Origin: Acidobacteriota bacterium | Lineage (GTDB): Bacteria; Acidobacteriota; Terriglobia; UBA7540 | Direction of reading: 5' to 3' | Assembly (NCBI GenBank): GCA_021838785.1 | Contig: JAKCCV010000004.1 | Coordinates: 83,537-147,536, forward strand | Length of the DNA stretch: 64,000 nucleotides | In this document: one piece after another, positions 1-64,000 of the stretch | Layout of the letters: each line of letters opens with the position of its first letter | How positions within the stretch are numbered: the stretch's first letter is position 1 | Position numbers and translations under genes: made by a program | The notes under the pieces: generated by a model | Seen by the model: only the letters and a program-made list of their open reading frames with translations | Database searches by the model: none | Told to the model about the DNA's origin: nothing

Positions 1-40
1 GCTTATCGCAGCCGATTCTTCACCCCCTGAGGAGGGTCCT

Positions 41-925
41 GTGTCAGAGCTTGCCATCACAGCTTGCGCGACCACTAAAAGTTGCGCGACTACTTCTCGA
101 CCGATTTCTCGCCCCGCTGAGCGAAAACCGCCCCGACAGTTTTTCGATGCTCGCCCCGGCGTCGCCACCGCCGCGGAGCGAACCGATTCCCTCGTTCTGT
201 CGCTGTTGCCCTTGGTTCGTCAAGTGGCCGCGCAGATGCGGCGTCACTTGCCGCCCCAAGTCGAGCTCGGCGATCTGGTCCATGAGGGCGTGTTGGGATT
301 GCTGGATGCGCTCGGCAAGTTTGACGCGCGCCGCCACGTGAAGATTGAGAGTTACGCTCGTCACCGCATTCGCGGCGCGATTTTGGACTCGCTGCGGCGA
401 AGCGATCCGGCCTCGCGCGACGTGCGGCGCAAGGCGCATCAGGTGGCGAAAGCGGCGGCCGCTTGTGAGGCCCGCCTGGGGCGCCAAGCGTCCAGCTCGG
501 ACATGGCTCAGGAACTGGGCGTGTCGCTGGAGGAATGGCACCAGCTCGAGCGCCAAATCCAGGTCGCCGACAGCTCCGCTGAAACCTCGTTGGACCAAGC
601 GGAGGAGAATCGTCCCGCCTTGAGCGCCAGCCTGCCCAGTACCCAAGCCGCTGACCCTTTTGAGGCCTGCTATCGGCGCGAGCAACAGGCGATGGTTCGC
701 CGCGCGCTCGACGCCCTCGGCGAGCGTGACCGCGCCATTATTCGCCTTTATTACCACCAATCCCTCACCATGAAAGAAATCGGAGAGCGATTGGGGATTG
801 ATGAATCGCGCGTCTCTCAACTGCACTCCCGCGCTCTCGCTCGCTTGCAAAAATGCGTCCGCGTCATGGCGGCCCACGCTCCTGCTCCTCGCCCAGCTTG
901 CCTCGAACGTCTGGGGCCGCGCTGA
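41..925 (+). CDS. RNA polymerase sigma factor, sigma-70 family, FliA/WhiG (sigma-28)-like
   Basis: Region 2 motif LVHEGVLGLLDALGKFD...YARHRIRGAILDSLR. Region 4 HTH LTMKEIGERLGIDESRVSQLHSRALARLQ. GTG start at 41 is uncertain. Confidence 0.8.
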   Translation: MSELAITACATTKSCATTSRPISRPAERKPPRQFFDARPGVATAAERTDSLVLSLLPLVRQVAAQMRRHLPPQVELGDLVHEGVLGLLDALGKFDARRHVKIESYARHRIRGAILDSLRRSDPASRDVRRKAHQVAKAAAACEARLGRQASSSDMAQELGVSLEEWHQLERQIQVADSSAETSLDQAEENRPALSASLPSTQAADPFEACYRREQQAMVRRALDALGERDRAIIRLYYHQSLTMKEIGERLGIDESRVSQLHSRALARLQKCVRVMAAHAPAPRPACLERLGPR

Positions 926-1027
926 ATCGCGTCGCGCTCTTCTTTCTCTCGAGAATTTCAATGGGGAGTGGAGGGTCGCAAAACGCCCCTCCTCGCCTCC
1001 AAGCGTCCTCCTCCGCGTTGCGGCGCT

Positions 1028-1564
1028 TCACCGGGGATGGCGGACAAGCAAACCCAACACGGGCAGCGCCATGGCGACAAAGAAGAGGATGCCAAGCGAC
1101 CAGTTCACCCACTTCTTCCCAGGATGGTTGACCCAGGCGCAAAGCAGCGCCGAGAGCAGCAGGATTTGCGGCACGACTTCAATCCAGCCTCGGAGCTGCC
1201 AGAGGACCGGCGTGGGAGTGTAGATCATGCCTTCAACCGACCCTGCCGCCGGGCCGAACGTGGACAGGATGCCCAGCGCCACCAGCATCCAACTCATCAG
1301 CAGCCAGCCGTTCTTTCGGCCAAACAAACTCGCGCGGAGCGGATAAAAGACGAGAGCAAAGATCAGCCCGCGAATCGGTTGGAAAAGTGGCCCCGCCATG
1401 ACCCACGGGCTGGTAAAGGGCCTCATTCCAGATCCGGGGCGGGACATGAGCGCGGCGTAGTGAAGAAAATGAGCGGCTAGCGCTCCCATCAGAAAATAGG
1501 TTAGCGTGTGGCTGACCACCGTCTTGGCCGCGAGAGGCCAAAACCGAACGGGAGGGCTCTCCAT
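1028..1564 (-). CDS. hypothetical polytopic membrane protein
   Basis: ORF with several hydrophobic helices (LTYFLMGALAAHFL, GWLLMSWMLVALGIL, LGILFFVAMALPVLGLL). Internal ATG at 1564 is preceded by AAGGA. No family recognised. Confidence 0.55.
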   Translation of the reverse strand: MESPPVRFWPLAAKTVVSHTLTYFLMGALAAHFLHYAALMSRPGSGMRPFTSPWVMAGPLFQPIRGLIFALVFYPLRASLFGRKNGWLLMSWMLVALGILSTFGPAAGSVEGMIYTPTPVLWQLRGWIEVVPQILLLSALLCAWVNHPGKKWVNWSLGILFFVAMALPVLGLLVRHPR

Positions 1565-1758
1565 TGAGATTGTCCTTTTCGGGAAATTCAAGCCGCCGAT
1601 CAACCTCTCGTCAAAATCGCCGGTTACGCTGGGACACTGTCTTCAAGCGTGACCCGGTGGGCGCAAATCTTCGCCGTGTTGGATGCAAGACCCCGTGCCC
1701 GGCACCCGCGCTCAATCCGCTTGAAACCGTCTCCGGCCAACCGCGACGGGGTTGACAA

Positions 1759-3243
1759 TCAAGGCTGGTTTTCGACCAACGTCGTTTTGGGATGAACCGG
1801 CAACAGCAAGGGCGGGCGGGCCGGCTGCGTAAAATCAAAATCACGCATCAGATTGCCGAGCATCGGACTATTTTCCCGCACGTAAGGCCTGGAATCGGGT
1901 CGGCCGTCGGTCGCGGGGTTCAGCCGCTGGCCGTGCAGAAAGATGTCTTCAATAAATTTGAGGTAGGCGTCGAAACTGAGCGGCTGATGGTCGATATATC
2001 CTCGCTTGGCGTAAGGACTAATCACCAGCCCCGGCACTCGGATGCCCCACCCGAGCGAATCCACGCGGGGAGGAACCACGTGGTCGTAAAACCCTCCCCA
2101 GTCGTCCCACGTGATAAAGATGGCGGTGCTCTTCCAGTCGGGGCTTTCCATCGCGGCATTCACTATCTTCGTCACGTAGGATTGCCCCACACTCACCTTG
2201 GCGGGAGGGTGCTCGCTATCTTCGCCATTGGGGGAAAACCATGCTACGGATGGAAGGGTTCCATCTTTGGCGGCCACAAAAAAGCGGCTAAGGTCCTCGA
2301 TATTGGCTGTTTGATGATCCTCATGGACATCCGTAAAGCCGGGCAGCACGTTCCAGATGACGGGGACACGCTTCACGCTCTCTTTGGCTTCCCTGAGCTT
2401 AGAGGCAAAGGGAGCGCTTTTCCCGACCTTTTTAGCTCCCTTGCTGCGGGGATGCCGTGGCAGCCACCCACCGTGGTCCAGGTAGTAAACCCAGCTCACA
2501 TGGTCTTTGTGCAACAGCCAGGTGATTTCTGTCCAGGCGAACGGTGTAGGATCTTTGCGAGTCCTATTCCTGGGCATAAGAGCGCTTACGCAGCTCATGG
2601 GGTTGTTGACTTGGCTGCAATTAGCTGCCCAGGCGGAAACAAGAAATAAGTGTGATGGGAAGCTCCAGGAGTGAACCGACTCAAACATATGATCCTGGAG
2701 CACAAAATGTTTCGCATAGGCCCAGTAGTTGGGGATATCTCCCGCGTCATGGTATCCCATGACTTGATCAGACTCTTCTGGGTCAGTGGGATGTTGGCAG
2801 TTCTGGCGAGGCCAAGCAAGAGGATTGAAACCGAAGTATCCCGCTGCCTGTACTTCTCTGATAAATCCATTCATCGCGCCGTTCGCGATGTCCGCCAAAG
2901 ACGCTTCCGCGGCGTGCGGGCCGCCGCAGTTCACATCGTCATGGTCGAGATAAGGTTTCACGCATTGGCCCGTCTTGGGATCGGGAACGCAGACCGTGGG
3001 CACGCCGTCCCGCATGGGAATACCGTCCGCCCCAGGGTAAGTGCCAAAGTAGGAATCAAAGGAGCGATTTTCCTGGAAAATGATAATGACGTGTTGGATG
3101 GGAAAATCTTTTCGGGGAGCTACGTCGGCCCTTGGGTTCGGCGCGCCGCCTTGAGCCATGCTGGCCGTGGCCGCGCTCAGGCTCATCAAAACGGCCAGTC
3201 CCACCCAAAGTCCATGAGAACAGCCGCAACCCATTTTTGCCAT
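1759..3243 (-). CDS. phosphoesterase family protein (phospholipase C / AcpA acid phosphatase type)
   Basis: Hallmark [24 protein letters not shown] near the N-terminus. Signal peptide [32 protein letters not shown] follows the ATG at 3243. The longer 649-aa ORF is probably upstream read-through. Confidence 0.85.
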
Positions 3244-3941
3244 TGCATCACCCCTTGTGCTAAACGTTGCTTCGTGAACGGCCCCATGCTGGCACCCTCG
3301 TTGGGCAATGTCAAGCCGTTCGCTGCGAAGCGGACAGGCTGCGATTGCCGCGCCTTGCCCAGAAGTTTTGGCCATGCTCCGGCTAAAGATGGGCGCGCGG
3401 CCGACATTCTGCAATCGTTGACAAACCCCGCAACGGATCGCGCCAACCGACCGCTCGGTCGGTGGCTGCCAACACCGTAAAAGACCATCCCCCCGCGCGT
3501 CAATTCGAGCAGCTTCTGCACGATTTGAGCCATCCGCGGCCCTACCGCCGTCGAAAGGAAAATTGACGGCCAACCACCAACTCACTGAATCGGCTTTGGT
3601 TAACTCACAGTATGCGAACGCTTGACTGATTGGCAACCAAGTTGCTCCCGTCGTAGTGGGCGCTGTGGCAGGGGTGGCGGTTCGCACCCCGTGATAGAAT
3701 CGGCTCACAACGCAGGCCGCTCACTCACCGTCGAGCAGCGTGTGCCGATAAATACTCCGTGTGACTTGATGCCCGGACGGTGGTCGCCGGAGCGCAGCTC
3801 TTGAAGTGGAGTCATTATTATTCCAAAATTGGTCAATGGACTGGGCAGAACGGCAGATTTAATCTCGGATCGCTTCAGCACGGCCCGCGAGGTTTAGAAA
3901 GCGGGGAGTTGAAAAATCATTTTAGAGGGAGGATAAGGAAT

Positions 3942-4493
3942 ATGACAAAGCGACTAGGAAAGATGCTTGTCGGGTTAGGAATTTCAATGTGCCTGGCCGG
4001 CTTGCCGCTCTTCGCGCAGCGAGGCGGCGGAGCCGGCCACGGCATGGGCGGCGGCATGGGCATGGGGCAGCATCCCGCCGGCGGTTTTGGGCAAGAGCAT
4101 AGCAACATGCCGCGCATGGGCGGCGAGCGGCAAAATCCAATGAACCACAGCCTCTCGCACCACTCGAACCTCGGCATGAATTCGCCCACCACCCTGCTGT
4201 CACAAAACACCAAGCTCTCGTCGCGTCTCCAATCGCTGCTGCCGGCGGGCACCAACGTGCAGGAGGCGGCGAGCGGTTTCAAGAATCTTGGGCTGTTCGT
4301 GGCGGCGGTTCACGTCTCTCACAACCTGGGCATTCCGTTTGATGAGTTGAAGTCCACCATGCTCTCGAACGGCGATAACCTCGGCAAAGCGATTCACACG
4401 TTGAATCCGCACTTGACCAAAAAGCAAGTGAAGTCAAACGTTAAGAAAGCTCGCCGAGAGGCCAGCCACGACCTCAAGGAAGCTCGCTCCTAG
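3942..4493 (+). CDS. hypothetical secreted protein, Gly/Met/His-rich N-terminal region
   Basis: ATG at 3942 preceded by GAGGGAGG. Signal peptide MTKRLGKMLVGLGISMCLAGLPLFAQ followed by GGGAGHGMGGGMGMGQHPAGG. Confidence 0.6.
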   Translation: MTKRLGKMLVGLGISMCLAGLPLFAQRGGGAGHGMGGGMGMGQHPAGGFGQEHSNMPRMGGERQNPMNHSLSHHSNLGMNSPTTLLSQNTKLSSRLQSLLPAGTNVQEAASGFKNLGLFVAAVHVSHNLGIPFDELKSTMLSNGDNLGKAIHTLNPHLTKKQVKSNVKKARREASHDLKEARS

Positions 4494-4772
4494 GCTCGGG
4501 CGTTTGACCGGGGTGGAGCGCGATGCAACGTCTCCGCCCCGGCCTGTCATCGTTTCCGCGTCCCAGGCCACAGAGCCTTGGCGGTTTTCTCAGCCACGCT
4601 CGCGCGACGGCTCCTCCGGCCGCGACCCGAGCATTCCCACCCTTGGGAGGCGAGGCGGCCGCCGCCGCTTCTTCCTTCATTCCCGTCCCTTCCCCTGCGC
4701 CTTCTCACCCCAAACGTTGTATAATGCCAGCTAGCTCGAGTCCAAGACCGCAGGGGACGGCGAGGTGGATGC

Positions 4773-6338
<1,566 letters not shown>

Positions 6339-6344
6339 TTTTCG

Positions 6345-6875
6345 ATGTCCGCTCGCCGCAAGCCCCCCAGCAAGACCTGGCGACGCGTCGCCTGGATGGC
6401 GGCACTGGCCGTGGCGTTTCCCCTCCTGGCTCGCTCGGCGAGGCCGCCCGCGATGCGGCGAAAGATTGAAGCGCGCACGCCGCCCGCCCGTCTTGCGCGC
6501 CAAACTCGCGCTCGCCCCATAGTCCGTCGCGTCGTTCGCCGGCCGTATGTCCGCCGCGTCGTCCGGCGTCGCTGGTGGGGCCCTCATCTCGAGCCGCATC
6601 GCGTCCGGCAAATCCAACGCGCGCTCATCCAAGCCGGCTATCTCACGGGCCAGCCCACCGGCGTGTGGGACCAAGCCACCACCGACGCCATGCGCCGCTA
6701 TCAAGCCGCTAACGGCTTTGATGTTACCGGCCTGCCGGAAGCCAAGCCGCTCATGAAGCTCGGCCTCGGTCCGCATCCCTTGCCGCCCGGCGTGCCCGCC
6801 GCCACCCCCGCCGACGTGGACCCGAACCCCCCTGCCGACATCCCCAATCCCCCCGCCCACGCTTCCCGCCGCTAA
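6345..6875 (+). CDS. peptidoglycan-binding (PG_binding_1-like) domain protein
   Basis: Signal/anchor, Arg-rich linker, then VRQIQRALIQAGYLTGQPTGVWDQATTDAMRRYQAANGFDVTG, typical of the PG-binding repeat. Starts 7 nt after the htrA stop. Confidence 0.7.
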   Translation: MSARRKPPSKTWRRVAWMAALAVAFPLLARSARPPAMRRKIEARTPPARLARQTRARPIVRRVVRRPYVRRVVRRRWWGPHLEPHRVRQIQRALIQAGYLTGQPTGVWDQATTDAMRRYQAANGFDVTGLPEAKPLMKLGLGPHPLPPGVPAATPADVDPNPPADIPNPPAHASRR

Positions 6876-7171
6876 CGCTGTTTGGGCCGGCCTCAACCTG
6901 CGTCACGGCCGGTTGCTCGACGTGGGCCGGTGAATCGTCGTGGCCAAGGTTTTTTCCCATGCGCCACCGTTGACAGGAGAATGGGTTGGCGCGGGCCGTC
7001 CCTCGACCCAGGAACCACCGCCTAAAATCGTGTCGCACGGTCTCCTGCCTCCAGTACTTTCGTACTATGGCCTCGGCGGCGCGAGCGCTTAAAATCGGCG
7101 TATCGAAAGGGGTTGCTTTTCGCTCGGAAGCGCGCTACAGTGGCGCAATTAACGAAGGCAGGGAGGGCTTT

Positions 7172-9190
7172 ATGCATCGTCATTTCAACGCCACGGTAAT
7201 TGGCGCCATAGCTTTTTTGACGGCCTGTGGCATGGCCTTGGCGGGTGGCCAAGAGCCTCGACCGGGCACCGTCATTGTTCCTCCATCGAACGTCGAGCGG
7301 CCGCAAGACATCGGCAAGCGCTCGCACACCAATTTCTTGATCTTTATTCCCGCCGCGCGAAGCGGCAAGCAACCCGCGCCCGCTACCAGTTCAGGGCCCA
7401 GCGGCGAAACGCCGCCGTCGCTCGCTTGCGTTTATCAGACGGCCTCCACGCTCGCTTCAGGATGCCCCATCATTAACTCCCCAACGAGCAGCGAACCGGA
7501 TGCCTCGGGCGGCTCGAACGTCATTGCCATCGTGGATGCCTATGACGATCCGACCGCGGCGAGCGATTTCCAGACCTTCTCTCAGCAATTCGGCCTGCCT
7601 TACGGCGACGAGTGCGGCCCCAACAAGAACGCAGCCTGCTTTACCAAAGTTTACGCCACCGGCTCGCAGCCCAAGGCCAATTGCAGTTGGGCGCAGGAAG
7701 AATCGCTCGACATCGAGTGGTCTCACGCCATGGCGCCCTACGCCCAAATCATCTTGGTCGAGGCCGCATCGAACAGCAACAGCAACCTCATGCAAGCCGT
7801 GAGTGTGGCCAACAACCTCGTCAGCACCTGCGACGGCCTTTGCTCTTCCGGTGGCACGGGCGAAGTTTCCATGAGCTGGGGCAGCAGCGAATTCTCCACT
7901 GAATCCACCTTCGACTCCTACTTCACAACCCACGGCGTCACTTACTTCGCTTCGAGCGGCGATAGCGGAGGCCAAGTCATTTGGCCCTCCGCTTCGCCCA
8001 ACGTCGTCTCGGCCGGCGGCACCACCATCGGTCGTGATTCAAGCGGAAGCTTCACCGGCGAGACGACATGGACGGATGCCGGCGGCGGCCCGAGCAGCTA
8101 CGAGGCCATGCCGGGCTACCAGCAAGTCATCTCCGACATCAACACGTCGGGCATGAGAGGAACGCCGGACTTGTCCTTTGACGCCAACCCCGCTTCCGGC
8201 GTCTCCGTCTATGACAGCACGTCGTGCCAAGGTCTGGTCGGCTGGCTGGTTTTTGGCGGCACAAGCGTGGCCGCGCCCTCGCTTTCCGGCATCGTCAATG
8301 ACGCCGGGGCTTTTGACGGCGGCTGGGACGGCGGCAGCAATTCCTCAAGCGTACAAAGCAATCTCTACTCAAACTACGGGACGGATACCGATTTTAGTAC
8401 TGACCCAACTACCTGCTCCTATACATCCTCGACGCCGTTTTACGACATCACTACCGGCTCGGCAGGCACCTATCCCGCCACCGCTTGCTGGGATTTTGCG
8501 AGCGGCATCGGAAGCGACCGTGGATTGACCGGATTCAATCCGCCATCGAGCACGGCAGGCTTCTCCTTGTCAGCCTCGCCTTCAACTCTGACGCTGACCG
8601 CAGGCTCAACCACTTCAGCAACCAGCACCATCAGCATGACCGCCTCCGGCGGGTTCAGTGGAACCGTCACGCTCAGCGCCAGCGCGCCGAGCGGCTCCGG
8701 CCTAACCGTAAGCCTCAGCCCAACCTACATATCGGGCTCAGGAACATCCACGTTGACGGTCGGCGCGGGCACAGCAACAGCGGGCACTTACACCGTCGCG
8801 GTAACCGGGACCAGCAGCGGTTTCCCCAGCAGCACGACGGACGTTACTGTGACCGTTAGCCCCTCTAGCTCTTCGCCGACGGTTTCTTCCGTCACCCTCA
8901 GCCCCTCGAGCGTCACCGGTGGCACATCATCCACGGGAACCGTCACACTCACTGCCGCTGCGTCCTCCGGTGGCGCCGTCGTGTCGCTCACCAGCAGCAA
9001 TACCTCCGTTGCGTCGGTCCCCAGCAGCGTCACGGTCAGCGCCGGCTCAACAAGCGCGAGCTTCACCGTTACGACCAGCGCGGTAACGACTCAAACCAGC
9101 GTGACGATTACAGCCAGCTACAACAACTCAAGCGCCAGCGCCACGCTGACCGTCAAGCCACCGCATGGCCACGGGAACAAGCAACACTAG
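7172..9190 (+). CDS. secreted S53 (sedolisin/kumamolisin-like) or S8/S53 serine peptidase with Ser/Thr-rich Ig-like C-terminal repeats
   Basis: ATG at 7172 with signal peptide. VIAIVDAYD, ASSGDSGG and GGTSVAAPSLSG motifs. Long C-terminal S/T-rich beta-repeat region. Confidence 0.7.
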   Translation: MHRHFNATVIGAIAFLTACGMALAGGQEPRPGTVIVPPSNVERPQDIGKRSHTNFLIFIPAARSGKQPAPATSSGPSGETPPSLACVYQTASTLASGCPIINSPTSSEPDASGGSNVIAIVDAYDDPTAASDFQTFSQQFGLPYGDECGPNKNAACFTKVYATGSQPKANCSWAQEESLDIEWSHAMAPYAQIILVEAASNSNSNLMQAVSVANNLVSTCDGLCSSGGTGEVSMSWGSSEFSTESTFDSYFTTHGVTYFASSGDSGGQVIWPSASPNVVSAGGTTIGRDSSGSFTGETTWTDAGGGPSSYEAMPGYQQVISDINTSGMRGTPDLSFDANPASGVSVYDSTSCQGLVGWLVFGGTSVAAPSLSGIVNDAGAFDGGWDGGSNSSSVQSNLYSNYGTDTDFSTDPTTCSYTSSTPFYDITTGSAGTYPATACWDFASGIGSDRGLTGFNPPSSTAGFSLSASPSTLTLTAGSTTSATSTISMTASGGFSGTVTLSASAPSGSGLTVSLSPTYISGSGTSTLTVGAGTATAGTYTVAVTGTSSGFPSSTTDVTVTVSPSSSSPTVSSVTLSPSSVTGGTSSTGTVTLTAAASSGGAVVSLTSSNTSVASVPSSVTVSAGSTSASFTVTTSAVTTQTSVTITASYNNSSASATLTVKPPHGHGNKQH

Positions 9191-9350
9191 CGTCCTGAGC
9201 CGTAAGAAGGATGAATAATTCCGGGCCGTCAGGTCTCCGGCAAATCCTTTGCGCCCTTTGCGCCTTGGCGTGAAACAGGCCCTTAGTTGTTCATCGAACT
9301 TCTGACTCAGGACAGTAATGTGGCGCGGTCCCCGGCAAATTGACGTCCCG

Positions 9351-9375
9351 GTGGCACGGCCATCTTGGCCGTGCT
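9351..9375. repeat. REP-like palindromic element, copy 1
   Basis: gtggcacggccatcttggccgtgct. 9-bp perfect stem gcacggcca/tggccgtgc with a 3-nt loop. Identical 25-mer at 13972-13996. Confidence 0.7.
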
Positions 9376-9440
9376 TTCCCGTGGACGCGGCCTTCCTGCC
9401 CCTCGTATAAAAATATGCCGCGTCTAACGGCTTTTGATGA

Positions 9441-9785
9441 TTGACCCGGAAGAGTCAACCGGTTAGCGTGCTCGTTGTGACCGGTGACACTCGCGGACTT
9501 TCCATGCGTGAATACGTGACCCAAATGGCGGAGGAGATAACCGCGCGCGTGAACCACGAGCGCGAGACGATGCTCCGGCTGCTTGACGCCAAGGAGCAAG
9601 CCGACGGTCCGATTCCCTACTGTCCGCTGGTGGATTGCTCGCCGCGCCGCAACTATCGTGCTGCGCTCACCGAGGCGGTGCAAGTGCTCGAAGAAACGCG
9701 GCGCTCGTTCAAATCGAGGCAGCTTGAGGCGTTGCGCAAAAAGCTGCTCGCGGTGCTGGCGGAAGACGCCGATCGAAGTTTGTAG
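9441..9785 (+). CDS. hypothetical small protein
   Basis: ORF between the peptidase and cytochrome genes, followed by a hairpin plus T-run. Start ambiguous (TTG 9441, ATG 9504 or 9525). No family recognised. Confidence 0.4.
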   Translation: MTRKSQPVSVLVVTGDTRGLSMREYVTQMAEEITARVNHERETMLRLLDAKEQADGPIPYCPLVDCSPRRNYRAALTEAVQVLEETRRSFKSRQLEALRKKLLAVLAEDADRSL

Positions 9786-9844
9786 GTTGTTCGACTAAGC
9801 AGGGTCCAAACGTCTGACGGTCCCGCCGAAGAGCGGGAAAGTGC

Positions 9845-9908
9845 GGGCGTAACCAAGAGGCTGCGGCGCAAGGCGCGCCAAGCGGCCCGGCGGTTACGCC
9901 CTTTTTTT
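9845..9908 (+). terminator. putative intrinsic terminator
   Basis: gggcgtaacc (9845-9854) pairs with ggttacgccc (9892-9901), followed directly by a 7-T run. The loop is long (about 37 nt) and possibly branched. Confidence 0.45.
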
Positions 9909-10006
9909 ATTTCTCCGAGCTTTGCCCAGCGAGCTGACCCAAAGCCTGCCGTCACTGGAAGGCCGGCGAGGGGGCGGTGCGCGCGGCAGCGCGCGGGAGG
10001 ACACAG

Positions 10007-12151
10007 ATGGAACCAACGCCTTACGGCCCCATTCCCATTCGGCATTCTTTCCTTCACGAGAAGGGGATTTTCAAGTTTAGCTGGCTCAGCGGCGCGCTGA
10101 TTTTTCTGGCGCTGAGCGGACTGGCGATTTGGCTCGCGCCCTTCAGCGTGGCCACGCAGGTTTCCGTGCTGGTGCATGCCGCGCTCGGCATCATCATTCT
10201 TGTTCCGCTGACGTTGTGGCAGGCCAGCCACTGGCTCGCCACGCGCAAAGTGCGGCGCTCGTTTCGCAAGTTTTGCGCCTACACCGGCTTTTGGACCATG
10301 GCGGTGACCACGGTCTCGGGCGTGGTGCTCACCTGGCAAGCGGCGTTTTCACTCTTCACCAGCCACTTCTGGGATCGCGTCCATTTGTGGAGCGGCATCG
10401 CGGCCTTGCCTTTCCTGGCTTACCACGTCTATCCGCACGCCAAAAAGCAGAATGCGAACGGCGTGAGCCCGGCGAGCGGTCAACCGGCGTTGAACGGTCA
10501 AGCCGGTTGGGTGCAACCGTATTTCCGTCCTGGCCGCCGCCACATGTGGGCGATGGCCGGGGTCACGGTTGCTGCGCTGGCGCTCATCGTTGGAGGGCTG
10601 ACGCTTGCTTACACGGCTTACGCGCCCAACTTCAGCCATTACGCTTTGCCGGCCGGCTACAAATTGCCTTATGGCAAAGACCCGTTCGCGCCCAGCATGG
10701 CGATGACGTCAACTGGCGGGCCGGTCGCGCCCCAGCTTCTGGCCGATTCAAAATCCTGCGGCGCCTCGGGTTGCCACACCGAGATTTACGAGCAGTGGCG
10801 CTCCAGCCCGCACCGATGGTCTTCCGAGGACAAATTCTTCCAGGCCGTGCAAGCGGCCTTGATCCACGCCGAAGGCGCGCCCGCCACCCGCTACTGCGCC
10901 GGCTGTCACGACCCGGTCTCCTTGCTCTCCGGCTACAAAAACGCCAGCACCAGCATTGAAGCTCCGGGCTATAAAGAAGGCAGTTCCTGCGTGGCGTGCC
11001 ACTCCATGCAGCGCGTGGACGTGCAAGGCAACGGCAACTACGTCTGGGCGCCGCCCAAGCCTTATCTCTTCGAATACCGGCACGCCGGCCGCGCCACGGT
11101 GCTCACGCATTTTCTGATTCGCGCTTATCCCCGGCAACACGACGCCGATTACAATTTGGCGCTGGTTCGTCAGCCGGTGTCTTGCGCTTCCTGCCACAAG
11201 CAATTCATCAACAAACAGATCAACCACGTGGGCTTCGTGCAACTTCAAAATCAGTATGACGAATGGCGATTGGGCAAATGGAACGCCAACCCCAATCCCG
11301 CCGACCGGTTGCGCTGCCAGCAATGCCACATGTGGCTCACCCAAGCCCCCAGCGTGGCCTTGGCCGACCCTTACGATTTGAAGGATGGGCATGGCCTTGA
11401 AATGCGCAATCATTGGTTTGCCGCCGCCAACCAAGTCATGCCGGCCATGCTCCACGTTTATGGCTGGCGTGCCCAAACGCGCCGCGTCATCCAATGGCTG
11501 AAGGGGGAAAAATACGTTCCGGAAATCGCCAAGATTTGGCCGAAAGGTCCGGTCATCCCGCTGCGCATCATCGCTCCCGCCTCGCTTCGACCCGGCGAGC
11601 CGGCGGACGTTCGCGTGGTTCTCACCAACAACAAAGCGGGGCACGGCTTCGCTACCGGGCCGCTCGATTTGATTCGCGCCTGGGTGGAAGTTGAGGTTCG
11701 CGACTCGCAAGGCCGCGTGATTTTCCATTCCGGCGAACTCACCGCGCAGAACCATGTCGAGCCGGGCACGCTTGTCCTGCGGGCCATCGGCGTCAATCCT
11801 GAAGGCCAGCCGGTGGTTCGTCATCACCTCTGGCACTACGTCGGCACGATTTCGCGCCGCGCGATTTTCCCCGGCTATTCCGATATGTACGAATACAAAT
11901 TCACCGTTCCGCGCCACGTCCAAGGCCCGCTCACCGTGACGGCGAGCCTTCGTTACCGGAAAGCCAATCAATACTTCATGAACTTTGTTTTTCCCCATCA
12001 ATTCATCAAGGCGCCCGTTACGACGATGTCCCGCGGCACAGCCGAAATTGCGCTGCTGACGGGAGCCGCGACTTCCTCCGCGTCGGCGCTCGCGGCGCCT
12101 GGCGCGGCCGCTTCCCGCGCTGTCTCCCGCCCGCGCGGAGATCGGCGATGA
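10007..12151 (+). CDS. membrane-anchored multihaem c-type cytochrome (cytochrome c554-like family)
   Basis: N-terminal 4-5 TM helices. Four CXXCH motifs (CAGCH, CVACH, CASCH, CQQCH) plus one CX4CH (CGASGCH). ATG at 10007 preceded by GGGAGGA. Confidence 0.85.
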   Translation: MEPTPYGPIPIRHSFLHEKGIFKFSWLSGALIFLALSGLAIWLAPFSVATQVSVLVHAALGIIILVPLTLWQASHWLATRKVRRSFRKFCAYTGFWTMAVTTVSGVVLTWQAAFSLFTSHFWDRVHLWSGIAALPFLAYHVYPHAKKQNANGVSPASGQPALNGQAGWVQPYFRPGRRHMWAMAGVTVAALALIVGGLTLAYTAYAPNFSHYALPAGYKLPYGKDPFAPSMAMTSTGGPVAPQLLADSKSCGASGCHTEIYEQWRSSPHRWSSEDKFFQAVQAALIHAEGAPATRYCAGCHDPVSLLSGYKNASTSIEAPGYKEGSSCVACHSMQRVDVQGNGNYVWAPPKPYLFEYRHAGRATVLTHFLIRAYPRQHDADYNLALVRQPVSCASCHKQFINKQINHVGFVQLQNQYDEWRLGKWNANPNPADRLRCQQCHMWLTQAPSVALADPYDLKDGHGLEMRNHWFAAANQVMPAMLHVYGWRAQTRRVIQWLKGEKYVPEIAKIWPKGPVIPLRIIAPASLRPGEPADVRVVLTNNKAGHGFATGPLDLIRAWVEVEVRDSQGRVIFHSGELTAQNHVEPGTLVLRAIGVNPEGQPVVRHHLWHYVGTISRRAIFPGYSDMYEYKFTVPRHVQGPLTVTASLRYRKANQYFMNFVFPHQFIKAPVTTMSRGTAEIALLTGAATSSASALAAPGAAASRAVSRPRGDRR

Positions 12152-13926
12152 CCCGGCGGGACCTGCTTCGCTGCGGCGCGGTGATGCTCGCGGGCATTGC
12201 CGAGGGATGCTCGCGCCGCGCCTCCAAGCAAAAACCGGAGGTCTTCAACAGTGCGGCGCGCAAACTCGTCGGCGACAATCCCGGCGTCGTGTTTACGGAT
12301 GTCACGCGCCAGGCCGGCATTGATTTCGTCCATTCTTCCGGCGTGCGCACCCACCAACTTCCGGAAGACATGGGTCCGGGCGCGGCCTGGGGCGACTACG
12401 ATAACGACGGCTGGCCCGACCTTTATCTCGTCAATCAGCCCGGCCCCTGGGGCGCGAAGCCCACCGCCGACGATCCTTTCAGCCATCTCTACCACAACAA
12501 CGGCGATGGAACGTTCACCGACGTCACCCTCCGCGCCGGCGTGGCCAATCGTGGCGGCTACGGCATGGGCGCGGCTTGGGGCGACTACGATAACGACGGC
12601 CGCCTTGACCTCTACGTCACCAATTACGGCCGCTCGGTGCTCTACCACAACAACGGCGATGGAACCTTCACCGACGTCACCGACCGCGCCGGGGTCGCCA
12701 ACCATCTCTGGGGAATGACCCCCGTCTGGATAGACTATGATAACGACGGCTATCTCGATCTCTACGTCACCAACTATGCGGATTACAACCTGCAAAGCGT
12801 GCCTTCGGGCGCCACCGCGGCGGAGTATGGCATCAACGTTCCCTTCACTTTGAATCCCGCCTCTTTTCATCCCCTCCCGAATCGCCTCTATCACAACCAT
12901 CGTGACGGAACGTTCACCGACGTGGCGCCGCAGCTCGGCGTGGCCAATCCGAGCGGACGGAGTTTGACCGCAGCGTTTGCGGATTTCAATCTCGACGGCT
13001 GGCAGGATTTCTACGTGGGCAACGACATTGCTTCGAACCGCATGTACCTCGGCTTGGGCGGCGGGCGGTTCAAGGACATCACCGCTGCGTCCTGGACGGA
13101 AGACAACCGGGGAACGATGGGCATCGCCATTGGCGATTATGACAACGCCGGCGACCTCGACATGTACCTCACGCACTGGCTAACGCAGGGCTTTTCCCTT
13201 TATGAAAACCTCTGGATGGCGCAAGGCGGGCGCGGCCCGCTCCACTTTTCCGATGTCGCGGAGATGTTTGGCTGCGGAGAAATTGCCATGGGCGACGCCG
13301 GATGGAGCACCTTCTTCTTCGATTTTGATAACGACGGATGGCTGGACATCCTGGCCGTCTGTGGTTCCACGCTCGAGAACAAGGCGGACACCACCCAGCT
13401 CATTCCCGAACGGCCTTTCCTGTTTTGGTCCAAGGGCCAAGATGGTTTCTACGACTTGGCGCGCTCCGGGGCGGCGGGCCGCGCGCTTCAGCAGCCCCTG
13501 GTCGGTCGAGGCGCCGCCTGCGCCGATTTTGACCGCGACGGCGACCTCGACATGATAATCATGACGAATCGCGGCCGCCCGCTGCTGCTGCGCAATGACG
13601 GCGGCAATCGAAACCACTGGCTGGCCGTGCATCTGGTAGGAACGCGCAGCAACCGTTCGGGCTATGGCGCCAAGGTCTATCTCACCTCGAACGGCCAGCG
13701 CCAGTTCCGGCAATACGGCGCGGCGGGAGCGTATCTTTCCCAATGCGCGCCTGAAGCCTGGTTTGGGCTCGGCCAAAGTTCAAGCGTCGAGAAAGTTGAA
13801 ATCCTCTGGCCGAGCGGCCTTCATCAGACCCTCCAAAATCCTCCCTCGAATCTCATGCTGAGCGTGATTGAAGGCCAAGCCGGTTGGACGGCGCTACCCC
13901 AAAAGCCGAACCCGGTGCCCCCTTAG
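12148..13926 (+). CDS. FG-GAP/VCBS repeat protein with ASPIC/UnbV-like C-terminus (CRTAC1 family)
   Basis: Repeated GDYDNDGxxDLYVxN motifs, C-terminal GYGAKVYLT...VEILWPSG. Start ATG overlaps the cytochrome stop (ATGA at 12148-12151). Confidence 0.85.
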   Translation: MTRRDLLRCGAVMLAGIAEGCSRRASKQKPEVFNSAARKLVGDNPGVVFTDVTRQAGIDFVHSSGVRTHQLPEDMGPGAAWGDYDNDGWPDLYLVNQPGPWGAKPTADDPFSHLYHNNGDGTFTDVTLRAGVANRGGYGMGAAWGDYDNDGRLDLYVTNYGRSVLYHNNGDGTFTDVTDRAGVANHLWGMTPVWIDYDNDGYLDLYVTNYADYNLQSVPSGATAAEYGINVPFTLNPASFHPLPNRLYHNHRDGTFTDVAPQLGVANPSGRSLTAAFADFNLDGWQDFYVGNDIASNRMYLGLGGGRFKDITAASWTEDNRGTMGIAIGDYDNAGDLDMYLTHWLTQGFSLYENLWMAQGGRGPLHFSDVAEMFGCGEIAMGDAGWSTFFFDFDNDGWLDILAVCGSTLENKADTTQLIPERPFLFWSKGQDGFYDLARSGAAGRALQQPLVGRGAACADFDRDGDLDMIIMTNRGRPLLLRNDGGNRNHWLAVHLVGTRSNRSGYGAKVYLTSNGQRQFRQYGAAGAYLSQCAPEAWFGLGQSSSVEKVEILWPSGLHQTLQNPPSNLMLSVIEGQAGWTALPQKPNPVPP

Positions 13927-13971
13927 CCCGCGCGCGCGCTCCGTCTTCGGGCGCGGCGGCTCGACGCATTC

Positions 13972-13996
13972 GTGGCACGGCCATCTTGGCCGTGCT
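13972..13996. repeat. REP-like palindromic element, copy 2
   Basis: Same 25-mer as 9351-9375, located between the convergent CRTAC1-like and csp genes. Confidence 0.7.
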
Positions 13997-14072
13997 CTCG
14001 CGGGGCGCACACCTCGCCCTCGTTTTGCCTCAAACCTCATTTCGGCGCGGGAGGGGTCCCGGGAAAATCCGC

Positions 14073-14276
14073 CTATTTTGCCAGGGCGCGCACGCCGCTC
14101 GCCCGGGGGCCTTTTTCACCGCGCACCACTTCAAACTCCACGGCCTCGCCTTCCCGCAAGCTATCGAAGTTGAGTCCCTGAAGAGCGCTACGGTGGAAAA
14201 ACACTTCCGTGCCCTCGGACGTCCGAATGAATCCAAAGCCTCGGTCACGGAGAATACGCTTGATCGTCCCTTCCAC
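14073..14276 (-). CDS. cold-shock protein (CspA family)
   Basis: GTIKRILRDRGFGFIRTSEGTEVFFHRSAL carries the RNP1-like GFGFI and RNP2-like VFFH motifs. GTG start 5 nt after AGGAGG gives a 67-aa product of typical Csp size. Confidence 0.8.
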   Translation of the reverse strand: MEGTIKRILRDRGFGFIRTSEGTEVFFHRSALQGLNFDSLREGEAVEFEVVRGEKGPRASGVRALAK

Positions 14277-14365
14277 AGCCACCTCCTGCGCGCATAAAAA
14301 GAGCCGACTTTCAGGGGGGAGTTGCTGACGCCCCGACGGAAGCTGTCCCTTCTTTGCGTGCCCGA

Positions 14366-14394
14366 ACTCTATCAACCCCCATCGCAAATGTCAA
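14366..14394 (-). promoter_or_regulatory. sigma-70-like promoter upstream of csp
   Basis: On the minus strand: TTGACA, 17-nt spacer, TAGAGT. Predicts a 5' UTR of about 80 nt, as is usual for csp genes. Confidence 0.45.
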
Positions 14395-14437
14395 AAGGAA
14401 GTCTGGACCTTGGGGAGTCGGCTCGGCTTGTCAACGC

Positions 14438-14803
14438 TTAGCCGCTCGAGGGTGACGGCGGGCCGAAGGACGCTATCGCGCTCGGCAACGAGTCATAGCG
14501 TTCAAACACCGTGCTCAGCCGGGTGATTTGCAGCAGGTCGTGGACTCGCCGCGTCAGATTCAGCAACTTCAAGTCGCCGCCCCGCTTGCGCACCGTGGTG
14601 TAGGCGGCGACCAGCGTGGAAAGGCCGGCGCTGTCAATGTAAGTGATTTCGCCCAAATCCAGCACGATTCGCAGCTGTCCGGCGCGCGCGCACTCGGAGA
14701 TTTTCTCGCGCAGCCCCTGGGTCTCTTCTCCGAGCGTGATGCGCCCTCGCGCGTCCAGCACCAGAACGTCGCCAATCATCTTCTCCACCAGGTAGAGGGT
14801 CAT
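14438..14803 (-). CDS. STAS-domain anti-sigma-factor antagonist (SpoIIAA/RsbV-like)
   Basis: MTLYLVEK...LDLGEITYIDSAGLSTLVAAY...GGDLKLLNL...V. ATG at 14803 preceded by GGAGGAGG. The annotated 325-aa ORF upstream of this point runs through a repeat and is not credible. Confidence 0.85.
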   Translation of the reverse strand: MTLYLVEKMIGDVLVLDARGRITLGEETQGLREKISECARAGQLRIVLDLGEITYIDSAGLSTLVAAYTTVRKRGGDLKLLNLTRRVHDLLQITRLSTVFERYDSLPSAIASFGPPSPSSG

Positions 14804-14936
14804 GCGTCCTCCTCCCCGATCTTGGAGGGCTTGGGGTTCTTCTTCTCGATAGCGGCCATCATAGCACGAGGCGGAAACACCAGCGGTTTTTTGTCCCCCG
14901 TCCCACGCGCTCCTAACCGCCGGCTGACCGAAAGCC

Positions 14937-15223
14937 GTAGCGCAGAGGTTGCGCGTCGCAACCTCTGCGGCTCGTGCCGGTGCCCGCCGGAAAAAACCGC
15001 AGAGTTTCCGAACGCGTAACCCCGCGCGACGCAGGCGATCCATTGGCCGTTGGGCGAGACTGATGGGCGGCAGCAAGGCAGGTTCGTAATCTTTCGCTCC
15101 GCGCCGCCTGGCCCGGTTAAAATCCTCCCGTGCGGGGTCTCGATTTCCTCGGTTGCCTTTCGCCCTCAGGCTTCCTTCGTGCCCCCCACCATGACCGCTT
15201 CCCGCAGGTTCGCGCACGTGCCC
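14937..15223 (+). repeat. ~290-bp hairpin-headed repeat, copy A (full length)
   Basis: Aligns by eye over its whole length with 17854-18145, at roughly 90 percent identity. Begins with a perfect 13-bp stem, cgcagaggttgcg-cgt-cgcaacctctgcg (14941-14969). Confidence 0.85.
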
Positions 15224-15236
15224 GACGCGGCAGCAG

Positions 15237-15331
15237 GTAGCGCAGAGGTTGCGCGTCGCAACCTCTGCGGCTCGTGCCGGTGCCCGCCGGAAAAAACCGC
15301 AGAGTTTCACACTCCGCAACCGCGCGCGACG
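15237..15331 (+). repeat. ~290-bp repeat, copy B (head only, about 95 bp, tandem to copy A)
   Basis: Repeats the first ~95 bp of the element (hairpin plus ccgcagagtttc...cgcgcgacg), 13 bp after copy A ends. Confidence 0.85.
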
Positions 15332-15611
15332 TGCTGGGCCGTTCAACCCTTGCGCCCGTCGAGCTGGCCGCCGTCCATTCTTGGCCAAGCCTGACTGCCG
15401 CGGCCGACGCCACAAGCGCCGCAGAGCAGCGCCAACGACGCGCGCCTCTGCGCTGCGGGCTCAAAAGAAAAGTCTCCTGCACCTTCAAAAGAAAAAACCT
15501 CTTGAAGTCCAAGAGAGAATCTACCCGCTTCAGGCCGCGAAGATTTCCGCCGCCCCCGCACCACGCCGCGCTCTTTACAGCCGCCAAAGCTGAACATATA
15601 CTCGGTGAGAC

Positions 15612-16931
15612 ATGGGACACGCCGGGACAGAGCTGGGCGCGCCAGCGATCGGTGGGGAACGGAGCGAGGACACGTTCCGCACGCTCGCGGCGTTGCTTCG
15701 CCGAGACCTGGATTTTGGCTCCTCGGACAGCGGCTATGCGTCCCATGCCATCCACCCCTTCGCCGCAAAGTTCCCGCCGCAGATCCCGCGCTTATTCATC
15801 GAGGAGCTCACGCAGAGCGGGGATTCCGTCCTCGATCCGATGGCCGGTTCCGGCACAACCATCGTCGAGGCGCTCATGCTCAGGCGAGAGGCCTTTGGCT
15901 TTGATATTGACCCCTTAGCCGTCAGGTTGTGCACTGTGAAGACGACCTGGCTAGACCCTGTGGACCTCCAAAGGCGCTGTCTAGCGATCATCGAGGACGC
16001 GTTAGACATGGGGAAGTCGGGTTCGCACCTTCGCCGTGAACTTGAGACCCGCTACGACGCGGAGACCAGAAAGTTCATAGACTACTGGTTCCTCCCCGAG
16101 ACACAGTTGGAGCTTCTGGCCCTCGTGCTAGCTATTGAGAGGGTCAGCGAGCCAGCCCCGCGCGGCTTTTTCGAGTTGGTCCTGTCCTCGACCATCATCG
16201 CGAAAACAGGGGGGGTCTCGATGGCCCGCGACCTGGCCCATTCGAGACCCCACCGCGACCCAGCCAAGAACCCGCGCAACGCTATCACCGAATTCCGACT
16301 CAGGTCAGCAAAGGCGCTCAAGAAGTTTCAGAACCTCCCGCAGCGCGTGAAAAAGGTCTTCGTTGCGGAACGCGACGCAAGGAACCTGCCCCTGCCGACA
16401 GGCTCGATTGACCTCGTCGTGACATCTCCCCCCTATGCCAATGCGCTCGACTACATGCGGGCGCACAAGTTCAGCCTGGCGTGGCTGGGATACCCCCTCC
16501 GAGCCCTGAGCGCCTTGCGGGGAAGGTACATCGGGAGCGAAAACCTCCACGGCGGTCCCACCGGCGAACTGCCGAGGAGGTCCGCCGCCGCCGTGCGCGC
16601 ACTCGCGGAGAGGGACGCAAGGAAGGCGAAGGTCTTGGCGAAGTACCTCGGCGAAATGAGAGATGCGCTCGCCGAAACGAACCGCGTCCTGAAGCCCGGC
16701 AAGGGGGCGGTCCTCGTTGTCGGGCCGTCCATAATGCGGGGAGTGCCTATCCTCACACACGAGTACCTCGCAGAAATCGGGAGCTCCGTGGGATTCCGAC
16801 TCGCCGGAGTCCAGAAACGAAGAATTGACCGCGACCGCAGAATGCTCCCTGTAAGCCTCGACCGTAACGGCCACTCGACGATCGAGCAGCGGATGCACGA
16901 GGAGTACGTGGTCGGGCTGGTCAAGGAATAA
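15612..16931 (+). CDS. type II DNA methyltransferase, N4-cytosine/N6-adenine (SPPY) class
   Basis: AdoMet motif I VLDPMAGSGTTIVEA, then catalytic motif IV DLVVTSPPYANALDY. Also HAIHPFAAKFPPQIP and RVLKPGKGAVLVVG. Confidence 0.85.
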   Translation: MGHAGTELGAPAIGGERSEDTFRTLAALLRRDLDFGSSDSGYASHAIHPFAAKFPPQIPRLFIEELTQSGDSVLDPMAGSGTTIVEALMLRREAFGFDIDPLAVRLCTVKTTWLDPVDLQRRCLAIIEDALDMGKSGSHLRRELETRYDAETRKFIDYWFLPETQLELLALVLAIERVSEPAPRGFFELVLSSTIIAKTGGVSMARDLAHSRPHRDPAKNPRNAITEFRLRSAKALKKFQNLPQRVKKVFVAERDARNLPLPTGSIDLVVTSPPYANALDYMRAHKFSLAWLGYPLRALSALRGRYIGSENLHGGPTGELPRRSAAAVRALAERDARKAKVLAKYLGEMRDALAETNRVLKPGKGAVLVVGPSIMRGVPILTHEYLAEIGSSVGFRLAGVQKRRIDRDRRMLPVSLDRNGHSTIEQRMHEEYVVGLVKE

Positions 16932-16946
16932 AGGCGGCCCCGCGCG

Positions 16947-17834
16947 ATGCCTGCCACAATCCGTGACCAAAAGCTGTCCGAGCTGAGGACGCAGTACCAC
17001 GCGAAGATACTCTCAAAACTTCTGGGCAGACGCGGCCCCGCGGGAGCATTCTCGAACGCCGACTCGGGGAGCAAGGCGAGTAAGGAAATCGCTGAGCGCA
17101 TGGCCCAAAGACTTTCCGCCCAAACGCACAACAGCCCGTGCAGGAAGCTTCCGAGCGAGCAGACCCTTGGCAATGTTTTCGCAAGGCTTACGGAGGAATT
17201 TTTGGAAGCCGCCTTCCGACGCCTACACCACCTCCGCCCCGGAGACTGGGTGTTTTCCACGAGCCAGGATACCAAGGGCATCAGCAGACACCATCAGTAT
17301 GAGCACTTGGCGCAACTTGAAGACCTTTTAAGGCAACATCCTGAACTGAGGTCCACACTCGGGGGCGACTACCTGATTACCCCCGACATCACGGTGTCGC
17401 GCCGACCCGTGAGCGACCAAGAAATCAACCGCCGCGGGGACTTTGTGGACGGTTCTGAGCAGCTCGCCAACCACGCCCCGCTGCGCGAGGCGGTGAACAA
17501 GACCACAATCCTCCATGCAAGCATTTCGTGCAAGTGGACCATTCGGAGCGACCGGGCGCAAAACACTCGCACGGAGGCACTCAACCTGATCAGGAACCGA
17601 AAAGGGAAGGTTCCGATTGTCGCCGCGGTGACCTTCGAGCCACTGCCGACCCGGCTTGCCTCCATCGCGCTGGGCACGGGCGACCTGGACTGCACTTACC
17701 ACGGCGCTCTCAACGAGCTCGCCGCGGCAGTGGACGGGACGGGAAACCCGGATCAGAGGGAAATGCTCGACACGCTCGTCCACGGTAGGCGGCTCCGCGA
17801 CATCAGCGACCTGCCGTTCGATCTCGCTACCTAG
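16947..17834 (+). CDS. type II restriction endonuclease, NgoMIV/Cfr10I-like family
   Basis: From memory it aligns along the length of R.NgoMIV: LRPGDW, GGDYLITPDITVSR, LHASISCKWTIRSDRAQN, LNLIRNRKG, IALGTGDLDCTYH, GRRLRDISDLPFDLA. Starts 15 nt after the methyltransferase stop. Confidence 0.8.
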   Translation: MPATIRDQKLSELRTQYHAKILSKLLGRRGPAGAFSNADSGSKASKEIAERMAQRLSAQTHNSPCRKLPSEQTLGNVFARLTEEFLEAAFRRLHHLRPGDWVFSTSQDTKGISRHHQYEHLAQLEDLLRQHPELRSTLGGDYLITPDITVSRRPVSDQEINRRGDFVDGSEQLANHAPLREAVNKTTILHASISCKWTIRSDRAQNTRTEALNLIRNRKGKVPIVAAVTFEPLPTRLASIALGTGDLDCTYHGALNELAAAVDGTGNPDQREMLDTLVHGRRLRDISDLPFDLAT

Positions 17835-17853
17835 CGCATCGTGCAGTTGGCAG

Positions 17854-18145
17854 GTAACACAGAGGTTGCGCGGTGCAACCTCTGCGGCTCGTGCCGGCGC
17901 CCGCCGGAAGGACCCGCAGAGTTTCACACTCCGCAACCCCCGCGCGACGCAGGCGATCCATTGGCCGTCGGGCGAGACTGATGGGCGGCAGCAAGGCAGG
18001 TTCGTAATCTTTCGCTCCGCGCCGCCTGGCCCAGTTAAAATCCTCTCGTGCGGGGCTCTCGATTTCCTCGGTTGCCTTTCGCCGTCGGACTTCCTTCGTG
18101 CCCTTCCCCACCATGACTGCTTCCCGCGGGTTTGCGCACGTGCCC
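17854..18145 (+). repeat. ~290-bp hairpin-headed repeat, copy C (full length)
   Basis: Same orientation as copy A. Together A/B and C bracket the R-M gene pair. Confidence 0.85.
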
Positions 18146-18199
18146 AAGGCCGCAGAAATTGAACTTGGACCACCCCCGGTGGCGCCGGCGAGTCAAGCT

Positions 18200-18442
18200 C
18201 CGCCGGCCGGGGCTGCGAGGCGAGCCGACGGTTAGGGATCGTTCGAGGGTTGGAGCGCCCAGCGGTTTTTCCTGAGAAAGTCTTCCACCAAGCCCATGTC
18301 GGAGGAACCGCACAGAATCAACCGGCACAGCTCATCCGCTTGCCCGACGCGCGGATCCACCTTGGCGGCTTGCTGATAAACCTCCCGAGCTTGGCGCGGG
18401 TGTTTCTCTTTCCACAGGGCGATGGCTTGGAGCACGAGCGCG
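18200..18442. repeat. 243-bp direct repeat D1 (duplicate of the TPR gene 3' end)
   Basis: Near-identical to 19783-20024. By eye there are three substitutions and one 1-nt indel. Confidence 0.9.
18232..18442 (-). pseudogene. 3' fragment of the TPR-repeat gene (duplicate of the last ~70 codons of 19814-20929)
   Basis: Translation LVLQAIALWKEKHPRQAREVYQQAAKVDPRVGQADELCRLILCGSSDMGLVEDFLRKNRWALQPSNDP is identical to the C-terminus of the intact TPR protein. It has no N-terminal part. Confidence 0.85.
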
Positions 18443-18487
18443 ACCATGAGGGAGGCTGCCCGCGCTCAACGAAGAGGCGGGAGGAAG

Positions 18488-19279
18488 CTACTTGCGCTCG
18501 GCGATCCCCTCCCGCACCAACCCTTCGTCGAGCCGGCTGAGAGCGTTTCCCGGGACCGCAAGATCAGCACTCTGTTCCAGTATCTTAGTGCTTTCGGAGG
18601 ACCACTTGGTAGAAATGACATCGTACACCAATCCGACCTTGAGCTTAGGATTTGCCTGCCTAATATCGCCAGCCTTGAATCCCCACGCCTCCGCCGTAAG
18701 GTGCGCGTTTGATCCTGATAGTATCGCAATGGCAATGCCAGGTCTGCCGTTGGGCGGAATCAGGAAATCAACCGAATGTTTCTCTATCCTCCCTCGTACC
18801 TTGTCCCGTTCCCTGTAAGGAAGACTCCTCCTGCCCAGCACGTCTTTAACCTCTCGCACCAAATCCTCTTCCTTCGCTAGGAATTTTGGCCTATACGTAA
18901 GATAGACATCGCCGACCGTCTTGGCCGCCTCCACAAATTTCTGGATACTTAATCCCAATTCGTCGCGCCTCGACTCCAAGATCATGTAGTTTTCTTTGAA
19001 GGTTAGCCCGTAAGACTTCGCAAGCTCTTCTAGCCTCGACACCGTGCTGGCTTGAACTTCATGCCCTGCGTTGCGGAGTTCCTCTATCGTCCTTGCCATA
19101 TCCGAAACTATGTACTGGTCATCAGAGACGCGCGTCACGGCGACCTCGATGCGGTGATCCGCCGAGTAATGAAAAGGAAAGGAAATGAGGACACTCCCGC
19201 CCTCTAAGGGCTCAGCCTCGATGAGGCCGCGATAGCTTTGCAAATAGGTAGAAAGCACCGAATCAAGGAGGGTGTTCAT
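18488..19279 (-). CDS. DUF1828/DUF1829-like two-domain protein (uncharacterised)
   Basis: The N-terminal half (ISFPFHYSADHRIEVAVTRVSDDQYIVSDMARTIEELRNAG...) and the C-terminal half (VRGRIEKHSVDFLIPPNGRPGIAIAILSG...WGFKAGDI) fit the patterns I associate with DUF1828 and DUF1829. No HMM was run. Confidence 0.55.
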   Translation of the reverse strand: MNTLLDSVLSTYLQSYRGLIEAEPLEGGSVLISFPFHYSADHRIEVAVTRVSDDQYIVSDMARTIEELRNAGHEVQASTVSRLEELAKSYGLTFKENYMILESRRDELGLSIQKFVEAAKTVGDVYLTYRPKFLAKEEDLVREVKDVLGRRSLPYRERDKVRGRIEKHSVDFLIPPNGRPGIAIAILSGSNAHLTAEAWGFKAGDIRQANPKLKVGLVYDVISTKWSSESTKILEQSADLAVPGNALSRLDEGLVREGIAERK

Positions 19280-19740
19280 TCTAACCTCAATTCATCCTGG
19301 ATTTGTTCGACCTCAATGTTCCATTTGTCGAGCCCCCACTGAAACACTCCCCGCAGGTCGGCCCCTCCAACTCGGGGTCGCGCAGGTATTACCCGTGCGT
19401 CAGCATCCTCATCGTTCCAAATGTGCTCGTGCCACCCGCGCACCACCGTCCCGTCCGGATTGTCGTGCCTGATTTCATAATCTAGGCCCCGTATTCGGCA
19501 TCCGTGCCAAAGTAGGGAACACGACGCCTTGCCGCGCGGCAGGCCAGGTAAACGCCTTTTCACGCGAGCCTTTACTATCAGCCCTCCGGTCACGGCCCGG
19601 GGATCGTCCCTCATTCTAACCTCCGCTTCGATTATTGACCATCCGCTCTCTTCTACAACCGCTGGAATCGCCAAGATCTGCTTCCTCGAGCCGACAAGAT
19701 AATCAGCCTCGCTCTCCGTGAATTTGCGCCGCTGCCCCAT
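19276..19740 (-). CDS. hypothetical protein, no family recognised (His-rich block YEIRHDNPDGTVVRGWHEHIW)
   Basis: 154-aa ORF. Its stop overlaps the start of the downstream DUF1828/1829-like gene (ATGA, 19276-19279). Same strand as the TPR gene just upstream. Confidence 0.55.
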   Translation of the reverse strand: MGQRRKFTESEADYLVGSRKQILAIPAVVEESGWSIIEAEVRMRDDPRAVTGGLIVKARVKRRLPGLPRGKASCSLLWHGCRIRGLDYEIRHDNPDGTVVRGWHEHIWNDEDADARVIPARPRVGGADLRGVFQWGLDKWNIEVEQIQDELRLE

Positions 19741-19782
19741 CTCCGGCGCGCAACTCTACTACCGATTGACCCCAATCGCAAG

Positions 19783-20024
19783 CCGCCGGCCGGGGCGCGA
19801 GGCGAGCCGACGGTTAGGGGTCGTTCGAGGGTTGGAGCGCCCAGCGGTTTTTTCTGAGAAAGTCTTCCACCAAGCCCATGTCGGAGGAACCGCACAGAAT
19901 CAACCGGCACAGCTCATCCGCTTGCCCGACGCGCGGGTCCACCTTGGCGGCTTGCTGATAAACCTCCCGAGCTTGGCGCGGGTGTTTCTCTTTCCACAGG
20001 GCGATGGCTTGGAGCACGAGCGCG
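19783..20024. repeat. 242-bp direct repeat D2 (native 3' end of the TPR gene)
   Basis: Partner of D1 at 18200-18442. Confidence 0.9.
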
Positions 20025-20929
20025 GCGGCGGAGCGTGGGTTGGCCGCCAACGCCTCGGCGCACTCCTCGAGCGCGGCGTTCAGGTGTCCCTGCTTCCAAA
20101 ACACCAGCGCCATCAGGTGATGTCCCGCCGCGTCCTGGGGATGGTCGGCGGTCAGCGACGAAGCCAGCTTCTGCGCCGCCGCCACGTCGCCTTGACGCAG
20201 CAGCGCCAGGCCCAGCTCCGCTTGCGCCGCCGCAAATTCGGGTTGCGCGGCGACCACCTGTTGCAGCATCTTCGTGGCCTTCGCCGCTTGCCCCGCTCTC
20301 GCCAACAGCTTGGCCAACTCAAATTCCGCCTGCCAGTCGCTCGGATTTAACGACAGCGCTTTCTCGAGAAGTTGTCGAGCCTCGGCGCCCTTGCCGGCGC
20401 GCAGCTCCAGGCGAGCCAGCGGCACGTAGGCCGCTTCCAACGTGGGAGCAACTCGCAGGGCCTGGGTAAAATCTTCCGCCGCTTCGCGCTCGCGATGCTC
20501 CGCCAGGGAAATTTCTCCCAGCCCGAAATAGGCCACCCCGCTTTTGGGATTCAAACTTAGCGCGGCCTTCCATTGCCGTTGAGCGCCCGCCTCATCGCCG
20601 GTTTTGAGCAGCGCCAGGCCGATGGCAGTGCGCGCCGACGCCTGCTCGGCGGGCGAAGTGGCCAGGGAAAGCGCCTGTCGGGCCTCTGTCAAAGCGCGGC
20701 GGGGATGATGCCTGGCAAGTTCCGCGTTCGCCAGGGCCAGCCGCAAGGAGAAATCCCGCGGATGCGCCTCGACCGCTTTTTGAATCGCCTCGAGCGACGA
20801 ATGGGAAGACGAGCTACCGCCCTGCGGCGCGGCGCGGCATGGCACGACGGCCACCCACGCCACAAGCCACAGCCACGCGAGCGCGCCCCATCCGCCGTGA
20901 CAACCGCGCGAACCTAGGCCCGGCGTCAT
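19814..20929 (-). CDS. tetratricopeptide (TPR) repeat protein, secreted or lipoprotein-like
   Basis: Multiple 34-aa TPR units (AYFGLGEISLAEHREREAAEDFTQALRVAP etc.). Signal-like GALAWLWLVAWVAVVPCRAAP. The ATG at 20929 was chosen because it lies 5 nt after the upstream stop; ATGs at 20965 and 21001 are also possible. Confidence 0.8.
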   Translation of the reverse strand: MTPGLGSRGCHGGWGALAWLWLVAWVAVVPCRAAPQGGSSSSHSSLEAIQKAVEAHPRDFSLRLALANAELARHHPRRALTEARQALSLATSPAEQASARTAIGLALLKTGDEAGAQRQWKAALSLNPKSGVAYFGLGEISLAEHREREAAEDFTQALRVAPTLEAAYVPLARLELRAGKGAEARQLLEKALSLNPSDWQAEFELAKLLARAGQAAKATKMLQQVVAAQPEFAAAQAELGLALLRQGDVAAAQKLASSLTADHPQDAAGHHLMALVFWKQGHLNAALEECAEALAANPRSAAALVLQAIALWKEKHPRQAREVYQQAAKVDPRVGQADELCRLILCGSSDMGLVEDFLRKNRWALQPSNDP

Positions 20930-20933
20930 CCCC

Positions 20934-21362
20934 TCAATGCGCCAGACGAATCTGCTTGGGGTCATGGATGACGATCTCCGCTCGCCCGCCGTAACTGACA
21001 ATTTCGCCCAACACGGCGATTCTCCGCCCTTCGAGCGCGCTCAGGTTGCCGAAACGGGATCGGTCGGAAGCAAAAATCACCGTGCTGAACGGACACTGAC
21101 GATAGTCCCGGCAAAAATCCAAAAACGTGTTCCCTGACCGCGAAGTGAAAACCCGCAACACCCGGCCCGTCACGCATCCGTTCTCGCCCGTGTGGAGAGC
21201 GGCTTGGTGGAAGTCCACGCAGCCGCCCGTTCCATTGGACGCGCCGGTTGAAGGGACAAGCGACGACGCTCGACGACGCCCCAGCCGATACGCTACCAGG
21301 GCGCTGAGCGCCGCTGCCGTCACCACCACCAGCCCAACTGCGGCCCATTGCTTGCGCCCCAT
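20934..21362 (-). CDS. hypothetical membrane-anchored protein, possible OB-fold domain
   Basis: N-terminal TM helix WAAVGLVVVTAAALSALVAY followed by a small beta-rich domain (VTGRVLRVFTSRSGNTFLDF...RIAVLGEIVSYGGRAEIVI). Confidence 0.5.
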   Translation of the reverse strand: MGRKQWAAVGLVVVTAAALSALVAYRLGRRRASSLVPSTGASNGTGGCVDFHQAALHTGENGCVTGRVLRVFTSRSGNTFLDFCRDYRQCPFSTVIFASDRSRFGNLSALEGRRIAVLGEIVSYGGRAEIVIHDPKQIRLAH

Positions 21363-21884
21363 CCCGCTCTCCCGCCCTTCGCGTCAAACGCCGTCGGCCA
21401 GTATAGCAGGGAGAAACGCGCCCGCGCTGACCACACAGAAGAACATGCGCTCTGTCACGCCACGCTCGGCGGCGAGCGCACTGCTGTAAGATCGGCGAGA
21501 GCCAGACCCGCGTACCAAGCGAGGCGCAAGACTCAGGCGCGGCATCGGCCCGCGCTTCAGCAGCGATTTCCAGATTCGGCGACCGCACGAGCCGCCACTC
21601 CGAGAACGTCGCGCGCTTTGCAGGTTTTCAGGTTGCGGAAGGTTTCGCGGGCGTTTGGCGGCTCGGTGTGCAGGGTGGGGGGAACGTTTGCAGGGTAGCC
21701 ACCGAGCCGCCTCGGAAGCGCCACTCATTTGATGGTCCTACTTTAGTTGCTTAGCGTTGGGCAGTCAGTGATTTTCGTCACATGCCAAACAACATTTCTC
21801 AGCCCCCACAGAAAATTCAAATAATTACGCTATCTCCTTTGGAATGAGGCAGATACATCAACAAAACGATTCCAGGCCGCCCCC

Positions 21885-24095
21885 TTAAAACCGAAACCGA
21901 TAGCGCAATTCCCCATAAATCTCTCGCGGGTTCACAAAATGCGTCCCGCCAAACGTATTGCTGTTGTCTAGCAAGTATCGAGCATTGGCCACGTTCAAAA
22001 CGTTGATATCCACTGACCAATTCTCGCTTAACGTTTTCCCCACCGCCAAATCCACTGTTGTGTGCGAAGGCAAATGCTTTGGGCCATTGCCATTCAAAAA
22101 TCCCGAGCCGTACTCCACCGCACCCGTCGCCCACGCTCGCCAAGGCAAATCGGAAGTAACCACGATGCTGAGCGTATTGCGCTGATCGTGGTCCAGGTAA
22201 AAATAGGACGTGGGGGCAAATTCCAATAGTCCGCCCGTAATCGGGCCTAAGCCCTTGGCAATCTGATTCGAGTAGGCGACATGGATTCGGGCGCGCTGGA
22301 AGAGCTCCGGCGAGCGAAGAATCACCTCATTGCCTTCAATCAGCGCCGCCAAATCCGTCAGCGGCAGGAAAATGTCTGAGTTCCCCAATTCATCGTGGTC
22401 GAGGAAATTCTGGGCGCTCGTGCGAAAATGGTCATAATTCAAAAACCAGCCGCGATGAGGAATGGAAACTCCGACGTCCCATTGATGGTCGCGCTCGCCG
22501 TGCAAGGGAATGAAACCAAAGCCTTGCTGAACTGCAAAATTGAGCAGCGGACCGGAAATTGTGTCGAGCGGCGGAGGTTGGTAGTATTGCGCCACATAGC
22601 CGTGCACGACCCAATGAAGATGGGGGATCCTCACGTCGGCTCCCAAGCGCGGGGATGTGGCCGTTTCATGCACCAATCCCGCGTACCTCGTCCATCGCAC
22701 GCCGCCATTGAGCGATAACCACCTCGTGGCGCGGTATTGGTCCTGGAAAAACACCGCGTCCAGATCCCCGGATGGGGTCAGGCACTGTTCGAGCGCGGTT
22801 CCATGAGCGGGATGGCTCGTAAGGCCAAAGAAGGTGTTATCAAATTGGCCGAAAGTTTCGACCCCAACCTCGCCGTTCTGCTTTCTCACAACGGCGTTCA
22901 GGGTTGCCTGAGCGCCCAGGTAATTCGAGCGCCGGTTGTCATTAAGGATGAAGGGCGTATCCTGGGGCCCTCCGACGTAATCCGCTCGATTAAAGTGGTA
23001 GAACGGCGAGACGTTGAGCATGACTCCGGCGCTGAAGGAGTGGATCCAGGAGAAATTGACAAAAGCGTCGCGCTCAATGTCCAGGTCGCGGATGCCGGCG
23101 GTTTGCTGCTCCGGCGTATTGGGGATCTGGTAATGATCACCTCGCACGGAGGCGACCAGGCGCAACTGATCCTCCGGGGTCGCGTTAAAAAACAGCGAAC
23201 TGAAGCCGCCCACGCCGCTTTCCATATCGTGCAGGACTTGGGCGACCGGCGTCATCAAGCCGAGATCCGACCGGTCGGCGTCCAAACTGCCGTAATAGGC
23301 AAACCGGTCGGTATGGTTGCCGAAGCTGAGTTGGTCATTGGTCTGATTGAAGTTGCCGAAGCTGGCAACCAGCTCGCCACTGTTGTCGTATTCAAACCCG
23401 GACCGCGGAATCACATTGAAAACCCCGTAAGTGCGGTCGCCGTATTCAGCCGAATAACCGCCGGTCGCCGCTTCGATATCGTCGGCATCCAGCGGGTCAA
23501 ATTGCGGTCCAACATTCGAAGCGATGTTGGTATTGGGAACGGGAACGCCATCCACCTCCCAGCTCACCTGGTGACCGCCGCGCACGTGGAGCATGTCATG
23601 CACCATGGTGGCCCCGGGAACGTAATCGGTAATCATGGCCATGCTATTAACCTGGTCGGCGCCGGGAGTGCGAGCAATCATCTTTTGGCTGACCAGGGTT
23701 TCTACGGCGGAAGACTGCGTGTTGAGCGTCTCCGGCGCCGCGGAGACCCGCACGCTCTGCCGGATGCTTCGAACCTTCAACTCGCAATGCAGTATCGGCG
23801 CGCTGCCAGAGGTGATGACAATCCTTTCTTCAAAGGGGCTAAAGCCCGGCGCGTTCACCTCCAGCAGGTATTCGCCCACCGGAACAGCATCGAATTCAAA
23901 TTCGCCGTAGCCGTTTGAGCGTGCCTTGCTCGACCACGACGAACCTTCTGCGTGAAGCACCACCTCGGCGCCGGCGACCGGCAGGTGCTGCGGATCATGC
24001 ACAATCCCGCGCACATTGCCAAAAATCGTTGCCAGCGCAACCGAGGCCGAAAACGCGAGTGCTAAAAAGAGAAGTGGACCGCTCCGCTGTGACAC
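21885..24095 (-). CDS. TonB-dependent receptor with CarboxypepD_reg-like N-terminal domain
   Basis: Signal peptide, then GNVRGIVHDPQHLPVAGAEVVL...GEYLLEVNAPGF (carboxypeptidase-regulatory fold). Plug and barrel follow, with C-terminal ...GELRYRFRF ending in an aromatic residue. Confidence 0.9.
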   Translation of the reverse strand: MSQRSGPLLFLALAFSASVALATIFGNVRGIVHDPQHLPVAGAEVVLHAEGSSWSSKARSNGYGEFEFDAVPVGEYLLEVNAPGFSPFEERIVITSGSAPILHCELKVRSIRQSVRVSAAPETLNTQSSAVETLVSQKMIARTPGADQVNSMAMITDYVPGATMVHDMLHVRGGHQVSWEVDGVPVPNTNIASNVGPQFDPLDADDIEAATGGYSAEYGDRTYGVFNVIPRSGFEYDNSGELVASFGNFNQTNDQLSFGNHTDRFAYYGSLDADRSDLGLMTPVAQVLHDMESGVGGFSSLFFNATPEDQLRLVASVRGDHYQIPNTPEQQTAGIRDLDIERDAFVNFSWIHSFSAGVMLNVSPFYHFNRADYVGGPQDTPFILNDNRRSNYLGAQATLNAVVRKQNGEVGVETFGQFDNTFFGLTSHPAHGTALEQCLTPSGDLDAVFFQDQYRATRWLSLNGGVRWTRYAGLVHETATSPRLGADVRIPHLHWVVHGYVAQYYQPPPLDTISGPLLNFAVQQGFGFIPLHGERDHQWDVGVSIPHRGWFLNYDHFRTSAQNFLDHDELGNSDIFLPLTDLAALIEGNEVILRSPELFQRARIHVAYSNQIAKGLGPITGGLLEFAPTSYFYLDHDQRNTLSIVVTSDLPWRAWATGAVEYGSGFLNGNGPKHLPSHTTVDLAVGKTLSENWSVDINVLNVANARYLLDNSNTFGGTHFVNPREIYGELRYRFRF

Positions 24096-24150
24096 AACAC
24101 CCTCCTTCGGCGGTTGCTTTCACCCGCTCGTCAATGATTTTCAACTGAGG

Positions 24151-24552
24151 CTATGGCAGAGGTCTCGGAGGGTGCTCGAGCAGCGTGGGAAATCCGGCCA
24201 AGCGTGTGGCGACTCGGATGGTTGGCTGGAAAGGAGCAACACATTGAGGAATGGGCAAAACGAGGCGCGGCCAATCGAAGCGCAAATCAATGAAGCTTAA
24301 AAGAAACAAGCTTGGGCCTTGGGTTAGGATGCACGTGCAGCCTTGGGTCTGCGGCGAACGCTGAGTATCCATCGGGCAAGAGGCTGGCATGGCAGCCTTT
24401 GTAGAGCGCATGGGACAGTGGCCTCCGTCGCAACAGCCACAGCCCATTCGCGCGCAGCACGAACCCGACGAGGGGACCAGAAGGCCAGGCAGGGTTGGCC
24501 CTCCCGCCATGAGAAGAAAGATGAGTAAAGCGCTTCCTCCGTACCGCCGCAT
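24151..24552 (-). CDS. hypothetical Cys/His/Met-rich secreted protein
   Basis: Signal-like ALLIFLLMAGGPTLPGLL, then SCCARMGCGCCDGGHCPM...SCPM...GCTC. Ends 55 nt upstream of the TonB-dependent receptor gene on the same strand. Confidence 0.4.
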   Translation of the reverse strand: MRRYGGSALLIFLLMAGGPTLPGLLVPSSGSCCARMGCGCCDGGHCPMRSTKAAMPASCPMDTQRSPQTQGCTCILTQGPSLFLLSFIDLRFDWPRLVLPIPQCVAPFQPTIRVATRLAGFPTLLEHPPRPLP

Positions 24553-24624
24553 GATCCCATCCTACCAGAAACTCTCCGTAGCCGCCGCGTCGCCCCGAAA
24601 AGGCCTCCGTCGGGTCGGCAGGCA

Positions 24625-25101
24625 TCAATCGGCGGGCGTGTCCGGCCAAACGTTCGTCAACGGTGAGCCCGCGGGCGATGATCCCAACCAAGACTCCCCT
24701 TCGGGCACCGCTCGGGATGGCAACGGAGCACTCGGTGGGAAAATCTCGGCTTCCCGTTCCATCGCCTCGCGCAACTCACGCAACTGGTTCTCAATCCTCC
24801 TCATGCGACGGTGCAGCTTAAAGAGCGCGAACGGTGTGGTGATGAGCGACTGCAGAAAGAGTAACAACACCATCAAGCCCGCCCCGATAACGGCGTCCGC
24901 GGCATAACTGGCCAATCGAGGGGTGGCCGAGTGTAACAGCACTTCGACGGCACTCGCTTCGGCGCGAGCGTCGCGCCCTCGCTCCTTTAATCCTGCGCCC
25001 ACACGGTGAGCGAAGTTGTGGCCGCGCGTTCCCACGAGCCAGGCCAATCCCATAAGCCCAGCCAACAACAAAACCTCTTTGACGGGAAACCGATTGCGCA
25101 T
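24625..25101 (-). CDS. hypothetical membrane protein with coiled-coil tail
   Basis: Two predicted TM helices (VLLLAGLMGLAWLV, VIGAGLMVLLLFLQSLI) and RRIENQLRELREAMEREAE. No family recognised. Confidence 0.4.
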   Translation of the reverse strand: MRNRFPVKEVLLLAGLMGLAWLVGTRGHNFAHRVGAGLKERGRDARAEASAVEVLLHSATPRLASYAADAVIGAGLMVLLLFLQSLITTPFALFKLHRRMRRIENQLRELREAMEREAEIFPPSAPLPSRAVPEGESWLGSSPAGSPLTNVWPDTPAD

Positions 25102-25509
25102 AGCTTCTCCTTATCTGTCCCCGCCTTGTTTGGTTGACCGTTGCCTCAACTCACCTCGCCGGGAGCAACAAAATCCCCTCCCCGCGGCACTTTGGCCAGG
25201 CCCTTTCGCTGGACTCTACTCATGCTCTTCGGAACACTCCAACGCCGAAGTCTTGGCGTCCCCGCAATCCCAGTTAGATGCGGGCAGAAACAGGTGGGAT
25301 TGCTCACCGGATATCTCCTACGCTCTGGCCATGGGATAGGATTTGCCATTTGCGGCTTAGGAGAGAGCATGGTACTATGGCGCTCGGATGGGGGTCTCGC
25401 GGTCACTGAAGAAGTTGGTGGCGCGCTTTCAACGAGAGGCCTGAATTCTTTTCTCGGGCCGCTCGGCGCATCGGAGCGCACCCCAAGCCAGTTCGGGAAA
25501 GGCCGAAGA

Positions 25510-27909
25510 ATGCCTGAGATTTCGCCTTCTCGATCCCCAAACCCCGGCACAAAGCATTCCTTGCTCGATGCTCGACGGCTTAGCGAGCTTTGGGGCTTTT
25601 TGTTTTTGGTGGCCGGTTTGCTAATCCTGCTCAGTTTGGCATCCCACTCGATGCTCGATCGCTCCCTAGATTCCACCGGAGGTCCGGGACCGGTTCACAA
25701 TTGGATCGGCCCTGCTGGCGCTTATCTGTCGGATGCGCTCGAGCAATTTTTCGGCTGGGTGGCCTTCGCGTTTCCCCTGGCCTTCATGTACGTAGGGGCC
25801 CGCTTGCTTGTGGGGAAAAATCTCGAAGCCCCGCGAACCAAGGCGGTGGGGCTGTTGCTGCTTGCCGGCTCGCTGATGGCTTTGCTGGACTTGTTCCCTT
25901 TGACGCCGCGGATCGGGGGGATGATTCGAGGCAGCGGACTCGGCGGCGTCCTAATCGCGATGGGTTTGATCCACATTTTCAATCGCCTGGGCGCTGCCAT
26001 CGTCAGTGGTGCTGTTTTTCTCAGCTCCCTATTCCTCATTAGCAGTTTCTCCTTCGGGAAAGCATTTGACGCCGTGAAAGCCCGTTGCGCGTTCGCTCAA
26101 CGACTCGGCGCAAAGTGGCAAGCCTGGCGGGAAGCCCGCCGCGACGAGCATCTGCGTCGGCAAGCGGAAAAAAGACAAAAAGCCGGCAAAATCCCTGTGG
26201 TGGTACAAAGTGCGCGAGAACTCTCCCCTGCCCAAAGGCCCAAGATCGCTTCCTCCGCAGCCGCGCCCGCCGCTGCCTTGGGAGGCGAAACTTTTATTCA
26301 GCCTGGCAGCATAATGGATGTTCTTCGGCCGCGCCGGACCGAGGCCACGCCCAAGCTTTCCTCCGACGCCGATGCGCCGTTAAAGCGCCCCCCCGAAACC
26401 AAGTCCCCTCGAGTGGTCGGTCGAGATTCTCATGCTTACAAACTGCCGAGCACGGCGCTGCTTCGGCCGTCCGACGCGGAAGAAGCTATTGATGAAGAGG
26501 AGTTGAAGGATCGCGCCGTGCGGCTCCGGGAGAAACTCGCCGAATTCGGGGTGCTGGGCGAAGTGACGCAGATTCACCCCGGCCCGGTGGTCACCACCTA
26601 TGAATTCAAGCCGGAACCAGGCATCAAATACAGCCGCATCGTCAACTTGGCGGACGATCTCTGCCTCGCCATGCGGGCCGAGTCCATTTTGATTGACCGC
26701 ATTCCCGGCAAATCCACTGTGGGCATTGAGGTGCCTAACCTCCACCGCGAAACCATTCATCTGCGGGACTTGATCGAGTCGCGGGAATTCGCGGCCGCAC
26801 CCTCCAAGCTGAGCCTTTGCCTAGGGAAAGACATCACCGGCAAAATGAAGGTTGCCGATCTCACTCAGATGCCCCATTTGCTCTTGGCGGGATCCACCGG
26901 CTCCGGCAAAAGCGTCTCCATCAATTCGTTCATCGTCTCGATGCTTTACAAGGCAACGCCCGATGAAATCAAACTTATTATGATTGACCCCAAGCGGCTG
27001 GAACTGAGCCTCTACGAAGGCATCCCGCACCTGTTCACGCCCATTGTCACCGAGCCGAAAGTTGCCGCCAACGTGCTCCGCCGAGCCACCCTCGAAATGG
27101 AAGAGCGACTCAAGAAGCTGGCAACGCAAGGCGTTCGCAATATTGAGCAATACAACAAAATTTTTGAAGACGAGCCCACCGGAAATCTCTTCGAGCCCAA
27201 GGATGGCACGCCCGGTCCTTTGCCCTATCTGGTGATTATCATTGACGAATTGGCCGATTTGATGATGGTCGAGCCGCAAGGGGTTGAGGAATCCATCACT
27301 CGCCTTGCCCAAATGGCCCGGGCCGTCGGAATCCATTTGATTCTTTCAACCCAGCGGCCGTCCGTGGATGTCATCACCGGCCTCATCAAAGCCAACTTGC
27401 CCTCTCGCATTGCGTTCCGTGTGGCCTCCAAGGTGGACTCCAGAACGATCCTGGACTCAAACGGCGCCGAAGCGTTGCTCGGTCGAGGCGACATGCTCTT
27501 TTTGCCGCCCGGCAGCGCCCGCCTGCAACGCCTGCATAGCTGCCTGGTCACTGAGACCGAGATTGAAAAAGTTGTGGATTGGTGGAAGTCGCAATCGAAG
27601 CCGCAATACCATGAGGAGTTCCTGCAACCGCTGAAGGACAAAGAGGCTTCTGACGATGCCACAGGGGATGAAGAAGAAGACACGGAGCTCGATGAAGTTT
27701 ATGACGAAGCCGTTCGCTTGGTGGTGGAATCCGGCAAGGCTTCCACTTCATTATTGCAGCGTCGGCTGCGGCTGGGGTACGGCAGGGCGGCGCGTTTGAT
27801 TGATATGATGGAAAAAGACGGAATTGTCAGCGCGGCGGACGGTTCCAAACCGCGTGAAGTTCTGAAACGACCGGATTGGATTCAAGAGATTGACAAATCC
27901 CTCCGATAG
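25510..27909 (+). CDS. ftsK: DNA translocase FtsK/SpoIIIE
   Basis: N-terminal TM helices. Motor domain with Walker A LLLAGSTGSGKSVSIN and Walker B YLVIIIDELADLMM. C-terminal gamma domain ASTSLLQRRLRLGYGRAARLIDMMEKDGIVS. ATG at 25510 chosen. Confidence 0.95.
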   Translation: MPEISPSRSPNPGTKHSLLDARRLSELWGFLFLVAGLLILLSLASHSMLDRSLDSTGGPGPVHNWIGPAGAYLSDALEQFFGWVAFAFPLAFMYVGARLLVGKNLEAPRTKAVGLLLLAGSLMALLDLFPLTPRIGGMIRGSGLGGVLIAMGLIHIFNRLGAAIVSGAVFLSSLFLISSFSFGKAFDAVKARCAFAQRLGAKWQAWREARRDEHLRRQAEKRQKAGKIPVVVQSARELSPAQRPKIASSAAAPAAALGGETFIQPGSIMDVLRPRRTEATPKLSSDADAPLKRPPETKSPRVVGRDSHAYKLPSTALLRPSDAEEAIDEEELKDRAVRLREKLAEFGVLGEVTQIHPGPVVTTYEFKPEPGIKYSRIVNLADDLCLAMRAESILIDRIPGKSTVGIEVPNLHRETIHLRDLIESREFAAAPSKLSLCLGKDITGKMKVADLTQMPHLLLAGSTGSGKSVSINSFIVSMLYKATPDEIKLIMIDPKRLELSLYEGIPHLFTPIVTEPKVAANVLRRATLEMEERLKKLATQGVRNIEQYNKIFEDEPTGNLFEPKDGTPGPLPYLVIIIDELADLMMVEPQGVEESITRLAQMARAVGIHLILSTQRPSVDVITGLIKANLPSRIAFRVASKVDSRTILDSNGAEALLGRGDMLFLPPGSARLQRLHSCLVTETEIEKVVDWWKSQSKPQYHEEFLQPLKDKEASDDATGDEEEDTELDEVYDEAVRLVVESGKASTSLLQRRLRLGYGRAARLIDMMEKDGIVSAADGSKPREVLKRPDWIQEIDKSLR

Positions 27910-28039
27910 CTTTAGTTTGAGGACTTTCGGCAGCGTCTCCGGAAGGGCAGAAAGCCTCCATATCGCAGGCGAAGACCCCAAGGTGGGCAGCGTTGAGCTC
28001 GGCGGGACAGCGAGTTAAGGCCAGAGGGGAGACCCAAAC

Positions 28040-28384
28040 ATGGCAAATGTCGAGTCCAGCAATCGGCGCCGCAGCGGTCGCGTGGCGCATAAAATGCCTG
28101 TCATCTTGAGCGGCGTGGACCGCGACGGGTTCAATTTCGGAGAGGAAACCGAAACCGTCAGCATCAGCAAGCATGGCGCCGCCGTCCGAAGCGCCTATGA
28201 CCTTCGCTTGGGGCAAGAGGTTTCCGTCCGCACTAAAGACACGCATCGCGTCGGACAATTTGTGGTCGTTTGGGTTGGACAGCCTGGCACCCCCGGCCAA
28301 GGCCAGGTAGGCCTCGAGTGGGTGGAGGCTCGCCGATTTTGGGGCATTGATTTTCCGCCCGACGATTGGGAATCGGACGAGTAA
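28040..28384 (+). CDS. PilZ-domain protein
   Basis: N-terminal RRRSGR (RxxxR-type) and downstream TVSISKHGAAV (DxSxxG-like) motifs in a 114-aa protein. Confidence 0.65.
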   Translation: MANVESSNRRRSGRVAHKMPVILSGVDRDGFNFGEETETVSISKHGAAVRSAYDLRLGQEVSVRTKDTHRVGQFVVVWVGQPGTPGQGQVGLEWVEARRFWGIDFPPDDWESDE

Positions 28385-28494
28385 CCTCGCCGCCCCTTTG
28401 GTGGCGCTTCCCCCATCGGGCGGCGCGCGAGCGAAGCATTCTATCTCTTTGCTGTCGCTGGGTAATTGAGGGGCTGAAAATCCCGCGACATTTC

Positions 28495-28523
28495 TTGACA
28501 GCGCGCCGATTCCGTCTGACAAT
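28495..28523 (+). promoter_or_regulatory. sigma-70-like promoter for tRNA-Phe
   Basis: TTGACA (28495-28500), 17-nt spacer, GACAAT (28518-28523), 12 nt before the tRNA 5' end. Confidence 0.45.
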
Positions 28524-28535
28524 CATCTTTCAGTC

Positions 28536-28611
28536 GCCGCGGTAGCTCAGGTGGTAGAGCGCAGCCCTGAAAAGGCTGGCGTCGGCGGTTCAACTCCGTC
28601 CCGCGGCACCA
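28536..28611 (+). tRNA. tRNA-Phe (anticodon GAA)
   Basis: Acceptor stem GCCGCGG/CCGCGGC. D-arm TAGCTCAGGTGGTAGAGC. Anticodon stem-loop CAGCC-CTGAAAA-GGCTG. T-arm GGCGGTTCAACTCCGTC. CCA is encoded. Confidence 0.92.
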
Positions 28612-29019
28612 TCTTTTCAAGCACTTAGCCCGCATTTCTCAGAGAAGAATTGAAAAGGGGCTGTCGCTTCATGGCATAAGTGAAAAACTTGGACCCAAGA
28701 AGGAGGGCGCCTTTTGCAGATACGGGGTAACCAAAAATCCTTCCAATTCCATCCCCGTTTTCATCGCGAGGTGCGGGGCCGGAAGTAGCGGCTGGCCAAC
28801 CGTAGGTTGGCCAGCCAGCGTTTTTGGCGGGCCTTACGCCGGGACATAGCCTGCTCGAAGAATCAGGTCGGCGGCGCGGAAGATCCGTCGGCCTGGCTTC
28901 CTGAATGCCTTCGCATCCAAATCGAACGTGAGCTGTCGAAGCCAACATCTCGAATTTTATTTAGAAATCAAGGCTGTGCGGAAGTCAAAAGAGTGCATTT
29001 TGGACTGAGAAAGACTACT

Positions 29020-29562
29020 ATGTGGGCCATGGGAGCGACTATCGTGAAAACCGGATCGGTAGCCGAAAGTGAAAGCCGGCCGCATCCCGTTTACGAAACG
29101 AACCTGGGCAAAATGTATCTCGGTAAATCGGAGGAATTGCTCCTTCGGCATCCTCTCTGCCTTAAGAGGAATCAGGTTCAGCTAATTTTCACTTCCCCGC
29201 CGTTCCCGAAACCGTTTCCTAAGTCTGGAATTTTCCCTTTTCTGGAGGTTGAAACGGCCGCTCTCGGACGCTCGCTCGTCACCGTGGCCCTCCCAGCCTT
29301 TATCTCCCCGCTCGGGGCGTGCGCAAAGCGGACTCCTAAGTTTTCCCATTGCAAGTCGCCCAGCTATGAGGGCATCTGCGATCCTTACGTGCCGGGAACA
29401 ATCATCATGTTCAGGAACAAGAAGCCGATCCTGGTCATCAACGCCTGGCAGGACCGACCCGATGAGGGCAGAGCTGACCGGGAAGTGCTGGCTAGGGTGA
29501 GCGCAGGCCGCAGCGACGGGCGAAGTATTCGAATGATGAGTTTCGCCTCGTCGCAGTGTTGA
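29020..29562 (+). pseudogene. decayed N4/N6 DNA methyltransferase remnant
   Basis: YETNLGKMYLGKSEELL...VQLIFTSPPFP is a typical N-terminal target-module/motif IV of beta-class SPPF methyltransferases. No AdoMet FxGxG motif follows, the sequence degenerates, and the ORF runs into the convergent gene at 29492. The region looks lower in GC. Confidence 0.4.
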
Positions 29563-30019
29563 TGTCGAAATGCCTCAGAACCTCAACCATGTAGTCAATT
29601 CTGGAATCAAAATTGTCCGGCAGGGTGCTCTGGAAGCCTTCTTTCGTGACCCGGCTGGTGTCCTTTGGCACGCTCACGCCCAGCGGATTATTGTCCGCCA
29701 GCCCGGCCAAGTACCAGCTTTCGATCTCGCTCACGACGACGAGGACGTGGTGGGTGTCCAGCCCACGGAACCTCTGTGACAGGCTCTCTTTTTTCTTTGT
29801 GGGGCACGGGTGCGAGTTGATGTCCGCAAGGAGAAAATAATCGGCACCCATCGCCTTAACGCTTCGCAGGAAGGAGTCCACCTTCTCATTCTTTTGCCGC
29901 GCATACTTCCAGATTTCGATGCAGTCGTAGCGCGAACTGAGTCCGGGGATGGCGATGCGCTCCACAAACCGCTCATCGTCATCGCCTTCGACCAGCAGAA
30001 AAAGTCTTTTGTGGGGCAT
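29492..30019 (-). CDS. small Toprim-like protein (DUF4276/DUF4435-like)
   Basis: N-terminal LFLLVEGDDDERFVERI (OLD-type Toprim VEGxxD motif), then YFLLADINS and VVVSEIESWYLAGL acidic motifs. Starts 1 nt after the stop of the upstream ATPase gene. Confidence 0.6.
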   Translation of the reverse strand: MPHKRLFLLVEGDDDERFVERIAIPGLSSRYDCIEIWKYARQKNEKVDSFLRSVKAMGADYFLLADINSHPCPTKKKESLSQRFRGLDTHHVLVVVSEIESWYLAGLADNNPLGVSVPKDTSRVTKEGFQSTLPDNFDSRIDYMVEVLRHFDINTATRRNSSFEYFARRCGLRSP

Positions 30020-30020
30020 T

Positions 30021-31283
30021 TCAGGCGTGAAGCAGGTTCTGAGCGAACAACTCGTCGAGGCCCATCTCGTTCCTGAGAAAAACCTTCACGTCTTCTCTCT
30101 CCGCCGGGCGGGTGATCGTGGAAAAGCCTTCCGCGTCCCTCGAAACCAAGAGCACGTCTTCGATATCGGCGCTTCTGACAACCTCGGGGTTATGGGTCGT
30201 GACGATAATCTGCTTGTGCCGCGAAGCGTCTTTCATCATTTTAACCACGCGCGAGATCAGGTGCGGATGAATGTTGCGCTCCGGCTCCTCGATGACGGCA
30301 ACGGGCTTCCGCTCGAAGTAGAGTGCAACAATGAGCGCAGTGACGTTGAGGGTCCCGTCGGAGAGCAGCGAAGCAGGGAGAGACTTCTTCTTCGTGTAGG
30401 TCTCCTTCAGGCTGAAAAGGAGCGATTTGTCGGCAAATCTCTCGACGTCCAAGCTGGCCACGAATGGGAGCAGGTCTTGTAAGAGGTTGGCGAGCTTCCG
30501 CTTGCTGGTACCGTCCTCATTGATTTTCCTGAGAACAATTGCCAGGTTGTTGCCATCCTCTTCCAGTTCTGCCTTGCCCGTAATGGGCGTAGCCTTCTTG
30601 GGGAGCTTAGGATCGAAGTCGTAGATCGCAGCGTCCCTCAGGGAAGGACCAGCGCGGAATAGACTTAGTTCCATGATTAGCGACCGGCGCGGGACGTTTG
30701 GCGGCGCGAACCAGGGGGCGATCTCGTACTGCTCCAAGGTCACGCCCTGGGGCGGCTTGAGTTCCGCGCTCACCTTTTCCCCATCCCTCGTGACGAGCAC
30801 CTCGCCCTTGCCATGGCGTTGCCCGGGTTTGGCCCCTCGGTCCCCCGGCCCGACGGCAACGAAGTTGCCTTTGACTGATAACCGCTCGTCCACGACCTCA
30901 AACGCTTCTCTCCGTTTTCCAGTGGCAAGCGAGAAGCTGTGCGCGATTTCCGCGTCCGCCAGACCGATATAAATGTCCCGGGCTTTGGACCTTGCGACCA
31001 CCTCCACATCAGTCCGTCCAGACCCTGCGACCTCAACGTTGAGATTCTCTCCGGCTCCGATGTTGAGGTTCGTCAGGTACTCGGGGCCGCCCTGCATCTG
31101 GATCGCGTTGTTCAAGCCGTGGCGCTGAATATCCCGAAGGAACTCGATGATGCGGATAAAGTTCGACTTTCCGGAGGCGTTCGCCCCGATCAAGACGTTG
31201 AAGTCACCCAGGCGGACTTCCACGTCCTTGAAGCTCTTGAAGTTCTTAACCCGGATTGTCTTGATGGCCATCCGGCTCCCCAC
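30021..31283 (-). CDS. ABC/SMC-like ATPase (AAA_15/AAA_21 type)
   Basis: IRVKNFKSFKD...VLIGANASGKSNF (Walker A). LSDGTLNV (signature). PVAVIEEPERNIHPHL (Walker B/D-loop). IIVTTHNPEV (H-loop). An alternative ATG at 31271 (MAIKTIRV) is equally plausible. Confidence 0.85.
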   Translation of the reverse strand: MGSRMAIKTIRVKNFKSFKDVEVRLGDFNVLIGANASGKSNFIRIIEFLRDIQRHGLNNAIQMQGGPEYLTNLNIGAGENLNVEVAGSGRTDVEVVARSKARDIYIGLADAEIAHSFSLATGKRREAFEVVDERLSVKGNFVAVGPGDRGAKPGQRHGKGEVLVTRDGEKVSAELKPPQGVTLEQYEIAPWFAPPNVPRRSLIMELSLFRAGPSLRDAAIYDFDPKLPKKATPITGKAELEEDGNNLAIVLRKINEDGTSKRKLANLLQDLLPFVASLDVERFADKSLLFSLKETYTKKKSLPASLLSDGTLNVTALIVALYFERKPVAVIEEPERNIHPHLISRVVKMMKDASRHKQIIVTTHNPEVVRSADIEDVLLVSRDAEGFSTITRPAEREDVKVFLRNEMGLDELFAQNLLHA

Positions 31284-31380
31284 CTACCGAAGGCGATTTT
31301 ACCAAAGAATTGCTGCTCCTGCTGCCGCATTCTCGGGTCAAGGCGGGGGGCGGTCCAGCGGCCCGAGGGGGCGGGCCTCG

Positions 31381-32565
31381 TTAGATGATTCTCAGTTTTT
31401 TGCCGACCTCTTCGAGAATGGCGAGGGCGCGGGTGAGCTCCTCGCGCGTGTGCGTGGCGGTGACGATGGTGCGGATGCGGGCTTTGCCGTGCGGGACGGT
31501 GGGAAAACCGATGCTCTGGGCGAAAACGCCCTGCTGGAAAAGCTGGCGGGAAAATTCATGCGCGAGCGCGGCGTCGCCGACGATGACGGGTGTAATCGGC
31601 GTTTCGCTCATGCCGGTGTTGAAGCCGAGCTTTTTGAGGCCCTCCTTGAAGAACCGCGTGTTTGCCCAAAGTTGCTCGATAAGCTGCGGCTCTTCTTCCA
31701 GAACTTCAAACGCGGCGAGGCACGTGGCGGCGACGGAGGGCGGATGGGAAGTGGAAAACAGGAACGGGCGGGCGCGATGGTAAAGGAATTCGATGGTGTC
31801 GCGGGTTGAGCCGACGTAGCCGCCGAGCGCGCCGATGGCCTTCGACAGCGTGCCGACCTGGATATCCACGCGGCCGTGCAGATTGAAGTGGTCCACGGTG
31901 CCGCGGCCGTTCTTGCCGAGGACGCCCGAAGCGTGAGCGTCATCGAGCATCATGATGCAGCCGTACTTTTCCGCCAGCGCCGCGAGCTCGGGCAAAGGCG
32001 CGATGTCGCCGTCCATTGAGAAAACGCCGTCGGTGATGAGCAGCTTGCGGCCGGGGCGCGCGGCGACCTCTTGGAGGATCTTTTCGCAGGCCTCCACGTC
32101 CTTGTGGGGGAAAACCTTGATTTCAGCGCGCGAGAGCCGACAGCCGTCAATGATGGAGGCGTGGTTGAGCTCGTCGGAGATGATGACGTCTTCGCGGCCC
32201 AAAATGGCGGCGACCGTCCCGGCATTGGCGGCGAAGCCGGACTGAAAAACCACCGAGGCTTCAACCTGCTTAAAGCGGGCAATCTTTTCCTCCAGTGCCA
32301 TGTGAATCGTCATCGTGCCGGCGATGGTGCGGACAGCTCCGGAGCCGACGCCGTAGCGCTCGATGGCTTCAATGGCGCGCGCTTTGAGTTTGGGATGCGT
32401 CGTCAGCCCGAGGTAATTGTTGGAAGAAAGATTGATGACCTCGCGGCCGTCAAAACGGGCAACGGGAAGCTGCTCGCCTTCGAGCACGCGGAGCTTCCGA
32501 TAGAGCTTTTGGTCGCGGAACTTGTTGAGCTCATCGGTCAGGTATTGGAGCTGGGCTCTGGGCAT
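31381..32565 (-). CDS. kbl: glycine C-acetyltransferase (2-amino-3-ketobutyrate CoA ligase)
   Basis: [48 protein letters not shown] (PLP lysine). Class II aminotransferase alpha-oxoamine synthase fold. BioF cannot be fully excluded. Confidence 0.85.
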
Positions 32566-32745
32566 GGGTCACGCGCGCCCGCGCTGGCACGACGCTCGTG
32601 CGCGGCGTGGCGAAGAAGCCATGATACCACGGCCCGCGTGCGTGAGCGATACTCAGCCTGCGACGTCGGCCCGCGCAGTGGGACGCAGGTCCCTGAGTGC
32701 GGGTGGAAACCGCCTTGCGCCGTCCACACTGTCTGATTATGATAG

Positions 32746-33675
32746 GTGCCGATGACTGCGCGCGTAATCAACGTCGCCTCGGTTCCGCATCGCAGTCCCT
32801 TCAGATATCCCGGCGGCAAAACCTGGCTGGTCCCCTACGTCCGGCAGTGGATCCGTAGCCTCCCACATCGCCCCCTCGAGTTTGCCGAGCCGTTCGCCGG
32901 AGGCGGGATCGTGGGGCTTTCGGTTCTATTCGATGGCTTGGCGGAAAAGCTCACGCTCGTCGAAATCGACGAGGATGTCGCTTCGGTCTGGAAAACCATC
33001 CTCAGCGCTCAAGGGAGCCGTCTGGCGTCCGAAATCATCTCCTTCAGACCATCTGAAGAGTCCGTGCGGTCGTGCCTCTCCCGTACGCCGAAAAGTCAGT
33101 TTGACCGTGCCCTGCAGACGATCGTCCGCAACCGCGTCCAGCGGGGTGGGATTATGGCCCCCGGAGCGAGTCTTATGAGGCGAGGAGAGAATGGGCGGGG
33201 GGTCGCCTCTCGCTGGTACCCAGAGACCTTGGCGCGGCGTATCCTGGCCATTTTCGAGAACAGGCATCGCATTCGGTTCCGGCTGGAGGACGGAATTCAG
33301 TTCATCCACGAGAATGCTAACCGCGAGGACCTGGCATTCTTCATCGACCCGCCTTACACTGTGGCGGGCCGGAGACTGTACCTACACTCCCAGATTGACC
33401 ATGAAAGGCTCTTCGGCGAGGTCGCCAACCTAAGGGGGGAGTTTCTGATGACCTACGACGATGCCGGGCCGATTCGAGCACTGGCTTCACGGTTTCGGCT
33501 CGACACGCACGCCATCCCCATGAAGAACACGCACCACAGGGTCATGACGGAGCTGTTAGTGGGGCGCGACCTTGGGTGGGCCAGAAAGCCGCTCCAGCTT
33601 GTCCAGAATGCGCTTTTCGAAGACCTCCAGGCTTACGGGAGTGCCGGCCGTGAGGCCCTCAACCGAATCTGCTAG
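32746..33675 (+). CDS. Dam-type (D12 class) N6-adenine DNA methyltransferase
   Basis: PFRYPGGKTWL, AEPFAGGG (motif I), FFIDPPYT (motif IV). GTG 32746 or ATG 32752 start. The last ~35 residues look like a non-conserved tail. Confidence 0.85.
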   Translation: MPMTARVINVASVPHRSPFRYPGGKTWLVPYVRQWIRSLPHRPLEFAEPFAGGGIVGLSVLFDGLAEKLTLVEIDEDVASVWKTILSAQGSRLASEIISFRPSEESVRSCLSRTPKSQFDRALQTIVRNRVQRGGIMAPGASLMRRGENGRGVASRWYPETLARRILAIFENRHRIRFRLEDGIQFIHENANREDLAFFIDPPYTVAGRRLYLHSQIDHERLFGEVANLRGEFLMTYDDAGPIRALASRFRLDTHAIPMKNTHHRVMTELLVGRDLGWARKPLQLVQNALFEDLQAYGSAGREALNRIC

Positions 33676-34497
33676 CGTGGTAAAGTGGACTCGGTCCCGC
33701 TCGAGTTGAAAGTTGCCCGCCTCGCGCTCGCTGTACCTTACGACAAACCAAGCGACATCGCAATTTGTGATATGCGGAACGGTTCGCATCTTGCCCATGG
33801 CTAGAAAGAAGGCGCGGTCCACGACCACGGCCATCTTCTTCCCCCACCGGCTCAGAGTTGGGACCTTAATCTGCAACTGCGGCATCAATCTTTTTGGACC
33901 GCTGCTGCGATAATCGGGCCGCCGCAGAACATGCGGGAATGGGAGGCTGTCCGCGGTGTGGCTTCGGATTACCTCGAAGTCGTTTGTTATGGCGAGGCCT
34001 TGAAAGTAAACTGCTTGGACCTCGACAGCGCACCACAAGAGCGGGCTGCTCTTCGGAACCACCAAAATTCTGTCAATGCGGCCCACGGCCTTGGCCTTTG
34101 GCGATAGCGGCGATTCCAGAAAGCCGATCTCACCGACTACGGTCGGCTCGCTCGTGCCAAGGATTGTTTCCCCGACCCAGCCGTAGATCATCTGGTCTTC
34201 CTCGAAGCGCGCCGGACACACTGTGCGTAATTGCCCATCTTCGCCGCCCACCGGCGTGACGAGACCGGTTTCAAGCGATTTCTGATACAGGCGCAGGGAG
34301 CAGACGCCACCTACCTTGTTGCAGTCAGCTCCCTTCTGAAATGGACAGGGCGTCGCAGGCCGTTGGGCTTTTGGAAGGCATTCGATGCGCGCACGGTTGC
34401 GGCGTTCCGCCACGGTCATCGAGGTGAGCGGCACGCCATACCACTCGCCGATTCCGAACCTTAGCTGCGCGGCCTTTGGCTTGACGGGCTTCGGCAC
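33556..34497 (-). CDS. NotI-family-like restriction endonuclease
   Basis: FGIGEWYG, Cys cluster CPFQKGADCNKVGGVCSL...CPARF (NotI-type Cys4 metal site), WCAVEVQAVYFQG (compare NotI LEIQTMDFHGS) and PDYRSSGPKRLMPQLQIKVPTL. GTG start at 34497 is inferred and uncertain. Confidence 0.6.
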   Translation of the reverse strand: MPKPVKPKAAQLRFGIGEWYGVPLTSMTVAERRNRARIECLPKAQRPATPCPFQKGADCNKVGGVCSLRLYQKSLETGLVTPVGGEDGQLRTVCPARFEEDQMIYGWVGETILGTSEPTVVGEIGFLESPLSPKAKAVGRIDRILVVPKSSPLLWCAVEVQAVYFQGLAITNDFEVIRSHTADSLPFPHVLRRPDYRSSGPKRLMPQLQIKVPTLSRWGKKMAVVVDRAFFLAMGKMRTVPHITNCDVAWFVVRYSEREAGNFQLERDRVHFTTLADSVEGLTAGTPVSLEVFEKRILDKLERLSGPPKVAPH

Positions 34498-34582
34498 GGG
34501 CCTCCATGCTATCGCGGGAGGGTGAGAAAACAAAAATACTGGGCGCCCAGCGTGGAAATTCGAATCGCCTTGCCCATGGACC

Positions 34583-35065
34583 CTACTGCAGCTTGCGGCG
34601 GACTTTTTCGAGGCCCTCTTTGGCGAGCGTGTAATCGGGGCAAAGCTTGAGGGCCTGCTCGAAGTGCCAGCGCGCCTTGCCGAGCATTTCCTTGGCCGTA
34701 TAAACACGACCCAGGTTGTAATGCGGGAAGTGGTAGGACTCATAGCGCCTGGACTGGAGCGCGCGCTCGAGCCAGGGAATGGCGGCGTCGTACTGGCCTC
34801 TTTCGATCAGATAGGCGCCGATATCGTTGTAGGGATTGCCGAATTCGGGATCAATCTGGATAGCTTTCTTGCACTCGGCGATGGCGTCCTCCACCCTGCC
34901 CTGGTAATGATAGGCCCAGCCGAGGAAAGTGTAAGCCTCGGCGGTGGGATGGAGGTCGAGGGAGCGCTTGTAGAGCTCGACGGCCATCTCATAGTCGCCG
35001 CCCACCTGGTATTGGTAGGCTTCCTTAAACAATTCCCACGCTGACTGCAACTCTTCGGACGCCAT
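34583..35065 (-). CDS. TPR repeat protein
   Basis: Four or more TPR units (YEMAVELYKRSLDLHPTAEAYTFLGWAY..., AIAECKKAIQIDPEFGNPYNDIGAY...). Confidence 0.8.
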   Translation of the reverse strand: MASEELQSAWELFKEAYQYQVGGDYEMAVELYKRSLDLHPTAEAYTFLGWAYHYQGRVEDAIAECKKAIQIDPEFGNPYNDIGAYLIERGQYDAAIPWLERALQSRRYESYHFPHYNLGRVYTAKEMLGKARWHFEQALKLCPDYTLAKEGLEKVRRKLQ

Positions 35066-35754
35066 CCCGCACCCTCTCGCTATCCAACTCTCTAACTAAC
35101 ACAGTGGCCGTCACTGTGTCAATTGGCGCAGCTTGCGCCTGTCAAAGCTCTCTTAAAATGTCCCCTTGCTTACCTCGTTAAGAATGTCCCCTTTTCTGCT
35201 TTGGTTTTTTCTCCGTCGTGGGTAGGTCCCGGAGCGGAGCCCTGCCAGCCCGAAGGGCGAGCGCTTAGGGCGAAGCGCAGGGCAAGGCCAACGACGACCG
35301 CGTCGCAACCGCCGCCCCGCCCAACTCCTGCCTCTCGGCAACTCGGCGGGCGGACTGGCGCCTATCTCCTCATGGAATCAGGAAATCCTGAAACCGCCGC
35401 AGCCTCTTTGGATGAGTTGAGAGGGCGGCTCAAGTCTGCTATCCTCGGCTTTGCATCTTGGCAGGGGCTGCATTCAATGAGCAGCGGCGCGGCCTCTCGA
35501 TTCAAGGCAACAAGCGCTAAGCCTTATGGCTCGCGCGAGCAGTGGCAAGCTGGGAGTTGACCACGGGTTGAGCTACCTGCGGAGAATGCCCGGACTGCCC
35601 GGACGTCGCCTCAGGAAGTTCGCGGCAGGCGCCAGCAGAGGGTCAAACGGTCCGCCGGCCGCTGCAAGGAGAAATTGCCCCGAGCATGAGCAAGGCTCAG
35701 CCGAGCTTTCTGACAGCATGAATGCCCGCGCTTGACGGCTCCCCAGGAGAACGG

Positions 35755-36420
35755 ATGCTCACGGACGACACACTCAAAGCTTTGGTGGAGGCCATTATTT
35801 ATGTTGCTCCTGAGCCGGTGTCGCTGGATGCTCTTAGCCGGGCCTTAGAAGGGGAGTCGCGGGAGCGAATCAAGGCTAAGCTCTACGAGTTGATGAACGA
35901 TTACGCTTGGCCGCATCACGGCATCCACATCCGCGAGGTGGCGGGGGGGTATCAGCTTTCCACCAAGCCGGAGCACCACGAGGTGCTTCGCCAATTTGTC
36001 AAAAGCCTCAAGCCGCCTCTGCGGCTTTCCAAGCCGGCGCTTGAGACTTTGGCCGTCATTGCCTATCGCCAGCCCGTCACCGTGCCGGAAATCAATGAGA
36101 TTCGCGGCGTGGATTCCGGTGGCGTCATCCACACGCTGATGGAAAGAAAGCTGGTGGTGACGGCCGGACGGAAAAGTGTTGTTGGACGGCCCATCCTCTA
36201 CCGCACGTCGCGCGATTTCATGATTCATTTTGGCCTCAAAGACATCAGCGAGTTGCCGAGCCTAAAGGAATTTGAGGAGTTGGCTCGCCAGGCGCTTGGG
36301 CCGGAGGTCTTGGCCGCCGAAACACTGCCCGCGCCAGAAGTCGAAGCCGCGCCGACGCCGGAAGCACCTGACCCACCCTCCTCTGTGGAGCCCGCGGAAG
36401 GCCCCAAAGAATCGTCTTGA
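35755..36420 (+). CDS. scpB: segregation and condensation protein B
   Basis: LKALVEAIIYVAPEPVSLDAL, GGYQLSTKPE, LSKPALETLAVIAYRQPVTVPEINEIRGVDSGGV, GRPILYRTSRDF. ATG at 35755 preceded by AGGAGA. No scpA is adjacent. Confidence 0.9.
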   Translation: MLTDDTLKALVEAIIYVAPEPVSLDALSRALEGESRERIKAKLYELMNDYAWPHHGIHIREVAGGYQLSTKPEHHEVLRQFVKSLKPPLRLSKPALETLAVIAYRQPVTVPEINEIRGVDSGGVIHTLMERKLVVTAGRKSVVGRPILYRTSRDFMIHFGLKDISELPSLKEFEELARQALGPEVLAAETLPAPEVEAAPTPEAPDPPSSVEPAEGPKESS

Positions 36421-36614
36421 TAGGGCGCCAAGTCGGCTCGGAATCGGCCTGCGCCGTCGGGCCCAAAGGCTGAGGGCAGATCAACCATTGTGCCCGGGGC
36501 GTAAGGCAGGCCCCGCCCAGAGACCCGCGAGACTTCAAGGGAAGGTTTTTCGTGCTAGCCGGGTCGCCGCAACCCGAACATGGAACGCCGGGATAGCCAG
36601 GCGGGGAGGCCGCG

Positions 36615-37640
36615 ATGGGCTCTAGGTTTTCTCAGCGAAAAAAGAACCGCTGTGCTTTGGTCGTAGGGTTGCTGGGCTTAGTGGGGCTTGGACGAGGCGG
36701 CATCTTGGCCGCTTCGCTGCCGCTCCACCTGCTTCGTGACGTGCGGCTTCCGGGGCGCGCCACCCGTTTTGACTATGAAAGTTACGACCCAAAATCCCAT
36801 TTGCTTTTTATCGCCCATCTTGGCGACAGTTCCGTCCTGGCCTTCGATACACGTCGCGGGACCTTGGCGGCCACGATTCCCGGGGTTGCGAAGGTTCACG
36901 GCGTGTTGGCCGTTTCTCCTCTCGGCCGTGTGTACGCTTCAGCCACGGGAATGGACCGTGTTGTGGCGATTGACGAGCGGACGTTCCGTATTCTCGCCGA
37001 GATGCCGGGCGGGCATTATCCGGATGGTTTGGCCTTTGATCCGATGCTGCACGAGCTATTCGTCTCCGATGAATTGGGCCGTACCGACACCGTGATTGAC
37101 ACGCACAGCGAGCGCCGCCTCGCCACCATTCCCCTCGGCGGAGAAGCGGGCAATACTCAGTTTGATCCGGTCTCCGGCCGCATGTACGTGGATGTGCAAA
37201 CCCTTAACCGGCTCGTTGCCATAGATCCGAAAACGTGGGCCTTGACAGGGAGCTATGCCTTGCCCGGTTGCGTGCATGATCATGGCTTGTATATTGATAG
37301 CCCCCATTGGCTGGCTTTCATTGCGTGCGACGGCAACGCCAAGCTGCTCAGTTTTGATCTGAATACAATGAAAGTGACGGGAATCCACTCGGTGGGCCGA
37401 TACCCTGACGTATTGGCGTTCGACCCCAGCCTCGACCGGCTCTACGTGGCAAGCGAAAGCGGAGTCGTGGCGGCGTTCCAGGAAAAGGGACGAGGGGTGG
37501 TCAAGCTCGGAGAGGCTTACCTCGCCTTCGAGGCGCATTCGGTGGCGGTGGATGCCGAGCACCGAGTGTACTTTCCTCTCCAGGACCTAAACGGGCACCC
37601 TGTTCTTCGCATCATGGCACCCACGGAGATCAGCCATTAA
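36615..37640 (+). CDS. YVTN/YncE-like beta-propeller repeat protein
   Basis: Signal peptide and repeated ~40-aa units (RVYASATGMDRVVAIDERTFRILAEMP, ELFVSDELGRTDTVIDTHSERRLATIP, RMYVDVQTLNRLVAIDPKTW). Confidence 0.7.
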   Translation: MGSRFSQRKKNRCALVVGLLGLVGLGRGGILAASLPLHLLRDVRLPGRATRFDYESYDPKSHLLFIAHLGDSSVLAFDTRRGTLAATIPGVAKVHGVLAVSPLGRVYASATGMDRVVAIDERTFRILAEMPGGHYPDGLAFDPMLHELFVSDELGRTDTVIDTHSERRLATIPLGGEAGNTQFDPVSGRMYVDVQTLNRLVAIDPKTWALTGSYALPGCVHDHGLYIDSPHWLAFIACDGNAKLLSFDLNTMKVTGIHSVGRYPDVLAFDPSLDRLYVASESGVVAAFQEKGRGVVKLGEAYLAFEAHSVAVDAEHRVYFPLQDLNGHPVLRIMAPTEISH

Positions 37641-37805
37641 GCGCCTCCCTTAACAGCCTTGTTCACCGCGAAAGCCTCTTCGGCAGCGCTCACGAGTGGG
37701 CGGCGGAAGGGGCGGCTCGCGCGGTGGCTCGAGCCGAACAACCCAAGGCATGCCAGCTTTTTACCCCGAAACCACTTTGGGATACAGTGAAGCTAGCGTC
37801 TCTAC

Positions 37806-38618
37806 TCAGGCTGCTGGCCCTCGGTTGAGGTTGCGGGACAGCATCAACTTGAGTGTGATTTTGTCAGACCCAGGAGTCAGGCCAAAACCAATGCCGGCTT
37901 CAACGTCCACGCCGAGGAAGTTGCTGCTGTAATGGTCCATCACGGCCCAGATTTCGTGAAATTGCTGGTCGTAAGGGAGGAAGCCGCGCAATGGGCCGAA
38001 GCCATCGTATTCTTCAGCCGCAATGGCCCACCTGGCGTTCCAGTGATAAGCAATCCGACCGGCCGGATTATATTCAAGATTGCCGAGGCCACCAGCGTAG
38101 TCCGTATCCACGATCGGATTGTAAATCAAATGCACTCGATTCAGATTCAGCCCCACGATGGGCCTGATCTCGGAGGTGATGGGTCTGGACTCCCAGTAGT
38201 CGGCATTGACGCTAAATTCAAAATTCACTCCGTAGAAAAACTTATGTTCTTGGGCGTGGGGTCGAACGAAGAGTTCACGAATTTTGAAACCGTTAATCGT
38301 TGCGCCGCGCCTTTTCGAGTAGAGGGTGTACACCGGAAGATAAAGTCCCTGCTCAAACCAGGGTGTCACGCCATAAGCCCACTCGGCCGTGCCATTGACC
38401 GAATCGTCCGCAATGATGGCACCGGGAAAAGCCGGGGTTTCCCGGCCAACCGGCGTGAAGTTGGTATGAACCATCAAATTGAATACGCCTGGAGGCTCAA
38501 TGACCGCGTTATAGACCTGAATCTCATCGGTCTGCGCCAAGGCCAAGGCAGGAGCCATCAGCAGACTCATGAAAATCAGCGCCAAGGCGCGCCGAGAAAT
38601 TCCCTGAACCGGTTTCAT
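37806..38618 (-). CDS. outer-membrane beta-barrel protein (MetA-pathway/transporter-like family)
   Basis: Signal peptide MKPVQGISRRALALIFMSLLMAPALALAQ, DEIQVYNA start, alternating beta-strand pattern. The family call is tentative. Confidence 0.55.
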   Translation of the reverse strand: MKPVQGISRRALALIFMSLLMAPALALAQTDEIQVYNAVIEPPGVFNLMVHTNFTPVGRETPAFPGAIIADDSVNGTAEWAYGVTPWFEQGLYLPVYTLYSKRRGATINGFKIRELFVRPHAQEHKFFYGVNFEFSVNADYWESRPITSEIRPIVGLNLNRVHLIYNPIVDTDYAGGLGNLEYNPAGRIAYHWNARWAIAAEEYDGFGPLRGFLPYDQQFHEIWAVMDHYSSNFLGVDVEAGIGFGLTPGSDKITLKLMLSRNLNRGPAA

Positions 38619-38872
38619 GTGTATCCCCCCAGCAGCATGTCCCTTCCAAAGCTCAGACAAACACCCGACCGCATCTCGTACCGAAATCTCTGTTACCCTA
38701 GGCCCGCTGCATCGAGAGGGTTCGGATCTGCCGAAGCATCTCGACCGTCTCGCGCGCTGACCGCTTTCCTAACAATCCGAGTGGCACACTTCCTTAAGAC
38801 GCCGGTAATATACCCCTTTTTCAGGGCAACGGCCAGATGGGTTTTGTGCGGCGCGCATGGGTTAGGTAACAG

Positions 38873-39625
38873 CTACTCAGCCGTGGGTTCCGACAGAAAT
38901 TCGCGAATTTCCCGGAGCACCCGCTCGAACATAGGCATGGTTAGCCGCCCGGTTTGGGTGTTTTGCTGGCTTGGATGATAAGAGGCAAACAAGCGAGGCA
39001 GGCCACCGTGTAAAACGTAATTTGCGCCATGCCGGAAGTGAAATCGCGCACGGGGTGGCATGGGAGCGCGAGCCGACGCCCAGACCAAGCAGGTATCAAA
39101 TGCCACCCGCCCCAGGGCCAAAATCACCCGCATATTTTTTAACAGAGCCAATTCACGCTCAAGGTACGGATGGCAATTTCGCAACTCCTGCGGTGTGGGT
39201 TTGTTGTCGGGCGGGGCGCAGCGAACCGAGGCTGTGATGTAACAATTGCGCAGGCTGAGGCCGTCCTGCCGATGGCGAGCGATCGGTTGGGAGGCGAATC
39301 CGGCCTCGTACAGCGCTTGATAAAGAAAATCACCGGAACGATCTCCGGTGAACATACGACCGGTGCGGTTGGAGCCGTGCGCTCCCGGTGCCAGCCCCAA
39401 AATGATCAGTTGGGCCGCGAGGTCGCCGAAGCCTGGCACGGGTTTGCCCCAATAGGTCCAGTCACGATATTGGCGGCGCTTCTCGGTAGCCACTTTTTGG
39501 CAGTATTCGCGTAGTCGTGGGCAAAGCCGGCAAGCGATAATCCGGCGATTGAGCTTCTCCAGCGCAGCTTGCCGGTCCATTTCTTTAGCCGCGAGGGATA
39601 ATGCTTTGGCGGAAGGGTTTGCCAC
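38873..39625 (-). CDS. uracil-DNA glycosylase, family 5 (UdgB)-like, Fe-S type
   Basis: CRLCPRL, GLAPGAHGSNRTGRMFTGD (family-5-type motif A lacking the family-4 Glu), SYHPSQQN. Confidence 0.75.
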   Translation of the reverse strand: MANPSAKALSLAAKEMDRQAALEKLNRRIIACRLCPRLREYCQKVATEKRRQYRDWTYWGKPVPGFGDLAAQLIILGLAPGAHGSNRTGRMFTGDRSGDFLYQALYEAGFASQPIARHRQDGLSLRNCYITASVRCAPPDNKPTPQELRNCHPYLERELALLKNMRVILALGRVAFDTCLVWASARAPMPPRARFHFRHGANYVLHGGLPRLFASYHPSQQNTQTGRLTMPMFERVLREIREFLSEPTAE

Positions 39626-39887
39626 CGAGAAACATGTTAGGGCTATTCTCCGAGCCGTGTCAATTTCAAGGGTGCCAGCAGATCTTTCACGTTAGGATGC
39701 GTCTTCACAGTTGGAGGCTCCCGTTGGCGGTCAGGTGATGTTCGTGCCGCATCGCTCCGCGTGCAGGAGTTATCTTCCAACCGCACCGGCGACAACGCGG
39801 AGACGAGCCGTTACAATAGCGGGCGCTCGGGTCGAGCGGCTGGGCCTGATCTTGGGTCGGAGTTCCTTCACCGGGCCGCGCAAGCTC

Positions 39888-42344
39888 ATGCATTCTGAAA
39901 CCCTGCCACCAAGACGCCCAAGCAATTACCTGGATAATGCCGTGGCCATTCAAAGGGTTCAACTCAGGGTAGAAATCGTCAGGCTCTTGCTGTCGGCGAT
40001 CGCGCTGCTAACGCTCGTGGCCGTGGTGACGGGGCTTGCTCGGGCATCGCAACCGGGCAATGCAGTTCGGAGGGTTGGCAAAAAGCTTGCGAAGGCAGGA
40101 AGCAAAGAATCGCTGCCATTAAGAGGGGAGGTGCGCGACCCGACGGGCGCGGCTGTCGTCGGGGCTCAAGTGGTTTTCAAGTCAGCACGCTTTTCCGCGC
40201 AGACCACCACCGACCGCCGGGGACAATTCTTCTTTCGCTCGATACCGGCGAGGAACGGCATTGTGACCGTGACTACCAGCGGCTTTCGGACGACCCGGAA
40301 ACCTTGGAGCGGGAGGAGCCGCGAACCGCTGGCCATCACGCTCGAGCCGGCGCTGTTGCGGCAAACGGTAACGGTGACGGCGACGCGCACGCCAACGCCG
40401 CTTGGCCAAACCGCCGCCGATGTGCTGGTGTTGACGCCTGAAGAGGTCGCCACAGCGCCGGCTTTAACACTCGATGACATGCTGCGGCAGATTCCCGGCT
40501 TCACCCTGTTCCGCCGCTCTGGCAGCCGGACCGCCAATCCGACCTCGCAGGGCGTCTCGCTGCGCGGCGTGGGTGCAAGCGGCGCGAGCCGGGCGTTGGT
40601 GATGGCGGACGGCATTCCCCTCAACGACCCCTTTGGCGGCTGGGTTTATTGGGACCGCGTGCCGCGCGCTGCCGTCGAGCGAGTGGAGGTGGTGCGCGGC
40701 GGGGCGTCAGACCTCTACGGAACCACGGCCATGGGCGGAGTTGTCAATTTTATTACCCGCAAGGCAAGCCATCCCGGATTGACGCTGGACACCTCGTACG
40801 GCAACGAAGACACGCCGGACGCTTCCCTGTGGACAGGCGTGAGCTTCGGTGCTTGGAACGCCGCGCTCTCGGCAGAGGCCATGAGCACGGAGGGCTACAT
40901 TCTGGTCGCGCCGAACGAGCGAGGTCGCGTGGACACGCCGGCGGGCCAGGAGCATGAAACGGCGGATTTTCGACTGGAGCGCCGATTTTCAAGCGCCGGA
41001 AGCCTTTTTGGCGAAGCTTCCATCTTCCGCGAAACGCGAGACAACGGGACGCCGCTCACTTACAATCGAACCCACTTGCGGCAGCTCGTTTTCGGAGCCC
41101 ATTGGGCGACGGCCGAAGCGGGCGTGTTCTCGCTTCACGCCTACGGCGGACCGCAACTGTTCGACCAAACGTTTTCGGCGGTCGCGGCCAACCGCAATAG
41201 CGAGAGCCTGGTGGATAGCCAGCGCGTGCCGGCTCAGCAAGTCGGCCTCGACGCGCAATGGTCGCGCGCGCTGGGGTCGCGCCAGACGCTCGTGGCGGGT
41301 TTCGACGCAAGCCAAGTGCGCGGCGCCAGCGATGAAATCTCTTTCTTCCATGGCCGCGCCACGCGAGCGACGGGCTCCGGCGGACGGCAACGCAACGTGA
41401 GCGTTTTTGGAGAAGACATCCTCCAGCTTACCCCGCGATGGAGGGCCACCCTCGCGGCACGGCTGGACGATTGGAAAAATTTCGACGCGCTTTCCACCAC
41501 TCGTCCGCTCTCCACCGCGGGTCCGGTGACGGTGATTCGTTTCCCGGAGCGCATCGAATCCGCCTTTAGCCCTCGCGTGGCAACGCTTTATCGGCTGACG
41601 CGGCGTGTTTCGCTGACGGCGTCGGCTTACCGCGCCTTCCGCGCTCCCACGCTCAACGAGCTTTACCGGAATTTCCGCGTCGGCAACGTGGAGACGCTGG
41701 CGAATTCCGCGCTGACCGCCGAGCGGCTGACCGGCGCCGAAGCCGGAGCGGAATGGAGCGCGTTTCACCGTAAGCTTAGCGCGCGCGGAACTTTTTTCTG
41801 TAGCGATATTTCCGATCCCATCGCCAACGTGACGCTGAGCGTGACGCCCAGCCTCATCACCCGCGAGCGGGAAAACCTGGGCCGAACGCGTTCGCGCGGC
41901 TTTGACCTGGACGTCATGTCGCCCCTCTCCCGAACGCTTTCTCTCGAGGCCGGCTATGAGCTGGCGGACTCGACCGTCGTCAGTTTTCCCGCCGAGCCGG
42001 CCCTGGTGGGACGGCGAGTGCCGGAAATTCCACGCAATTCGTTCAGCTTTCAGGCGCTTTACTCGAACCCTGCGGCGGGCAAGAGTCTTCAACGCTGGAT
42101 TGTTTCTGTTCAAGGACGATTTACCGGCATGGCGTTTGACGATGATCTCAACACTCTTCCGCTCGGCAGCTTCTTCACCGTGGATGCTTACCTTGCCCGA
42201 CCGCTGGCCCGTCAGGTTGAAGCCTACGTGGCGGCTGAAAACCTGAACGACAGCCGGTACGCCATCGCGCGGACGCCCGTGCTTGAGGTCGGGCCACCCA
42301 CGCTGGTGCGAGCAGGCATCCGAATTAATTTGAGCTGGCGCTAG
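39888..42344 (+). CDS. TonB-dependent receptor with CarboxypepD_reg-like N-terminal domain
   Basis: LRGEVRDPTGAAVVGAQVVF...GIVTVTTSGF (regulatory fold). Plug (TPEEVATAPALTLDDMLRQIPGF, RGASDLYG). Barrel ending VRAGIRINLSW. Start uncertain (TTG 39711 or ATG 39888). Confidence 0.85.
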   Translation: MHSETLPPRRPSNYLDNAVAIQRVQLRVEIVRLLLSAIALLTLVAVVTGLARASQPGNAVRRVGKKLAKAGSKESLPLRGEVRDPTGAAVVGAQVVFKSARFSAQTTTDRRGQFFFRSIPARNGIVTVTTSGFRTTRKPWSGRSREPLAITLEPALLRQTVTVTATRTPTPLGQTAADVLVLTPEEVATAPALTLDDMLRQIPGFTLFRRSGSRTANPTSQGVSLRGVGASGASRALVMADGIPLNDPFGGWVYWDRVPRAAVERVEVVRGGASDLYGTTAMGGVVNFITRKASHPGLTLDTSYGNEDTPDASLWTGVSFGAWNAALSAEAMSTEGYILVAPNERGRVDTPAGQEHETADFRLERRFSSAGSLFGEASIFRETRDNGTPLTYNRTHLRQLVFGAHWATAEAGVFSLHAYGGPQLFDQTFSAVAANRNSESLVDSQRVPAQQVGLDAQWSRALGSRQTLVAGFDASQVRGASDEISFFHGRATRATGSGGRQRNVSVFGEDILQLTPRWRATLAARLDDWKNFDALSTTRPLSTAGPVTVIRFPERIESAFSPRVATLYRLTRRVSLTASAYRAFRAPTLNELYRNFRVGNVETLANSALTAERLTGAEAGAEWSAFHRKLSARGTFFCSDISDPIANVTLSVTPSLITRERENLGRTRSRGFDLDVMSPLSRTLSLEAGYELADSTVVSFPAEPALVGRRVPEIPRNSFSFQALYSNPAAGKSLQRWIVSVQGRFTGMAFDDDLNTLPLGSFFTVDAYLARPLARQVEAYVAAENLNDSRYAIARTPVLEVGPPTLVRAGIRINLSWR

Positions 42345-42800
42345 ACGGTTTACCGCCTGTGCTGAGTAAGCCGATCACCATCAATAACTTGCGAGATGTG
42401 AGCGCTTGCCGGCCGCATCCGGGCCGCGGCAGTGCGACGGCTGGCACAACGCAAGAATCATGCCGCGGCCACAAGGGCCATCGCGCACAGGTTGCCGGTA
42501 CGTGACACGTAGTCGCGACGGTGTTGTTTCCGTCGCGGGTATGTTGGGAAGCGTTGTGGAAGCGCCCGCGACACAGAGAGCAGTGCCGCGGCTACCAGCT
42601 TCCCCTCCGATCGCGGCAGAGATGAATGCGTCGGTTTGGAGCGTTTCCGTCCCAAGGGATCGGCGTTCCGCGGGCAATGCAGATGGCTGGTCATGCCTCC
42701 TCTCGAGTGTCATGATGGCCCCTCCTGAACGGCCTAGCCGGATTATATCAGGATTCATATTTCGGGGAAGGGAACCGCATAGAGAGGTCCCCGCCTCAAC

Positions 42801-42830
42801 TTGACAATGCGCAACGCCTCTCGATAGCAT
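42801..42830 (+). promoter_or_regulatory. sigma-70-like promoter motif upstream of the lipid cluster
   Basis: TTGACA (42801-42806), 18-nt spacer, TAGCAT (42825-42830). About 230 nt upstream of the 43064 start. Confidence 0.35.
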
Positions 42831-43063
42831 ACGAAACGGTGCGCTGCCCACAGCCAAGCGAGCGCGTTTCCGTGGTGAGTGTCAAAAGGGTGAGCCCGAG
42901 CCGGTGGGCGAAACGGCGGCTTTGCGTCGTTATTCTATTCCAGAGGACACTCCCGAGGGAGTCGGCGGCGTGAGGCTACAAGGATGCCGTCGGCGGACGT
43001 GGCGCGGCGAACCCGCGACATCCCTTCGATTCCCTACGAGGCCCCAGTGCGTGAGGTTAGCTC

Positions 43064-44605
43064 GTGACCGACGTCGGCGAAGCCTTCCGTCAAAATGAAA
43101 TCCTGCTGACCGGCTCCAACGGCTTTCTGGGCAAAGTTGTTTTGGGGCTGCTGCTCGACCGTTATCCTCATCTCAAGCATGTTCATTTGTTGCTCCGTCC
43201 GGGAACCTATCCGAGCGCGGCCGAACGGTTTGAGCATGAGGTTCTGGAATCGCCCGCCTTGGTGGCGGTTGTCGAGCGATTAGGTCGAGCTCACCTCCGA
43301 AAGAAGGTCACGGTGTGGGAAGGAGACCTGGGGGAGGAGGATGCGGGGCTTTCTGCCGATGATCTCGAACGCCTACGTGGGCGGATTCAGGTGATTATCA
43401 ACTGCGCCGGAAAGGTGGATTTCTTCCCGCCCGTGGATGAGTCGCTTCGCGCCAATGTGGAAGGCGTCGAGCACGTGGTCGGGCTGACCAAGAAACTCGG
43501 CGCCAAGCTGGTTCACGTCTCCACGTGTTTTGTCGCCGGCGAAGCCGAGGGCTTGATTGAGGAAAGTGATGCAATTCTCGGCTTTTATCCTCGCCGACGC
43601 GATGGGCGCGACCTCAGTTTCGACCACCGACGAGAAATCGAATATTTGCGCGATCAAATTCGTTTGATTGAAGAGAGCGCGGCGGGAGCCCCGCATCTCA
43701 AAGAATCGCGTGAGCGGCGGGTGGCGCTGGGGCGGCGGCGTGCGGAGCATTGGGGGTGGGTGAACACTTACACCTACACCAAAAGCCTGGGTGAGCAGAT
43801 CATCGCTTCCGATCCGGATCTCGATTGGGCCATCGTGCGGCCGGCCATTGTGGAGAGCGCGTTGCGGTTCCCCTTTCCAGGCTGGATCGAAGGGGGGCGC
43901 ACGGCCGCGCCTTTGGTCTTGATGGCGCTTGGAGGAATGAAGCATTGGCCGGTGCGCCGCGACACGCCGCTCGAGGTGGTGCCGGTGGATTTGGTGGCCG
44001 CGGCCCTGCTGGTCGTGGCCGCCACGGTGCTGTGCGGGCGCCATGAGCGGGTTTATCAGTTGGGCACGGCGGACGTTCATCCCATCCGTTTGGGCCCGCT
44101 GGTCCATTTGCTGGTCCGAGAATCGCAGCGACGCAACCGTGGCAACGGCGGCGTCTCCCGGATGTTCCGCTGGTGGGTGGGCGCAGGTCCGGCGCGGATA
44201 GTTACGGCCTCGGAGATGCGTCGCCGGCGCGAACGTTTTGAGCGGCGCCTCCGCAAAATTCAGAATCTGCTGGAGGGGATGAACCGCATGGCGCGCACGG
44301 CCAGCCTGCCGGGCCGGCGTTCGCTGTTCCAACTGACCTCGAAGCTGCGCACCCTGGAATTGCAGGCCAAGTTCCGCGAGCAAACCCTCGACCAGTATCT
44401 TCCCTTCGTGTTGCACAATCGCTATATCTTTGAGTCAGAGAACATCCGCGCCGCCTACGCTCGGCTCACGCCGCGTGACCGCGAATTGCTTCCGTGGGAT
44501 CCGGAGCACATCCACTGGAAGAAGTATTGGGTGGAGCATCAAATCGAAGGCATTGAGAAGTGGGTGCAGCCGGAAGCGGTCAAGGAGTGGGCGTTCAAGA
44601 TATAA
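43064..44605 (+). CDS. fatty acyl-CoA/ACP reductase-like SDR (NAD_binding_4 / male-sterility type)
   Basis: ILLTGSNGFLGKVV (Rossmann GxxGxxG), HVHLLLRP, VSTCFV, YTYTKSLGE (YxxxK). C-terminal helical extension. GTG start. Confidence 0.8.
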   Translation: MTDVGEAFRQNEILLTGSNGFLGKVVLGLLLDRYPHLKHVHLLLRPGTYPSAAERFEHEVLESPALVAVVERLGRAHLRKKVTVWEGDLGEEDAGLSADDLERLRGRIQVIINCAGKVDFFPPVDESLRANVEGVEHVVGLTKKLGAKLVHVSTCFVAGEAEGLIEESDAILGFYPRRRDGRDLSFDHRREIEYLRDQIRLIEESAAGAPHLKESRERRVALGRRRAEHWGWVNTYTYTKSLGEQIIASDPDLDWAIVRPAIVESALRFPFPGWIEGGRTAAPLVLMALGGMKHWPVRRDTPLEVVPVDLVAAALLVVAATVLCGRHERVYQLGTADVHPIRLGPLVHLLVRESQRRNRGNGGVSRMFRWWVGAGPARIVTASEMRRRRERFERRLRKIQNLLEGMNRMARTASLPGRRSLFQLTSKLRTLELQAKFREQTLDQYLPFVLHNRYIFESENIRAAYARLTPRDRELLPWDPEHIHWKKYWVEHQIEGIEKWVQPEAVKEWAFKI

Positions 44606-44752
44606 TAAGGCGAAGTGCCGGGAGGCTGCTGCGTCGAGTGAAATGAGGCTGAGGCAGGGCGTTTCACGGTGGGCAGCGACGGCGGAGGCGGGCGCATCAA
44701 GGCCTGCTCGGCGCGGCGGGTAACCGCCCGAAACCTTAGAGGGCGAGATTCC

Positions 44753-47572
44753 ATGCCCACGGAAGTTCATTCCACGGACACGGCGACGGTCGAAGGTCAA
44801 GTTCTGGAAATTGTCCGCCAGTTGTTGACCGAACTGGGCTCAACCCGCGCCGCCGAGACCGCGACGCTCGACTCCTCGCTCGAACGCGACCTGGGATTGG
44901 GCAGCCTGGAGCGAGTTGAGCTTCTTGTTCGCTGTGAACGGCGCTTGGAGGTTCGGGTTTCTGACGAGGCTCTTCAACGCGCCGAAACCCCGCGCGAATG
45001 GGCCAAAGCCATCCTGTCCCGGACAGGCGCTCCTTCCGCCGCGAGCCGTTATCGCATCGCGCAACCCTCGCGCCTGCCTCCTTCGGCTCCGGAGACCGCC
45101 CAGAATTTGGTGGAGGTGCTTCGTCACCACGCCGGCATTGACCCGGAGCGCGTCCATGCCCATCTGCTGGAGGGCGACTCCGGCCAAGATATTTCCTACC
45201 GCCGATTGATGGAGACTGCAACGGAAGTGGCTTTGGGCCTGACGGCCAAAGGACTCGAGCGAAATGAGGCCGTGGCCATCATGTTGCCCACGTGCGCCGA
45301 CTTTCTCTACGCCTTCTTTGGCGTGATGTTGGCAGGCGGCATTGCCGTTCCTATCTATCCTCCGGCGCGCCCGGACAAAATTGAGGAATACGTGCAACGA
45401 CAAGTTGGCATCCTGCAGAATGCCGGGGTGCGGCTTTTGATTAGCTTTGGACAGGTGAAATCTATCACCGACATCCTTAAGGTTAAACTACCCTCCCTCA
45501 CAGCGGTGAGTACCGTGGAGGCGCTACGACAGGCTGGCGAACAGTCGTCGCTGCTGGGGCGGGACCCATCGGAAATCGCCTTTATCCAATACACCTCCGG
45601 CAGTACCGGCGACCCCAAAGGGGTGGTGTTAAAGCATTCGAACATCTTGGCCAACATCCGTGGGATTGGCGGAGCGGTAAAAGTTCGACCCACCGATATC
45701 GTCGTGAGCTGGCTGCCGCTTTATCACGACATGGGGCTCATCGGTGCGTGGTTGTTTAGCGTCTATTACGGACTGCCGATTACGTTGTTTTCCCCACTGG
45801 CGTTCTTGAGTCGGCCGGAGCGATGGCTTTGGGCGCTGCACGATTCGCGCGGAACCTTGTGTCCAGCGCCGAACTTTTCCTATGAGCTATGCGCCCGCAA
45901 GATTCCCGAAGCCTCCCTCCGAGGTCTGGATTTGAGCGCTTGGCGAATCGCCATCAACGCCGGCGAGGCGGTGCTGCCGGATACCTTGGAACGTTTCGCG
46001 GAACGTTTCCGCCCGTATGGCTTCCGAGCGGAGAGCTTTGTGCCGTGTTATGGTCTGGCGGAGTCATCGGTGGCCCTGGCTTTCCCGCCCATTGAGCGAC
46101 GACCGGTGATTGACCGCATTCGGCGGGATGCCTTTGAAGCGGAAGGGAAAGCGATCCCTGCGGACCCCTCCGACCCCAGCGCGTTGCGCTTTGTGGCCAA
46201 CGGTCGCCCCATGCCCGGCCATGAAATCAGAATCGTGGATGAGGCGGGGCGCGAGTTGGGCGAGCGGATTCAAGGACGCCTGCTTTTCCGGGGACCCTCG
46301 AAGACGGAGGGCTACTTCCGCAATCCCGAGGCGACGGCCGCCGTCACCACCGAAGACGGTTGGATGGATTCCGGAGATCTCGGCTACTGGGCCGACGGCG
46401 AGGTGTACATCACCGGCCGACGCAAGGATTTGATTATTCGCTCCGGGCGGAACATTGTGCCGCAAGAAGTCGAATCAGCCGCCGCCGAGGTTCCAGGGGT
46501 TCGGCGAGGTTGCGTGGCCGCTTTCGGGTCGCGCGATCCGGAGAGTGGAACCGAACGTCTGGTGGTGGTCGCCGAAACGCGAGCCGCCGCCGAAGACGAC
46601 CTTCGACGGATCGAACGCGAGATTATGGAGCACGTGGCGGCAACCATCGGCGCGCCGCCCGAGCGCGTGGAATTGGTGGCGCCGCACAGCATCCCCAAAA
46701 CCTCCAGCGGGAAGATTCGCCGCAATGAAACGCGGACTCTTTACGAGCGCAACCAACTCAAGGTGACGCGGCGCGCCCCCATCGTTCAAATTCTGCGGTT
46801 GCGACGAGAGAACCTGGGACGTTGGGCCTACCTTCGATGGCGTCAGGCGTGCGAATACGGTGCGCGACTTTATTCCAAAACCGTAGTGGCGTTCCTGGGG
46901 ATGGTAGGCGGGGTTTCCGCTCGGCTTCTGCCGCACGCTTTGGCAGCCTGGCCCGTGCGGGCTGCTGTGCGTGCGACGCTGGCTCTGACGGGCCATCGTG
47001 TGAGGACGCAAGGGCTGAATCAGTTGAACCAGGAGGGGGCAGCCTTGATCGTGGCCAACCGGGCCGGTGTGTTTGACCCGCTGGTGCTGGCGGCGATACT
47101 CTCGCGGTCGTTCGTGTTTGCAGACGCGGAAGTCCTGAGCCCCATGCCTCGCATGGCGCGATTCCTCTTGAGCGCGCTGGTCGCGCCGCCGGTTGAAGAG
47201 GTCTTGGCTCCGCCGGGTGGCACCTTGCGGCAACGCATCGCCGCGCAACTAAAGCGAGGGGAAGCCGTCGTTGTCTTTCCCGATGGGCCGGTAGCCAAGG
47301 CCGCGGGGATTAGCCGCTTCCGGCTCGATGGATTCCAGGCAGCCGCCGCGAGCTCGGCGCCGATTTATCCGGTAGCGATTCAGGGCACCGCTCCGCTGCT
47401 CGTGAGTCACGAGCGAACCGCGCTGCGCAGCGCCGTGAATGTTTCTGTGGGGAGTGCGGTCGCTGCCGCCGGAGAATCCCGCGAACTTGTGCGATGCCGC
47501 GAGCGGGTTCGCGAAGCCATTGCCCACCTGGAGCTGCAAGCGCCGGCCCCGGAGGCAAAGAGTCGGCGTTGA
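44753..47572 (+). CDS. tri-domain acyl carrier protein / fatty acyl-AMP ligase / PlsC-like acyltransferase
   Basis: N-terminal carrier domain (DLGLGSLERVELL). AMP-binding core (FIQYTSGSTGDPKGVV, YGLAESS, SGDLG, GRRKDLI, PKTSSGKIRR). C-terminal AGPAT-like domain (VVFPDGP, IYPVAIQG) with motif I reading ANRAGVFD. Confidence 0.85.
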   Translation: MPTEVHSTDTATVEGQVLEIVRQLLTELGSTRAAETATLDSSLERDLGLGSLERVELLVRCERRLEVRVSDEALQRAETPREWAKAILSRTGAPSAASRYRIAQPSRLPPSAPETAQNLVEVLRHHAGIDPERVHAHLLEGDSGQDISYRRLMETATEVALGLTAKGLERNEAVAIMLPTCADFLYAFFGVMLAGGIAVPIYPPARPDKIEEYVQRQVGILQNAGVRLLISFGQVKSITDILKVKLPSLTAVSTVEALRQAGEQSSLLGRDPSEIAFIQYTSGSTGDPKGVVLKHSNILANIRGIGGAVKVRPTDIVVSWLPLYHDMGLIGAWLFSVYYGLPITLFSPLAFLSRPERWLWALHDSRGTLCPAPNFSYELCARKIPEASLRGLDLSAWRIAINAGEAVLPDTLERFAERFRPYGFRAESFVPCYGLAESSVALAFPPIERRPVIDRIRRDAFEAEGKAIPADPSDPSALRFVANGRPMPGHEIRIVDEAGRELGERIQGRLLFRGPSKTEGYFRNPEATAAVTTEDGWMDSGDLGYWADGEVYITGRRKDLIIRSGRNIVPQEVESAAAEVPGVRRGCVAAFGSRDPESGTERLVVVAETRAAAEDDLRRIEREIMEHVAATIGAPPERVELVAPHSIPKTSSGKIRRNETRTLYERNQLKVTRRAPIVQILRLRRENLGRWAYLRWRQACEYGARLYSKTVVAFLGMVGGVSARLLPHALAAWPVRAAVRATLALTGHRVRTQGLNQLNQEGAALIVANRAGVFDPLVLAAILSRSFVFADAEVLSPMPRMARFLLSALVAPPVEEVLAPPGGTLRQRIAAQLKRGEAVVVFPDGPVAKAAGISRFRLDGFQAAAASSAPIYPVAIQGTAPLLVSHERTALRSAVNVSVGSAVAAAGESRELVRCRERVREAIAHLELQAPAPEAKSRR

Positions 47573-47625
47573 ATCGGTAAGCAACGGGTCATGGGCTCCA
47601 GAACGCCCCTCGCCCGCGGAGACTC

Positions 47626-48279
47626 ATGTCTGAGAACTCATTTTGCGTCCTTTTGATGCCTCATCTCCTGAGCGGATTGATCCTCCGGCTGGCTGTCTGT
47701 TTTCTGCTCGGCTCAATCCCCTTTGCGGTGATTTCGATGGCGGGGAGCGGCCTCGACATTCGCCAAGTCGGATCGGGCAACCCGGGGTTCAACAACGTCC
47801 TGCGGGTTTCAAAATGGCGCGCGGTGTTGACGCTGGTGGGGGACATGGGCAAAGGCGTGCTCGCCGTATGGCTGGCGCTCGAAGCTTGGCCGCTGCCTGG
47901 CCTGGGCGCTGCCCGGATGCCGCTCGGTTGGTTGTTTGGCTTTGCCGCCATTTTGGGCCATTGTTACTCTCCGTTTTTGAAGTTCAATGGCGGCAAAGGC
48001 GTAGCCACCTCCGGTGGAGTGATGTTGGTTCTTTACCCACCGTGGGCCGTGGTGGCGCTCGCTTATTTCGTCGTGGTTCGCATTGCGCTCGGCAAACTGC
48101 ATTGGCGCGAGGCCGGGGCAACCACCTCCATCACCACCTGGGTTCTTTTTACTTTGCTGATGTTCTTTGCCGTGGGGCGGATGGATGGCGCCTACGCGGC
48201 GCTCATGACCCTGTTTTTGGCCTGGCGACACAAGAAAAATTTCCTAAACCTGTTCACCCCGACACCTGAGAAAACTTGA
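47626..48279 (+). CDS. plsY: glycerol-3-phosphate acyltransferase PlsY
   Basis: LLGSIPFAV, GSGNPGFNNVLR, GDMGKGVLAV, ILGHCYSPFLKFNGGKGVATSGG. Start may be the internal ATG at 47656. Confidence 0.9.
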   Translation: MSENSFCVLLMPHLLSGLILRLAVCFLLGSIPFAVISMAGSGLDIRQVGSGNPGFNNVLRVSKWRAVLTLVGDMGKGVLAVWLALEAWPLPGLGAARMPLGWLFGFAAILGHCYSPFLKFNGGKGVATSGGVMLVLYPPWAVVALAYFVVVRIALGKLHWREAGATTSITTWVLFTLLMFFAVGRMDGAYAALMTLFLAWRHKKNFLNLFTPTPEKT

Positions 48280-48316
48280 TGCTGACCGTTTCCCAGCATC
48301 CGCTCTCCTATCTTGG

Positions 48317-48997
48317 ATGGACACCACGAAGCGTTTAGCCTTTTATGACTTTGACGGTACCTTGAGCTCGGGAAACGTGGTGCGGCGCTACGCGTATTTT
48401 TGCCTGCGCCAACCGTCGCGGGGACGAGCAGCCTTCAAGTTTTCCAAGCTTTTGCTAACGATTCCGGCGTGGCTGGTGCTGGACCTTCGCTCGCGTCGCC
48501 ATTTCAACCAAGTGTTCTACCGTGAGTATCGGGGGCTTCGAGAAGAATGGTTGCACGCCCAATCGGAACGGCTGTTTGAGGACGTGGTGCGGCCCAGCCT
48601 CTATCCCGGTGCCACCGAATTGATTGCTCGGGATCGGTCGGAGGGTTACCGACCCGTTCTGGTTTCGGGCGAACTCGACTTTGCTTTGGACCGCGTGGTA
48701 CGCTACCTTGGATTTGAGGGAGTCATCTGCAATTCCCTTGAATTCAAGGACGGCGTTGCGACCGGGCAGGTCGTGCCGCCTCTTATCGCAGAAGAGAAAA
48801 AGGTAGCGGCCATGCGACGCTACGCGGATGCTCAAAGGGCAAAACTGGAAGAGGCCAAAGCCTATTCCGACAGCTTCTCCGACCTGCCAATGCTGAAAGC
48901 GGTTGGCCATCCGACGGCGGTTAATCCCGACCGGCGCTTGCGTCGAGTGGCCGAGGCGAGCGGTTGGCCTATTATCTCTCTACAAAAAGCACCATGA
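48317..48997 (+). CDS. HAD-IB family hydrolase (SerB/phosphatase-like)
   Basis: LAFYDFDGTL (DxDxT), VLVSGELDF, AYSDSFSDLPML (motif IV DxxD). Confidence 0.8.
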   Translation: MDTTKRLAFYDFDGTLSSGNVVRRYAYFCLRQPSRGRAAFKFSKLLLTIPAWLVLDLRSRRHFNQVFYREYRGLREEWLHAQSERLFEDVVRPSLYPGATELIARDRSEGYRPVLVSGELDFALDRVVRYLGFEGVICNSLEFKDGVATGQVVPPLIAEEKKVAAMRRYADAQRAKLEEAKAYSDSFSDLPMLKAVGHPTAVNPDRRLRRVAEASGWPIISLQKAP

Positions 48998-50700
48998 CAA
49001 ACCCCATGCCCGAAGGCGAGAATTTCCTCTTTGCCGAGCCGACACCGAACGCCGTCGGCCGCCGGGCTTTGGTCTCCCATGACGGCTGTGTGGTCCATCT
49101 CGAAGAGCGTTCGGCGCCGCGCTTGATGTGGTACGGCGAGGATTTGTGGAGTGTCCCATTTCCCCCCGGCACGCGGGTGATGTACCCGAACCCCACCATT
49201 CCGGGACTCCCTGACCGCGACGGCGCGATTCGCTACGCGCTGGCCCATCCGGAGGAGATGGAACCTCTGGAATCACTGTTGAAACCCGGCATGAAAGTAA
49301 CCATCGCGATGGACGATATCTCGCTGCCACTGCCCAAAATGCGGCGACCTGACCTGCGCCAATCCATCCTCACCATTTTGCTCGACATGTTGGCCGCCAG
49401 GGGCGTCGAAGATGTTCACCTGATCATCGCCACCTCGTTCCATCGGCGGATGTCAGCGGCGGAGATTCGTTACGTGGTTGGCTCCCGGATTTTTAACGCC
49501 TACTATCCCGAACGTCTCTACAATCATGATGGCGAAGCTCCGGGAGGCATGGTCGAGCTGGGTGTGACGGAGCACGGCGAACGCGTCCGCATCAATCGCC
49601 GCGCCGCCGAGTCGGACATCCTCATTTACGTCAACCTCAACCTGGTGCCGATGGATGGCGGGTCAAAATCGGTCGGTGTGGGCCTGTGCGACTATCCCAC
49701 GCTCCAAGCGCACCACACGCCCCAAACCATCCTCCACTGCGATTCCTACTTCGATCACCGCCGCTCTGAGATGAAACGGTCCTGCGACCGCATCGGAAAG
49801 ATCGTCAACCAGAACCTCAAAGTGTTTCAGATCGAGACGGTGATCAACAACTGCATGTTCGATCCCCGCATGGCGTTTTTCACCAAGAACGAAGACCGCT
49901 GGAATGTCGTTGATCGCGGCATGTTCCATGCGACGCGCCATACCCTGGCGCGGCTGTCGCGCTCGGCCAAACGGAAGCTGCTGTTCGCCGTGCCCGCCGC
50001 CTACCAAATGATTGCTATTCACGCCGGTCAGACGGAGGCTGTGCATGAAAAATCGCTTGCCTATTGCTACGCACAGTATTGCTGCCCTCTGAAGGGGCAG
50101 TCGGATGTGCTGGTGTACGGCATCCCGTTCATTTCGCCTTACAATGTCAATTCCATTCTCAATCCTCTGCTCGTGCAGGTGATGGCGCTAGGATATTTCC
50201 ACAACATGTACCGCGGCAGGCCGGTGGTCCGGAAGAACGGCGTTTTGATCATCACCCATCCCCTTTATGATGAATTCGATCCGCTGCACCATCCTTCGTA
50301 TATCGAATTCTTCCATCGGCTCCTGCCGGAGACGCGCGATTCCTTCGAGCTGCAGCGGAAGTACGAAGAACAATTCGCTCACGACCCGGACTACATCCGC
50401 ATGTACCGCACCGGCAACGCTTACCACGGCGTCCATCCGTTTTATATGTGGTACTGGGGCGAGAACGGCCGCGCCCACGTGGGCAAGGTCATCTGCGTGG
50501 GCGCGGAATCCAAGCGCGCCGCAGAATTGATGGGATGGGAGACAGCGCCCAACATGAATGAGGCGCTAGCCATGGCGGAATCCCACGTGGGCCACAAACC
50601 CAGCATCACCCTGATGCACTTCGCCCCGATTATGATGGCGGATGTTGAAGGGTCGCCAGAAGGCGCGGAAGCCCGGTTACCTCAACCAACGGGAAGATGA
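48994..50700 (+). CDS. LarA-like (lactate racemase N-terminal domain, DUF2088) protein
   Basis: KVTIAMDDISLPLP, HLIIATSFHR and LIYVNLNLVPMDGGSKS resemble the LarA N-terminal domain pattern. The ATG at 48994 overlaps the HAD stop (ATGA). The family call is from memory only. Confidence 0.6.
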   Translation: MTNPMPEGENFLFAEPTPNAVGRRALVSHDGCVVHLEERSAPRLMWYGEDLWSVPFPPGTRVMYPNPTIPGLPDRDGAIRYALAHPEEMEPLESLLKPGMKVTIAMDDISLPLPKMRRPDLRQSILTILLDMLAARGVEDVHLIIATSFHRRMSAAEIRYVVGSRIFNAYYPERLYNHDGEAPGGMVELGVTEHGERVRINRRAAESDILIYVNLNLVPMDGGSKSVGVGLCDYPTLQAHHTPQTILHCDSYFDHRRSEMKRSCDRIGKIVNQNLKVFQIETVINNCMFDPRMAFFTKNEDRWNVVDRGMFHATRHTLARLSRSAKRKLLFAVPAAYQMIAIHAGQTEAVHEKSLAYCYAQYCCPLKGQSDVLVYGIPFISPYNVNSILNPLLVQVMALGYFHNMYRGRPVVRKNGVLIITHPLYDEFDPLHHPSYIEFFHRLLPETRDSFELQRKYEEQFAHDPDYIRMYRTGNAYHGVHPFYMWYWGENGRAHVGKVICVGAESKRAAELMGWETAPNMNEALAMAESHVGHKPSITLMHFAPIMMADVEGSPEGAEARLPQPTGR

Positions 50701-50951
50701 GCAACCCGCAAGCTCTGGTCTGGCTGTGAGGCAGTAATGAATAACTCACATGAAATGTGAAGGAGAAGGTAGATTCCTTATGCAGGGCAATTCGGTGTAT
50801 GCGACTGCGGTCGAAAAGCTCCGTAAGGCTCATGAAGAGTGGAAAAAGGATCCTGAGACTATTTCCCAGCTCCTTGACGCCAAGGAAAGATGAAGTGCTC
50901 CCCAAAATTTGGACAGGCGTCTAAGGTGTAAAATCGCTGCCTCCGAGAGGA

Positions 50952-51133
50952 GGCAAAAAGAAGCGAGCATACATTCAGTACAGCCCCGAGGGGAAAGCCA
51001 AGATTGACCTGGAGGCAATTAAAGGTCAGCAGACGATTCAGCAGATTGCCTCGCATTACGAATTCATCCGAACCTGGTGACCCACTGGAAGAAGCAGTTG
51101 CTGGAGGGGGCGGCGGAGATTTTCGCCAACGGC
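50952..51133 (+). pseudogene. IS3-family transposase orfA fragment (frameshifted and truncated)
   Basis: GKKKRAYIQYSPEGKAKIDLEAIKGQQTIQQIASHYE, then after a 1-nt frameshift IHPNLVTHWKKQLLEGAAEIFANG. This matches the conserved IS3 OrfA HTH region (...EYGVHPNQVSxWKKQLLEGAAExF). It breaks off at about 51133. Confidence 0.65.
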
Positions 51134-51134
51134 C

Positions 51135-51449
51135 CGGCAGCAGCGTCGTGCGCCGCAACTTGTCGTGATCGTTCAAATCTTCATAGCCCAACGCTAGCGC
51201 ATAGACACGCTGCGCGACTAACTCCCACACCGTGTGCCCGATCTGCTCCGCCGCGCGATGGTCTCGAAAGCAGTCCGCGAAACGCGCCATGATCCTCGTC
51301 TGCTGCTCTACCTCGCGCCGCAGCAGCCCGGCCGCGTCCGTCGTGATCTCCCCGCCGTCAAACCGGCCTCGCACCTCGCCTTGAAAGTGGGGATGAAATT
51401 GGAAGGATGCTTGGTTACACTGCCTCGCCGATCGCCCAGAACCGGCCAT
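51135..51449 (-). mobile_element. IS1380-family transposase N-terminal fragment (about 100 codons). The IS 5' end probably extends toward ~51740.
   Basis: RFDGGEITTDAAGLLRREVEQQTRIMARFADCFRDHRAAEQIGHTVWELVAQRVYALALGYEDLNDHDKLRR matches the conserved IS1380 N-terminus. No DDE domain follows. It abuts the IS3 fragment. Confidence 0.6.
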
Positions 51450-51746
51450 GGATGGTCGCCTGAAAACCGGCGAACGAAGATCATCTCTGGGACATTCACA
51501 CCGGCGAGAGGGTCATTACTCTCAATCGGCAGGGCCGATGTCTTGAGTGAAGATAAAGAACAGCAAGTTATCGCTTTGGGAATGCCTCGGCTTGTGGAAT
51601 CGAGTTTAATTTTCAATTTTCCATTGGCTCGAGCTTCAATCTGGACCGTCCGCTGTGTTTTCCGGTGATCGCAACAGAGCCGTCGGCTGACATGAAAAGA
51701 GCAGAGGATGAAGAACGGATGCCGACCGCGCAAGGTTGGATCGGAA

Positions 51747-52763
51747 TTAGTTTGAGGCCGGCGGATAATAGCCGCGTCGCGCTTGAACCTTGTAACCCCG
51801 CTCGCGAACCCGGACGGTAATTTTGCGGAAGCCGCCGTCCGGCCGGGTGTCGGTAGGAGTATAGCCGAGCAGATATTGGGTGCGGAGTTCGTTGGCAATT
51901 TCCTCAAAGGCAGCGTGAGTATTCCGGATTTTATTGACGCGAATCATCCGCCCGCCGGTTTCCGACGACAATCGCTTCAGAACGGAAAGGCCGCTGAAGC
52001 CCATTCCCATCGAGCCATAAAAAGCGCGGTCCACAATCGCAATCGAGTAAATGATCACGTTGGCTTTTTGCGCGGCCTCGATCGCCGCCCGGAGCGTCTC
52101 ATGGCTGCCGGCGTCTTCGCCGTCGGTCAGCAGAATCATGACCCTGCGACCGACTTGACGGGCGAGCAATCTCCGCGAAGCAAGGTAGATGGCATCATAA
52201 AGCCGCGTGCAACACGGCGCCGAGGTCGAAGGAAAGGTTCCGGGCAAAGGACCGCCGCCGCTTCCGCCTCCATTGATCACCGTAGAGTTAATGGCGCGCG
52301 TCAGCAGGGAAGTTTCCGCCGTGAAGTCTTGCAATAGTTCGACCACGAGATCGAAATGCACCACGCATGCCAGATCCTTGGGCCCGAGGACTTGGCGAAC
52401 GAAGGCATCCGCCTCCCGCTGCTCAACGCCCAGCACCCGCTCCTGACTGGGGCTGGTGTCCACCATGATGCAGAGCGTGAGCGGGATATTGGTCTCTTTG
52501 GAGAAGTAAGTAATCTTCTGGGGCTTTCCATCTTCAAATATTTCAAAGTCGTTTTTGGAAAGATTGGGAATGAGCTCGCCGTGTTGGTTGCGCACCACCG
52601 CGTACACATTGACCACTTCGGTGGTGACCTTGATGGTGGGCGTCGTCGTGGTCGGCTGCTGCGCGCGCGCCGAAGGCAGCACGGCGAGAACGCTCAGGCA
52701 GACGATGAGTCGCGGAATGCAATCTTCTAGGATCCGCTTCTCACCCAGATGATGGCGCCTCAT
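51747..52763 (-). CDS. VWFA-related (Acidobacterial-type) von Willebrand factor A domain protein
   Basis: Signal peptide, beta-sandwich region (VVNVYAVVRNQHGELIPNLSKNDFEIFEDGKPQKITYF), then a VWA region (LCIMVDTSPSQ MIDAS-like, ILLTDGEDAGS). ATG at 52763. Confidence 0.85.
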   Translation of the reverse strand: MRRHHLGEKRILEDCIPRLIVCLSVLAVLPSARAQQPTTTTPTIKVTTEVVNVYAVVRNQHGELIPNLSKNDFEIFEDGKPQKITYFSKETNIPLTLCIMVDTSPSQERVLGVEQREADAFVRQVLGPKDLACVVHFDLVVELLQDFTAETSLLTRAINSTVINGGGSGGGPLPGTFPSTSAPCCTRLYDAIYLASRRLLARQVGRRVMILLTDGEDAGSHETLRAAIEAAQKANVIIYSIAIVDRAFYGSMGMGFSGLSVLKRLSSETGGRMIRVNKIRNTHAAFEEIANELRTQYLLGYTPTDTRPDGGFRKITVRVRERGYKVQARRGYYPPASN

Positions 52764-52912
52764 GGAAGGTTCCTCTCTTTGTCTCAAACTTAGATGCAAA
52801 ATCCGACGCGGAGCGCCGCCTCTTCATCCTCATGGGGTCGCCTGCGCTTGCCCGACCAGGCGCGCAAGTCATCCCTATCGTCGGATTTTGATTTTTCAAA
52901 CTCACTTTCCTC

Positions 52913-52941
52913 TTGACAAGAACAGCGCGTCTCACTATACA
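52913..52941 (+). promoter_or_regulatory. sigma-70-like promoter of a micro-transcription unit
   Basis: TTGACA (52913-52918), 17-nt spacer, TATACA (52936-52941). Confidence 0.45.
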
Positions 52942-53005
52942 TGATGCTGTAAACGCGCTCCGCCAGCTTAGCTGGCGAGAACTCAAGAACTGAGAGGAGA
53001 ATAGA

Positions 53006-53044
53006 ATGGCAGCGAAGAAGAAAGCCAAGAAAAAGAAGAGGTAA
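53006..53044 (+). CDS. 12-codon poly-lysine micro-ORF (MAAKKKAKKKKR)
   Basis: GAGGAGA 5 nt upstream of the ATG. The stop lies 26 nt before a strong intrinsic terminator. Too short for the ORF track. Coding status is unproven. Confidence 0.35.
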   Translation: MAAKKKAKKKKR

Positions 53045-53070
53045 GTTCCTCAAGCAAGTTCGGTACGGCA

Positions 53071-53106
53071 CTTCGGGGATGCAGCAATGCATCCCCGAAG
53101 TTTTTT
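53071..53106 (+). terminator. intrinsic terminator
   Basis: Perfect stem cttcggggatgca/tgcatccccgaag with a GCAA tetraloop, followed by TTTTTT (53101-53106). Confidence 0.75.
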
Positions 53107-53154
53107 GGAGACGAAAGGAAATCCCAATTCAACTTTCTAAACTTCGTCACCCTA

Positions 53155-54501
53155 TCACTCCTCTTGCTCGCGGGAGGGGGGTAAAGCGCGGGTCGTCCTT
53201 TCGACTTGGCCCAGCGGCGGAATGTCATCCGCCGTCGTCGCCTTCAATTCCCGGAATCTCCGAACGCTCGGCAGCACCTGGTGCTCGAGCGATCCCACGA
53301 CGCGATTCCATGCATCCACCGCTTTGTCGATCGCGGAGCGCAGCGTGTCCAGGTGTTCCCAAAGGGTGTAGACCCTTTTGTATAGCTGCTTGCCGAGATC
53401 GCTGATTGCTTCGGCATTCTTCGCAATTTCTTCCTGCCGCCATCCGTGATACACAGCCAGCAATAGGGCAATCAACGTATTGGGCGTCGCAATCACCACG
53501 CGCCGCGCCATCCCGTCCTCGATCAGCGTGGGATCGCGTTCCACCGCCGCGCCCAGAAAGGGGTCGCCCGGCAGAAAGAGCACGGCAAACTCCGGGGCCT
53601 TGGGCAGGCGGTCCCAGTAAGCCTTTGAACCCAGTTGTTCCATGTGGCGGCGGACCTGCGCCGCATGGCGCGCGAGGTGTTGCTGCTTCATTTCATCGGA
53701 CGAAGATTCGATCGAATCCAGGTAAGCATCGAGCGCGACTTTGGAATCCACGATAATCTCGCGGTCTCCGGGCAGGTGAACGATCATGTCCGGGCGGATG
53801 GTGCCCTCGTCCGGTGAGGAAACGGTATGCTGCTCGAGGAAATCACAGCGATCGACCATTCCCGAAAGCTCCGCCAATCGGCGAAGCGTCACCTCACCCC
53901 AGCGGCCGCGAACTTGGGGTTTTCGGAGCGCCGTGACCAGATTGGCGGTTTCGCGCTGGAGCTGGGTTTGGGCTTCGCCGAGCTGAGACAGGTGCTGCTT
54001 CAACGACCCGTAAGCTTCCTTCCGGCTCGTCTCGATTTCCTTGATTTCGTTTTCATACCTTTGCAGCGCCTCTTTGAGCGGTTGCAAGAGGCCATCCATC
54101 GCTTCCTGCCGCTTGCCCAAGTCTCCCTCCGCCTCAGCCCGTAGCTTGCCGAAGGTTTCGCTGGCGAGTTGAAGGAAAGATTCGCTTTGGGAGCCGAGCA
54201 CTTCGCTCGAAAGAGATTTGAACGTGTCACCCAGTTTTTGCCGCGCCTCATCGAGCAATTGTCGTTGCTCCTCCAAATTTTTGCGCGTGGCGTCCAGTGA
54301 CGCTTCCGCGGCCGACCTGGCCTTGAGTTCCGTTTCGAGCCTCGCCCGCAGACCTTCGGTTTCCTGGTGGTCCTTTTCGTTTTGCTCCCGCAACCCTTTC
54401 GCCGTTGCCTCCGCCGCCGCGGCACGACTCCTGGTGAGCAGCCAGCCGGCGATGCCGCCGAGGAATAAGCCGGTGAGGAGCAGCAGCCAGTCGCTAATCA
54501 T
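53155..54501 (-). CDS. rmuC: DNA recombination protein RmuC
   Basis: N-terminal TM helix, long coiled coil, then the conserved C-terminal nuclease-like domain (RGRWGEVTLRRLAELSGM, DMIVHLPGDREIIVDSKV, FAVLFLPGD). Confidence 0.9.
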   Translation of the reverse strand: MISDWLLLLTGLFLGGIAGWLLTRSRAAAAEATAKGLREQNEKDHQETEGLRARLETELKARSAAEASLDATRKNLEEQRQLLDEARQKLGDTFKSLSSEVLGSQSESFLQLASETFGKLRAEAEGDLGKRQEAMDGLLQPLKEALQRYENEIKEIETSRKEAYGSLKQHLSQLGEAQTQLQRETANLVTALRKPQVRGRWGEVTLRRLAELSGMVDRCDFLEQHTVSSPDEGTIRPDMIVHLPGDREIIVDSKVALDAYLDSIESSSDEMKQQHLARHAAQVRRHMEQLGSKAYWDRLPKAPEFAVLFLPGDPFLGAAVERDPTLIEDGMARRVVIATPNTLIALLLAVYHGWRQEEIAKNAEAISDLGKQLYKRVYTLWEHLDTLRSAIDKAVDAWNRVVGSLEHQVLPSVRRFRELKATTADDIPPLGQVERTTRALPPSREQEE

Positions 54502-54611
54502 AATGATTCACCTCCACTCAGCAGCGCCGCGCAAGCCGCCCGGGGCGACACGCCCTCAGACCTCTCATTCAAATTCCACGAAGCAGGACTCACAATCCCG
54601 GCGTTTGCCAT

Positions 54612-57545
54612 TCAGAGATCTTTCTCGTGTGCGGGGCAAATCGGGACGTAGTCGCAGTGCCGACACACGTAGCCGGGGGTGGCCGGGAAGTTCATGGCTC
54701 GGATGTTCGCCGCCACCTCGAGAACCTTCGCCCGGGCTGTTTCCAGGTCTTGGCCGGTTCGGACGCTCGAGACTGCTTGGTTGTCCGCAAGGCAGTAAAA
54801 GGTGACACGCCCCACGCGCAGATTCAACTGCTCACGCGCGGCCCATGCGTAGATGGAAAGCTGTAAGCTCTGGTCAGCATCTTTCTGCGCTCGCGGCCGT
54901 CCTGTTTTGTAATCTACCAGTTCCACTTCGTTCGACCCGCCTGGCTCCATCGGATTGATCTGGTCAATGCGACCTTCCAGCCATACGTCCGTCACCTGGA
55001 ACTTAAACGCTTGTTCCAGGCGCACCTTGTCGGCCTCGATGGTCGTTACGTTCTGGCGTTCCACGAAGGCTTGTAGTTGCTTGCGCCCGCTTCGTTGGTA
55101 CGCAGCTTCTTGATAATCATCCTCGAAGCCGGCGCTTTTCCACGAGCGCAAGAAAAACTCCTCCATCTCCGCGACGCTCGGCAGCTTGTTTCGGCGAAGC
55201 TCAAAATAATGGCGAATGGTTTGGTGCATCACGTTGCCGAAGGTGAGGGCGGCTTGCGGGCCGGTCGGAATTTTCAGGCAGTGGCTGAACTTAAATTTGA
55301 GCGGACAATCAAGATAGGTTTCAATGGCGGTGGCGCTCAATTCGAGCCGGCCGTCCTTCCAGGGAAGCGAATCCTGCGCGGCCCAGGCGCGAAGCGGCGG
55401 GTGAAAGCAGTCCGGGGCAGGAAGCTCAAACAGGCGGCTCTGCCCATCCCTTTCTTGCCGAGTCGGAGAAGCCGCCGACCCCAGGCCCGTTGTTGGTGCT
55501 TCCTTCACCACCGGCAACTCGATGACCTCCAGGTCGCGGGCACGAACCACCGGTTCGGAGAGTATCTCCTCGACAAACCGTGAAGGTTTTTTGCCGGCAG
55601 GCACAACGCTGGAGATAAAGAGTTGTTCTTGAGCGCGGGTGATGGCCACAAAAAATAGCCGACGCTCTTCCTGCAGGTGGATATTGGAGAGCGGAGCGGG
55701 CCCTTTGCGCAGGTCGGCAGGAAATTCAATTACCGGCCTTCGCTCACTCTGCGGAAACCGGCGGGGTGCCAAACCCATCACCACGACGACAGGGAATTCC
55801 AGCCCCTTGGCTGCATGAACGGTCATCAATTGGATGGCGTTCGAAGGGAAAGCCTCTTCCGGCGATTCGATTTTCCCGCCCGCCTCCTGGAAATAGTCGA
55901 AGTATTCAATAAACTCGGACAACGTGCGAGTCTCACTTTTTTCTTCCCACTCGTGCAGAAATTTTTTGAAGGCTCGCACATAGAGTTCGTCGCTCTCGTC
56001 GGGTTGGAATCGCGCTTCCAGCCGCTCGAGAAGTCTGTTCAACGTGGCAGTGACCGGAATGACGTCGGCGGTTTTTCGCAGATCATTGATCAGAGCGCGT
56101 AACGTTGGCCAGCCGGTGGCCTCCAGTTCCGGTTGCAGCCGTGTCCGGCTTATTCCCTCCAACGCCTCCGCCAGCGAGCAACGGTCCTTGGCTGCGCGGC
56201 GCCGCGCTTCCATGGCCAGCGACTCGGGAATTTTCCAACGCGAAGCCAATAGCACGCGCGTCAGGCTGATATTGTCGTGCCAAGAATGAAGCAGGCGCAG
56301 GTAAGCGACGAGGTCGCGCAGAATAACCGTTGAGAGCAGAGAAAGGCCCCGAATAGCAAAGGGAAGGCGGCGGCGGCTCAACTCCTCCACCAACTGGTCG
56401 CGGTGCGTATGGGCACGGTAGAGAACCGCCACGTCGCGGTAAGCGCGCCCCTTCCGTATCAGGTCTTCAATCAAATCGGCGATACCCGCCGCTTCACTTC
56501 TTGTGTCGGGAGAGAGGAGCATGACCACGCGCGGCCCATCCTTCTTTGAGGTGACGAGCGCGGGTTGATCCCCCTCACGGTCGTTTTTGGAAATCACCAG
56601 CTCGGCCAGGCGAAGGATAGGCGGCGTGGAACGGTAGTTTTGGCTCAGATGTATCGTTCTCGTGCCCGGAAAGGTTTCCCTAAACATCGTAAAGGCTCCA
56701 TGGGCCGCGCCGCGGAATCGGTAGATGGCCTGGTCGCTGTCTCCGACGGCAGTGAGGTTGTACGGCGGGCCAACAAGCCGTGACAAAAGCTGAACTTGAC
56801 CGTAGTTGGTGTCCTGAAATTCATCCACGAGAACGAATCGAAACCGGCGACGGTATGACTCGCGGAGTTGCGGTTCGCGGTCGAACAAGCGGACGGTTTC
56901 GCTAATCAAGCTGCCGAAGCTGGAGCACCCTGCCTCCTCCATCAAGCGCCGGCTGCACGTAAACACGCGAGCCAGCTCCTTGAGCTTCTGAACGGCCTCA
57001 GCTTCTTTCACTCGGATAGCGGGGTCGAGCGTGGGCGCGAGCCGTTCAAAGGCCTTCTCAGCCTGTGCGACATATGCCGCAAAATCTTCCGGCTCAACCA
57101 ACTCATCCTGACAGCGGGCGAAAAAATCATTGAGGTCGTGAAGAAATGCACCGGGCGAAGCGAGTTTCTGATAGTGCTCCAACCCGAGCTGTTCGATGCG
57201 GCGCCGCAAAAAAATCCAAATATCCGTCTGGTCCAGCAATCGCCGCTCAAAGTGACGCTGCTTGAGAACTCCGAGACAGAACGAATGAAACGTTGAAACC
57301 CTCGGCGCCGGTGCCCCCGAAACCAAAGCTCGTCGGACCCGTTCTCCCATTTCGGCGGCAGCCTTCTCCGTATAGGTCAACGCCAGGATATTTTCCGCAG
57401 CTAAGCCGGGCGAATTCTCGAGTAGATGGAGCATCCGCTCGACAATCACCCGAGTCTTCCCGCTCCCTGGGCCGGCAATGATAAGCAGCGGCCCGTCGCC
57501 ATGCTCAACGGCTTGCCGTTGCTGAGGATTAAGTTCCATGACCAT
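54612..57545 (-). CDS. UvrD/PcrA-type superfamily 1 helicase fused to a C-terminal PD-(D/E)XK (Cas4/AddB-like, Cys-cluster) nuclease
   Basis: LLIIAGPGSGKT (Walker A), VLVDEFQDTN, TVHAAKGLEFPVV, VAITRAQ. C-terminal nuclease region with GRIDQI, ELVDYKTG and CRHCDYVPICP. Confidence 0.9.
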   Translation of the reverse strand: MVMELNPQQRQAVEHGDGPLLIIAGPGSGKTRVIVERMLHLLENSPGLAAENILALTYTEKAAAEMGERVRRALVSGAPAPRVSTFHSFCLGVLKQRHFERRLLDQTDIWIFLRRRIEQLGLEHYQKLASPGAFLHDLNDFFARCQDELVEPEDFAAYVAQAEKAFERLAPTLDPAIRVKEAEAVQKLKELARVFTCSRRLMEEAGCSSFGSLISETVRLFDREPQLRESYRRRFRFVLVDEFQDTNYGQVQLLSRLVGPPYNLTAVGDSDQAIYRFRGAAHGAFTMFRETFPGTRTIHLSQNYRSTPPILRLAELVISKNDREGDQPALVTSKKDGPRVVMLLSPDTRSEAAGIADLIEDLIRKGRAYRDVAVLYRAHTHRDQLVEELSRRRLPFAIRGLSLLSTVILRDLVAYLRLLHSWHDNISLTRVLLASRWKIPESLAMEARRRAAKDRCSLAEALEGISRTRLQPELEATGWPTLRALINDLRKTADVIPVTATLNRLLERLEARFQPDESDELYVRAFKKFLHEWEEKSETRTLSEFIEYFDYFQEAGGKIESPEEAFPSNAIQLMTVHAAKGLEFPVVVVMGLAPRRFPQSERRPVIEFPADLRKGPAPLSNIHLQEERRLFFVAITRAQEQLFISSVVPAGKKPSRFVEEILSEPVVRARDLEVIELPVVKEAPTTGLGSAASPTRQERDGQSRLFELPAPDCFHPPLRAWAAQDSLPWKDGRLELSATAIETYLDCPLKFKFSHCLKIPTGPQAALTFGNVMHQTIRHYFELRRNKLPSVAEMEEFFLRSWKSAGFEDDYQEAAYQRSGRKQLQAFVERQNVTTIEADKVRLEQAFKFQVTDVWLEGRIDQINPMEPGGSNEVELVDYKTGRPRAQKDADQSLQLSIYAWAAREQLNLRVGRVTFYCLADNQAVSSVRTGQDLETARAKVLEVAANIRAMNFPATPGYVCRHCDYVPICPAHEKDL

Positions 57546-57827
57546 GACAAGGGTTTGATTATTGAGCTTCCGCCATCGTAGTGCAAGCTGCCCTCCCCGG
57601 CACGGCTGCCTCGGCTGGATTCACGCTCGGCGCGACGGGCAAACGGCACGGATGACCCATCCGCACCGTCTGCCTTCTTGCACCACTAACTTGACGTTAC
57701 CGAACCAATGCTCAAGTTGACATTGCTGGACGGCTGAGCTTACTCTTAAGTTTCGCTTCGGGTTCACCGCTGTTCCCCAGGGGTGAAGGCACTCCTTGCA
57801 AATCCCATACAAGTGCGGTGCAACGCG

Positions 57828-58685
57828 ATGACAAGCATGAAGCTTGGCATTGTAGGGTATGGCGTTGTCGGCAAGGCGCTGGCACGAATCTTTGCCTACG
57901 AGCCTGGCAGCACGCGAGTGTTTCTTTACGACACGGGGATTCCGGGAATAGATACGGAGGCGTCACGCTCCGCTATTCAGCAATGTGACCTAGTTTTCGT
58001 GGCCGTGCCGACACCCGAAGGGCCGGATGGCGCGTGCGACACCTCGGCGGTGGAGCAAGTTGTTCGGTGGGTTGAACCGCCGATCTGTATCAAGTCCACC
58101 GTGCCGCCCGGGACGGTGGATCGCCTCATGGCGGTCACCGGGCGAAAGATTTGTTTTAGCCCAGAGTATGTCGGCGAGACCCCATGGCATCCATGGAAAG
58201 AAATTGAGTCGCACGGATTTGTCATCGTCGGCGGGCATCCCGACGTTTGTGACCTAGTAGTGCGTGCCTACCAGGCCTTCCTGGGCCCCTTGGCGCGCTA
58301 TTACGTGACGGATGCGAAGACCGCCGAGCTCTGCAAGTATATGGAAAATGCCTTTTTGGCCACCAAGGTGGCATTTGTCAACCAATTTTATGACTTAGCG
58401 GAGGCCTTGGGCGTCAATTACAACGAGCTCCGCGAGCTCTGGCTGGCCGATGAGCGGATCGGAAGGTCACACACTATCGTCACCGAGGAACGAGGTTATC
58501 GCGGCCGATGCCTGCCCAAGGATATGGCTGCCATTATTCATGCCGCCCAAGCCGTGGGCGGCGCGCCGCTGCTCGAGGCCGTGGACCGCTACAACGATGA
58601 AGTGTGCCGCCGCGCCGATCAAGCTCGCGCAAGCCGTTCGGCTCAAACCTCGCCTCAAAACAAAACTCGGTCAGAAACCGCCTGA
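57828..58685 (+). CDS. UDP-glucose/GDP-mannose dehydrogenase family protein (short form)
   Basis: MKLGIVGYGVVGKAL (Rossmann), FSPEY, AELCKYMENAF, catalytic-Cys context GRCLPKD. It lacks the usual C-terminal UDP-binding domain. Confidence 0.65.
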   Translation: MTSMKLGIVGYGVVGKALARIFAYEPGSTRVFLYDTGIPGIDTEASRSAIQQCDLVFVAVPTPEGPDGACDTSAVEQVVRWVEPPICIKSTVPPGTVDRLMAVTGRKICFSPEYVGETPWHPWKEIESHGFVIVGGHPDVCDLVVRAYQAFLGPLARYYVTDAKTAELCKYMENAFLATKVAFVNQFYDLAEALGVNYNELRELWLADERIGRSHTIVTEERGYRGRCLPKDMAAIIHAAQAVGGAPLLEAVDRYNDEVCRRADQARASRSAQTSPQNKTRSETA

Positions 58686-58721
58686 TAACTTTCTTAGACC
58701 AGCACTGGAACTGCGCGCGCC

Positions 58722-59837
58722 TTAACGGACGGCCTCGCCTGCGGTGTTTCGTACAACGCGGATGATGCGGTTCAAATCATGGGCGGTCAGAGCCGGATGA
58801 ACGGGAAGGGACAAAACGGTTTTCGCCAGGCGAGTGCTTACCGGAAAATCTTCATCTCGACCATATCCTCGAAACAACGGCTGGCGGTGCAACGGCAGTG
58901 GATAGTGGACGGCTGTTTCGATTCCCTCGCGCGCCAGGCGGGCGCGGAATTCATCGCGGCTCATGCCCATCACGTTGGGGTTCAGGCGGATCGTGAAAGA
59001 ATTGTACACATGGAAATTACCCTCCGCCTCTTGAGGGATTTCGATGCCGGCGATGCCGGCCAATCCTCGCGCCAGCGCAGCGGCATTCTGCCGTCGCCTG
59101 CGGTTGCCTTCACTCAACTGGCGTAGCTGAGCCAAGCCGATGGCTGCCGCGACGTCCGTCAAGCGGAAATTGTAGCCAAGGCAAACGTGCTCGTAACGCC
59201 GGCGTTCGCCGTGCGAGCGCATCAGCCGTAGCTTCTCTGCCAGGCGGGCATTGGAGGTTACCAACATTCCGCCTTCTGCCGTGGTCAGGTTTTTTGTCGG
59301 ATAGAATGAATAGCAGACGATGTCACGGAATGAACCCACATCTTGGCCTTGGTGCTTCGCTCCGTGCGCTTGCGCCGCGTCCCCGATGAGGTGCAAGCGG
59401 TGCCGCCTGGCAAGCCGCTCGAGCGCTAGGATGTCGGCGGGGTGTCCATAAAGATGGACGGGCAGAATGGCACGAGTTCGGGAGGTGATGCGTCGTTCCA
59501 CATCGGCCGGCTCAAGCGTGAACGTCTTCTCATTAACATCCGCGAAAACCGGCCGCGCCCCCGCCGCCAGCACCATGGAAGCGGTCGCCACAAAGGTGAA
59601 ATCGGGTACGATGGCTTCGTCTCCCGGCCTCAAGAGTGCCTTAGCCGTCAGGAAGAGTGCGGAGGTTCCCGAGTTGACGGCAATTCCAAAACGCGCTCCC
59701 ACAAACCGCGCAAATTCAGACTCGAACCGCTCGGTAAGGGCGCCGGCCCGCAAATGGCCGCTCTTGAGAACTCGGCGCACGCCCTCGATTTCAGCTCGGC
59801 CAAGCTGAGGATGGGCGATGTGAATTTTGTGCGACAT
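58722..59837 (-). CDS. DegT/DnrJ/EryC1/StrS family sugar aminotransferase
   Basis: IHIAHPQLGRAEIEGVRRVLKSGHL, VNSGTSAL, SFYPTKNLTTAEGGM (PLP lysine context). ATG at 59837. Confidence 0.9.
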   Translation of the reverse strand: MSHKIHIAHPQLGRAEIEGVRRVLKSGHLRAGALTERFESEFARFVGARFGIAVNSGTSALFLTAKALLRPGDEAIVPDFTFVATASMVLAAGARPVFADVNEKTFTLEPADVERRITSRTRAILPVHLYGHPADILALERLARRHRLHLIGDAAQAHGAKHQGQDVGSFRDIVCYSFYPTKNLTTAEGGMLVTSNARLAEKLRLMRSHGERRRYEHVCLGYNFRLTDVAAAIGLAQLRQLSEGNRRRRQNAAALARGLAGIAGIEIPQEAEGNFHVYNSFTIRLNPNVMGMSRDEFRARLAREGIETAVHYPLPLHRQPLFRGYGRDEDFPVSTRLAKTVLSLPVHPALTAHDLNRIIRVVRNTAGEAVR

Positions 59838-60126
59838 AAAAGCTCCGGCCCTCGCGACCACAGATCCTGCTGGGGCTTTCCATGGCCCGACTTCCAGGGC
59901 CGTCGCGGCAGGAAAAGGAAAGCTGCTAACCTTGCCTCCTGACCTTCGACTCAGCCGGAGTGGATTATCATAGGGCCAGCAGCAGACACTCGCCAAGCAA
60001 GATCTTCGTCCGCGGCAGGCGAAACCGAAGCGGTAACACGCTCCAACGCGCCTTGACCGCTTTTCGGGGACATGTTAGGTTGGGTGTTTCTAACTGGCCT
60101 GACGAAATGGCAGTGAGGAGCGCAGC

Positions 60127-61257
60127 GTGGCCTCGCCAACGGAGGTGATTCTCAAACGCACGGCCCTGAACGCAGTCCACCGGGCCGCGGGTGCCAAGCT
60201 CGTCGAATTCGGCGGCTGGGAGATGCCGCTAGAGTATTCGGGAATCGCGGAGGAACACCTAGCGGTTCGGCGCGCGGCCGGTCTGTTTGACGTGAGTCAT
60301 ATGGGCGAAATTGAAGTTTCGGGGCCGGCCAGCGAACGCCTGCTCCAATACCTGACGGCCAATGACGTGGCGCGGCTGCAAATCGGCCAGGCACAATACA
60401 CCGCGCTGATGTACCCGCAAGGCAGTGCCGTGGACGATTGCGTGGTGCATCGGCTCGAGCGAGACAGGTTTCTCGTATGCGTGAATGCGGCCAATACGGC
60501 GAACGATTTTGCTTGGATTACCCAACACGACCAAGAGGGCGCGGTGGTGCAAGACCGTTCCGCGGAGTATTCGCAATTGGCGCTGCAAGGGCCCCAGGCG
60601 CCCAGCATTTTAGCTCGGTTGACCGACGCCGATCTCCGCGGCTTGCGCACCTATTGGTTCCTGCGCGCTCGCTGCTGTGGCGTCGAAGGCTGGATTGCGC
60701 GCACCGGCTACACGGGTGAGGATGGCTTTGAGTTTTATTTCCCGCCTTCGGAATCGGAACGAGTTTGGGATGCCATGCTCGAAGCGGGCCGACCGGAAGG
60801 ATTGGTTCCGGCCGGCCTCGGCGCCCGCAACACCCTGCGCCTGGAGGCCGCTTACCCGCTCTACGGGCACGAACTGGATGAGGAAACGACGCTGCTCGAG
60901 GCAGGGCTCGGCTGGATTTGCAAATTTGATAAGGGCGATTTCATGGGACGTGAAGCGTTGCTCGCGGAGCGCGAAAAGGGATTGAGAAAGAAGCTGGTGG
61001 GCTTCGAAATGGTCGAGCGGGGCATCGCGCGCGATGGATACACCGTTTGGATGGAAGGCCAGCCGGTCGGCAAGGTAACGAGCGGCTCGCCCGCGCCCTT
61101 CTTGAAAAAGAACATTGGGCTGGCTTACGTGCCGCCGCGCCTGGCCGCCGTCGGCGCGGAGATGCAGATTGAGATTCGAGGGAAACTGGTCGCCGCGCGA
61201 CAGTGCGCGCTGCCGTTTTACAAGCGACCCAAACCCTCGGTGACCGGAAAGGGATGA
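60127..61257 (+). CDS. gcvT: glycine cleavage system aminomethyltransferase T
   Basis: LKRTALNAVHRAAGAKLVEFGGWEMPLEYSGIAEEHLAVRRAAGLFDVSHMGEIEV. C-terminal FYKRP. GTG start. Confidence 0.95.
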   Translation: MASPTEVILKRTALNAVHRAAGAKLVEFGGWEMPLEYSGIAEEHLAVRRAAGLFDVSHMGEIEVSGPASERLLQYLTANDVARLQIGQAQYTALMYPQGSAVDDCVVHRLERDRFLVCVNAANTANDFAWITQHDQEGAVVQDRSAEYSQLALQGPQAPSILARLTDADLRGLRTYWFLRARCCGVEGWIARTGYTGEDGFEFYFPPSESERVWDAMLEAGRPEGLVPAGLGARNTLRLEAAYPLYGHELDEETTLLEAGLGWICKFDKGDFMGREALLAEREKGLRKKLVGFEMVERGIARDGYTVWMEGQPVGKVTSGSPAPFLKKNIGLAYVPPRLAAVGAEMQIEIRGKLVAARQCALPFYKRPKPSVTGKG

Positions 61258-61453
61258 GCCGTGAGGTGGAGTGCAGGGCCAGCGCGGTGTCGTCAGCGGA
61301 CGGGTTCGCGGTGCGCCATCCGCCAAGCCGCACATGGAGGCAGAAAGCTGGCGCCATGAAGACTTACCGGCATGGTCAAGTTAATGGGCGGATGGTTGGT
61401 TGAGGCGAGCCAACGTCGCTGAACATGATCTTCAGAAGGAAGGAGCCTCACGT

Positions 61454-61846
61454 TTGAGCTACCCGTCGGAATTTCTTTATACCAAGGACCACGAGTGGGT
61501 CCGCCTCGAGGGCGAAACGGCAACCATTGGTATTACCGACTACGCCCAAAAAGAATTGGGCGACATCGTTTTTGTGGAGCTTCCCAAGGTGGGGGACCAT
61601 CTCAAGGCCGCCGAGCCGTTGGGCGCCATCGAATCCGTGAAGGCCGTGTCGGATGTCTTCGCGCCGATCAGCGGAACCGTGGAAGCCATCAACGCGCAAC
61701 TTCAGGATAAGCCAGAAATCGTTAATTCCGACCCGCACGGGGAAGGATGGCTGATCCGTGTTCGAGTGGCGGACCCCAAAGAAACCGAACGATTGATGAC
61801 CGCCGATGCTTACGAGGCCTATCTGCACCAGACCCAAGCCCACTGA
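61454..61846 (+). CDS. gcvH: glycine cleavage system H protein
   Basis: YTKDHEWVRLEGETATIGITDYAQKELGDIVFVELP...ESVKAVSDV (lipoyl-lysine motif). TTG start at 61454, 7 nt after AAGGAGC. Confidence 0.9.
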   Translation: MSYPSEFLYTKDHEWVRLEGETATIGITDYAQKELGDIVFVELPKVGDHLKAAEPLGAIESVKAVSDVFAPISGTVEAINAQLQDKPEIVNSDPHGEGWLIRVRVADPKETERLMTADAYEAYLHQTQAH

Positions 61847-63216
61847 TGCGCTATCTTCCCAATTCCCAACGCGACCGTGAAGCGATGCTGGCGGCGGCCG
61901 GTTTTGGCTCGGCGGGCGAGTTGTTTGCGTCCATCCCCGATGCGCTCAAACTCCGCGAGCCGTTGAAGCTGCCCGGACCGTTTTCTGAACCTGAACTCGT
62001 GGAGTTCTTCAAGCAAATGGCGGCGCAAAGCGGCCGCGATTACGTTTCCTTGCTCGGAGCGGGAGCTTACACGCACTACCGGCCCGCGGCGATTGACGCC
62101 CTCATTTCGCGGGGCGAGTTTTTCACCGCGTACACTCCCTACCAAGCCGAAATCGCCCAGGGCACGCTGCAAGCGATGTTTGAGTTTCAAACCCTGATGG
62201 CCCAGCTTACGGGGATGGAAGTTGCCAATGCCTCGCTTTACGATGGCTCCACGGCAACCGCCGAGGCGGTCTTGATGGCGATGCGCCTGACACGGCGCAA
62301 CCGGGTGGTGGTCGCGCGCAGCCTGCACCCCGAATATCGTCAGGTCCTTGCCACCTACGTTCGGTCCCTGGGGACCGAACTAGCGGAAATTCCTTGGTCA
62401 GCTTCGGGCGAACTTGATTCGGAAGCCTTGCGCAGCGCGATAAACTCGGACACGGCTGGCGTCATCGTTCAATCGCCGAATTTCTTCGGGGTCATCGAAC
62501 AGGTGGAGGAGGCCGTAGAGGCGGCTCACGCAAGCGGAGCCCTGGTGATTGCCGTCGTGACCGAACCGTTGTCGCTGGCTCTCATCAAGCCGCCGGCCGG
62601 CGCGGATATTGTTTGCGGCGAGGGGCAATCTTTTGGCGTGCCGGTCGCTTTTGGCGGGCCGTATCTGGGTTTTCTCGCTACGCGCGAGAAGTTTGTCCGA
62701 CAGATGCCCGGACGCTTGGTGGGGCAAACGCAGGACCGGCGCGGCCAGCGCGGGTTTGTCCTCACGCTGGCCACCCGCGAGCAGCACATCCGACGGGAAA
62801 AGGCGACCTCCAACATTTGTACCAATCAGTCGCTCTGCGCTCTTGTGGCGACAATCTATCTCTGCCTGCTCGGCAAGCACGGGCTCAAGGTTTTGGCGGA
62901 GCAGAATTTTGCCAAGGCGCATTATGCGGCGCAAAGGCTGGCCTCGGAGGGCGGCGCATCGTTGCCGTTTTCGGGGCGGTTTTTTAATGAGTTCGTCGTC
63001 CGGACGCCCGGCCGTGCAGAAAAAATTCTCGCCGCGTTGCAGGAAGAAAAGATTTTGGGCGGCTTGCATCTCCGCCGCTTTTATCCCGAATTGCAAGACC
63101 ACCTGCTCGTCTGCGTCACGGAGACGGTTCGCCGCCGCAGGCTGGACCGGATGGTGGAGATTTACGCCGACTGCGGAAACTCAAGGGCAAGCCGCCGGTC
63201 TAACCCGGCCGAATGA
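61846..63216 (+). CDS. gcvPA: glycine dehydrogenase (aminomethyl-transferring) subunit 1
   Basis: MRYLPNSQRDREAMLAAAG..., YTPYQAEIAQGTLQAMFEFQT. The ATG overlaps the gcvH stop (TGATG at 61844-61848). Confidence 0.95.
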   Translation: MRYLPNSQRDREAMLAAAGFGSAGELFASIPDALKLREPLKLPGPFSEPELVEFFKQMAAQSGRDYVSLLGAGAYTHYRPAAIDALISRGEFFTAYTPYQAEIAQGTLQAMFEFQTLMAQLTGMEVANASLYDGSTATAEAVLMAMRLTRRNRVVVARSLHPEYRQVLATYVRSLGTELAEIPWSASGELDSEALRSAINSDTAGVIVQSPNFFGVIEQVEEAVEAAHASGALVIAVVTEPLSLALIKPPAGADIVCGEGQSFGVPVAFGGPYLGFLATREKFVRQMPGRLVGQTQDRRGQRGFVLTLATREQHIRREKATSNICTNQSLCALVATIYLCLLGKHGLKVLAEQNFAKAHYAAQRLASEGGASLPFSGRFFNEFVVRTPGRAEKILAALQEEKILGGLHLRRFYPELQDHLLVCVTETVRRRRLDRMVEIYADCGNSRASRRSNPAE

Positions 63217-63302
63217 TGCCCGGCCGGCCGGCGGACCGGTCTTTGCGATTCGCGCGGGCCTGAGCTACAGGCTTGACCCATGCTCTCCCGAGTTTAGACG
63301 AG

Positions 63303-64000
63303 ATGAAGAGTCGCGTACGCACCGCACGACCGCACGTTAATCAAAACGAAGCGCTCATCTTTGAGCGTTCCACTCCGGGCAAGTGTGGAGTGGATTTGCC
63401 GCCCCTCGACGTCCCATCCGCGTCGCCCGCCGAAGCGCTTGGCAGTCTCTATCGAGACGGCATTGAGGGCTTCCCTGAGGTTTCCGAGGTGGAAGTGGTT
63501 CGTCATTTTACCCGTCTTTCCACCTGGAATTACGGGGTGGACACCGGCATTTATCCCTTAGGTTCCTGCACGATGAAATATAACCCCCGCCTCAACGAGG
63601 CCGTGGCGCGGCTGGAGGGGCTGGCGACGGACCACCCTTATACGCCGGAAACGCTGGCGCAAGGCTGCCTACAAGTGCTCTATCAAACCGCCGAGTGCCT
63701 GGCGGAAATCACCGGCATGGATGCCGTTTCGCTCCAGCCGGCGGCCGGCGCCCAGGGTGAACTCACGGGCATCTTGATGATTCGCGCCTGGCTGACCGAG
63801 CGCGGCAATCCGCGCCGCTATGTCCTGGTTCCAGACTCGGCTCACGGCACCAACCCCGCGAGTGTCGCAATCTCGGGTTACCAAGCATTGCCTCTTAAAT
63901 CCAACGAGCGCGGTTGCCTGGACCTGCGCGAGCTTTCCGAAGCCATGACCGATGAAGTGGCGGCGCTGATGCTGACCAATCCCAATACGCTGGGCATCTT
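63303..64000 (+). CDS. gcvPB: glycine dehydrogenase subunit 2 (5' part; continues past the window end)
   Basis: My own translation from the ATG at 63303: ...LIFERSTPGKCGVDLP...EVEVVRHFTRLSTWNYGVDTGIYPLGSCTMKYNPRLNE. The frame stays open to 64000. Confidence 0.9.
   Translation, partial: MKSRVRTARPHVNQNEALIFERSTPGKCGVDLPPLDVPSASPAEALGSLYRDGIEGFPEVSEVEVVRHFTRLSTWNYGVDTGIYPLGSCTMKYNPRLNEAVARLEGLATDHPYTPETLAQGCLQVLYQTAECLAEITGMDAVSLQPAAGAQGELTGILMIRAWLTERGNPRRYVLVPDSAHGTNPASVAISGYQALPLKSNERGCLDLRELSEAMTDEVAALMLTNPNTLGI

What the first reader, a model, noticed from the sequence alone, without database searches (positions are those of the whole stretch)
14937..18145. ~290-bp hairpin-headed repeat family flanks the R-M module in direct orientation
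Copy A (14937-15223) and copy C (17854-18145) align over their full length, by eye at roughly 90 percent identity. Both are on the same strand, one on each side of the methyltransferase/endonuclease pair. A ~95-bp head-only copy B (15237-15331) follows A in tandem. Each head starts with a 10-13-bp perfect stem (cgcagaggttgcg / cgcaacctctgcg). A third copy of the arm sequence (ccgcagagttt) lies ~45 nt downstream, so two mutually exclusive hairpins can form. No credible ORF is specific to the element. It could be a MITE/PATE-like non-autonomous element, a REP-type recombination substrate, or a structured RNA. Direct repeats on both sides would let the R-M pair be gained or lost by homologous recombination.
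Basis: seen in the sequence. Interest (0 to 1): 0.6.

Follow-up and report, generated by a model that had tools for sequence, protein, structure and literature searches.

The report
REP/REPIN hairpin repeats flanking restriction genes
The repeats around this restriction-modification gene pair are copies and fragments of a known kind of small selfish hairpin element (REP/REPIN, normally spread by a RAYT transposase that this genome has lost), and in this Acidobacteria genome such elements sit next to phage-defence cassettes far more often than chance predicts.

Summary
A (14937-15233) and C (17854-18155) are 89.7% identical direct repeats on either side of an NgoMIV-type R-M pair. The unit was mis-defined, though. 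The genome-wide family is a ~225-bp element with inverted ends (GGTAGCGCAGAGG...CCTCTGCGCTACC). Each end is a GTAG-tagged palindrome, that is, a REP, so the unit is a REPIN. "Head-only" copy B (15234-15458) is a complete member. A and C are 5' REP fragments fused to an unrelated, locally duplicated 200-bp tail that contains an 84-bp scrap of a PD40 gene.

G000 has no RAYT. Its sister genomes have RAYTs flanked by sibling REPINs, and G000's copies look decayed. Sister genomes lack the R-M pair at this site: one has only 185 bp there, another has REPIN arrays with different cargo. A 69-nt IS110 end lies between B and the methyltransferase gene. No R-M-less allele with a single head+tail copy was found, so loss or gain by A x C recombination is plausible but not shown.

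Across the genome, REP/REPINs bracket six defence loci; 5 of 14 methyltransferase loci are bracketed (0.7% expected).

This is a known kind of element. Earlier follow-ups in this scan found this family, and REP-flanked R-M cassettes, on other DNA (e1-4419260, e1-4419261, e1-774834, e1-2995779).

The parts
14438..14803 (-). STAS-domain gene, conserved left border of the variable spacer
   Evidence: Pfam STAS 4.8e-17. Orthologous in G001, G002 and G003.
14937..15031 (+). Copy A head: 5' REP (GTAG + 13-bp stem, 14937-14969) plus the first ~60 nt of the REPIN spacer; a truncated REPIN
   Evidence: Orthologous to the STAS-adjacent REPIN of G002, which continues as a normal REPIN. Nucleotides 1-72 are identical to B.
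15032..15233 (+). Tail A: non-REPIN DNA found only here and at C. Positions 15026-15109 are an 84-bp patch of a PD40 beta-propeller gene (minus strand, ...GGAERKITNLPCCRPSVSPNGQWIAC)
   Evidence: BLAST hits only A, C and C31:1406-1489 at 93-94%. Translation. The G003 orthologue of the donor gene matches PD40 at 3e-23.
15234..15458 (+). Copy B: full-length ~225-bp REPIN (5' REP 15237-15269; inverted 3' REP ending ...CCTCTGCGCTGC at ~15456)
   Evidence: Aligns end to end with about 8 other G000 copies and 7 G002 copies. RNAalifold pairs the two ends.
15459..15526 (+). Remnant (last 69 nt) of the right end of an IS110-family element, with its terminus ...GAGAATCTACCC facing the M gene
   Evidence: 92.8% identical to C17:68760-68828, E 2e-20. 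The C17 copy encodes an IS110 transposase (NF033542, 201 bits).
15612..16931 (+). Type II DNA methyltransferase
   Evidence: Pfam N6_N4_Mtase 3e-18. PADLOC MTase_II 4e-36.
16947..17834 (+). NgoMIV-family restriction endonuclease
   Evidence: Pfam PF09015 1e-100. PADLOC REase_II 7e-75. Found in only 3 of 60 relatives and none of the same genus.
17854..17949 (+). Copy C head: decayed 5' REP (GTAA, 10-bp stem) plus spacer start. Its 3' part resembles B rather than A
   Evidence: head nt 73-95: B/C 91.7%, A/C 70.8%.
17950..18155 (+). Tail C: second copy of the tail, with the same head/tail junction as A
   Evidence: Tail A/C 92.2% (PD40 patch 97.6%, rest 88.5%). Longest identical run is 63 nt (15052-15114 = 17970-18032).
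18200..18442 (+). Duplicated 3' end of the TPR gene (first copy), left flank of the PDC-M24 cassette
   Evidence: 98.4% identical to 19783-20024. Single copy in G001 and G002.
18488..19740 (-). Two-gene PDC-M24-like candidate defence cassette (DUF1828 + DUF6978)
   Evidence: Pfam. PADLOC PDC-M24B 7e-15 and PDC-M24A 6e-5.
19783..21001 (-). Intact TPR gene (19814-21001), conserved right border. Its last 243 bp are the second copy of the duplication

Best explanation
SHOWN: The 'hairpin head' is a REP, a GTAG tetranucleotide followed by an imperfect palindrome. This is the DNA hairpin that REP-associated tyrosine (HUH/Y1) transposases (RAYTs) bind and cut in single-stranded DNA. Two such REPs in inverted orientation about 140 nt apart form the real repeat unit, a ~225-bp REPIN. 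Copy B is a complete REPIN. A and C are 5' REP fragments joined at the same position (family nt 95/96) to a 200-bp piece of unrelated, patchwork DNA. They share that unique junction, so one was copied from the other. Their heads were later patched by gene conversion from neighbouring REPINs: A nt 1-72 equals B, and C nt 73-95 resembles B. The STAS-TPR spacer carries REPINs in three of the four genomes of the genus and holds different cargo in each. INFERRED: REPINs were multiplied by a RAYT acting in trans. G000 has lost its RAYT, so its roughly 40 REP/REPIN intervals are now immobile and decaying. The R-M pair, with an IS110 end-remnant upstream, entered between the 3' terminus of REPIN B and the 5' terminus of REP C. 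In other words, it went into a pre-existing REPIN array, and the flanking 'direct repeats' are array units rather than the ends of an R-M transposon. Today the repeats act as passive substrates for homologous recombination, which could delete or amplify the B + R-M segment. The same logic applies genome-wide, because REP/REPIN copies bracket six defence loci.
For: REP anatomy: GTAG + 13-bp stem. Four related stem classes differ by compensatory changes (AGAGG/CCTCT, TGAGG/CCTCA, AAAGG/CCTTT, CAAGG/CCTTG) while GTAGCGC stays invariant, and most classes carry one conserved stem mismatch. REPIN unit: full-length alignment of 15 copies with inverted termini. Tandem 193-bp arrays occur in G002. RAYTs: none in G000 by Pfam, NCBIfam or tblastn. 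52 of 61 relatives have Y1 genes. The G002 and G001 RAYTs exceed the NF047646 cut-off and are flanked on both sides by sibling REPINs. The G002 RAYT locus is rearranged in G000. Decay: mean pairwise identity is 75% in G000 against 83% in G002, and both termini are intact in 1 of 8 against 4 of 7 copies. Lineage restriction: the exact REP occurs only in G000 and G002 among species-representative genomes. Locus history: G001 has STAS-185 bp-TPR, and G002 has REPIN-other cargo-3 REPINs-TPR. G003 has another REPIN upstream of STAS. Mosaic heads are quantified. G002 array units are 89-93% alike, the same range as A/C. Genome-wide: 6 of 14 MTase loci lie within 1.5 kb of a REP (P 6e-6) and 5 of 14 are bracketed (P 4e-8). 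The cassettes are annotated. The C34 3.65-kb defence block is bounded by REP termini and absent from G002. Literature: GTAG plus bulged hairpin (PMC3479197); REPIN definition and tandem arrays (PMC3337134); RAYT loss followed by REPIN decay (bioRxiv 10.1101/2022.05.22.493013).
Against: No RAYT has been tied to this particular family. The sister-genome RAYTs are flanked by sibling families, not this one. The ~140-nt spacer is longer than in classical REPINs. Transposition has not been observed, and no clean single-REPIN filled/empty site was found, so the absence of target-site duplications is not established. G000 is a 38-contig assembly (98.45% complete), so a RAYT could hide in a gap. The order of events (tail duplication, R-M entry, IS110 insertion and deletion) cannot be resolved from four genomes. 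The MTase-REP statistic was computed after the pattern was seen and does not separate 'defence genes' from 'accessory DNA in general'. The C28 REPIN-bracketed R-M pair is shared by G000 and G002, so bracketing does not in itself mean recent mobility.
Confidence: 0.72

Rival explanations
1. Insertion with long target duplication. A pre-existing single head+tail (297 bp) was duplicated when a REPIN-B + R-M segment (15234-17853) inserted without an integrase, as described for R-M units by Kobayashi's group. On this view A and C are the scar of the R-M insertion.
For: R and M both lie in a 2.6-kb insert flanked by direct repeats longer than 30 bp, with no integrase in the islet. A and C share a unique head/tail junction. 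The neighbouring PDC-M24 cassette shows a textbook case: a 243-bp duplication at 98.4%, single copy in G001 and G002. Criteria are taken from PMC2853133.
Against: No genome shows the required empty site with one head+tail. The tail is absent from G001-G003 and from two metagenome scans. The head is a multi-copy repeat and an IS110 remnant adjoins the cassette, both of which are exclusion criteria in PMC2853133. The A/C heads are mosaics. The 10% divergence is as large as the G000-G002 intergenic divergence.
Confidence: 0.2
2. REP-bounded cargo element. The R-M pair (and other defence cassettes) travel as units bounded by REP hairpins and are mobilised in trans by a RAYT, like IS200/IS605 ends around cargo (PATE-like), or are exchanged between strains using REPINs as portable homology.
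For: GTAG hairpins at B and C lie on the same strand around the R-M pair. The C34 3.65-kb block ends in a 5' REP and an inverted 3' REP and is absent as a whole from G002. Cargo breakpoints fall exactly at REP termini at C9 and at G002:C150. Six defence loci are bracketed.
Against: No cassette was seen at two different loci with the same REP ends. C lacks a 3' REP and ends in the tail. R-M homologues in other genera share no flanks. Nested insertion into a seed REPIN explains C34 equally well. The C28 cassette is syntenic in G000 and G002.
Confidence: 0.12
3. A classical MITE derived from a DDE-transposase insertion sequence (terminal inverted repeats plus target-site duplication).
For: 13-17-bp terminal inverted repeats and a length of about 225 bp.
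Against: The termini are GTAG-tagged palindromes typical of REPs. No parent IS with these ends exists in G000. No target-site duplication is visible at inspected junctions. RAYTs flanked by sibling elements exist in the genus.
Confidence: 0.03
4. A structured regulatory RNA (riboswitch-like or attenuator) with two alternative hairpins.
For: Both hairpins can form in more than 92% of alignment cells. Some copies lie just after stop codons.
Against: No Rfam match at E up to 1. The covariation term is about zero and does not exceed the shuffles. Copies occur in both orientations and in tandem arrays in unrelated contexts.
Confidence: 0.04

Closest known systems
REP / BIME / REPIN elements with their RAYT (TnpA_REP): E. 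coli REPs, Pseudomonas fluorescens SBW25 REPINs (PMC3479197, PMC3337134, PMC3116915)
   Same: 5' GTAG tag followed by an imperfect palindrome with a conserved mismatch. Inverted REP doublets. Tandem arrays. Tens of copies restricted to one lineage. Single RAYT genes flanked by REPINs in sister genomes. A decayed population where the RAYT is missing.
   Different: The spacer between the two REPs is about 140 nt (34-110 in SBW25), and the two REPs differ in their inner stems. The host is an Acidobacteria MAG. No RAYT has been assigned to this exact family. The copies cluster at defence cassettes, whereas Pseudomonas REPs mark core regions and mobile DNA lies in 'REP deserts' (PMC3390384).
Insertion of R-M units with long target duplication (Nobusato et al. 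2000; Furuta et al. 2010, PMC2853133)
   Same: An R-M pair under 20 kb flanked by long direct repeats, without an integrase. An adjacent cassette in the same islet fits the model fully.
   Different: For the R-M pair itself the repeat does not align to a single-copy empty site in relatives. Part of the repeat is a multi-copy element and an IS remnant is present. By Furuta's scheme it falls under 'substitution' or 'chance insertion between repeated sequences'.
Neisseria dRS3/NIME intergenic repeat arrays and minimal mobile elements (PMC3898611)
   Same: Intergenic arrays of small repeats flank variable gene cassettes between conserved genes. The content differs between strains, and the repeats are proposed to promote exchange by recombination.
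   Different: A different repeat family and a different associated enzyme (a phage integrase for dRS3, against RAYT here). No natural-transformation uptake sequences are known here.
IS110/IS1111-family elements that insert at REP sequences (my own knowledge: for example IS621 in E. coli and ISPpu9/10 in P. putida)
   Same: The full IS110 copy on C17 abuts a REPIN 3' terminus. IS110 fragments are fused to REP/REPIN fragments on C25 and beside REPIN B in the window.
   Different: Only a 69-nt end remnant is left at this locus. Targeting of REP ends by this IS is inferred from three junctions and not demonstrated.

Membership tests
REP / REPIN (RAYT-dependent) | Short imperfect palindrome preceded by a conserved 5' GTAG (or GGAG) tetranucleotide | tested here: met
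   GTAG + CGCAGAGGTTGCG/CGCAACCTCTGCG in A and B. 50 of 1295 GTAGCG sites are followed by a stem, against 0.2-0.4% in controls. Sibling classes keep one conserved stem mismatch.
REP / REPIN (RAYT-dependent) | [quoted passage not shown] | tested here: met
   Full-length copies begin GGTAGCGCAGAGG and end CCTCTGCGCTACC. The consensus fold pairs the two ends. In one G002 copy both ends changed in concert (TACAAGCGC...GCGCTTGTA).
REP / REPIN (RAYT-dependent) | Many dispersed, mostly extragenic copies, often in tandem arrays | tested here: met
   40 REP/REPIN intervals of at least 36 bp in G000. Arrays at G002:C54 and G000 C38:122.9-125.2 kb. Extragenic position was checked only at about 8 loci.
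REP / REPIN (RAYT-dependent) | A cognate RAYT gene in the genome, typically flanked by its own REPs | tested here: inconclusive
   Absent from G000. Present in G001 and G002 (NF047646 above cut-off) and flanked by sibling REPIN families. None has been linked to this exact family.
REP / REPIN (RAYT-dependent) | Binding and cleavage of the REP by the RAYT; excision or transposition | not testable with these tools
   Needs biochemistry or population sequencing.
Insertion with long target duplication (R-M) | R and M in an insert under 20 kb, flanked by direct repeats longer than 30 bp | tested here: met
   The insert is about 2.6 kb and the repeats are 297/302 bp.
Insertion with long target duplication (R-M) | The repeat aligns to a single-copy sequence at an empty site in a related genome | tested here: not met
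   G001 has neither head nor tail, and G002 has heads but no tail. No other allele turned up in metagenomes or public assemblies.
Insertion with long target duplication (R-M) | The repeat is unique in the genome and no other mobile element is involved | tested here: not met
   The head is multi-copy. An IS110 end remnant lies at 15459-15526.
DDE-type MITE | Target-site duplication and a related autonomous IS with the same terminal repeats | tested here: not met
   No autonomous copy was found. No duplication is seen at the junctions, although no clean single-element empty site was available.
Known structured RNA family | A match to a curated covariance model, or covariation supporting a fold | tested here: not met
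   Rfam has no match at E up to 1. Covariation does not exceed the controls.

The most novel reading that the evidence does not exclude
REPIN termini act as integrase-free landing pads, or as portable homology, for phage-defence cassettes. Defence genes are captured at REP hairpins, perhaps at RAYT-made or hairpin-induced breaks, and then sit in REP-bounded blocks. These blocks can be exchanged between strains or even mobilised by a RAYT in trans. A 'selfish' REPIN population would then organise the defence islets of the genome, the opposite of the 'REP desert' rule in Pseudomonas.
Probability: 0.22. Interest if true: 0.7.

Novelty: new member of a known kind. Interest (0 to 1): 0.38.

Why it matters
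On its own the finding is ordinary: a lineage-specific REP/REPIN family, orphaned by loss of its transposase, whose copies happen to flank an acquired R-M pair. It corrects a tempting misreading, because the repeats are not the ends of an R-M transposon. What may matter is the genome-wide pattern. In this small genome about a third of all DNA-methyltransferase loci, plus two candidate-defence pairs, are bracketed by these repeats. One 3.65-kb defence block is bounded exactly by REP termini and is missing from a sister genome. Other follow-ups in this scan met REP-flanked R-M cassettes in unrelated phyla. If the association holds under an unbiased test, REP/REPIN arrays would join integrase hotspots as organisers of defence islands, and this would give RAYT/REPIN systems a possible host-level role.

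Tried and rejected
1. Rfam scan of 13.5-21 kb at E up to 1 gave nothing.
3. DDE-MITE reading: no parent IS and no target-site duplication.
4. Two metagenome-contig scans (tail-specific 26-mer; STAS-anchor 25-mer) returned no hits.
5. Exact look-up of the STAS protein found only assemblies identical to the window, so no alternative allele.
7. R-M homologues in G050, G046 and G005 share the genes only, not the flanks.
8. GCCGGC (NgoMIV site) is not specifically avoided (observed/expected 0.87, like other GC-rich palindromes), and the cassette's GC content equals the genome's, so neither gives a dating signal.
9. I first read GGGCT at 15454-15458 and 18209-18213 as a 5-bp target duplication of a 2.75-kb block. 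The left junction turned out to be a REPIN/IS110-fragment deletion junction, so this stays ambiguous.
10. I asked whether the tail is a deletion derivative of the C31 'PD40 gene + REPIN' arrangement. The orientation is wrong and only 84 bp match.
Full report
OBSERVATION. The repeats exist as described. A (14937-15233) and C (17854-18155) align at 89.7% over 302 columns on the + strand, on either side of a two-gene cassette. B (15237-15331) repeats the first 95 nt at 92.6%. The cassette is a type II R-M pair: M at 15612-16931 (N6_N4_Mtase; PADLOC MTase_II) and R at 16947-17834 (NgoMIV family, 1e-100; PADLOC REase_II 7e-75). NCBI and ENA assemblies of the same organism are 100% identical over 16.4 and 8.7 kb. 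A Logan unitig breaks at 14966, inside the first hairpin, as expected for a dispersed repeat.

WHAT THE FAMILY REALLY IS. BLAST and nhmmer against the whole 3.42-Mb assembly show that only the 95-nt head is dispersed, at about 20 loci. The ~200-nt tail occurs only at A and C. Extending the query to the right of B shows that B continues to about 15458. It aligns end to end with about eight other copies in G000 and many in the same-genus genome G002. The true unit is therefore ~225 bp, beginning GGTAGCGCAGAGG and ending CCTCTGCGCTACC. Each end is a GTAG tetranucleotide followed by an imperfect palindrome:

- 5' end: GTAG-CGCAGAGGTTGCG-cgt-CGCAACCTCTGCG
- 3' end, read on the other strand: GTAG-CGCAGAGGCGCGC-gtcgttg-GCGCTCCTCTGCG

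A census of GTAGCG sites finds a stem of at least 8 bp immediately after 3.9% of them, against 0.2-0.4% for three control hexamers. About 37 of these hairpins fall into four related classes in which GTAGCGC is invariant. The stems differ by compensatory changes (AGAGG/CCTCT, TGAGG/CCTCA, AAAGG/CCTTT, CAAGG/CCTTG), and most carry one conserved mismatch. This is the anatomy of REPs, and inverted doublets of REPs are REPINs (PMC3479197, PMC3337134). Copy B is a complete REPIN. A and C are REP 'singlets' with part of the spacer.

THE TRANSPOSASE. G000 (98.45% complete) has no Y1/RAYT gene by Pfam PF01797, by NCBIfam NF047646, or by tblastn with sister RAYTs. In contrast, 52 of 61 relatives have Y1 genes. 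In G002 a 174-aa protein scores 113 bits on NF047646 (cut-off 80), carries HWH and YIHFNPVRAG...WPWSS motifs, and is flanked on both sides by clusters of a sibling REPIN family (GGTAGCGCTGAGG...CCTTTGCGCTACC). In G001 a RAYT (99 bits) is flanked on both sides by 100-nt REPINs (GTAGCGCAGACC...GGTCTGCGGC...GCGCTACC). The flanks of the G002 RAYT locus correspond to G000 C17:70070 and C38:5944, which are unlinked in G000. An IS110-family element sits at the C17 breakpoint. G000's full-length copies are more diverged than G002's (mean 75% against 83%), and only 1 of 8 keeps both termini, against 4 of 7. This matches the reported decay of REPIN populations after RAYT loss. The exact 5' REP occurs only in G000 and G002 ('MAG: Acidobacteria bacterium YP1.bin18') among 185,579 species representatives.

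THE TAIL. On the minus strand, 15026-15109 (and 17944-18027) read GGAERKITNLPCCRPSVSPNGQWIAC. They are 93-94% identical at the DNA level to an internal 84-bp piece of an intact PD40 beta-propeller gene on C31. That gene is itself followed by a REPIN. The remaining ~115 nt of the tail match nothing. The short tail hits in distant genomes are simply the conserved SPDGxWIA coding motif. The tail is therefore patchwork DNA and not part of the element. Because A and C share the identical head/tail junction, they have a single origin. By segment the identities are:

- head nt 1-72: A = B 100%, A/C 88.9%
- head nt 73-95: B/C 91.7%, A/C 70.8%
- tail: 92.2%

A's head carries the variant seen in G002's STAS-adjacent REPIN. 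The heads are therefore gene-conversion mosaics.

THE LOCUS IN RELATIVES. In G001 the STAS and TPR genes are 185 bp apart, with no REPIN and no cargo. G002 (94% identical flanks) has, in order: STAS, a REPIN truncated at about nt 170, a methyltransferase C-terminal remnant, a weak PBECR2-like gene with an unknown partner, three tandem 193-bp REPIN units, and the TPR stop codon. It has no R-M and no tail. G003 has a different short REPIN upstream of STAS. The NgoMIV-type enzyme occurs in only 3 of 60 relatives and in none of the genus, and homologues share no flanking DNA. The spacer is thus a REPIN-colonised site with variable cargo. G002's array units are 89-93% alike, the same range as A/C.

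AN IS110 SCAR. The 69 nt immediately right of REPIN B (15459-15526) are 92.8% identical to the right end of the IS110-family element on C17. The IS terminus points at the M gene, 85 nt away. The C17 copy abuts a REPIN 3' end, and another IS fragment is fused to a truncated REPIN on C25. The R-M pair thus lies between the 3' terminus of a REPIN (plus the IS scar) and the 5' terminus of REP C, which starts 19 nt after the R stop codon.

ORIGIN OF THE A/C REPEAT (INFERENCE). I favour the view that A, B and C are units of a REPIN array, one variant unit (head+tail) having been duplicated locally, and that cargo entered the array. The main rival is Kobayashi-type insertion with long target duplication. 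It clearly applies to the neighbouring PDC-M24 cassette: a 243-bp duplication of the TPR 3' end at 98.4%, single copy in G001 and G002. For the R-M pair, however, the defining empty site is missing, the repeat is partly multi-copy, and an IS remnant is present (for the criteria).

GENOME-WIDE PATTERN. Closely spaced REP/REPIN pairs elsewhere in G000 also bracket defence genes:

- C28: type II MTase + REase. This cassette is shared with G002.
- C38: REase + MTase + an MmeI fragment.
- C9: an Eco57I-MTase/PstI-REase fusion, and a ParA + RelA/SpoT-like set.
- C34: DUF3800 + type II MTase.
- C25: PDC-S19 + PDC-S54.

Of 14 DNA-methyltransferase loci, 6 lie within 1.5 kb of a REP (3.7% expected; P 6e-6). 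Five are bracketed within 2.5 kb on both sides (0.7% expected; P 4e-8). This test is post hoc and is not controlled for accessory DNA in general. The 3.65-kb C34 block is absent from G002, where the flanks (95% identical) are 16 bp apart. Its outer ends are a 5' REP and an inverted 3' REP. At C9, synteny with G002 ends exactly at a REP 3' terminus, and different cargo follows in each genome. This is the opposite of the 'REP desert' rule in Pseudomonas and resembles the Neisseria NIME/dRS3 arrays.

RELATION TO EARLIER NOTES. The scan had already met this same family around an R-M operon in another Acidobacteria genome (e1-4419260, e1-4419261) and REP-flanked R-M cassettes in other phyla (e1-774834, e1-2995779). 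Those notes reached the same classification. I derived mine independently before reading them.

VERDICT. The 290-bp 'unit' is a local composite. The repeats are not the ends of an R-M transposon. Gain or loss of the R-M pair by recombination between them is plausible but not shown. The statistical association of REPs with defence cassettes is the only part that might repay further work.

Noticed in passing
G000 C34:100369-104022 (L072 ~1470-5123) against G002:C32 (L076 1390-1407): A 3.65-kb block (REP fragment, REPIN, DUF3800 gene, REPIN, 148-aa ORF, type II MTase, MTase fragment, 3' REP) is missing from G002, whose flanks are 16 bp apart at 95% identity. The block's ends are a 5' REP and an inverted 3' REP.
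   Followed up: partly
G000 C17:68528-70261 (L028) and G002:C207 (L052/L056): G002 has a RAYT flanked by REPIN clusters. At the orthologous left flank G000 has the REPIN followed by a full IS110-family element instead, and the right flank lies on another contig (C38:5944). The IS right end (...ATCTACCCC) and REPIN 3' termini (...GCGCTACCCC) share CTACCCC, which suggests the IS targets REPIN ends.
   Followed up: partly
whole genome G000: GTCGAC is almost absent (25 sites, observed/expected 0.05) and CTGCAG is depleted (0.54). This suggests long-standing SalI-like and PstI-like restriction pressure. A PstI/BsuBI-type REase fused to an Eco57I-type MTase is encoded at C9:274034-276547.
   Followed up: no
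G002 L025 4496-4720 (G002:C218): One REPIN copy has both termini changed in concert (TACAAGCGCAGAGG...CCTCTGCGCTTGTA instead of GGTAGCGC...GCGCTACC), as if one end had templated the other.
   Followed up: no
G000 C38:122896-125238; C12:487-806 and 2665-2984: There is a tandem array of at least four ~270-bp units of the sibling REPIN family on C38. On C12 a 2.18-kb direct duplication has units that each begin with a REPIN and enclose a UvrD-like helicase fragment plus an unknown gene.
   Followed up: no
G002 L021 2971-4243 (G002:C54): At the same STAS-TPR hotspot G002 carries a remnant of a methyltransferase C-terminus (...EIDNLVYEPYGITDEERKIIEG), a 109-aa weak PBECR2-type nuclease and a 214-aa unknown partner. 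This may be a toxin-antitoxin-like pair.
   Followed up: partly
G002 L026 (G002:C6) against G000 C28:17417 and C25:125857: A synteny break between G000 and G002 lies in a REPIN cluster, consistent with REPIN-mediated rearrangement.
   Followed up: no
window 15527-15545 against C17 ~70058-70040 (minus strand): The sequence after the IS110 end remnant (GCTTCAGGCCGCGAAG) resembles the sequence that follows the REPIN in front of the full IS on C17 (GCTTTCAGGCGAAGG). This may be a right-end/left-end junction of the IS, or chance.
   Followed up: no

Follow-up and report, generated by a model that had tools for sequence, protein, structure and literature searches.

A gene for a TPR-repeat protein and a gene for a STAS-domain protein form the two conserved borders of a variable spacer in the window, by which we mean the whole 64-kb stretch of DNA analysed here (Table 1). 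Directly downstream of the TPR gene, the spacer holds an inserted cassette of 1.33 kb with two co-oriented genes (DUF6978 and DUF1828) that overlap by 4 nt. Further on lies a type II restriction-modification pair with its own promoter-like site at 15574-15602.

Table 1. Features of the TPR-STAS spacer and its borders, in window coordinates (L014 and L038 denote two related genomes)
Feature	Position	Strand	Description
STAS-domain gene	14438-14803	-	121 aa
'A unit' copy a	14937-15233	-	89.7% identical to copy c; right bracket of the restriction-modification cassette
'B unit'	15237-15454	-	Corresponds to the first tandem ~192-nt unit directly after TPR in L014
Type II restriction-modification pair	15612-17834	+	N6/N4 methyltransferase (15612-16931); NgoMIV-family endonuclease (16947-17834)
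'A unit' copy c	17854-18155	-	~300 nt: 202-nt specific part and 95-nt hairpin core; left bracket of the restriction-modification cassette
Unique spacer, orphan tail to next repeat unit	18156-18193		GCCGGC site at 18184
Left repeat copy	18194-18442	-	Orphan TPR 3' end; C-terminal peptide identical to that of the right copy
Stretch from cassette stop codon to orphan copy	18443-18487		45 nt
Cassette gene 2	18488-19279	-	263 aa; DUF1828 / PDC-M24B-like
Cassette gene 1	19276-19740	-	154 aa; DUF6978 / PDC-M24A-like
Right repeat copy	19779-20024	-	Functional TPR 3' end: last ~69-70 codons, TAA stop at 19814-19816, 31-35 nt tail
TPR-repeat gene	19814-20965	-	383 aa; Pfam TPR families; orthologues in L014 (93% aa identity) and L038 (60% aa identity)

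The two cassette genes are adjacent and match the A and B profiles of the PADLOC system PDC-M24 (PDC-M24B, E 6.7e-15; PDC-M24A, E 6e-5, a weak match confined to the conserved motif). We regard the cassette as an instance of this candidate system, for which a role in defence is proposed only through genomic association; no mention of PDC-M24 was found in the literature searched. The product of gene 1 carries a conserved RHDNPDG...RGWHEH motif, and its AlphaFold2 model is beta-rich and confident, with no fold match in the PDB. The predicted model of the gene 2 product gave weak PDB fold matches, mostly to PD-(D/E)xK nucleases. A sequence search of the PDB with both proteins returned no match. 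The nearest PDC-M24B relative is 63% identical, and the search for a donor yielded no plasmid or phage matches. The cassette has a GC content of 55.5%, against 66% for the TPR gene, and a GC3 of 0.62, against 0.75-0.82 in its neighbours. Between the TPR gene and the cassette no promoter-like or terminator-like site was detected, suggesting that transcription of TPR probably reads through into the cassette.

Anatomy of the repeat pair

A repeat search identified 18210-18442 and 19792-20024 as the longest repeat of the window (98% ungapped identity). In a gapped alignment the repeat covers 18200-18442 and 19783-20024 with exactly three substitutions and one 1-nt indel, as the original prediction had counted by eye, and its start moves out to 18194 and 19779 if a 2-nt indel is allowed at the outer edge. 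The copies are thereby 243-249 nt long and 98.4% identical. The alignment and the translated open reading frames likewise bear out the view that the right copy is the true TPR 3' end and the left copy an orphan with the identical peptide, the intact end lying on the gene side and the orphan past the cassette. To gene callers the left copy is a 71-aa ORF (18232-18447), whose ATG at 18445-18447 stands just beyond the repeat. The duplication begins inside the coding sequence at an unremarkable point, and the junction 18442|18443 is the only one that homology does not explain. The short spacer beyond the orphan (18156-18193) has no match in L014, in L038 or in the rest of the window.

The repeat is real and not an artefact of assembly, which had been named as a finding that would overturn the original prediction. 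The arrangement is found in at least seven contigs of independent assemblies (including the NCBI metagenome-assembled genome GCA_027389095.1 and ENA ERZ27237313), and an independent 1438-nt contig (L003) spans the junction 18442|18443 at 100% identity. The genome is also carried by the samples DRR872537 and SRR13206276, and the population is nearly clonal, with 2 SNPs in 15 kb. Nowhere do the copies match without interruption over more than 88 nt, which is less than the k-mer size suggested by contig names with 'k141', so that assemblers could presumably separate the copies. Mis-joined strains or a mis-resolved repeat might be suspected in a metagenome-assembled genome, the more so as short contigs of other assemblies end inside the repeats or at their edges (which a true repeat also predicts), but this is extremely improbable given that the at least seven identical contigs come from different samples and assemblers, that the four differences limit identical runs to at most 88 nt, and that a cassette end joined to mid-gene sequence at 18442|18443 is not producible by joining two simple alleles.

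All three substitutions between the copies are synonymous third-position transitions, which is suggestive of copies that diverged as working gene ends in two lineages (p about 0.06, a rough estimate, three changes being too few for a firm test). L014 and L038 disagree on the polarity of the four differences, leaving the direction of change ambiguous; donor and recipient copies are therefore indistinguishable, and the crossover point is not placeable. A test by the pattern of variants would in any case have no power, since every pattern with at most one switch fits a Campbell crossover and one random pattern in two is of that sort. Identity to L014 along the TPR gene, scanned for an imported tract, showed no pattern.

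The spacer and the module in related genomes

The original prediction had asked for an empty site in relatives, and two were found. In L014 (~94% nucleotide identity) a single TPR 3' end is followed by tandem 192-nt units and a different, toxin-like pair, whereas in L038 TPR and STAS lie 187 nt apart with gene order otherwise conserved. The order of genes around the spacer is TonB receptor, 142-aa gene, TPR, STAS and cold-shock gene. Neither carries the PDC-M24 cassette. The cassette is thus an insertion relative to related genomes, and the TPR-STAS spacer is a small variable defence islet in this lineage. An allele lacking only this cassette was not seen at the strain level: in exact-protein look-ups with a cassette protein, STAS, TPR, a 142-aa neighbour, a cold-shock protein and the endonuclease, all contigs with identical proteins share the arrangement. 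A scan of JGI metagenomes with the TPR protein gave no match above 41% identity.

The first reading of the locus had overlooked its context, in which two defence cassettes, each bracketed by repeats, stand side by side in the variable spacer, the PDC-M24 cassette being one of them. Each cassette seen in the spacer lies between long direct repeats that consist of local sequence and differ from cassette to cassette (245 nt of TPR end for PDC-M24, ~300-nt A units for the restriction-modification pair, and ~165-190-nt B units for the pair in L014). The core of A unit copy a corresponds to the STAS-proximal core of L014; the A-specific sequence that flanks the restriction-modification cassette has no counterpart there.

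Elsewhere, in unrelated contexts, the two genes again form a unit, their pairing conserved at three loci (L033, L036 and L037). At L036, an independent PDC-M24 locus, the cassette region has on one side the intact 3' end of a gene other than TPR and on the other an orphan copy of that end. The two copies there differ at 16 of 96 nt, with nine synonymous against five non-synonymous codon changes and the reading frame intact. Flanking repeats are lacking at the PDC-M24 loci L037 and L039, while L033 is truncated by a contig end. Flanking repeats as a general trait of PDC-M24 loci were therefore rejected, and the duplication belongs to the event and not to the cassette.

How the cassette may have entered

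We propose that a foreign 1.33-kb cassette was inserted by recombination directly downstream of the TPR gene and that the ~245-nt direct repeat is the scar left by this event, a reading to which we assign a probability of roughly 60%. The incoming DNA would have carried a TPR 3' end together with the cassette. It may have been a circle that integrated through one homologous crossover of the Campbell type, or a linear fragment that was anchored by its TPR homology and joined illegitimately at its far end (by homology-facilitated illegitimate recombination or by the stacking of two spacer alleles). Either route would require host homologous recombination and one illegitimate joint, at 18442|18443, without an integrase, and either would leave the end of the gene intact, followed by the cassette and then by a displaced orphan end. 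The topology is compatible with one homologous and one non-homologous junction. The TPR protein is unchanged by the insertion. Homology-mediated exchange had been the second option of the original prediction, and it comes closer to the evidence than the integrative-element reading that was placed first, while the exact crossover that was to be located by aligning the copies could not be placed.

It is also possible, albeit unlikely, that the duplication was made in situ. Staggered breaks ~245 nt apart would have been filled in such that the resident TPR 3' end was copied to both sides of the insert, and a restriction enzyme may have introduced or favoured these breaks, an idea put forward by Kobayashi's group for restriction-modification systems. 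The topology is that of the published cases (PMC2853133), an NgoMIV-family endonuclease gene lies 0.4 kb away, and its presumed site, GCCGGC, occurs in both copies at a distance of 2 nt from the outer edge (18202-18207 and 19785-19790) and again at 18184. GCCGGC is, however, common in the window, where it shows no avoidance (76 sites in 64 kb, about one per 840 nt), and its position at the edges may be due to chance. On this reading the two copies would have started out identical and acquired their differences afterwards. An identity of 98.4% is compatible with a recent event, but neutral decay of an orphan should yield mostly non-synonymous changes, while here all three are synonymous, and the copies at L036 have clearly diverged under selection. 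Staggered breaks of 245 nt, moreover, are without a demonstrated mechanism.

Considerably less probable is the attL/attR reading, in which a small element that relied on an integrase gene elsewhere for its mobilisation in trans entered the TPR 3' end and brought a replacement end with it. Integrative elements classically enter a gene at its 3' end and supply a replacement for that end, and TPR is likewise intact here; the relative of the module at L036 is located within an element that carries a phage-type integrase. The original prediction was right that no integrase is present nearby, as no Pfam match to an integrase or transposase was found among the genes annotated between ~4.1 kb and ~31.4 kb of the window (about 11 kb either side). 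Att cores are usually far shorter than the ~245 nt duplicated here, the inner edge of the duplication falls arbitrarily within coding sequence, and the cassette encodes no recombinase and has neither inverted nor direct repeats at its ends. Nor do independent insertions have a short conserved core in common, since L037 and L039 lack flanking repeats, L036 involves a different gene end, and the neighbouring cassettes of the spacer are bracketed by quite different repeats, hence there is no common att site. Membership among integrative elements, and with it this part of the original prediction, is not supported.

A further reading takes the spacer as an integron-like acquisition site, with the 95-nt hairpin cores as sites for an unlinked recombinase and the TPR duplication as a by-product, and we consider it very unlikely. 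The cores recur three times in the window and four times in L014 and are confined to the spacer, a covariance-model search giving none outside it. They are structured (z-scores of -3.7 to -5.0 against shuffled sequence), cassettes sit between units, and L014 has tandem units without cargo. The PDC-M24 cassette, however, is neither flanked by cores nor contains any, the attC consensus boxes (RYYYAAC / GTTRRRY) are absent from the cores as judged by eye, and no recombinase was seen nearby. The cassettes are in mixed orientations, with the restriction-modification pair read from the opposite strand and equipped with its own promoter-like site, and no covariation supports the hairpin, the copies being too few and too similar. 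A search of Rfam with the region from 13.5 to 21.5 kb found no known RNA at E <= 1.

Relation to known systems and implications

Insertion with long target duplication was reportedly described for restriction-modification genes by Nobusato et al. in 2000. In the cases compiled by Furuta, Abe & Kobayashi (2010), such genes are inserted without mobility genes between repeats of tens to ~420 bp, related genomes without the insert have the repeat sequence once, and the repeats may extend into the 3' end of an adjacent gene (PMC2853133). Homologous recombination between them should lead to amplification or loss of the cassette (PMC2853133). That study searched for direct repeats of >30 bp around an insert of <20 kb with no other mobile-element genes and with R and M homologues (PMC2853133). 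The PDC-M24 cassette resembles this class in its small size, its direct repeats (243-249 nt, single copy in L014 and L038) and the lack of mobile-element matches within about 11 kb. It differs in its cargo, a DUF6978 and DUF1828 pair instead of R and M homologues, in its uncultured acidobacterial host, and in that two or three such cassettes share a single spacer. The neighbouring NgoMIV-type pair, which has both R and M and is bracketed by ~300-nt repeats, fits the class more literally.

Two other comparisons are instructive. In Rhs, CDI and T6SS arrays a module enters via homology to the conserved upstream portion of a gene and pushes the old 3' end downstream without an integrase (PMC5361080); for T6SS/Rhs loci, Kirchberger et al. 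(2017) proposed homology-facilitated illegitimate recombination as the origin of the displaced orphan ends (PMC5361080). There the 3' ends are themselves the variable toxic cargo and each orphan keeps an immunity gene (PMC5361080), whereas the TPR locus duplicates the near-identical end of a housekeeping gene and carries its cargo as a separate operon. The spacer also recalls integron cassette arrays and attC clusters lacking an integrase, in that similar structured hairpins, of ~95 nt in the spacer, separate short segments and gene cassettes at one locus with no integrase beside it. In contrast to such arrays and clusters, it has no consensus boxes as judged by eye, no integrase match nearby and no co-oriented set of promoterless cassettes, at least one cassette having a promoter-like site, and its PDC-M24 cassette is not bounded by cores.

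We also considered that the spacer is a dedicated capture site without an integrase, where long duplications, and perhaps the 95-nt cores, make each defence cassette excisable and able to re-integrate by RecA or an unlinked recombinase. This is an improbable proposition; if true, the spacer would be an analogue of the integron for defence genes that is driven by homologous recombination, and the TPR-end repeat would mark its latest capture.

Integrase-free insertion scars of this kind are already known for restriction-modification genes, no new mechanism is revealed, and the evidence comes from very few genomes. The locus extends the long-target-duplication pattern to a candidate defence pair outside restriction-modification and to the Acidobacteria. 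Where one relative has 187 nt between the two conserved genes, two others have conflict cassettes there, different in each. RecA-dependent recombination between the copies would delete the cassette, and would do so without a scar since both copies encode the same peptide; excision would free a circle able to re-integrate into any close relative. The locus predicts scarless, RecA-dependent gain and loss of the cassette. The movement of small defence systems that lack mobility genes of their own is only partly understood, and this locus is a clean natural example of it.

Duplicated end of the TPR gene

The longest repeat family of the whole window, as found by a repeat search, is an ungapped pair at 18210-18442 and 19792-20024 with 98% identity. 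In a gapped alignment, 18200-18442 and 19783-20024 differ by three substitutions and one 1-nt indel, and the repeat edges reach 18194 and 19779, four bases further, if a 2-nt indel is allowed. The near-identity claimed by the original prediction is thus borne out. The gene call and the alignment also agree with its assignment of the right copy as the true 3' end of the TPR gene and the left copy as an orphan encoding the identical peptide: the right copy comprises ~69 codons, the TAA stop (19814-19816) and 31-35 nt past the stop. Gene callers annotated the left copy as a 71-aa ORF because an ATG (18445-18447) falls just outside the repeat. Each of the three substitutions is a transition at a third codon position and is synonymous, and the 1-nt indel is located in the non-coding tail.

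An assembly artefact, the alternative against which the prediction was to be judged, was rejected, as independent assemblies agree. Contig DAHYBP010000028.1 of MAG GCA_027389095.1 matches the window without a difference, the same 15 kb occurs with 2 SNPs in an ENA assembly from another sample, and exact-protein look-ups found the gene order in at least seven contigs. Short contigs of other assemblies (L003, L006, L012 and L013) stop at the repeats or inside them, and one of these, L003, independently covers, with 100% identity, the point where cassette and orphan copy meet. The longest run of identity between the copies is 88 nt, which falls below the k-mer size that contig names carrying 'k141' point to, so the assemblers behind such names could probably tell the copies apart.

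A rare two-gene cassette

The sole genes between the repeat copies are the overlapping DUF6978 and DUF1828 genes, a candidate PDC-M24 locus in that the pair matches both profiles of this candidate PADLOC system. Both families are rare, with 23 database clusters for the 263-aa DUF1828 protein and 16 for the 154-aa DUF6978 protein; the closest relatives of these two proteins share 63% and 62% identity, respectively. The two genes stay paired in unrelated contexts at three PDC-M24 loci elsewhere: in a Terriglobia MAG, where outer-membrane and Mla genes adjoin them (L033), within an element with an integrase (L036) and with a DDE transposase nearby (L037).

AlphaFold2 models of both proteins are confident (pLDDT 86 for the 263-aa protein; pLDDT 89 and pTM 0.84 for the 154-aa protein). 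The 263-aa model gives weak PDB matches, mostly to PD-(D/E)xK nucleases (Can2, R2 restriction-like endonuclease, AF1548, NucS and BbvCI; best E-value 7.6e-4), which agree in theme despite their weakness. The 154-aa model is beta-rich, and the protein carries the invariant motif RHDNPDG...RGWHEH; its fold may be uncharacterised, because the model has no match among PDB folds at E < 0.5.

The GC content of the cassette is 55.5%, versus 66% for the TPR gene, and its GC3 is 0.62-0.63, versus 0.75-0.82 for its neighbours. It is likely transcribed by read-through from the TPR gene, since no promoter-like or terminator-like site was detected between the two.

Features of the window and of the related locus L014 (window coordinates unless marked)
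Feature	Position	Strand	Description
TPR-repeat gene	19814-20965	minus	383 aa; Pfam TPR families
DUF6978 gene	19276-19740	minus	154 aa; PADLOC PDC-M24 A profile, weak, E 6e-5
DUF1828 gene	18488-19279	minus	263 aa; PADLOC PDC-M24 B profile, E 6.7e-15
A units	17854-18155, 14937-15233		~300 nt, 89.7% identical direct repeats; bracket RM pair
NgoMIV-family endonuclease	16947-17834	plus	type II RM pair; Pfam E 1e-100
N6/N4 methyltransferase	15612-16931	plus	type II RM pair
B unit	15237-15454		shorter than A units; third unit of spacer
STAS-domain gene	14438-14803		past last repeat unit
95-nt cores	14937-15031, 15237-15331, 17854-17948
95-nt cores, L014	L014 2417-2512, 2610-2705, 2803-2896, 4270-4366
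L014 cassette	L014 2971-3923	minus	109-aa protein + 214-aa protein

Variable spacer between the TPR and STAS genes

The original prediction called for a comparison with relatives in search of an empty site, and two relatives provide it, each with a single TPR 3' end and no PDC-M24 cassette. Relative to these genomes the cassette is an insertion, and the stretch between TPR and STAS has turned into a variable islet. In L014 (Acidobacteria MAG YP1.bin18, flanking DNA ~94% identical to the window), the TPR end is followed at once by three tandem ~192-nt B units without genes between them, then by a different two-gene cassette, another B unit and STAS. The 109-aa protein of that cassette weakly matches PBECR2 (barnase/EndoU/RelE-like nuclease, E 1.3e-4) and the 214-aa protein has no family match; the two are possibly a toxin-antitoxin-like pair. 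The second relative, L038, whose TPR protein shares 60% aa identity, is less close and conserves the order TonB receptor, 143-aa gene, TPR, STAS, cold-shock protein, FG-GAP and cytochrome, with a TPR-STAS gap of only 187 nt that holds no units and no cassettes. Spacer length thus ranges from 0.19 kb in L038 to 5.0 kb in the window, with L014 in between at 2.2 kb.

Immediately beyond the left end of the orphan copy is another cassette enclosed by repeats, a type II restriction-modification (RM) pair with a promoter-like site of its own, which between its A units is a textbook-looking 'long direct repeat' RM cassette. In L014, nothing corresponds to the 202 nt that are specific to the A units. 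Each cassette observed in the spacer has long direct repeats, made up of local sequence, on both sides, and the repeats vary with the cassette. The presumed site of the NgoMIV-family endonuclease, GCCGGC, is found 2 nt in from the outer edge of each TPR repeat copy (18202-18207 and 19785-19790) and also in unique spacer at 18184-18189. This placement is a lead only, because such sites recur about every 840 nt here (76 versus 65 expected in the 64-kb window, with no avoidance).

A 95-nt core forms the end of every unit; it folds as a long imperfect hairpin and holds a perfect 12-bp palindrome (GCAGAGGTTGCG nnn CGCAACCTCTGC). With a covariance model of all seven copies, a search of 134 kb gave no further cores beyond the spacer; the core has no match in Rfam and no covariation supporting a selected RNA structure. 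A more unusual reading, in which these units make the spacer a dedicated capture array, is unlikely, and its membership of an integron is unsupported.

Other loci were observed in the window. A third defence-like locus (29492-31271, minus strand), ~8.5 kb from the TPR gene and beyond FtsK, encodes a 416-aa ABC-type ATPase and a 175-aa partner that match the PADLOC candidate HEC-01 (E 1e-52 and 2e-6). About 115 nt past a tRNA-Phe (28536-28611), the 3' end of which has no second copy in the window, lies one arm (28727-28782) of a 56-nt inverted repeat; the other arm (51363-51418), 86% complementary and 22.6 kb away, falls within the 5' end of a truncated ORF that resembles an IS4/IS1380-type transposase (50859-51449). 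The two arms could be what is left of an IS, or could mark where an old inversion or island ended. A short GC-rich hairpin (GTGGCACGGCCATCTTGGCCGTGC...) in intergenic DNA (9351-9384 and 13972-14005; L014 4143-4190) resembles a REP-type repeat.

Origin of the duplication

The best reading is that insertion of the cassette was driven by recombination and not by an integrase. Only the 18442|18443 junction would lie beyond explanation by homology, while the remainder of the structure would arise by homologous recombination in the TPR 3' end through one of two routes. A circle bearing the TPR end and the cassette could have integrated by a single crossover; alternatively, a linear fragment anchored in the TPR gene could have gained its other junction by an illegitimate joint at the far end, a route equivalent to stacking two alternative spacer alleles.

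A similar arrangement occurs in an unrelated genome (L036, GCA_009712145.1), where the cassette region is bracketed by the intact and orphan 3' ends of an HTH_17 gene (142 aa). These copies (4604-4726 and 7140-7262) share 80% nucleotide identity, with 16 differences in 96 nt, nine synonymous versus five non-synonymous codon changes and an intact frame; they diverged as working genes before coming side by side. In the window, three synonymous changes out of three are mildly unexpected for a decaying orphan (p ~0.06, a rough estimate), and polarising the differences failed because L014 and L038 disagree. An in-situ duplication, in which staggered breaks would have produced the repeat, is an unlikely origin.

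The original prediction proposed attL/attR-like integration of an element carrying a replacement gene end. The insertion and the replacement end stand, but site-specific integration is argued against on several grounds. As that prediction had stated of integrases, the genes annotated between ~4.1 kb and ~31.4 kb of the window gave no integrase or transposase Pfam match. Moreover, a repeat search found no terminal repeats on the cassette, the inner edge of the duplication is an unremarkable point within coding sequence, and two other PDC-M24 loci (L037 and L039) have no flanking repeats.

The closest described phenomenon is the 'insertion with long target duplication' of RM genes, in which repeats of 46 to ~420 bp, single-copy in the empty genome, flank inserts without mobility genes, and for which insertion, amplification and release via the repeats were proposed to form a virus-like cycle (PMC2853133). 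The window cassette shows three of the four features by which that study defines such inserts; the fourth, R and M genes as cargo, is absent from the PDC-M24-like cassette, whereas the neighbouring cassette has both. The displaced-orphan topology proposed to arise in T6SS, Rhs and CDI arrays by homology-facilitated illegitimate recombination (PMC5361080) is likewise seen in the window. A known type of insertion would be represented here with non-RM cargo, in a little-studied phylum.

Follow-up and report, generated by a model that had tools for sequence, protein, structure and literature searches.

A divergent Acidobacteriota branch of the candidate defence pair PDC-M24 couples a putative TumE-like effector to a DUF1828/DUF1829-like partner

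The 64,000-nucleotide stretch of Acidobacteriota DNA that was analysed here, further called the window, contains a type II restriction-modification (R-M) pair and, next to it, a two-gene cassette that is bracketed by direct repeats and adjoins a gene with detectable TPR domains. The cassette consists of genes A and B, and the features of the locus are positioned as follows.

15612-16931, N6_N4 methyltransferase gene, neighbour of the cassette and member of the R-M pair
16947-17834, NgoMIV-family endonuclease gene (E 1e-100), neighbour of the cassette and member of the R-M pair
18200-18442, no strand assigned, direct repeat copy 1, a displaced duplicate of the 3' end of the TPR gene
18232-18447, minus strand, remnant ORF of 71 aa in repeat copy 1, for which public assemblies contain a gene call of 71 aa
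18488-19279, minus strand, gene B, 263 aa, ATG start, with a DUF1828 and a diverged DUF1829-like domain; putative partner, antitoxin or sensor
19276-19279, minus strand, ATGA stop-start overlap of A and B, read from the sequence
19276-19740, minus strand, gene A, 154 aa, ATG start, DUF6978 family; PDC-M24A-like and TumE-like putative effector
19285-19288, minus strand, GAGG Shine-Dalgarno sequence of B within the 3' end of A, 5 nt upstream of the B start codon (5'-GAATTGAGGTTAGA-ATG)
19417-19497, minus strand, A family signature RIRG..YE.RHDNPDG..VRGWHEHIW, residues 82-108, with the putative active site R84, H104 and H106
19783-20024, no strand assigned, direct repeat copy 2, comprising the 3' end of the TPR gene in its functional place and 31 nt past the stop codon
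19814-21001, minus strand, TPR gene, TPR domains detected

Genes A and B were found on the same strand, as an earlier note on this DNA had read them, and the stop codon of A overlaps the start codon of B, since plus-strand positions 19276-19279 read TCAT, i.e. ATGA on the coding strand. In homologous loci the spacing between both genes shows recurrent overlaps of 1-29 nt or gaps of 4-34 nt. The long start of A is supported by 16 homologues of 153-155 aa, and the block of A that had been singled out earlier (LWHGCRIRGLDYEIRHDNPDGTVVRGWHEHIWNDEDADA) is present in the ORF translation. Both ORFs are conserved, with homologues at 40-63% identity and sharply conserved motifs, and these homologues co-occurred in every locus examined, confirming that the pair is a real coupled unit. 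Scanning for a consensus promoter and terminator gave nothing better than shuffled sequences.

The direct repeats around the cassette were likewise confirmed; the two copies are 98.4% identical over 243 nt, with 3 mismatches and 1 indel. The same repeat and cassette structure is present in an independently assembled ENA contig (99.99% identity over 15 kb), and a Logan unitig present in 7 samples corresponds exactly to positions 18413-19850 of the window. The type II R-M neighbour and a cassette devoid of a mobility gene were also found as described, with a correction of the distance of about 340 bp that had been given: the R-M pair ends at 17834, which is 653 bp from the stop codon of B and 365 bp from the left repeat.

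With a GC content of 53-57%, compared to 61-66% in its neighbours, the cassette is, judged by this contrast, of foreign origin. The R-M pair is itself bracketed by repeats and, because this module has similar repeats but no A-B pair, the repeats reflect the mode of DNA acquisition at this locus. The earlier view that repeat bracketing is a signature of such modules did not hold, as flanking repeats above the shuffled background were present in only 2 of 14 loci. In one of the homologous loci (L002) the pair is flanked by an 86-bp repeat that likewise duplicates the 3' end of a neighbouring gene. We conclude that the 243-bp repeats are the scar of a local insertion and neither a trait of the family nor a part of the machine; the cassette would have entered the TPR gene at its 3' end and left the repeats behind. 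Integration of circular DNA with homology to the target, by a single crossover, is a conceivable origin of the 243-bp and about 300-bp duplications at this TPR-STAS intergenic locus. An exact look-up of the TPR protein for an empty site gave only contigs already carrying the cassette, and a metagenome scan with this protein gave no close orthologue having the downstream flank. A search of positions 13800-20300 in Rfam gave no match, which means that the repeats do not correspond to known RNAs. An integron attC site was considered for the palindromic repeat around the R-M module and rejected, as this repeat is a short perfect hairpin lacking the R''/R' core arrangement and the cassettes lie on opposite strands.

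These data also bear on the possibility that A and B are accessory to mobility or recombination (XisH/XisI-like or homing-type) and drive the insertion of their own genes, of which the long direct repeats would be the footprint. The repeats flanking the cassette and those flanking the pair in L002 are consistent with it, as is the occurrence of XisH among the weak structural matches of B (E 0.23). Such a role is nevertheless highly improbable in view of the 12 of 14 loci without flanking repeats above the shuffled background, the similar repeats around the neighbouring R-M module that lacks the A-B pair, and the absence of a recombinase, transposase or HNH domain from the pair. The window locus is a small acquired islet, composed of an R-M pair and a toxin-antitoxin-like pair, between housekeeping genes, which is ordinary genome biology.

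No family had been recognised for the product of gene A. Compared to Pfam DUF6978 (PF22398), the window protein itself reaches 28.0 bits, over residues 84-121 only, with a gathering threshold of 29.6. Proteins that do pass this threshold are retrieved by a profile of A and close homologues: DUF6978 was detected in 23/41 members (best E 2.1e-17) and in 35/134 (best E 3.8e-20), so that A belongs to this family transitively. Among 41 diverse members, residues I83, R84, W103, H104 and H106 of the signature are at least 90% conserved, and the copies from Haloarcula, the IncP plasmid and the phages retain HxH. NCBIfam contains no family for A, B or their canonical homologues, matches in PHROGs are limited to families of unknown function, and profile searches of PDB sequences with A and B returned nothing meaningful.

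The structural model of A (pLDDT 88.5, pTM 0.83) has two helices (residues 9-17 and 129-139) on an antiparallel sheet; its strands are six main ones and, in addition, the short strands 20-22, 29-31 and 142-144. A Foldseek search of this model against the PDB gave no match at E ≤ 0.001 among 641 weak matches (best E 0.42, TM below 0.3), and in BFVD a single protein was matched, from Siphoviridae and uncharacterised (TM 0.60), so that this match is uninformative. The suggestion that the His-containing block of A could be a His-Me finger found no support at the level of fold or family, as the 641 weak Foldseek matches include no His-Me/HNH structure and no HNH-type Pfam family was found in the 41 and 134 members; a very small local motif may escape such searches.

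A link between A and a known toxin superfamily came from a homologue in Haloarcula, whose gene adjoins a B homologue. This protein matches DUF6978 with 64 bits and, in addition, Pfam TumE (PF20126) with 24.5 bits (cut-off 23.4, E 2.7e-5), over profile positions 8-76 of 81 and covering the Arg/HxH core. At sequence level the link comes from this one family member: the Pfam TumE search gave no match for A of the window, nor for any of 134 other representatives at E ≤ 0.01. For TumE, a fold has been published in which two helices pack onto an antiparallel sheet of seven strands, without a PDB match (Durairaj et al. 2023, Nature, PMC10584680). Compared with this published description, the model of A is predicted to be similar, namely small and of the alpha+beta type, with two helices, an antiparallel sheet and no PDB match. 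TumE is encoded bicistronically, is toxic, inhibits translation and is neutralised by diverse partners (PMC10584680). Together, the profile match and the predicted fold suggest that A is probably a relative of TumE-type toxins.

For gene B, a DUF1828 plus DUF1829 architecture had been proposed, of which the first part stood in Pfam and the second did not. DUF1828 (PF08861) matches residues 35-119 with 29.5 bits (cut-off 22; profile positions 2-88 of 91) and was detected in all 23 B family members. Pfam DUF1829 (PF08862) was found in none of these 23 members at E ≤ 5, and precomputed annotation lists PF08862 for 0 of 98 relatives. It is reached by remote homology only: hhalign aligns B with the canonical B protein of plasmid pRSB223 (probability 95%, E 2.7e-8), which has DUF1829 at 158-244, in an alignment that extends to residue 199 and includes the H..DF motif. 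The proposed architecture thus holds at the level of the family.

The model of B (pLDDT 86) has a C-terminal domain with a restriction-endonuclease-like alpha-beta-beta-beta-alpha-beta core, as judged by Foldseek and secondary structure. The best Foldseek match is Can2 (8q44_B, E 7.6e-4 over 230 columns), followed by R2 RLE (7e-3) and AF1548 (7.5e-3); further matches are BbvCI, EndoMS, XisH (E 0.23), McrC and EcoO109I. The search for a nuclease fold, which the earlier note had advised, thereby gave a positive answer for the fold and a negative one for the canonical catalytic motif. No D...(D/E)xK was found: the sequence of strand beta-3 (residues 181-187) is GIAIAIL, in which Ala183 is invariant and neither an acidic residue nor a Lys occurs. 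D171, at the start of beta-2, is invariant, as are the polar residues E166, H168, K202, D205 and D220. In this strand, canonical DUF1829 has a Glu and no Lys. None of the B members matches a Pfam nuclease family.

These features of B are central to an alternative in which the pair would be a defence system with B as effector nuclease, having a non-canonical site (D171 together with E166, H168, K202 and D205), and A as sensor, activator or immunity factor. The placement of the C-terminal domain among PD-(D/E)xK nucleases and the clustering of invariant acidic and basic residues in it argue for such a nuclease, and B, keeping many invariant polar residues, could itself be an enzyme. The derivation of PDC-M24 from cassettes inside BREX, DISARM or type I R-M systems (see below) and the type II R-M pair adjoining the cassette would also fit. 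Conversely, the absence of the canonical (D/E)xK from beta-3 in the clade of the window, with a Glu and no Lys in canonical DUF1829, weakens a nuclease role, the Pfam searches do not support it and the similarity to TumE points to A as the toxic partner. We therefore consider an effector nuclease on balance unlikely; for this degenerate restriction-endonuclease-fold domain, binding of DNA or a ligand is more likely than cutting.

The earlier note was aware of no system composed in this way. The composition is, however, that of PDC-M24, a phage defence candidate of PADLOC-DB v2 (cassette CAS_00098, FAM_00129>>FAM_00065; Payne et al. 2024, bioRxiv 10.1101/2024.01.29.577857). PDC-M24 was predicted by guilt-by-embedding, from cassettes within BREX, DISARM or type I R-M systems (10.1101/2024.01.29.577857), and is one of 145 defence candidates resting only on genomic embedding; in the literature searched, no experimental test of any member is reported. 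B of the window matches the PDC-M24B HMM with 53 bits (E 6.7e-15; residues 1-212, profile positions 1-210 of 255). The match of A to the PDC-M24A HMM is weak (21 bits, E 6e-5), over residues 89-120 and 32 model positions. Canonical plasmid copies reach 174 bits for M24A and 348-356 bits for M24B and match Pfam DUF6978 and DUF1828 plus DUF1829, respectively. The cassette represents a divergent branch, specific to Acidobacteriota, of the DUF6978 plus DUF1828/DUF1829 family that is listed as candidate PDC-M24.

Gene A lies directly upstream of gene B in every independent locus examined, among them Acidobacteriota genomes, three plasmids and two temperate phages, and this order is kept in loci L001-L005 and L011-L018, down to 32% identity. 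The plasmids are the IncP plasmid pRSB223, Acetobacter pAOF1 and Haloarcula pNYT2, in which A is unannotated. In the phages, Lj965 and Staphylococcus phage 37, where the phage 37 pair is ORF031/ORF014, it is part of the lysogeny module, with the repressor on one side and the integrase on the other, and in Lj965 it adjoins a superinfection-exclusion gene. Conservation of the pair is strict, extending from Acidobacteria to haloarchaea and to phages of Firmicutes, and its contexts are variable and often of a mobile-element or defence-flavoured kind, in line with what had been expected for such a module. To find the copies in phages, canonical B from the plasmid was needed as query; searches of IMG/VR and INPHARED with B of the window or its profile gave nothing. 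At the DNA level, the canonical pair was present in no E. coli genome. A third conserved upstream gene, suggested by ORFs of 506 and 509 aa on two plasmids, was rejected because the two proteins are unrelated.

Carriage by plasmids and prophage lysogeny modules would also suit a purely selfish addiction module, which stabilises the acquired island (R-M pair plus cassette) or the prophages and plasmids on which it resides and has no anti-phage function. The repeat-bracketed R-M pair next to the cassette is another selfish element, and the defence role of PDC-M24 is a prediction only. However, this prophage position is also occupied by many toxin-antitoxin modules with a defensive role, and the guilt-by-embedding origin of PDC-M24 points to defence. 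We judge the purely selfish role improbable, while noting that sequence alone cannot separate it from a defensive one.

The accessory immunity or toxin-antitoxin-like role that had been suggested for the cassette remains, we infer, the best reading. Specifically, we tentatively favour, as a nearly evenly balanced proposition, a toxin-antitoxin or abortive-infection module in which A is a TumE-like effector and B its neutralising or sensing partner. As a small effector of the TumE superfamily, A would probably block translation, possibly as a metal-independent RNase acting through its conserved Arg and His-x-His cluster. Translational coupling would ensure that B is made in a fixed proportion to A. 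B may then bind and restrain A, through a chaperone-like DUF1828 domain and the catalytically degenerate restriction-endonuclease-fold domain, until a trigger such as phage infection frees A. A partner role of this kind is also predicted for the DUF1829-containing DS-6B (see below), which argues for B as a non-catalytic partner. Against a toxin-antitoxin module speaks the gene order, which is reversed compared to most TumE-TumA pairs, and B, with 263 aa and two domains, is large for an antitoxin. Further points against this reading are the single family member behind the TumE match, the invariant polar residues with which B could itself be an enzyme, the position of the window copy, which adjoins a defence system without being embedded in it, and the status of PDC-M24 as a prediction. 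A more far-reaching proposal is that DUF6978 represents a TumE superfamily branch that had escaped recognition and forms, with the DUF1828-DUF1829 protein, a widespread abortive-infection or toxin-antitoxin system carried by prophage lysogeny modules, plasmids, archaeal replicons and chromosomal islets, the degenerate restriction-endonuclease-fold partner being a sensor-antitoxin and the Arg/His-x-His cluster a metal-independent RNase site; this we consider possible, if rather doubtful.

To PDC-M24 this analysis adds the conservation from Acidobacteria to haloarchaea and Firmicutes phages, a small subunit that is probably of the TumE type and a large subunit whose nuclease-like domain lacks the catalytic motif, so that what was no more than an entry in a catalogue becomes open to a concrete and cheap experiment. 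If the proposed function is true, it would enlarge the TumE superfamily and its set of unrelated antitoxins, provide a function for each of DUF6978, DUF1828 and DUF1829, and reveal a new defence gene pair in Acidobacteriota, a phylum with barely studied immune systems.

With PDC-M24, the window pair shares the order and sizes of the genes (about 150 aa with DUF6978, followed by about 255 aa with DUF1828 and a C-terminal domain), the stop/start coupling and the HxH signature. It differs from canonical members in the C-terminal domain of B, which has no Pfam DUF1829 match and has lost the Glu of beta-3, and from the source cassettes of PDC-M24 in its position, beside a type II R-M pair and not inside a BREX, DISARM or type I R-M system. 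Like TumE-TumA, the pair is bicistronic with a partner unrelated to the toxin-like protein. In most TumE-TumA pairs, however, the toxin gene lies downstream (PMC10584680), whereas A, the putative toxin, comes first, and the partner is a 263-aa DUF1828/DUF1829 protein instead of a small RelB-like or HTH antitoxin. B resembles Can2/Card1 and EndoMS/NucS in its two-domain layout with a C-terminal restriction-endonuclease-like fold, but TM-scores do not exceed 0.35, and its sequence shows neither a CARF signal nor the catalytic (D/E)xK. A last comparison is with DS-6/HipAD, a validated two-gene defence system in which the DUF1829-containing DS-6B is the predicted toxin- and DNA-binding partner of a HipA-like kinase (DefensePredictor, Science 2026, PMC13092281). 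Its toxin is a HipA-like kinase and its partner carries DUF3037 and not DUF1828, unlike the window pair; by description, however, DS-6B and B would be alike in that a DUF1829-type protein is the putative partner of a translation-targeting toxin.

The earlier note had described an overlapping two-gene cassette lying between direct repeats, and the two ORFs, their ATGA overlap and the repeats were all found to be present. The locus is composed of the following features, A encoding a DUF6978-family, TumE-like putative effector and B a DUF1828 protein with a diverged DUF1829-like C-terminal domain.

Features of the locus in the window
15612-16931, N6/N4 DNA methyltransferase, on the side opposite the TPR gene
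16947-17834, NgoMIV-family restriction enzyme (E 1e-100)
18200-18442, left copy of the direct repeat, a displaced duplicate of the 3' end of the TPR gene
18232-18447, minus strand, 71-aa ORF, most likely a remnant: a duplicated TPR C-terminal fragment that gained its own ATG
18488-19279, minus strand, gene B, ORF of 263 aa
19276-19740, minus strand, gene A, ORF of 154 aa
19783-20024, right copy of the direct repeat, the functional 3' end of the TPR-repeat gene
19814-21001, minus strand, TPR-repeat gene

Plus-strand TCAT at 19276-19279 reads ATGA on the coding strand, where the TGA of A overlaps the ATG of B, and a GAGG motif inside A precedes the B start by 5 nt. The G+C content is 57% in A and 53% in B, compared to 60% in the window and 61-66% in neighbouring genes. 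From the end of the restriction-modification (R-M) module, 653 bp extend to the B stop and 365 bp to the repeat. Because this structure recurs in an ENA assembly (99.99% identity across 15.2 kb), in an NCBI assembly that matches the window at 100% across 20.8 kb, and in a Logan unitig, an assembly artefact is not the source of the arrangement; the unitig, found in 7 samples, equals 18413-19850 exactly and ends precisely where k-mers turn repeat-ambiguous. Public assemblies annotate the 71-aa ORF as a gene. At 12373-13554, several 45-65-nt direct-repeat families were rejected as a separate feature, being FG-GAP/VCBS units of an UnbV_ASPIC-type protein gene.

A search of 5.8 billion clustered proteins yielded 16 relatives for A and 23 for B, at 40-63% identity and on common contigs. 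When a single genome from each GTDB species was scanned with the B profile, eight loci emerged, all in Acidobacteriota, and tblastn placed an A homologue directly upstream of B in every locus from L001 to L018, with A identity down to 32%. Stop/start overlaps or very short gaps between A and B recur across the loci. Neighbouring genes vary from locus to locus, and elsewhere the pair lies among plain housekeeping genes. Of the refuting conditions named in the earlier note, lack of co-occurrence, lack of conservation and a constant housekeeping setting do not apply.

Contexts of the pair at other loci
L001, DDE transposase
L002, integrase, HTH_17 and D12 methylase
JGI contig, AAA_25 and HNH genes
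L013, Acidobacteriota chromosome, 996-aa HD-CE + HATPase_c_3 protein (3197-6187) 1.3 kb upstream of the pair, an architecture known from conflict systems
L015, integrase
L016, IS1595 transposase
L019, Haloarcula taiwanensis plasmid pNYT2 (CP019157.1), A as a 143-aa ORF (5499-5930) upstream of and overlapping the DUF1828 gene
IncP plasmid pRSB223, pair with a 4-nt overlap
Acetobacter plasmid pAOF1, pair present
L033, Lactobacillus temperate phage Lj965, pair (2571-3786) between repressor and integrase
L034, Staphylococcus phage 37, pair (ORF031 and ORF014, 1997-3253) between repressor and integrase

The Haloarcula A ORF is unannotated and absent from the (incomplete) PLSDB gene table. In both phages the pair occupies the lysogeny module, where the site between repressor and integrase is a classic place for prophage-encoded defence or toxin-antitoxin genes, and in Lj965 it adjoins a superinfection-exclusion gene. 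The phage proteins upstream of B have 152 and 151 aa and bear the A-family signature, as H.N.DGT...HIHLY and HKNPDGT...HIHIY. In Streptococcus Javan prophages and satellites, B homologues lie 1.2-2.4 kb from one record end. Alongside this carriage by plasmids and prophages, a purely selfish addiction module has to be considered, which we regard as improbable. In P0161, a 190-aa metagenomic fragment, an A-like C-terminus (..FKWGLKKWGIEV..) runs in frame into a B-like N-terminus, through loss of a stop codon or as a fusion of A and B that occurs in nature; were it real, it would be a Rosetta-stone hint that A and B interact physically.

Profile comparisons connect the pair to PDC-M24, a candidate phage-defence pair of PADLOC. 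On the plasmids pRSB223 and pAOF1, A reaches 174 bits with the M24A model and 137-149 bits with DUF6978, and B, carrying both DUF1828 and DUF1829, reaches 348-356 bits with M24B; by these scores the plasmid pairs are canonical PDC-M24. In the window, A matches PDC-M24A (6e-5) and B PDC-M24B (6.7e-15, residues 1-212), and judged by sequence the pair is a divergent member of this already catalogued candidate system. PDC-M24 is cassette CAS_00098 (FAM_00129>>FAM_00065), listed with the number 153, derived from genes located inside BREX, DISARM or type I R-M systems, and one of 145 candidate systems that are predicted only (Payne et al. 2024, bioRxiv 10.1101/2024.01.29.577857). Our literature search found no paper naming PDC-M24 in its main text.

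Public gene calls start A at Met43, giving 112 aa. Because the first 42 residues (FTE.EVDYLV..K.I) are conserved in fifteen homologues, each 153-155 aa long, the 154-aa product is the real form. The A family is rare, since a profile of A and close relatives retrieved no more than 136 clusters from 1.84 billion representatives. A itself scores 28.0 bits on Pfam DUF6978 (cut-off 29.6), in the motif region only; 35 of the 134 representatives retrieved by the profile match DUF6978 at E <= 0.01 (best 3.8e-20), as do 23 of the 41 members of a curated set, several over their full length. The A model (pLDDT 88.5, pTM 0.83) starts with an N-terminal helix (9-17), followed by a sheet whose main antiparallel strands span 34-43, 50-61, 73-78, 81-93, 99-109 and 113-119, and by a second helix (129-139). 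It had no match in the PDB (best E 0.42, TM below 0.3), and its sole BFVD match (E 3.7e-4, TM 0.60) was a Siphoviridae protein that is itself uncharacterised. Near-invariant among 41 diverse members are K20, I83, R84, W103, H104, H106 and I142, and many, not all, members also have H92 and the NPDG turn. The conserved Arg, two His and Glu would be a typical make-up of a metal-independent RNase.

The Haloarcula A homologue matches DUF6978 over its full length (64 bits) and also Pfam TumE (PF20126; 24.5 bits, curated cut-off 23.4, E 2.7e-5, profile positions 8-76 of 81), the latter match covering the Arg and HxH core. As about 190 A-family members were scanned overall, this match withstands multiple-testing correction; no other representative among the 134 scanned matched TumE at E <= 0.01. 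The archaeal ORF thus appears to bridge the DUF6978 and TumE families, and A is probably related to TumE.

B and all 23 relatives match Pfam DUF1828 above threshold, and none of them matches DUF1829. Aligned to pRSB223 B by hhalign, the window B family gives 95% probability (E 2.7e-8, residues 3-199), with H168..D171-F aligned to H-Q-F-D-F. Because this alignment extends into the DUF1829 segment, the DUF1828 plus DUF1829 pattern proposed earlier is correct at family level, with a C-terminal domain that is strongly diverged in the window. The B model has two domains (pLDDT 86). In Foldseek its N-terminal half also matches the type III secretion chaperone CesT, and its C-terminal domain PD-(D/E)xK nucleases, namely Can2 (7.6e-4), R2 RLE, AF1548, BbvCI, EndoMS, XisH, McrC and EcoO109I. 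D171 is invariant and starts the second core strand. Since the third core strand (GIAIAIL, with Ala183 invariant) contains no (D/E)xK, B lacks a canonical nuclease active site; canonical DUF1829 proteins have Glu at the third-strand position, without Lys. Further invariant polar residues (E166, H168, K202, D205, D220) may be compatible with some non-canonical activity, or with binding of DNA or a ligand. A role of B as the effector, a nuclease of non-canonical type regulated by A, would suit the fold and these residues, the lost motif and the TumE relationship of A weighing on the other side, and we consider it unlikely, if worth keeping in view.

Repeat bracketing had been put forward as a signature of such modules, which did not hold for the family. 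Over their 243 nt, the two repeats that flank the cassette share 98.4% identity, differing by 3 mismatches and 1 indel. When 1.5-kb flanks of 14 loci were locally aligned and compared to shuffled controls, significant direct repeats flanked the pair in two only, the window and the unrelated L002, and the other 12 had none. L002 has an 86-bp repeat (5615-5700 and 8151-8236, 86% identity) that likewise duplicates the 3' end of the adjoining gene (HTH_17), and a tyrosine integrase 5 kb from the pair. The R-M module is bracketed by direct repeats of its own, each about 300 nt long (at 14937-15233 and 17854-18155, 89.8% identity), with a third, partial copy at 15237-15331; every copy starts with the near-perfect 29-nt palindrome CGCAGAGGTTGCGCGTCGCAACCTCTGCG (3 mismatches in the third copy), none matches Rfam, and within the 64-kb window they are confined to this site. 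That both cassettes lie within long target-like duplications suggests that they were acquired by a common route. Since the R-M module is also repeat-bracketed, the repeats reflect the route by which DNA entered the locus and not the workings of the A/B pair; that the pair mobilises itself we regard as very improbable. A possible route would be single-crossover integration of circular DNA homologous to the target, an event after which the TPR gene would still be whole. A TPR-protein look-up and a metagenome scan found no empty insertion site.

Our leading, though tentative, interpretation is that the pair works in the manner of type II toxin-antitoxin or abortive-infection modules, a serious possibility that partly upholds the earlier note. 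A would be the effector, resembling TumE and shutting down translation, B, co-translated with it, would restrain A via its chaperone-like DUF1828 and degenerate nuclease-fold domains, and the pair would be disseminated by prophages, plasmids and small islets. The anatomy of the pair, its coupling, its strict co-occurrence, the family membership, the folds, the mobile contexts and the place in prophage lysogeny modules are shown; the identity of the toxic partner, the chemistry, the trigger and any anti-phage effect are what we infer. PDC-M24-type pairing was already known as a candidate; new are the breadth and strictness of the A/B pairing, the small subunit's probable TumE relationship, the missing nuclease motif of the large subunit and an Acidobacteriota-specific clade barely reached by PADLOC's models.

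TumE, formerly DUF6516, has a fold in which two helices rest on an antiparallel sheet of seven strands, without HHpred or Foldseek match in the PDB, and is usually bicistronic with diverse, unrelated partners; it is toxic in E. coli, where the partner neutralises it and 35S-methionine incorporation falls, and its RNase activity is a proposal only (Durairaj et al. 2023, PMC10584680). The A model agrees with this fold, as compared by verbal description only, whereas the A/B gene order is reversed compared to most TumE pairs. In the validated HipAD/DS-6 defence system, the DUF1829 protein DS-6B is the predicted toxin-binding, DNA-binding partner (PMC13092281), so that a DUF1829 protein in this role has a precedent from an independent system.

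Follow-up and report, generated by a model that had tools for sequence, protein, structure and literature searches.

A divergent HEC-01-type ATPase–Toprim gene pair, accessory in a Terriglobia-like genome

Two adjacent genes in the window (the whole 64-kb stretch of DNA that was analysed), one for an ATPase of ABC type and one for a small Toprim protein, are best read as a translationally coupled, OLD-like pair of HEC-01 type that is accessory in this genome and in which an ATPase-controlled nuclease would stop phages or mobile elements; the probability of this reading is put at about 0.6. Judged by profile matches, the pair belongs, as a divergent branch, to HEC-01, a candidate anti-phage system already on record and related to OLD, Gabija and PARIS; it is no new type of system. 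HEC-01 (Hma-embedded candidate 01) was described in 2024 and is catalogued in PADLOC, with an ABC ATPase (HEC-01A) and a TOPRIM protein (HEC-01B) in which the OLD metal site is conserved (Payne et al., bioRxiv 10.1101/2024.01.29.577857). The original prediction had raised a possibly uncharacterised type, which falls away because HEC-01 already covers an ABC ATPase with a stand-alone TOPRIM protein and both proteins match its models; its claim of a distinct variant, to be given up if the pair proved to belong to a described system, is lost in part to HEC-01 and survives as a divergent branch. The features on which the analysis turns are as follows.

28536..28611, plus strand: tRNA-Phe(GAA), identified by ARAGORN (Rfam tRNA, 65 bits), one edge of the accessory stretch
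29029..29208, plus strand: relic of a PF01555 N4/N6 DNA methyltransferase gene, keeping about 59 codons from the 5' end up to and including motif IV (TSPPFP)
29492..30019, minus strand: HEC-01B-like protein with a stand-alone Toprim and a helical domain, a putative two-metal nuclease effector (175-aa ORF, ATG start)
30017..30023, minus strand: gene junction TGA-A-ATG, a 1-nt spacer without a separate Shine-Dalgarno sequence
30021..31283, minus strand: HEC-01A-type ABC/SMC-type ATPase (420-aa ORF with a GTG start at 31283)

The open reading frames, coordinates, motifs and 1-nt junction reported earlier were all found in the sequence. For the ATPase, a start at ATG 31271, which lies 5 nt downstream of a GGGAG Shine-Dalgarno sequence and gives a protein of 416 aa, equal in length to database entry P0109, is more likely than GTG 31283. 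The motifs comprise GANASGKSN (residues 33-41), LSDGT (307-311), IEEPERNIHP (331-340) and TTHNP (362-366) in the ATPase, and LLVEGDDDERF (8-18), LLADINS (63-69) and SEIESW (97-102) in the small protein; they are more than chance, since their key residues are invariant among 43 ATPase and 49 Toprim homologues. In the ATPase alignment (n=43) the unchanging residues cover Walker A (G33, N35-K39), the Q-loop (Q64), the signature (S308-T311), Walker B (E332-P334) and the H-loop (H364), which shows the catalytic motifs of the predicted ABC (SMC/Rad50/OLD-type) ATPase to be complete. Its earlier assignment to the ABC/AAA15 type was borne out by Pfam (AAA_21, 2.1e-31; AAA_15, 4.4e-23).

Among defence profiles, the best match of the ATPase is PADLOC HEC-01A model PDLC04178 (E=2.7e-53, 179.5 bits), of which positions 6-380 (of 399) align with residues 4-418 of the protein, and six more HEC-01A models match below 1e-38. 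Weaker matches were obtained with mad3 (2.7e-32), AriA (4.7e-31) and AbiLi (2.7e-28), and with GajA and Old models at about 1e-18 to 1e-21. The AlphaFold2 model of the protein is of moderate confidence (pLDDT 76, pTM 0.80) and shows an unusual, predicted all-beta insertion at approximately residues 80-190; a Foldseek search with it returned the heads of PtuA, SMC, Rad50, OLD (TsOLD) and GajA at E about 1e-12.

The Toprim fold originally predicted for the 175-aa protein was recovered in a confident model (pLDDT 93.5, pTM 0.87), with a core of four beta-alpha units followed by a helical bundle, for which the top six PDB matches by Foldseek are all C-terminal (Toprim) regions of OLD proteins; the closest solved structures are 6nk8 (E=1.5e-3, probability 0.99), 6njv and 6p74 (TMq 0.53). 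A profile of the Toprim family searched against the PDB found neither OLD nor AriB and gave chance-level MAD2 matches only, and kinship to OLD is visible only in the modelled fold. Foldseek of viral predicted structures returned nothing significant, an RloB-like protein standing at rank 12 (E=0.17). The family is discrete, forming about 1,130 clusters at 50% identity; among its best 150 representatives the longest is <=228 aa and no fused (Rosetta-stone) ATPase-Toprim form occurs. One database entry, P0038, has 277 aa and carries AAA_15/21 Pfam marks.

At the level of profiles, the 175-aa protein matches HEC-01B weakly, at about 25 bits (PDLC04194, 2.3e-6; PDLC04191, 3.1e-6), and PDLC04191 is matched by all 49 aligned relatives (best E 2.5e-11). 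The HMM searches proposed earlier with AAA_15, AAA_21, DUF4276, DUF4435 and OLD Toprim models were run, and while AAA_21 and AAA_15 match the ATPase, neither DUF4435 nor DUF4276 (PF14103) matches the small protein at E<=1, and no DUF4276 match reaches the Pfam gathering threshold. The suggested closeness to DUF4276 holds weakly, in that 22 of 49 relatives give weak matches (best 3.4e-5), a share equalled by DUF3226 (22/49) and approached by OLD-like_TOPRIM (20/49); the family is related to DUF4276 at clan level, yet is no member of it. Nor does DUF4435 stand among the 25 Pfam families listed as matching most of the 49 relatives.

A candidate active site can be read from residue order and secondary structure. 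In BpOLD, a two-metal site and catalytic lysine are formed by E400, E404, D455-x-D457, T506-x-E508 and K562 (PMC6755086), and we infer that E11, D15, D66-x-N68, E98-x-E100 and K126 of the small protein match these in order; E11, D15, D66, E100 and K126, together with G12, are invariant in the 49 homologues. With conserved residues in the order of the OLD two-metal site, the small protein is probably an active Mg2+-dependent nuclease. The second position of the DxD motif is mostly Asn in the family, in contrast to Asp in OLD.

The features of HEC-01 found here are a match to the A model, a weak match to the B model, adjacent genes in one operon, and a B component with a modelled Toprim fold and, by residue order, an OLD-like metal site. 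The layout is likewise that of HEC-01, the gene for an ABC ATPase preceding one for a small, separate Toprim protein (about 190-200 aa in HEC-01), insert 1 of the ATPase is again built of beta strands, and HEC-01 HMMs are the best matches of both proteins. The pair differs in standing alone, outside Hma or any other multigene defence system and with no Hma genes nearby, although embedding in Hma is how HEC-01 was discovered rather than how it is defined. It differs also in its small protein, which forms a divergent subfamily at ~25 bits against HEC-01B; together with the ATPase score of 180 bits, this weak score places the pair, on present profiles, in a divergent branch with no close homologue among tested systems. 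The first HEC-01 representative to be tested gave no protection against BASEL and classic coliphages (bioRxiv 10.1101/2024.01.29.577857); a representative from cold seeps (2026) gave E. coli B protection from one or more of T4, T5 and T7 (PMC12881386).

The layout of the junction suggests translational coupling. The 82 independent loci come from many phyla of Bacteria and Archaea. In 81 of them the Toprim gene directly follows that of an ATPase homologue, at a spacing of -14 to +12 nt (mode 1-3), and the two genes are unfused in 81, as the proposed split architecture would have it; one orphan Toprim copy without an ATPase (L071) was found. The divergence of the ATPase correlates with that of the Toprim protein (Pearson r=0.73, with a Spearman rho of only 0.32), and the loci show that the two genes are passed on as one fixed unit in Bacteria and Archaea alike. 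A scan for promoters and terminators gave sites no more numerous than in shuffled sequence.

In this Terriglobia-like genome the pair is accessory, being missing next to kbl from all 80 close relatives, whose kbl genes are 85-89% identical, and other Terriglobia carry it at unrelated positions. This upholds the accessory half of the original description, an accessory stretch directly 3' of a tRNA gene; the direct adjacency does not hold, about 880 bp with a methyltransferase gene relic lying between the pair and tRNA-Phe(GAA), the sole tRNA gene in the 64-kb window. A classical tRNA-integrated island was considered and is unsupported, a search for integrase genes and att-type repeats of the tRNA-Phe 3' end having found none; an Rfam scan of 27900-35200 returned the tRNA only.

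The relic is convergent with the pair and lacks the remaining ~250 codons. It is 60-75% identical (E from 1e-18 to 8e-14) to P0230-P0232, PF01555 proteins of 310-315 aa, and tblastn and blastn set its limits at 29029/29032-29208, with 76% nucleotide identity to L172. Intact methyltransferase homologues are followed by a convergent gene of 225 aa, of which there is none at the relic. Pfam applied to the 251-aa plus-strand ORF did not see the relic and tblastn against plasmids gave E=0.6 at best, its confirmation coming only through a large protein search. On the other side of the pair lies kbl, flanked by an inserted NotI-like restriction-modification pair, and gene calling within +/-10 kb gave FtsK, PilZ, kbl, a D12 methyltransferase, NotI, TPR, ScpB, UDG and TonB receptors. 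The relic and the inserted NotI-like pair show turnover of restriction-modification genes at this site.

Relatives occur in 411 of 185,579 species genomes (about 0.2%), scattered over many phyla of both domains, and the family is found chiefly in anaerobic bacteria and archaea that have not been cultured. Among 2.9 million viral contigs only 2 include a relative, unlike OLD and PARIS. At 37 other loci, housekeeping genes make up most of the nearest neighbours, among them def, fmt, and genes for an ABC transporter, a metallophosphoesterase and a dienelactone hydrolase, with few defence genes, so that guilt by association is weak for this subfamily: elsewhere the pair is usually solitary amid housekeeping genes, outside defence islands. 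Of the variable regions and defence neighbourhoods that had been expected, the pair here does lie in a variable stretch, and the homologues are mostly outside defence neighbourhoods. A search for a conserved third gene found recurrent neighbours that are clade-specific housekeeping genes and no system component.

By analogy with PARIS, OLD and Gabija, an ATPase dimer or oligomer may hold or regulate the nuclease and sense an infection cue, with the variable beta insert as the candidate surface for sensing or docking. Binding or hydrolysis of ATP would then license the nuclease to cut nucleic acid, either DNA (as in OLD and GajA) or tRNA (as in AriB), and cutting would halt replication of the phage or mobile element, possibly with growth arrest of the host as the price. 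The pair would add a well-delimited divergent branch, present in Bacteria and Archaea, to the ABC-ATPase and Toprim (OLD-like) immune modules, with a nuclease partner among the smallest of that group; HEC-01 itself has been reported among the most abundant candidate systems of cold-seep microbes. A confident Toprim model, a moderate ATPase model, candidate catalytic residues and an invariant junction make it a tractable case of ABC-ATPase control of a stand-alone Toprim protein. It opens no new category and would not surprise a specialist in defence systems.

The alternative that survives best, although unlikely, is a selfish addiction cassette akin to toxin-antitoxin systems, in which a Toprim toxin is checked by the ATPase and a lone insertion is kept because its loss is harmful, not for defence. 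The usual solitude of the pair among housekeeping genes, its tight coupling and fixed gene order, a patchy distribution consistent with horizontal transfer, and the orphan Toprim copy would all fit such a cassette. There is, however, no antitoxin-like small DNA-binding partner, and phage protection by one HEC-01 representative (PMC12881386) speaks for immunity; addiction is moreover compatible with defence, PARIS AriA being labelled 'antitoxin' in PDB 8v45 and still part of a defence system.

It is slightly more doubtful that the 175-aa Toprim family and its beta-insert ATPase make up a minimal split-OLD lineage of their own, serving mainly for something other than classical phage defence. Were this so, one possibility would be an RNA or tRNA nuclease triggered by stress, or else a repair module, under an ABC ATPase, and another would be defence whose trigger and substrate are new and differ from those of PARIS, OLD and Gabija.

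That the pair instead serves the cell in processing or repairing nucleic acids as a housekeeping function, for instance as a RecF/SMC-like ATPase with an RNase M5-like Toprim nuclease and without a part in immunity, is very unlikely. In its favour are the position of the pair, kept in Planctomycetota between an ABC-transporter ATPase gene and def-fmt and likewise conserved within the clade in Latescibacterota, the mostly housekeeping neighbours, and the similarity of the OLD active site to those of RNase M5 and DnaG (PMC6755086). Against these stand the rarity of relatives among species genomes, the absence of the pair from all 80 close relatives, its unrelated positions among Terriglobia, and the fact that the closest profile matches are all to defence families.

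That the pair is canonical PARIS (AriA/AriB), or a mis-split component of Gabija, OLD or MADS, is highly improbable, since the AriA, mad3, GajA and Old matches of the ATPase and the weak AriB and mad4 matches of relatives (14/49 each) are outweighed by the differences from each system described below. PARIS, AbiL, MADS3-4, OLD and Gabija are related ATPase-Toprim defence systems (PMC11464382). PARIS resembles the pair in its split ATPase and Toprim genes within one operon, its AAA_15/21 ATPase and its presumed logic, a sensor ATPase controlling a released nuclease. AriB, however, is a protein of about 35 kDa (~300 aa) with DUF4435, and AriA carries helical insertions (IS1 and an IS2 coiled coil; PMC11464382) and forms a hexameric propeller, whereas the small protein here has 175 aa without DUF4435 and the modelled insert is all-beta. 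No AriB model matches the 175-aa protein at E<=0.01, and neither AriB nor AriA is among the top 50 fold matches of the small protein and the ATPase, respectively. AriA HMM matches to the ATPase are partial (residues 282-369) and weaker than those of HEC-01A, and a PDB AriA profile (E=3.9e-4) covers the signature and Walker B segment only; the view that this is not canonical PARIS accordingly stands. PARIS is also often borne by phages or satellites, the present family almost never.

OLD proteins share the order of acidic residues and lysine and the ABC-type ATPase head, but in class 1 (P2 Old, TsOLD) and class 2 (BpOLD; Gabija GajA) ATPase and Toprim form one polypeptide, whereas here they are encoded by separate genes. 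Class 2 OLD needs a UvrD-like partner (GajB in Gabija), and the pair here has no linked helicase. Gabija had been raised by a match to a GajB model in the window and was rejected, the helicase being AddA-like: it is the only UvrD-type gene (54615-57545), lies 23 kb away and has a PD-(D/E)XK domain.

MADS MAD3-MAD4 and AbiL (AbiLi-AbiLii), named as sister systems (PMC11464382, PMC12065111), likewise couple an AAA_15/21 ATPase to a small Toprim partner, there of DUF4276 or RloB type. For AbiL, the AbiLi match is weaker than that of HEC-01A and no RloB-type AbiLii match was found, either for the small protein or among the families listed for its relatives. MAD3-MAD4 act within an eight-gene methylation-associated system that is absent here: the published model makes MAD6-8 mandatory within 10 genes, none of the large MADS genes is present among the 20 called neighbours, and NCBIfam MAD3 scores 142 bits on the ATPase against a cut-off of 420; mad4 matches the 175-aa protein at 1.2e-3. 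In the 64-kb window one ORF matches mad8 (5e-37); at other loci the mad8 model is also matched by 8 flanking ORFs, and 8 ORFs there matched Pfam ABC_tran.

The two minus-strand genes lie exactly at the positions of the original prediction, and they are assigned with high confidence to HEC-01, a candidate type already on record, of which they form a new and divergent member; this type falls inside the well-known OLD-like ABC-ATPase plus Toprim family.

30021..31283, minus strand: ATPase ORF, 420 aa (ORF listing)
29492..30019, minus strand: small Toprim ORF, 175 aa (ORF listing)
28536-28611: tRNA-Phe(GAA), the sole tRNA of the window

Every motif quoted for both proteins was found, and the small gene does start 1 nt past the ATPase stop, the junction in the window sequence being TGA-A-ATG. 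Translation of the ATPase probably begins at the ATG at 31271, four codons inside the ORF, as suggested by a GGGAG upstream of this codon and by the resulting length of 416 aa, equal to that of the database protein P0109. The pair, described as next to tRNA-Phe, is not directly adjacent to it, as ∼880 bp separates the tRNA from the small gene. Some 180 nt 3′ of tRNA-Phe (28790-28816, plus strand) lies a perfect GC-rich hairpin of 12 bp, GGCTGGCCAACC-GTA-GGTTGGCCAGCC, with a T run behind it, which could be a terminator; the regional terminator count around it is not above that of shuffled sequence.

Assignment of the larger protein to the ABC/AAA15-type ATPases is supported by Pfam matches (AAA_21, 2e-31; AAA_15, 4e-23; plus SMC_N) and by an intact motif set invariant in 43 homologues, comprising Walker A (G33, N35-K39), Q-loop (Q64), signature (S308-T311), Walker B (E332-P334) and H-loop (H364). 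In the AlphaFold model (pLDDT 76, pTM 0.80) the ABC head carries an all-beta insertion at approximately residues 80-190, and Foldseek matches include PtuA, retron PtuA, SMC and Rad50 heads, TsOLD and GajA (E ∼1e-12, TM 0.37-0.48); sequence-profile alignment to solved relatives is limited to the segment around Walker A or to the one holding the signature and Walker B.

For the small protein, Pfam returned nothing above threshold, the sole match being OLD-like_TOPRIM at E=0.074. Its predicted OLD-like Toprim fold is upheld by a confident structural model (pLDDT 93.5, pTM 0.87), in which a helical bundle comes after a core of the order beta-alpha-beta-alpha-beta-alpha-beta. The best six PDB matches of this model all fall in the C-terminal regions of OLD nucleases, among them 6nk8 (E=1.5e-3, probability 0.99) and 6p74 (TMq 0.53). 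Toprim domains are expected to carry acidic residues after strand 1 and at the end of strand 3; in the model, E11 lies after strand 1 and D66 at the end of strand 3. Across 49 homologues E11, G12, D15, D66, E100, W102, Y103 and K126 are invariant and E98 nearly so, and judged from residue order these positions appear to correspond to the two-metal site and catalytic lysine of the BpOLD nuclease (E400, E404 (i+4), D455-x-D457, T506-x-E508, K562; PMC6755086). The proposed likeness to DUF4276 holds only weakly: weak matches occur in 22/49 relatives, but DUF3226 is matched by 22/49 and OLD-like_TOPRIM by 20/49, a spread that places the family within the Toprim clan as a member of no single Pfam family.

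In PADLOC-DB, the top match of the ATPase is HEC-01A, over the full length (2.7e-53), ahead of mad3 (2.7e-32), AriA (4.7e-31, partial), AbiLi, Old and GajA, and the small protein matches HEC-01B weakly (2.3e-6) and mad4 at 1.2e-3. All 49 relatives of the small protein match the HEC-01B model PDLC04191 (best E 2.5e-11), while mad4 and AriB are each matched by 14/49. The original interpretation is partly supported: the pair is divergent, but its type is already catalogued in PADLOC, and both proteins match the models for it. HEC-01 has been described as an ABC ATPase plus TOPRIM with a conserved OLD metal site, embedded in Hma systems, with a representative that gave no protection (Payne et al., bioRxiv 10.1101/2024.01.29.577857); the present pair shares the two-component make-up and has putative OLD-type metal-site residues. 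In a 2026 study (PMC12881386), a cold-seep representative gave E. coli B protection from one or more of T4, T5 and T7, and a separate 2026 study still regarded HEC-01 as a candidate.

Our favoured explanation, at a probability of roughly 0.6, is a HEC-01-type pair in which an ATPase-licensed Toprim nuclease acts in defence. On the model of PARIS, OLD and Gabija, the ATPase would serve as sensor and regulator, its beta insert being the likely trigger or docking surface, and would license the nuclease to cleave DNA or tRNA and so keep phages or mobile elements from propagating. Confidence in a defence role is moderate and in these mechanistic details low; the pair itself has an intact ABC ATPase motif set and a Toprim fold with complete conserved acidic residues and lysine.

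The two genes are an obligate unit, an ATPase homologue lying immediately upstream on the same strand in 81/82 independent loci (gap -14 to +12 nt, mode 1-3 nt), and are probably translationally coupled. The sole exception, locus L071 from a Kapaibacterium MAG, has an orphan Toprim gene (2568-3119) with no ATPase homologue upstream, only unrelated ORFs. The two proteins diverge in a correlated manner (Pearson r 0.73, Spearman rho only 0.32). An addiction-type cassette is an unlikely account of this unit. Exhaustive profile searching defined a discrete small-protein family of 1,369 clusters at 50% identity (E<=1e-3; 1,130 with E<=1e-10), and the best 150 of these are all stand-alone proteins of ∼166-228 aa. 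A separate, minimal split-OLD lineage whose role or trigger is non-classical is also an unlikely reading of the pair. Relatives of the small protein occur in 411 of 185,579 species (one genome each), including bacteria (Terriglobia, Planctomycetota, Latescibacterota, Chloroflexota, Bacteroidales, Nitrospirota, Thermotogae, Clostridia) and archaea (Methanoperedens, Methanoregula, Archaeoglobaceae, Thermococci, Bathyarchaeia, Hodarchaeota), and in only 2 of 2.9 million viral-collection contigs. These two IMG/VR contigs (L090, L091) encode relatives 34-36% identical with the ATPase adjacent, the pair in L090 lying at the extreme contig end. A 277-aa metagenomic protein, P0038 (60% identity, 98% coverage to the small protein), carries precomputed AAA_15/AAA_21 Pfam marks; it may be either a partly fused ATPase-Toprim protein or an error of gene calling over the 1-nt junction.

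Outside the window genome the setting is less defence-like: in 37 loci, the two ORFs closest to the pair on either side belong mainly to housekeeping families (ABC_tran 8, Formyl_trans 7, Metallophos 6, Pep_deformylase 5, DLH 4), and defence-type matches are few. A housekeeping processing or repair role is regarded as improbable. Recurrent neighbours are clade-specific. In Planctomycetota (Pirellulales, Sedimentisphaerales; loci L019, L022, L050, L057, L063, also L056, L060, L080) the order is metallophosphoesterase, ABC-transporter ATPase, pair, def (peptide deformylase) and fmt (methionyl-tRNA formyltransferase), a context that may stem from vertical retention or from a hotspot in common. 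In Latescibacterota the pair follows dienelactone hydrolase and precedes an unknown gene and an ExbB-like gene. Other Terriglobia carry the pair upstream of der, beside cargo that varies, for example RelE/MqsA or an IstB-like ATPase. As a cassette of two genes the pair is mobile, but it is not a typical defence-island resident.

The predicted accessory character of the stretch was corroborated in 80 metagenomic loci whose kbl protein is 85-89% identical to that of the window: none has the ATPase, Toprim protein, NotI/D12 pair, tRNA-Phe, PilZ or FtsK within 8 kb, and the pair is accessory in the window genome. The upstream TPR-kbl block is common to most of these loci, and the sequence 3′ of kbl varies from locus to locus in the eight inspected, which places the pair at a synteny breakpoint. 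The TPR-kbl spacer (L092-L171) is usually 10-700 nt and reaches 1.2-3 kb in several loci (e.g. L092, L101, L145, L165); both kbl flanks look like insertion hotspots in the lineage. Searches revealed neither an integrase nor an att repeat here.

29029-29208, plus strand: PF01555 N4/N6 DNA methyltransferase relic, first ∼59 codons, through the TSPPFP motif
32746-34743, convergent, overlapping by ∼120 nt: D12-class adenine methyltransferase (plus) and NotI-like restriction endonuclease (minus)
15612-16928, plus strand: second PF01555 DNA methyltransferase gene, 12.5 kb from the pair
54615-57545, minus strand: UvrD-family helicase, 977 aa, with C-terminal PD-(D/E)XK nuclease (AddA-like); strong GajB-model match

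The relic is 60-75% identical to intact 310-315-aa proteins (76% nucleotide identity to locus L172); the remainder of the gene is missing, as is a convergent 225-aa gene, possibly the cognate endonuclease, that adjoins intact homologues. Together with the NotI-like/D12 insertion between TPR and kbl, it shows restriction-modification gene turnover around the pair. Public annotation places at the relic a 180-aa gene that overlaps the 3′ end of the Toprim gene, on the strand opposite to the latter, and is probably an artefact seeded by the relic.

The ABC-ATPase plus Toprim systems have been described as a group that takes in AbiL and MADS3-4 besides PARIS, OLD and Gabija (PMC11464382). The match to AriA of PARIS is partial and weaker than that to HEC-01A, AriA is absent from the top 50 Foldseek matches of the ATPase model, and the GajB-model match in the window is the AddA-like helicase, at a distance of 23 kb. 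That the pair is a component of PARIS, Gabija or MADS filed in the wrong place was rejected by membership tests and is very improbable. Further PADLOC matches within the window are RTasHel/RTasRmuC, SspH and PD-Lambda-5_B.
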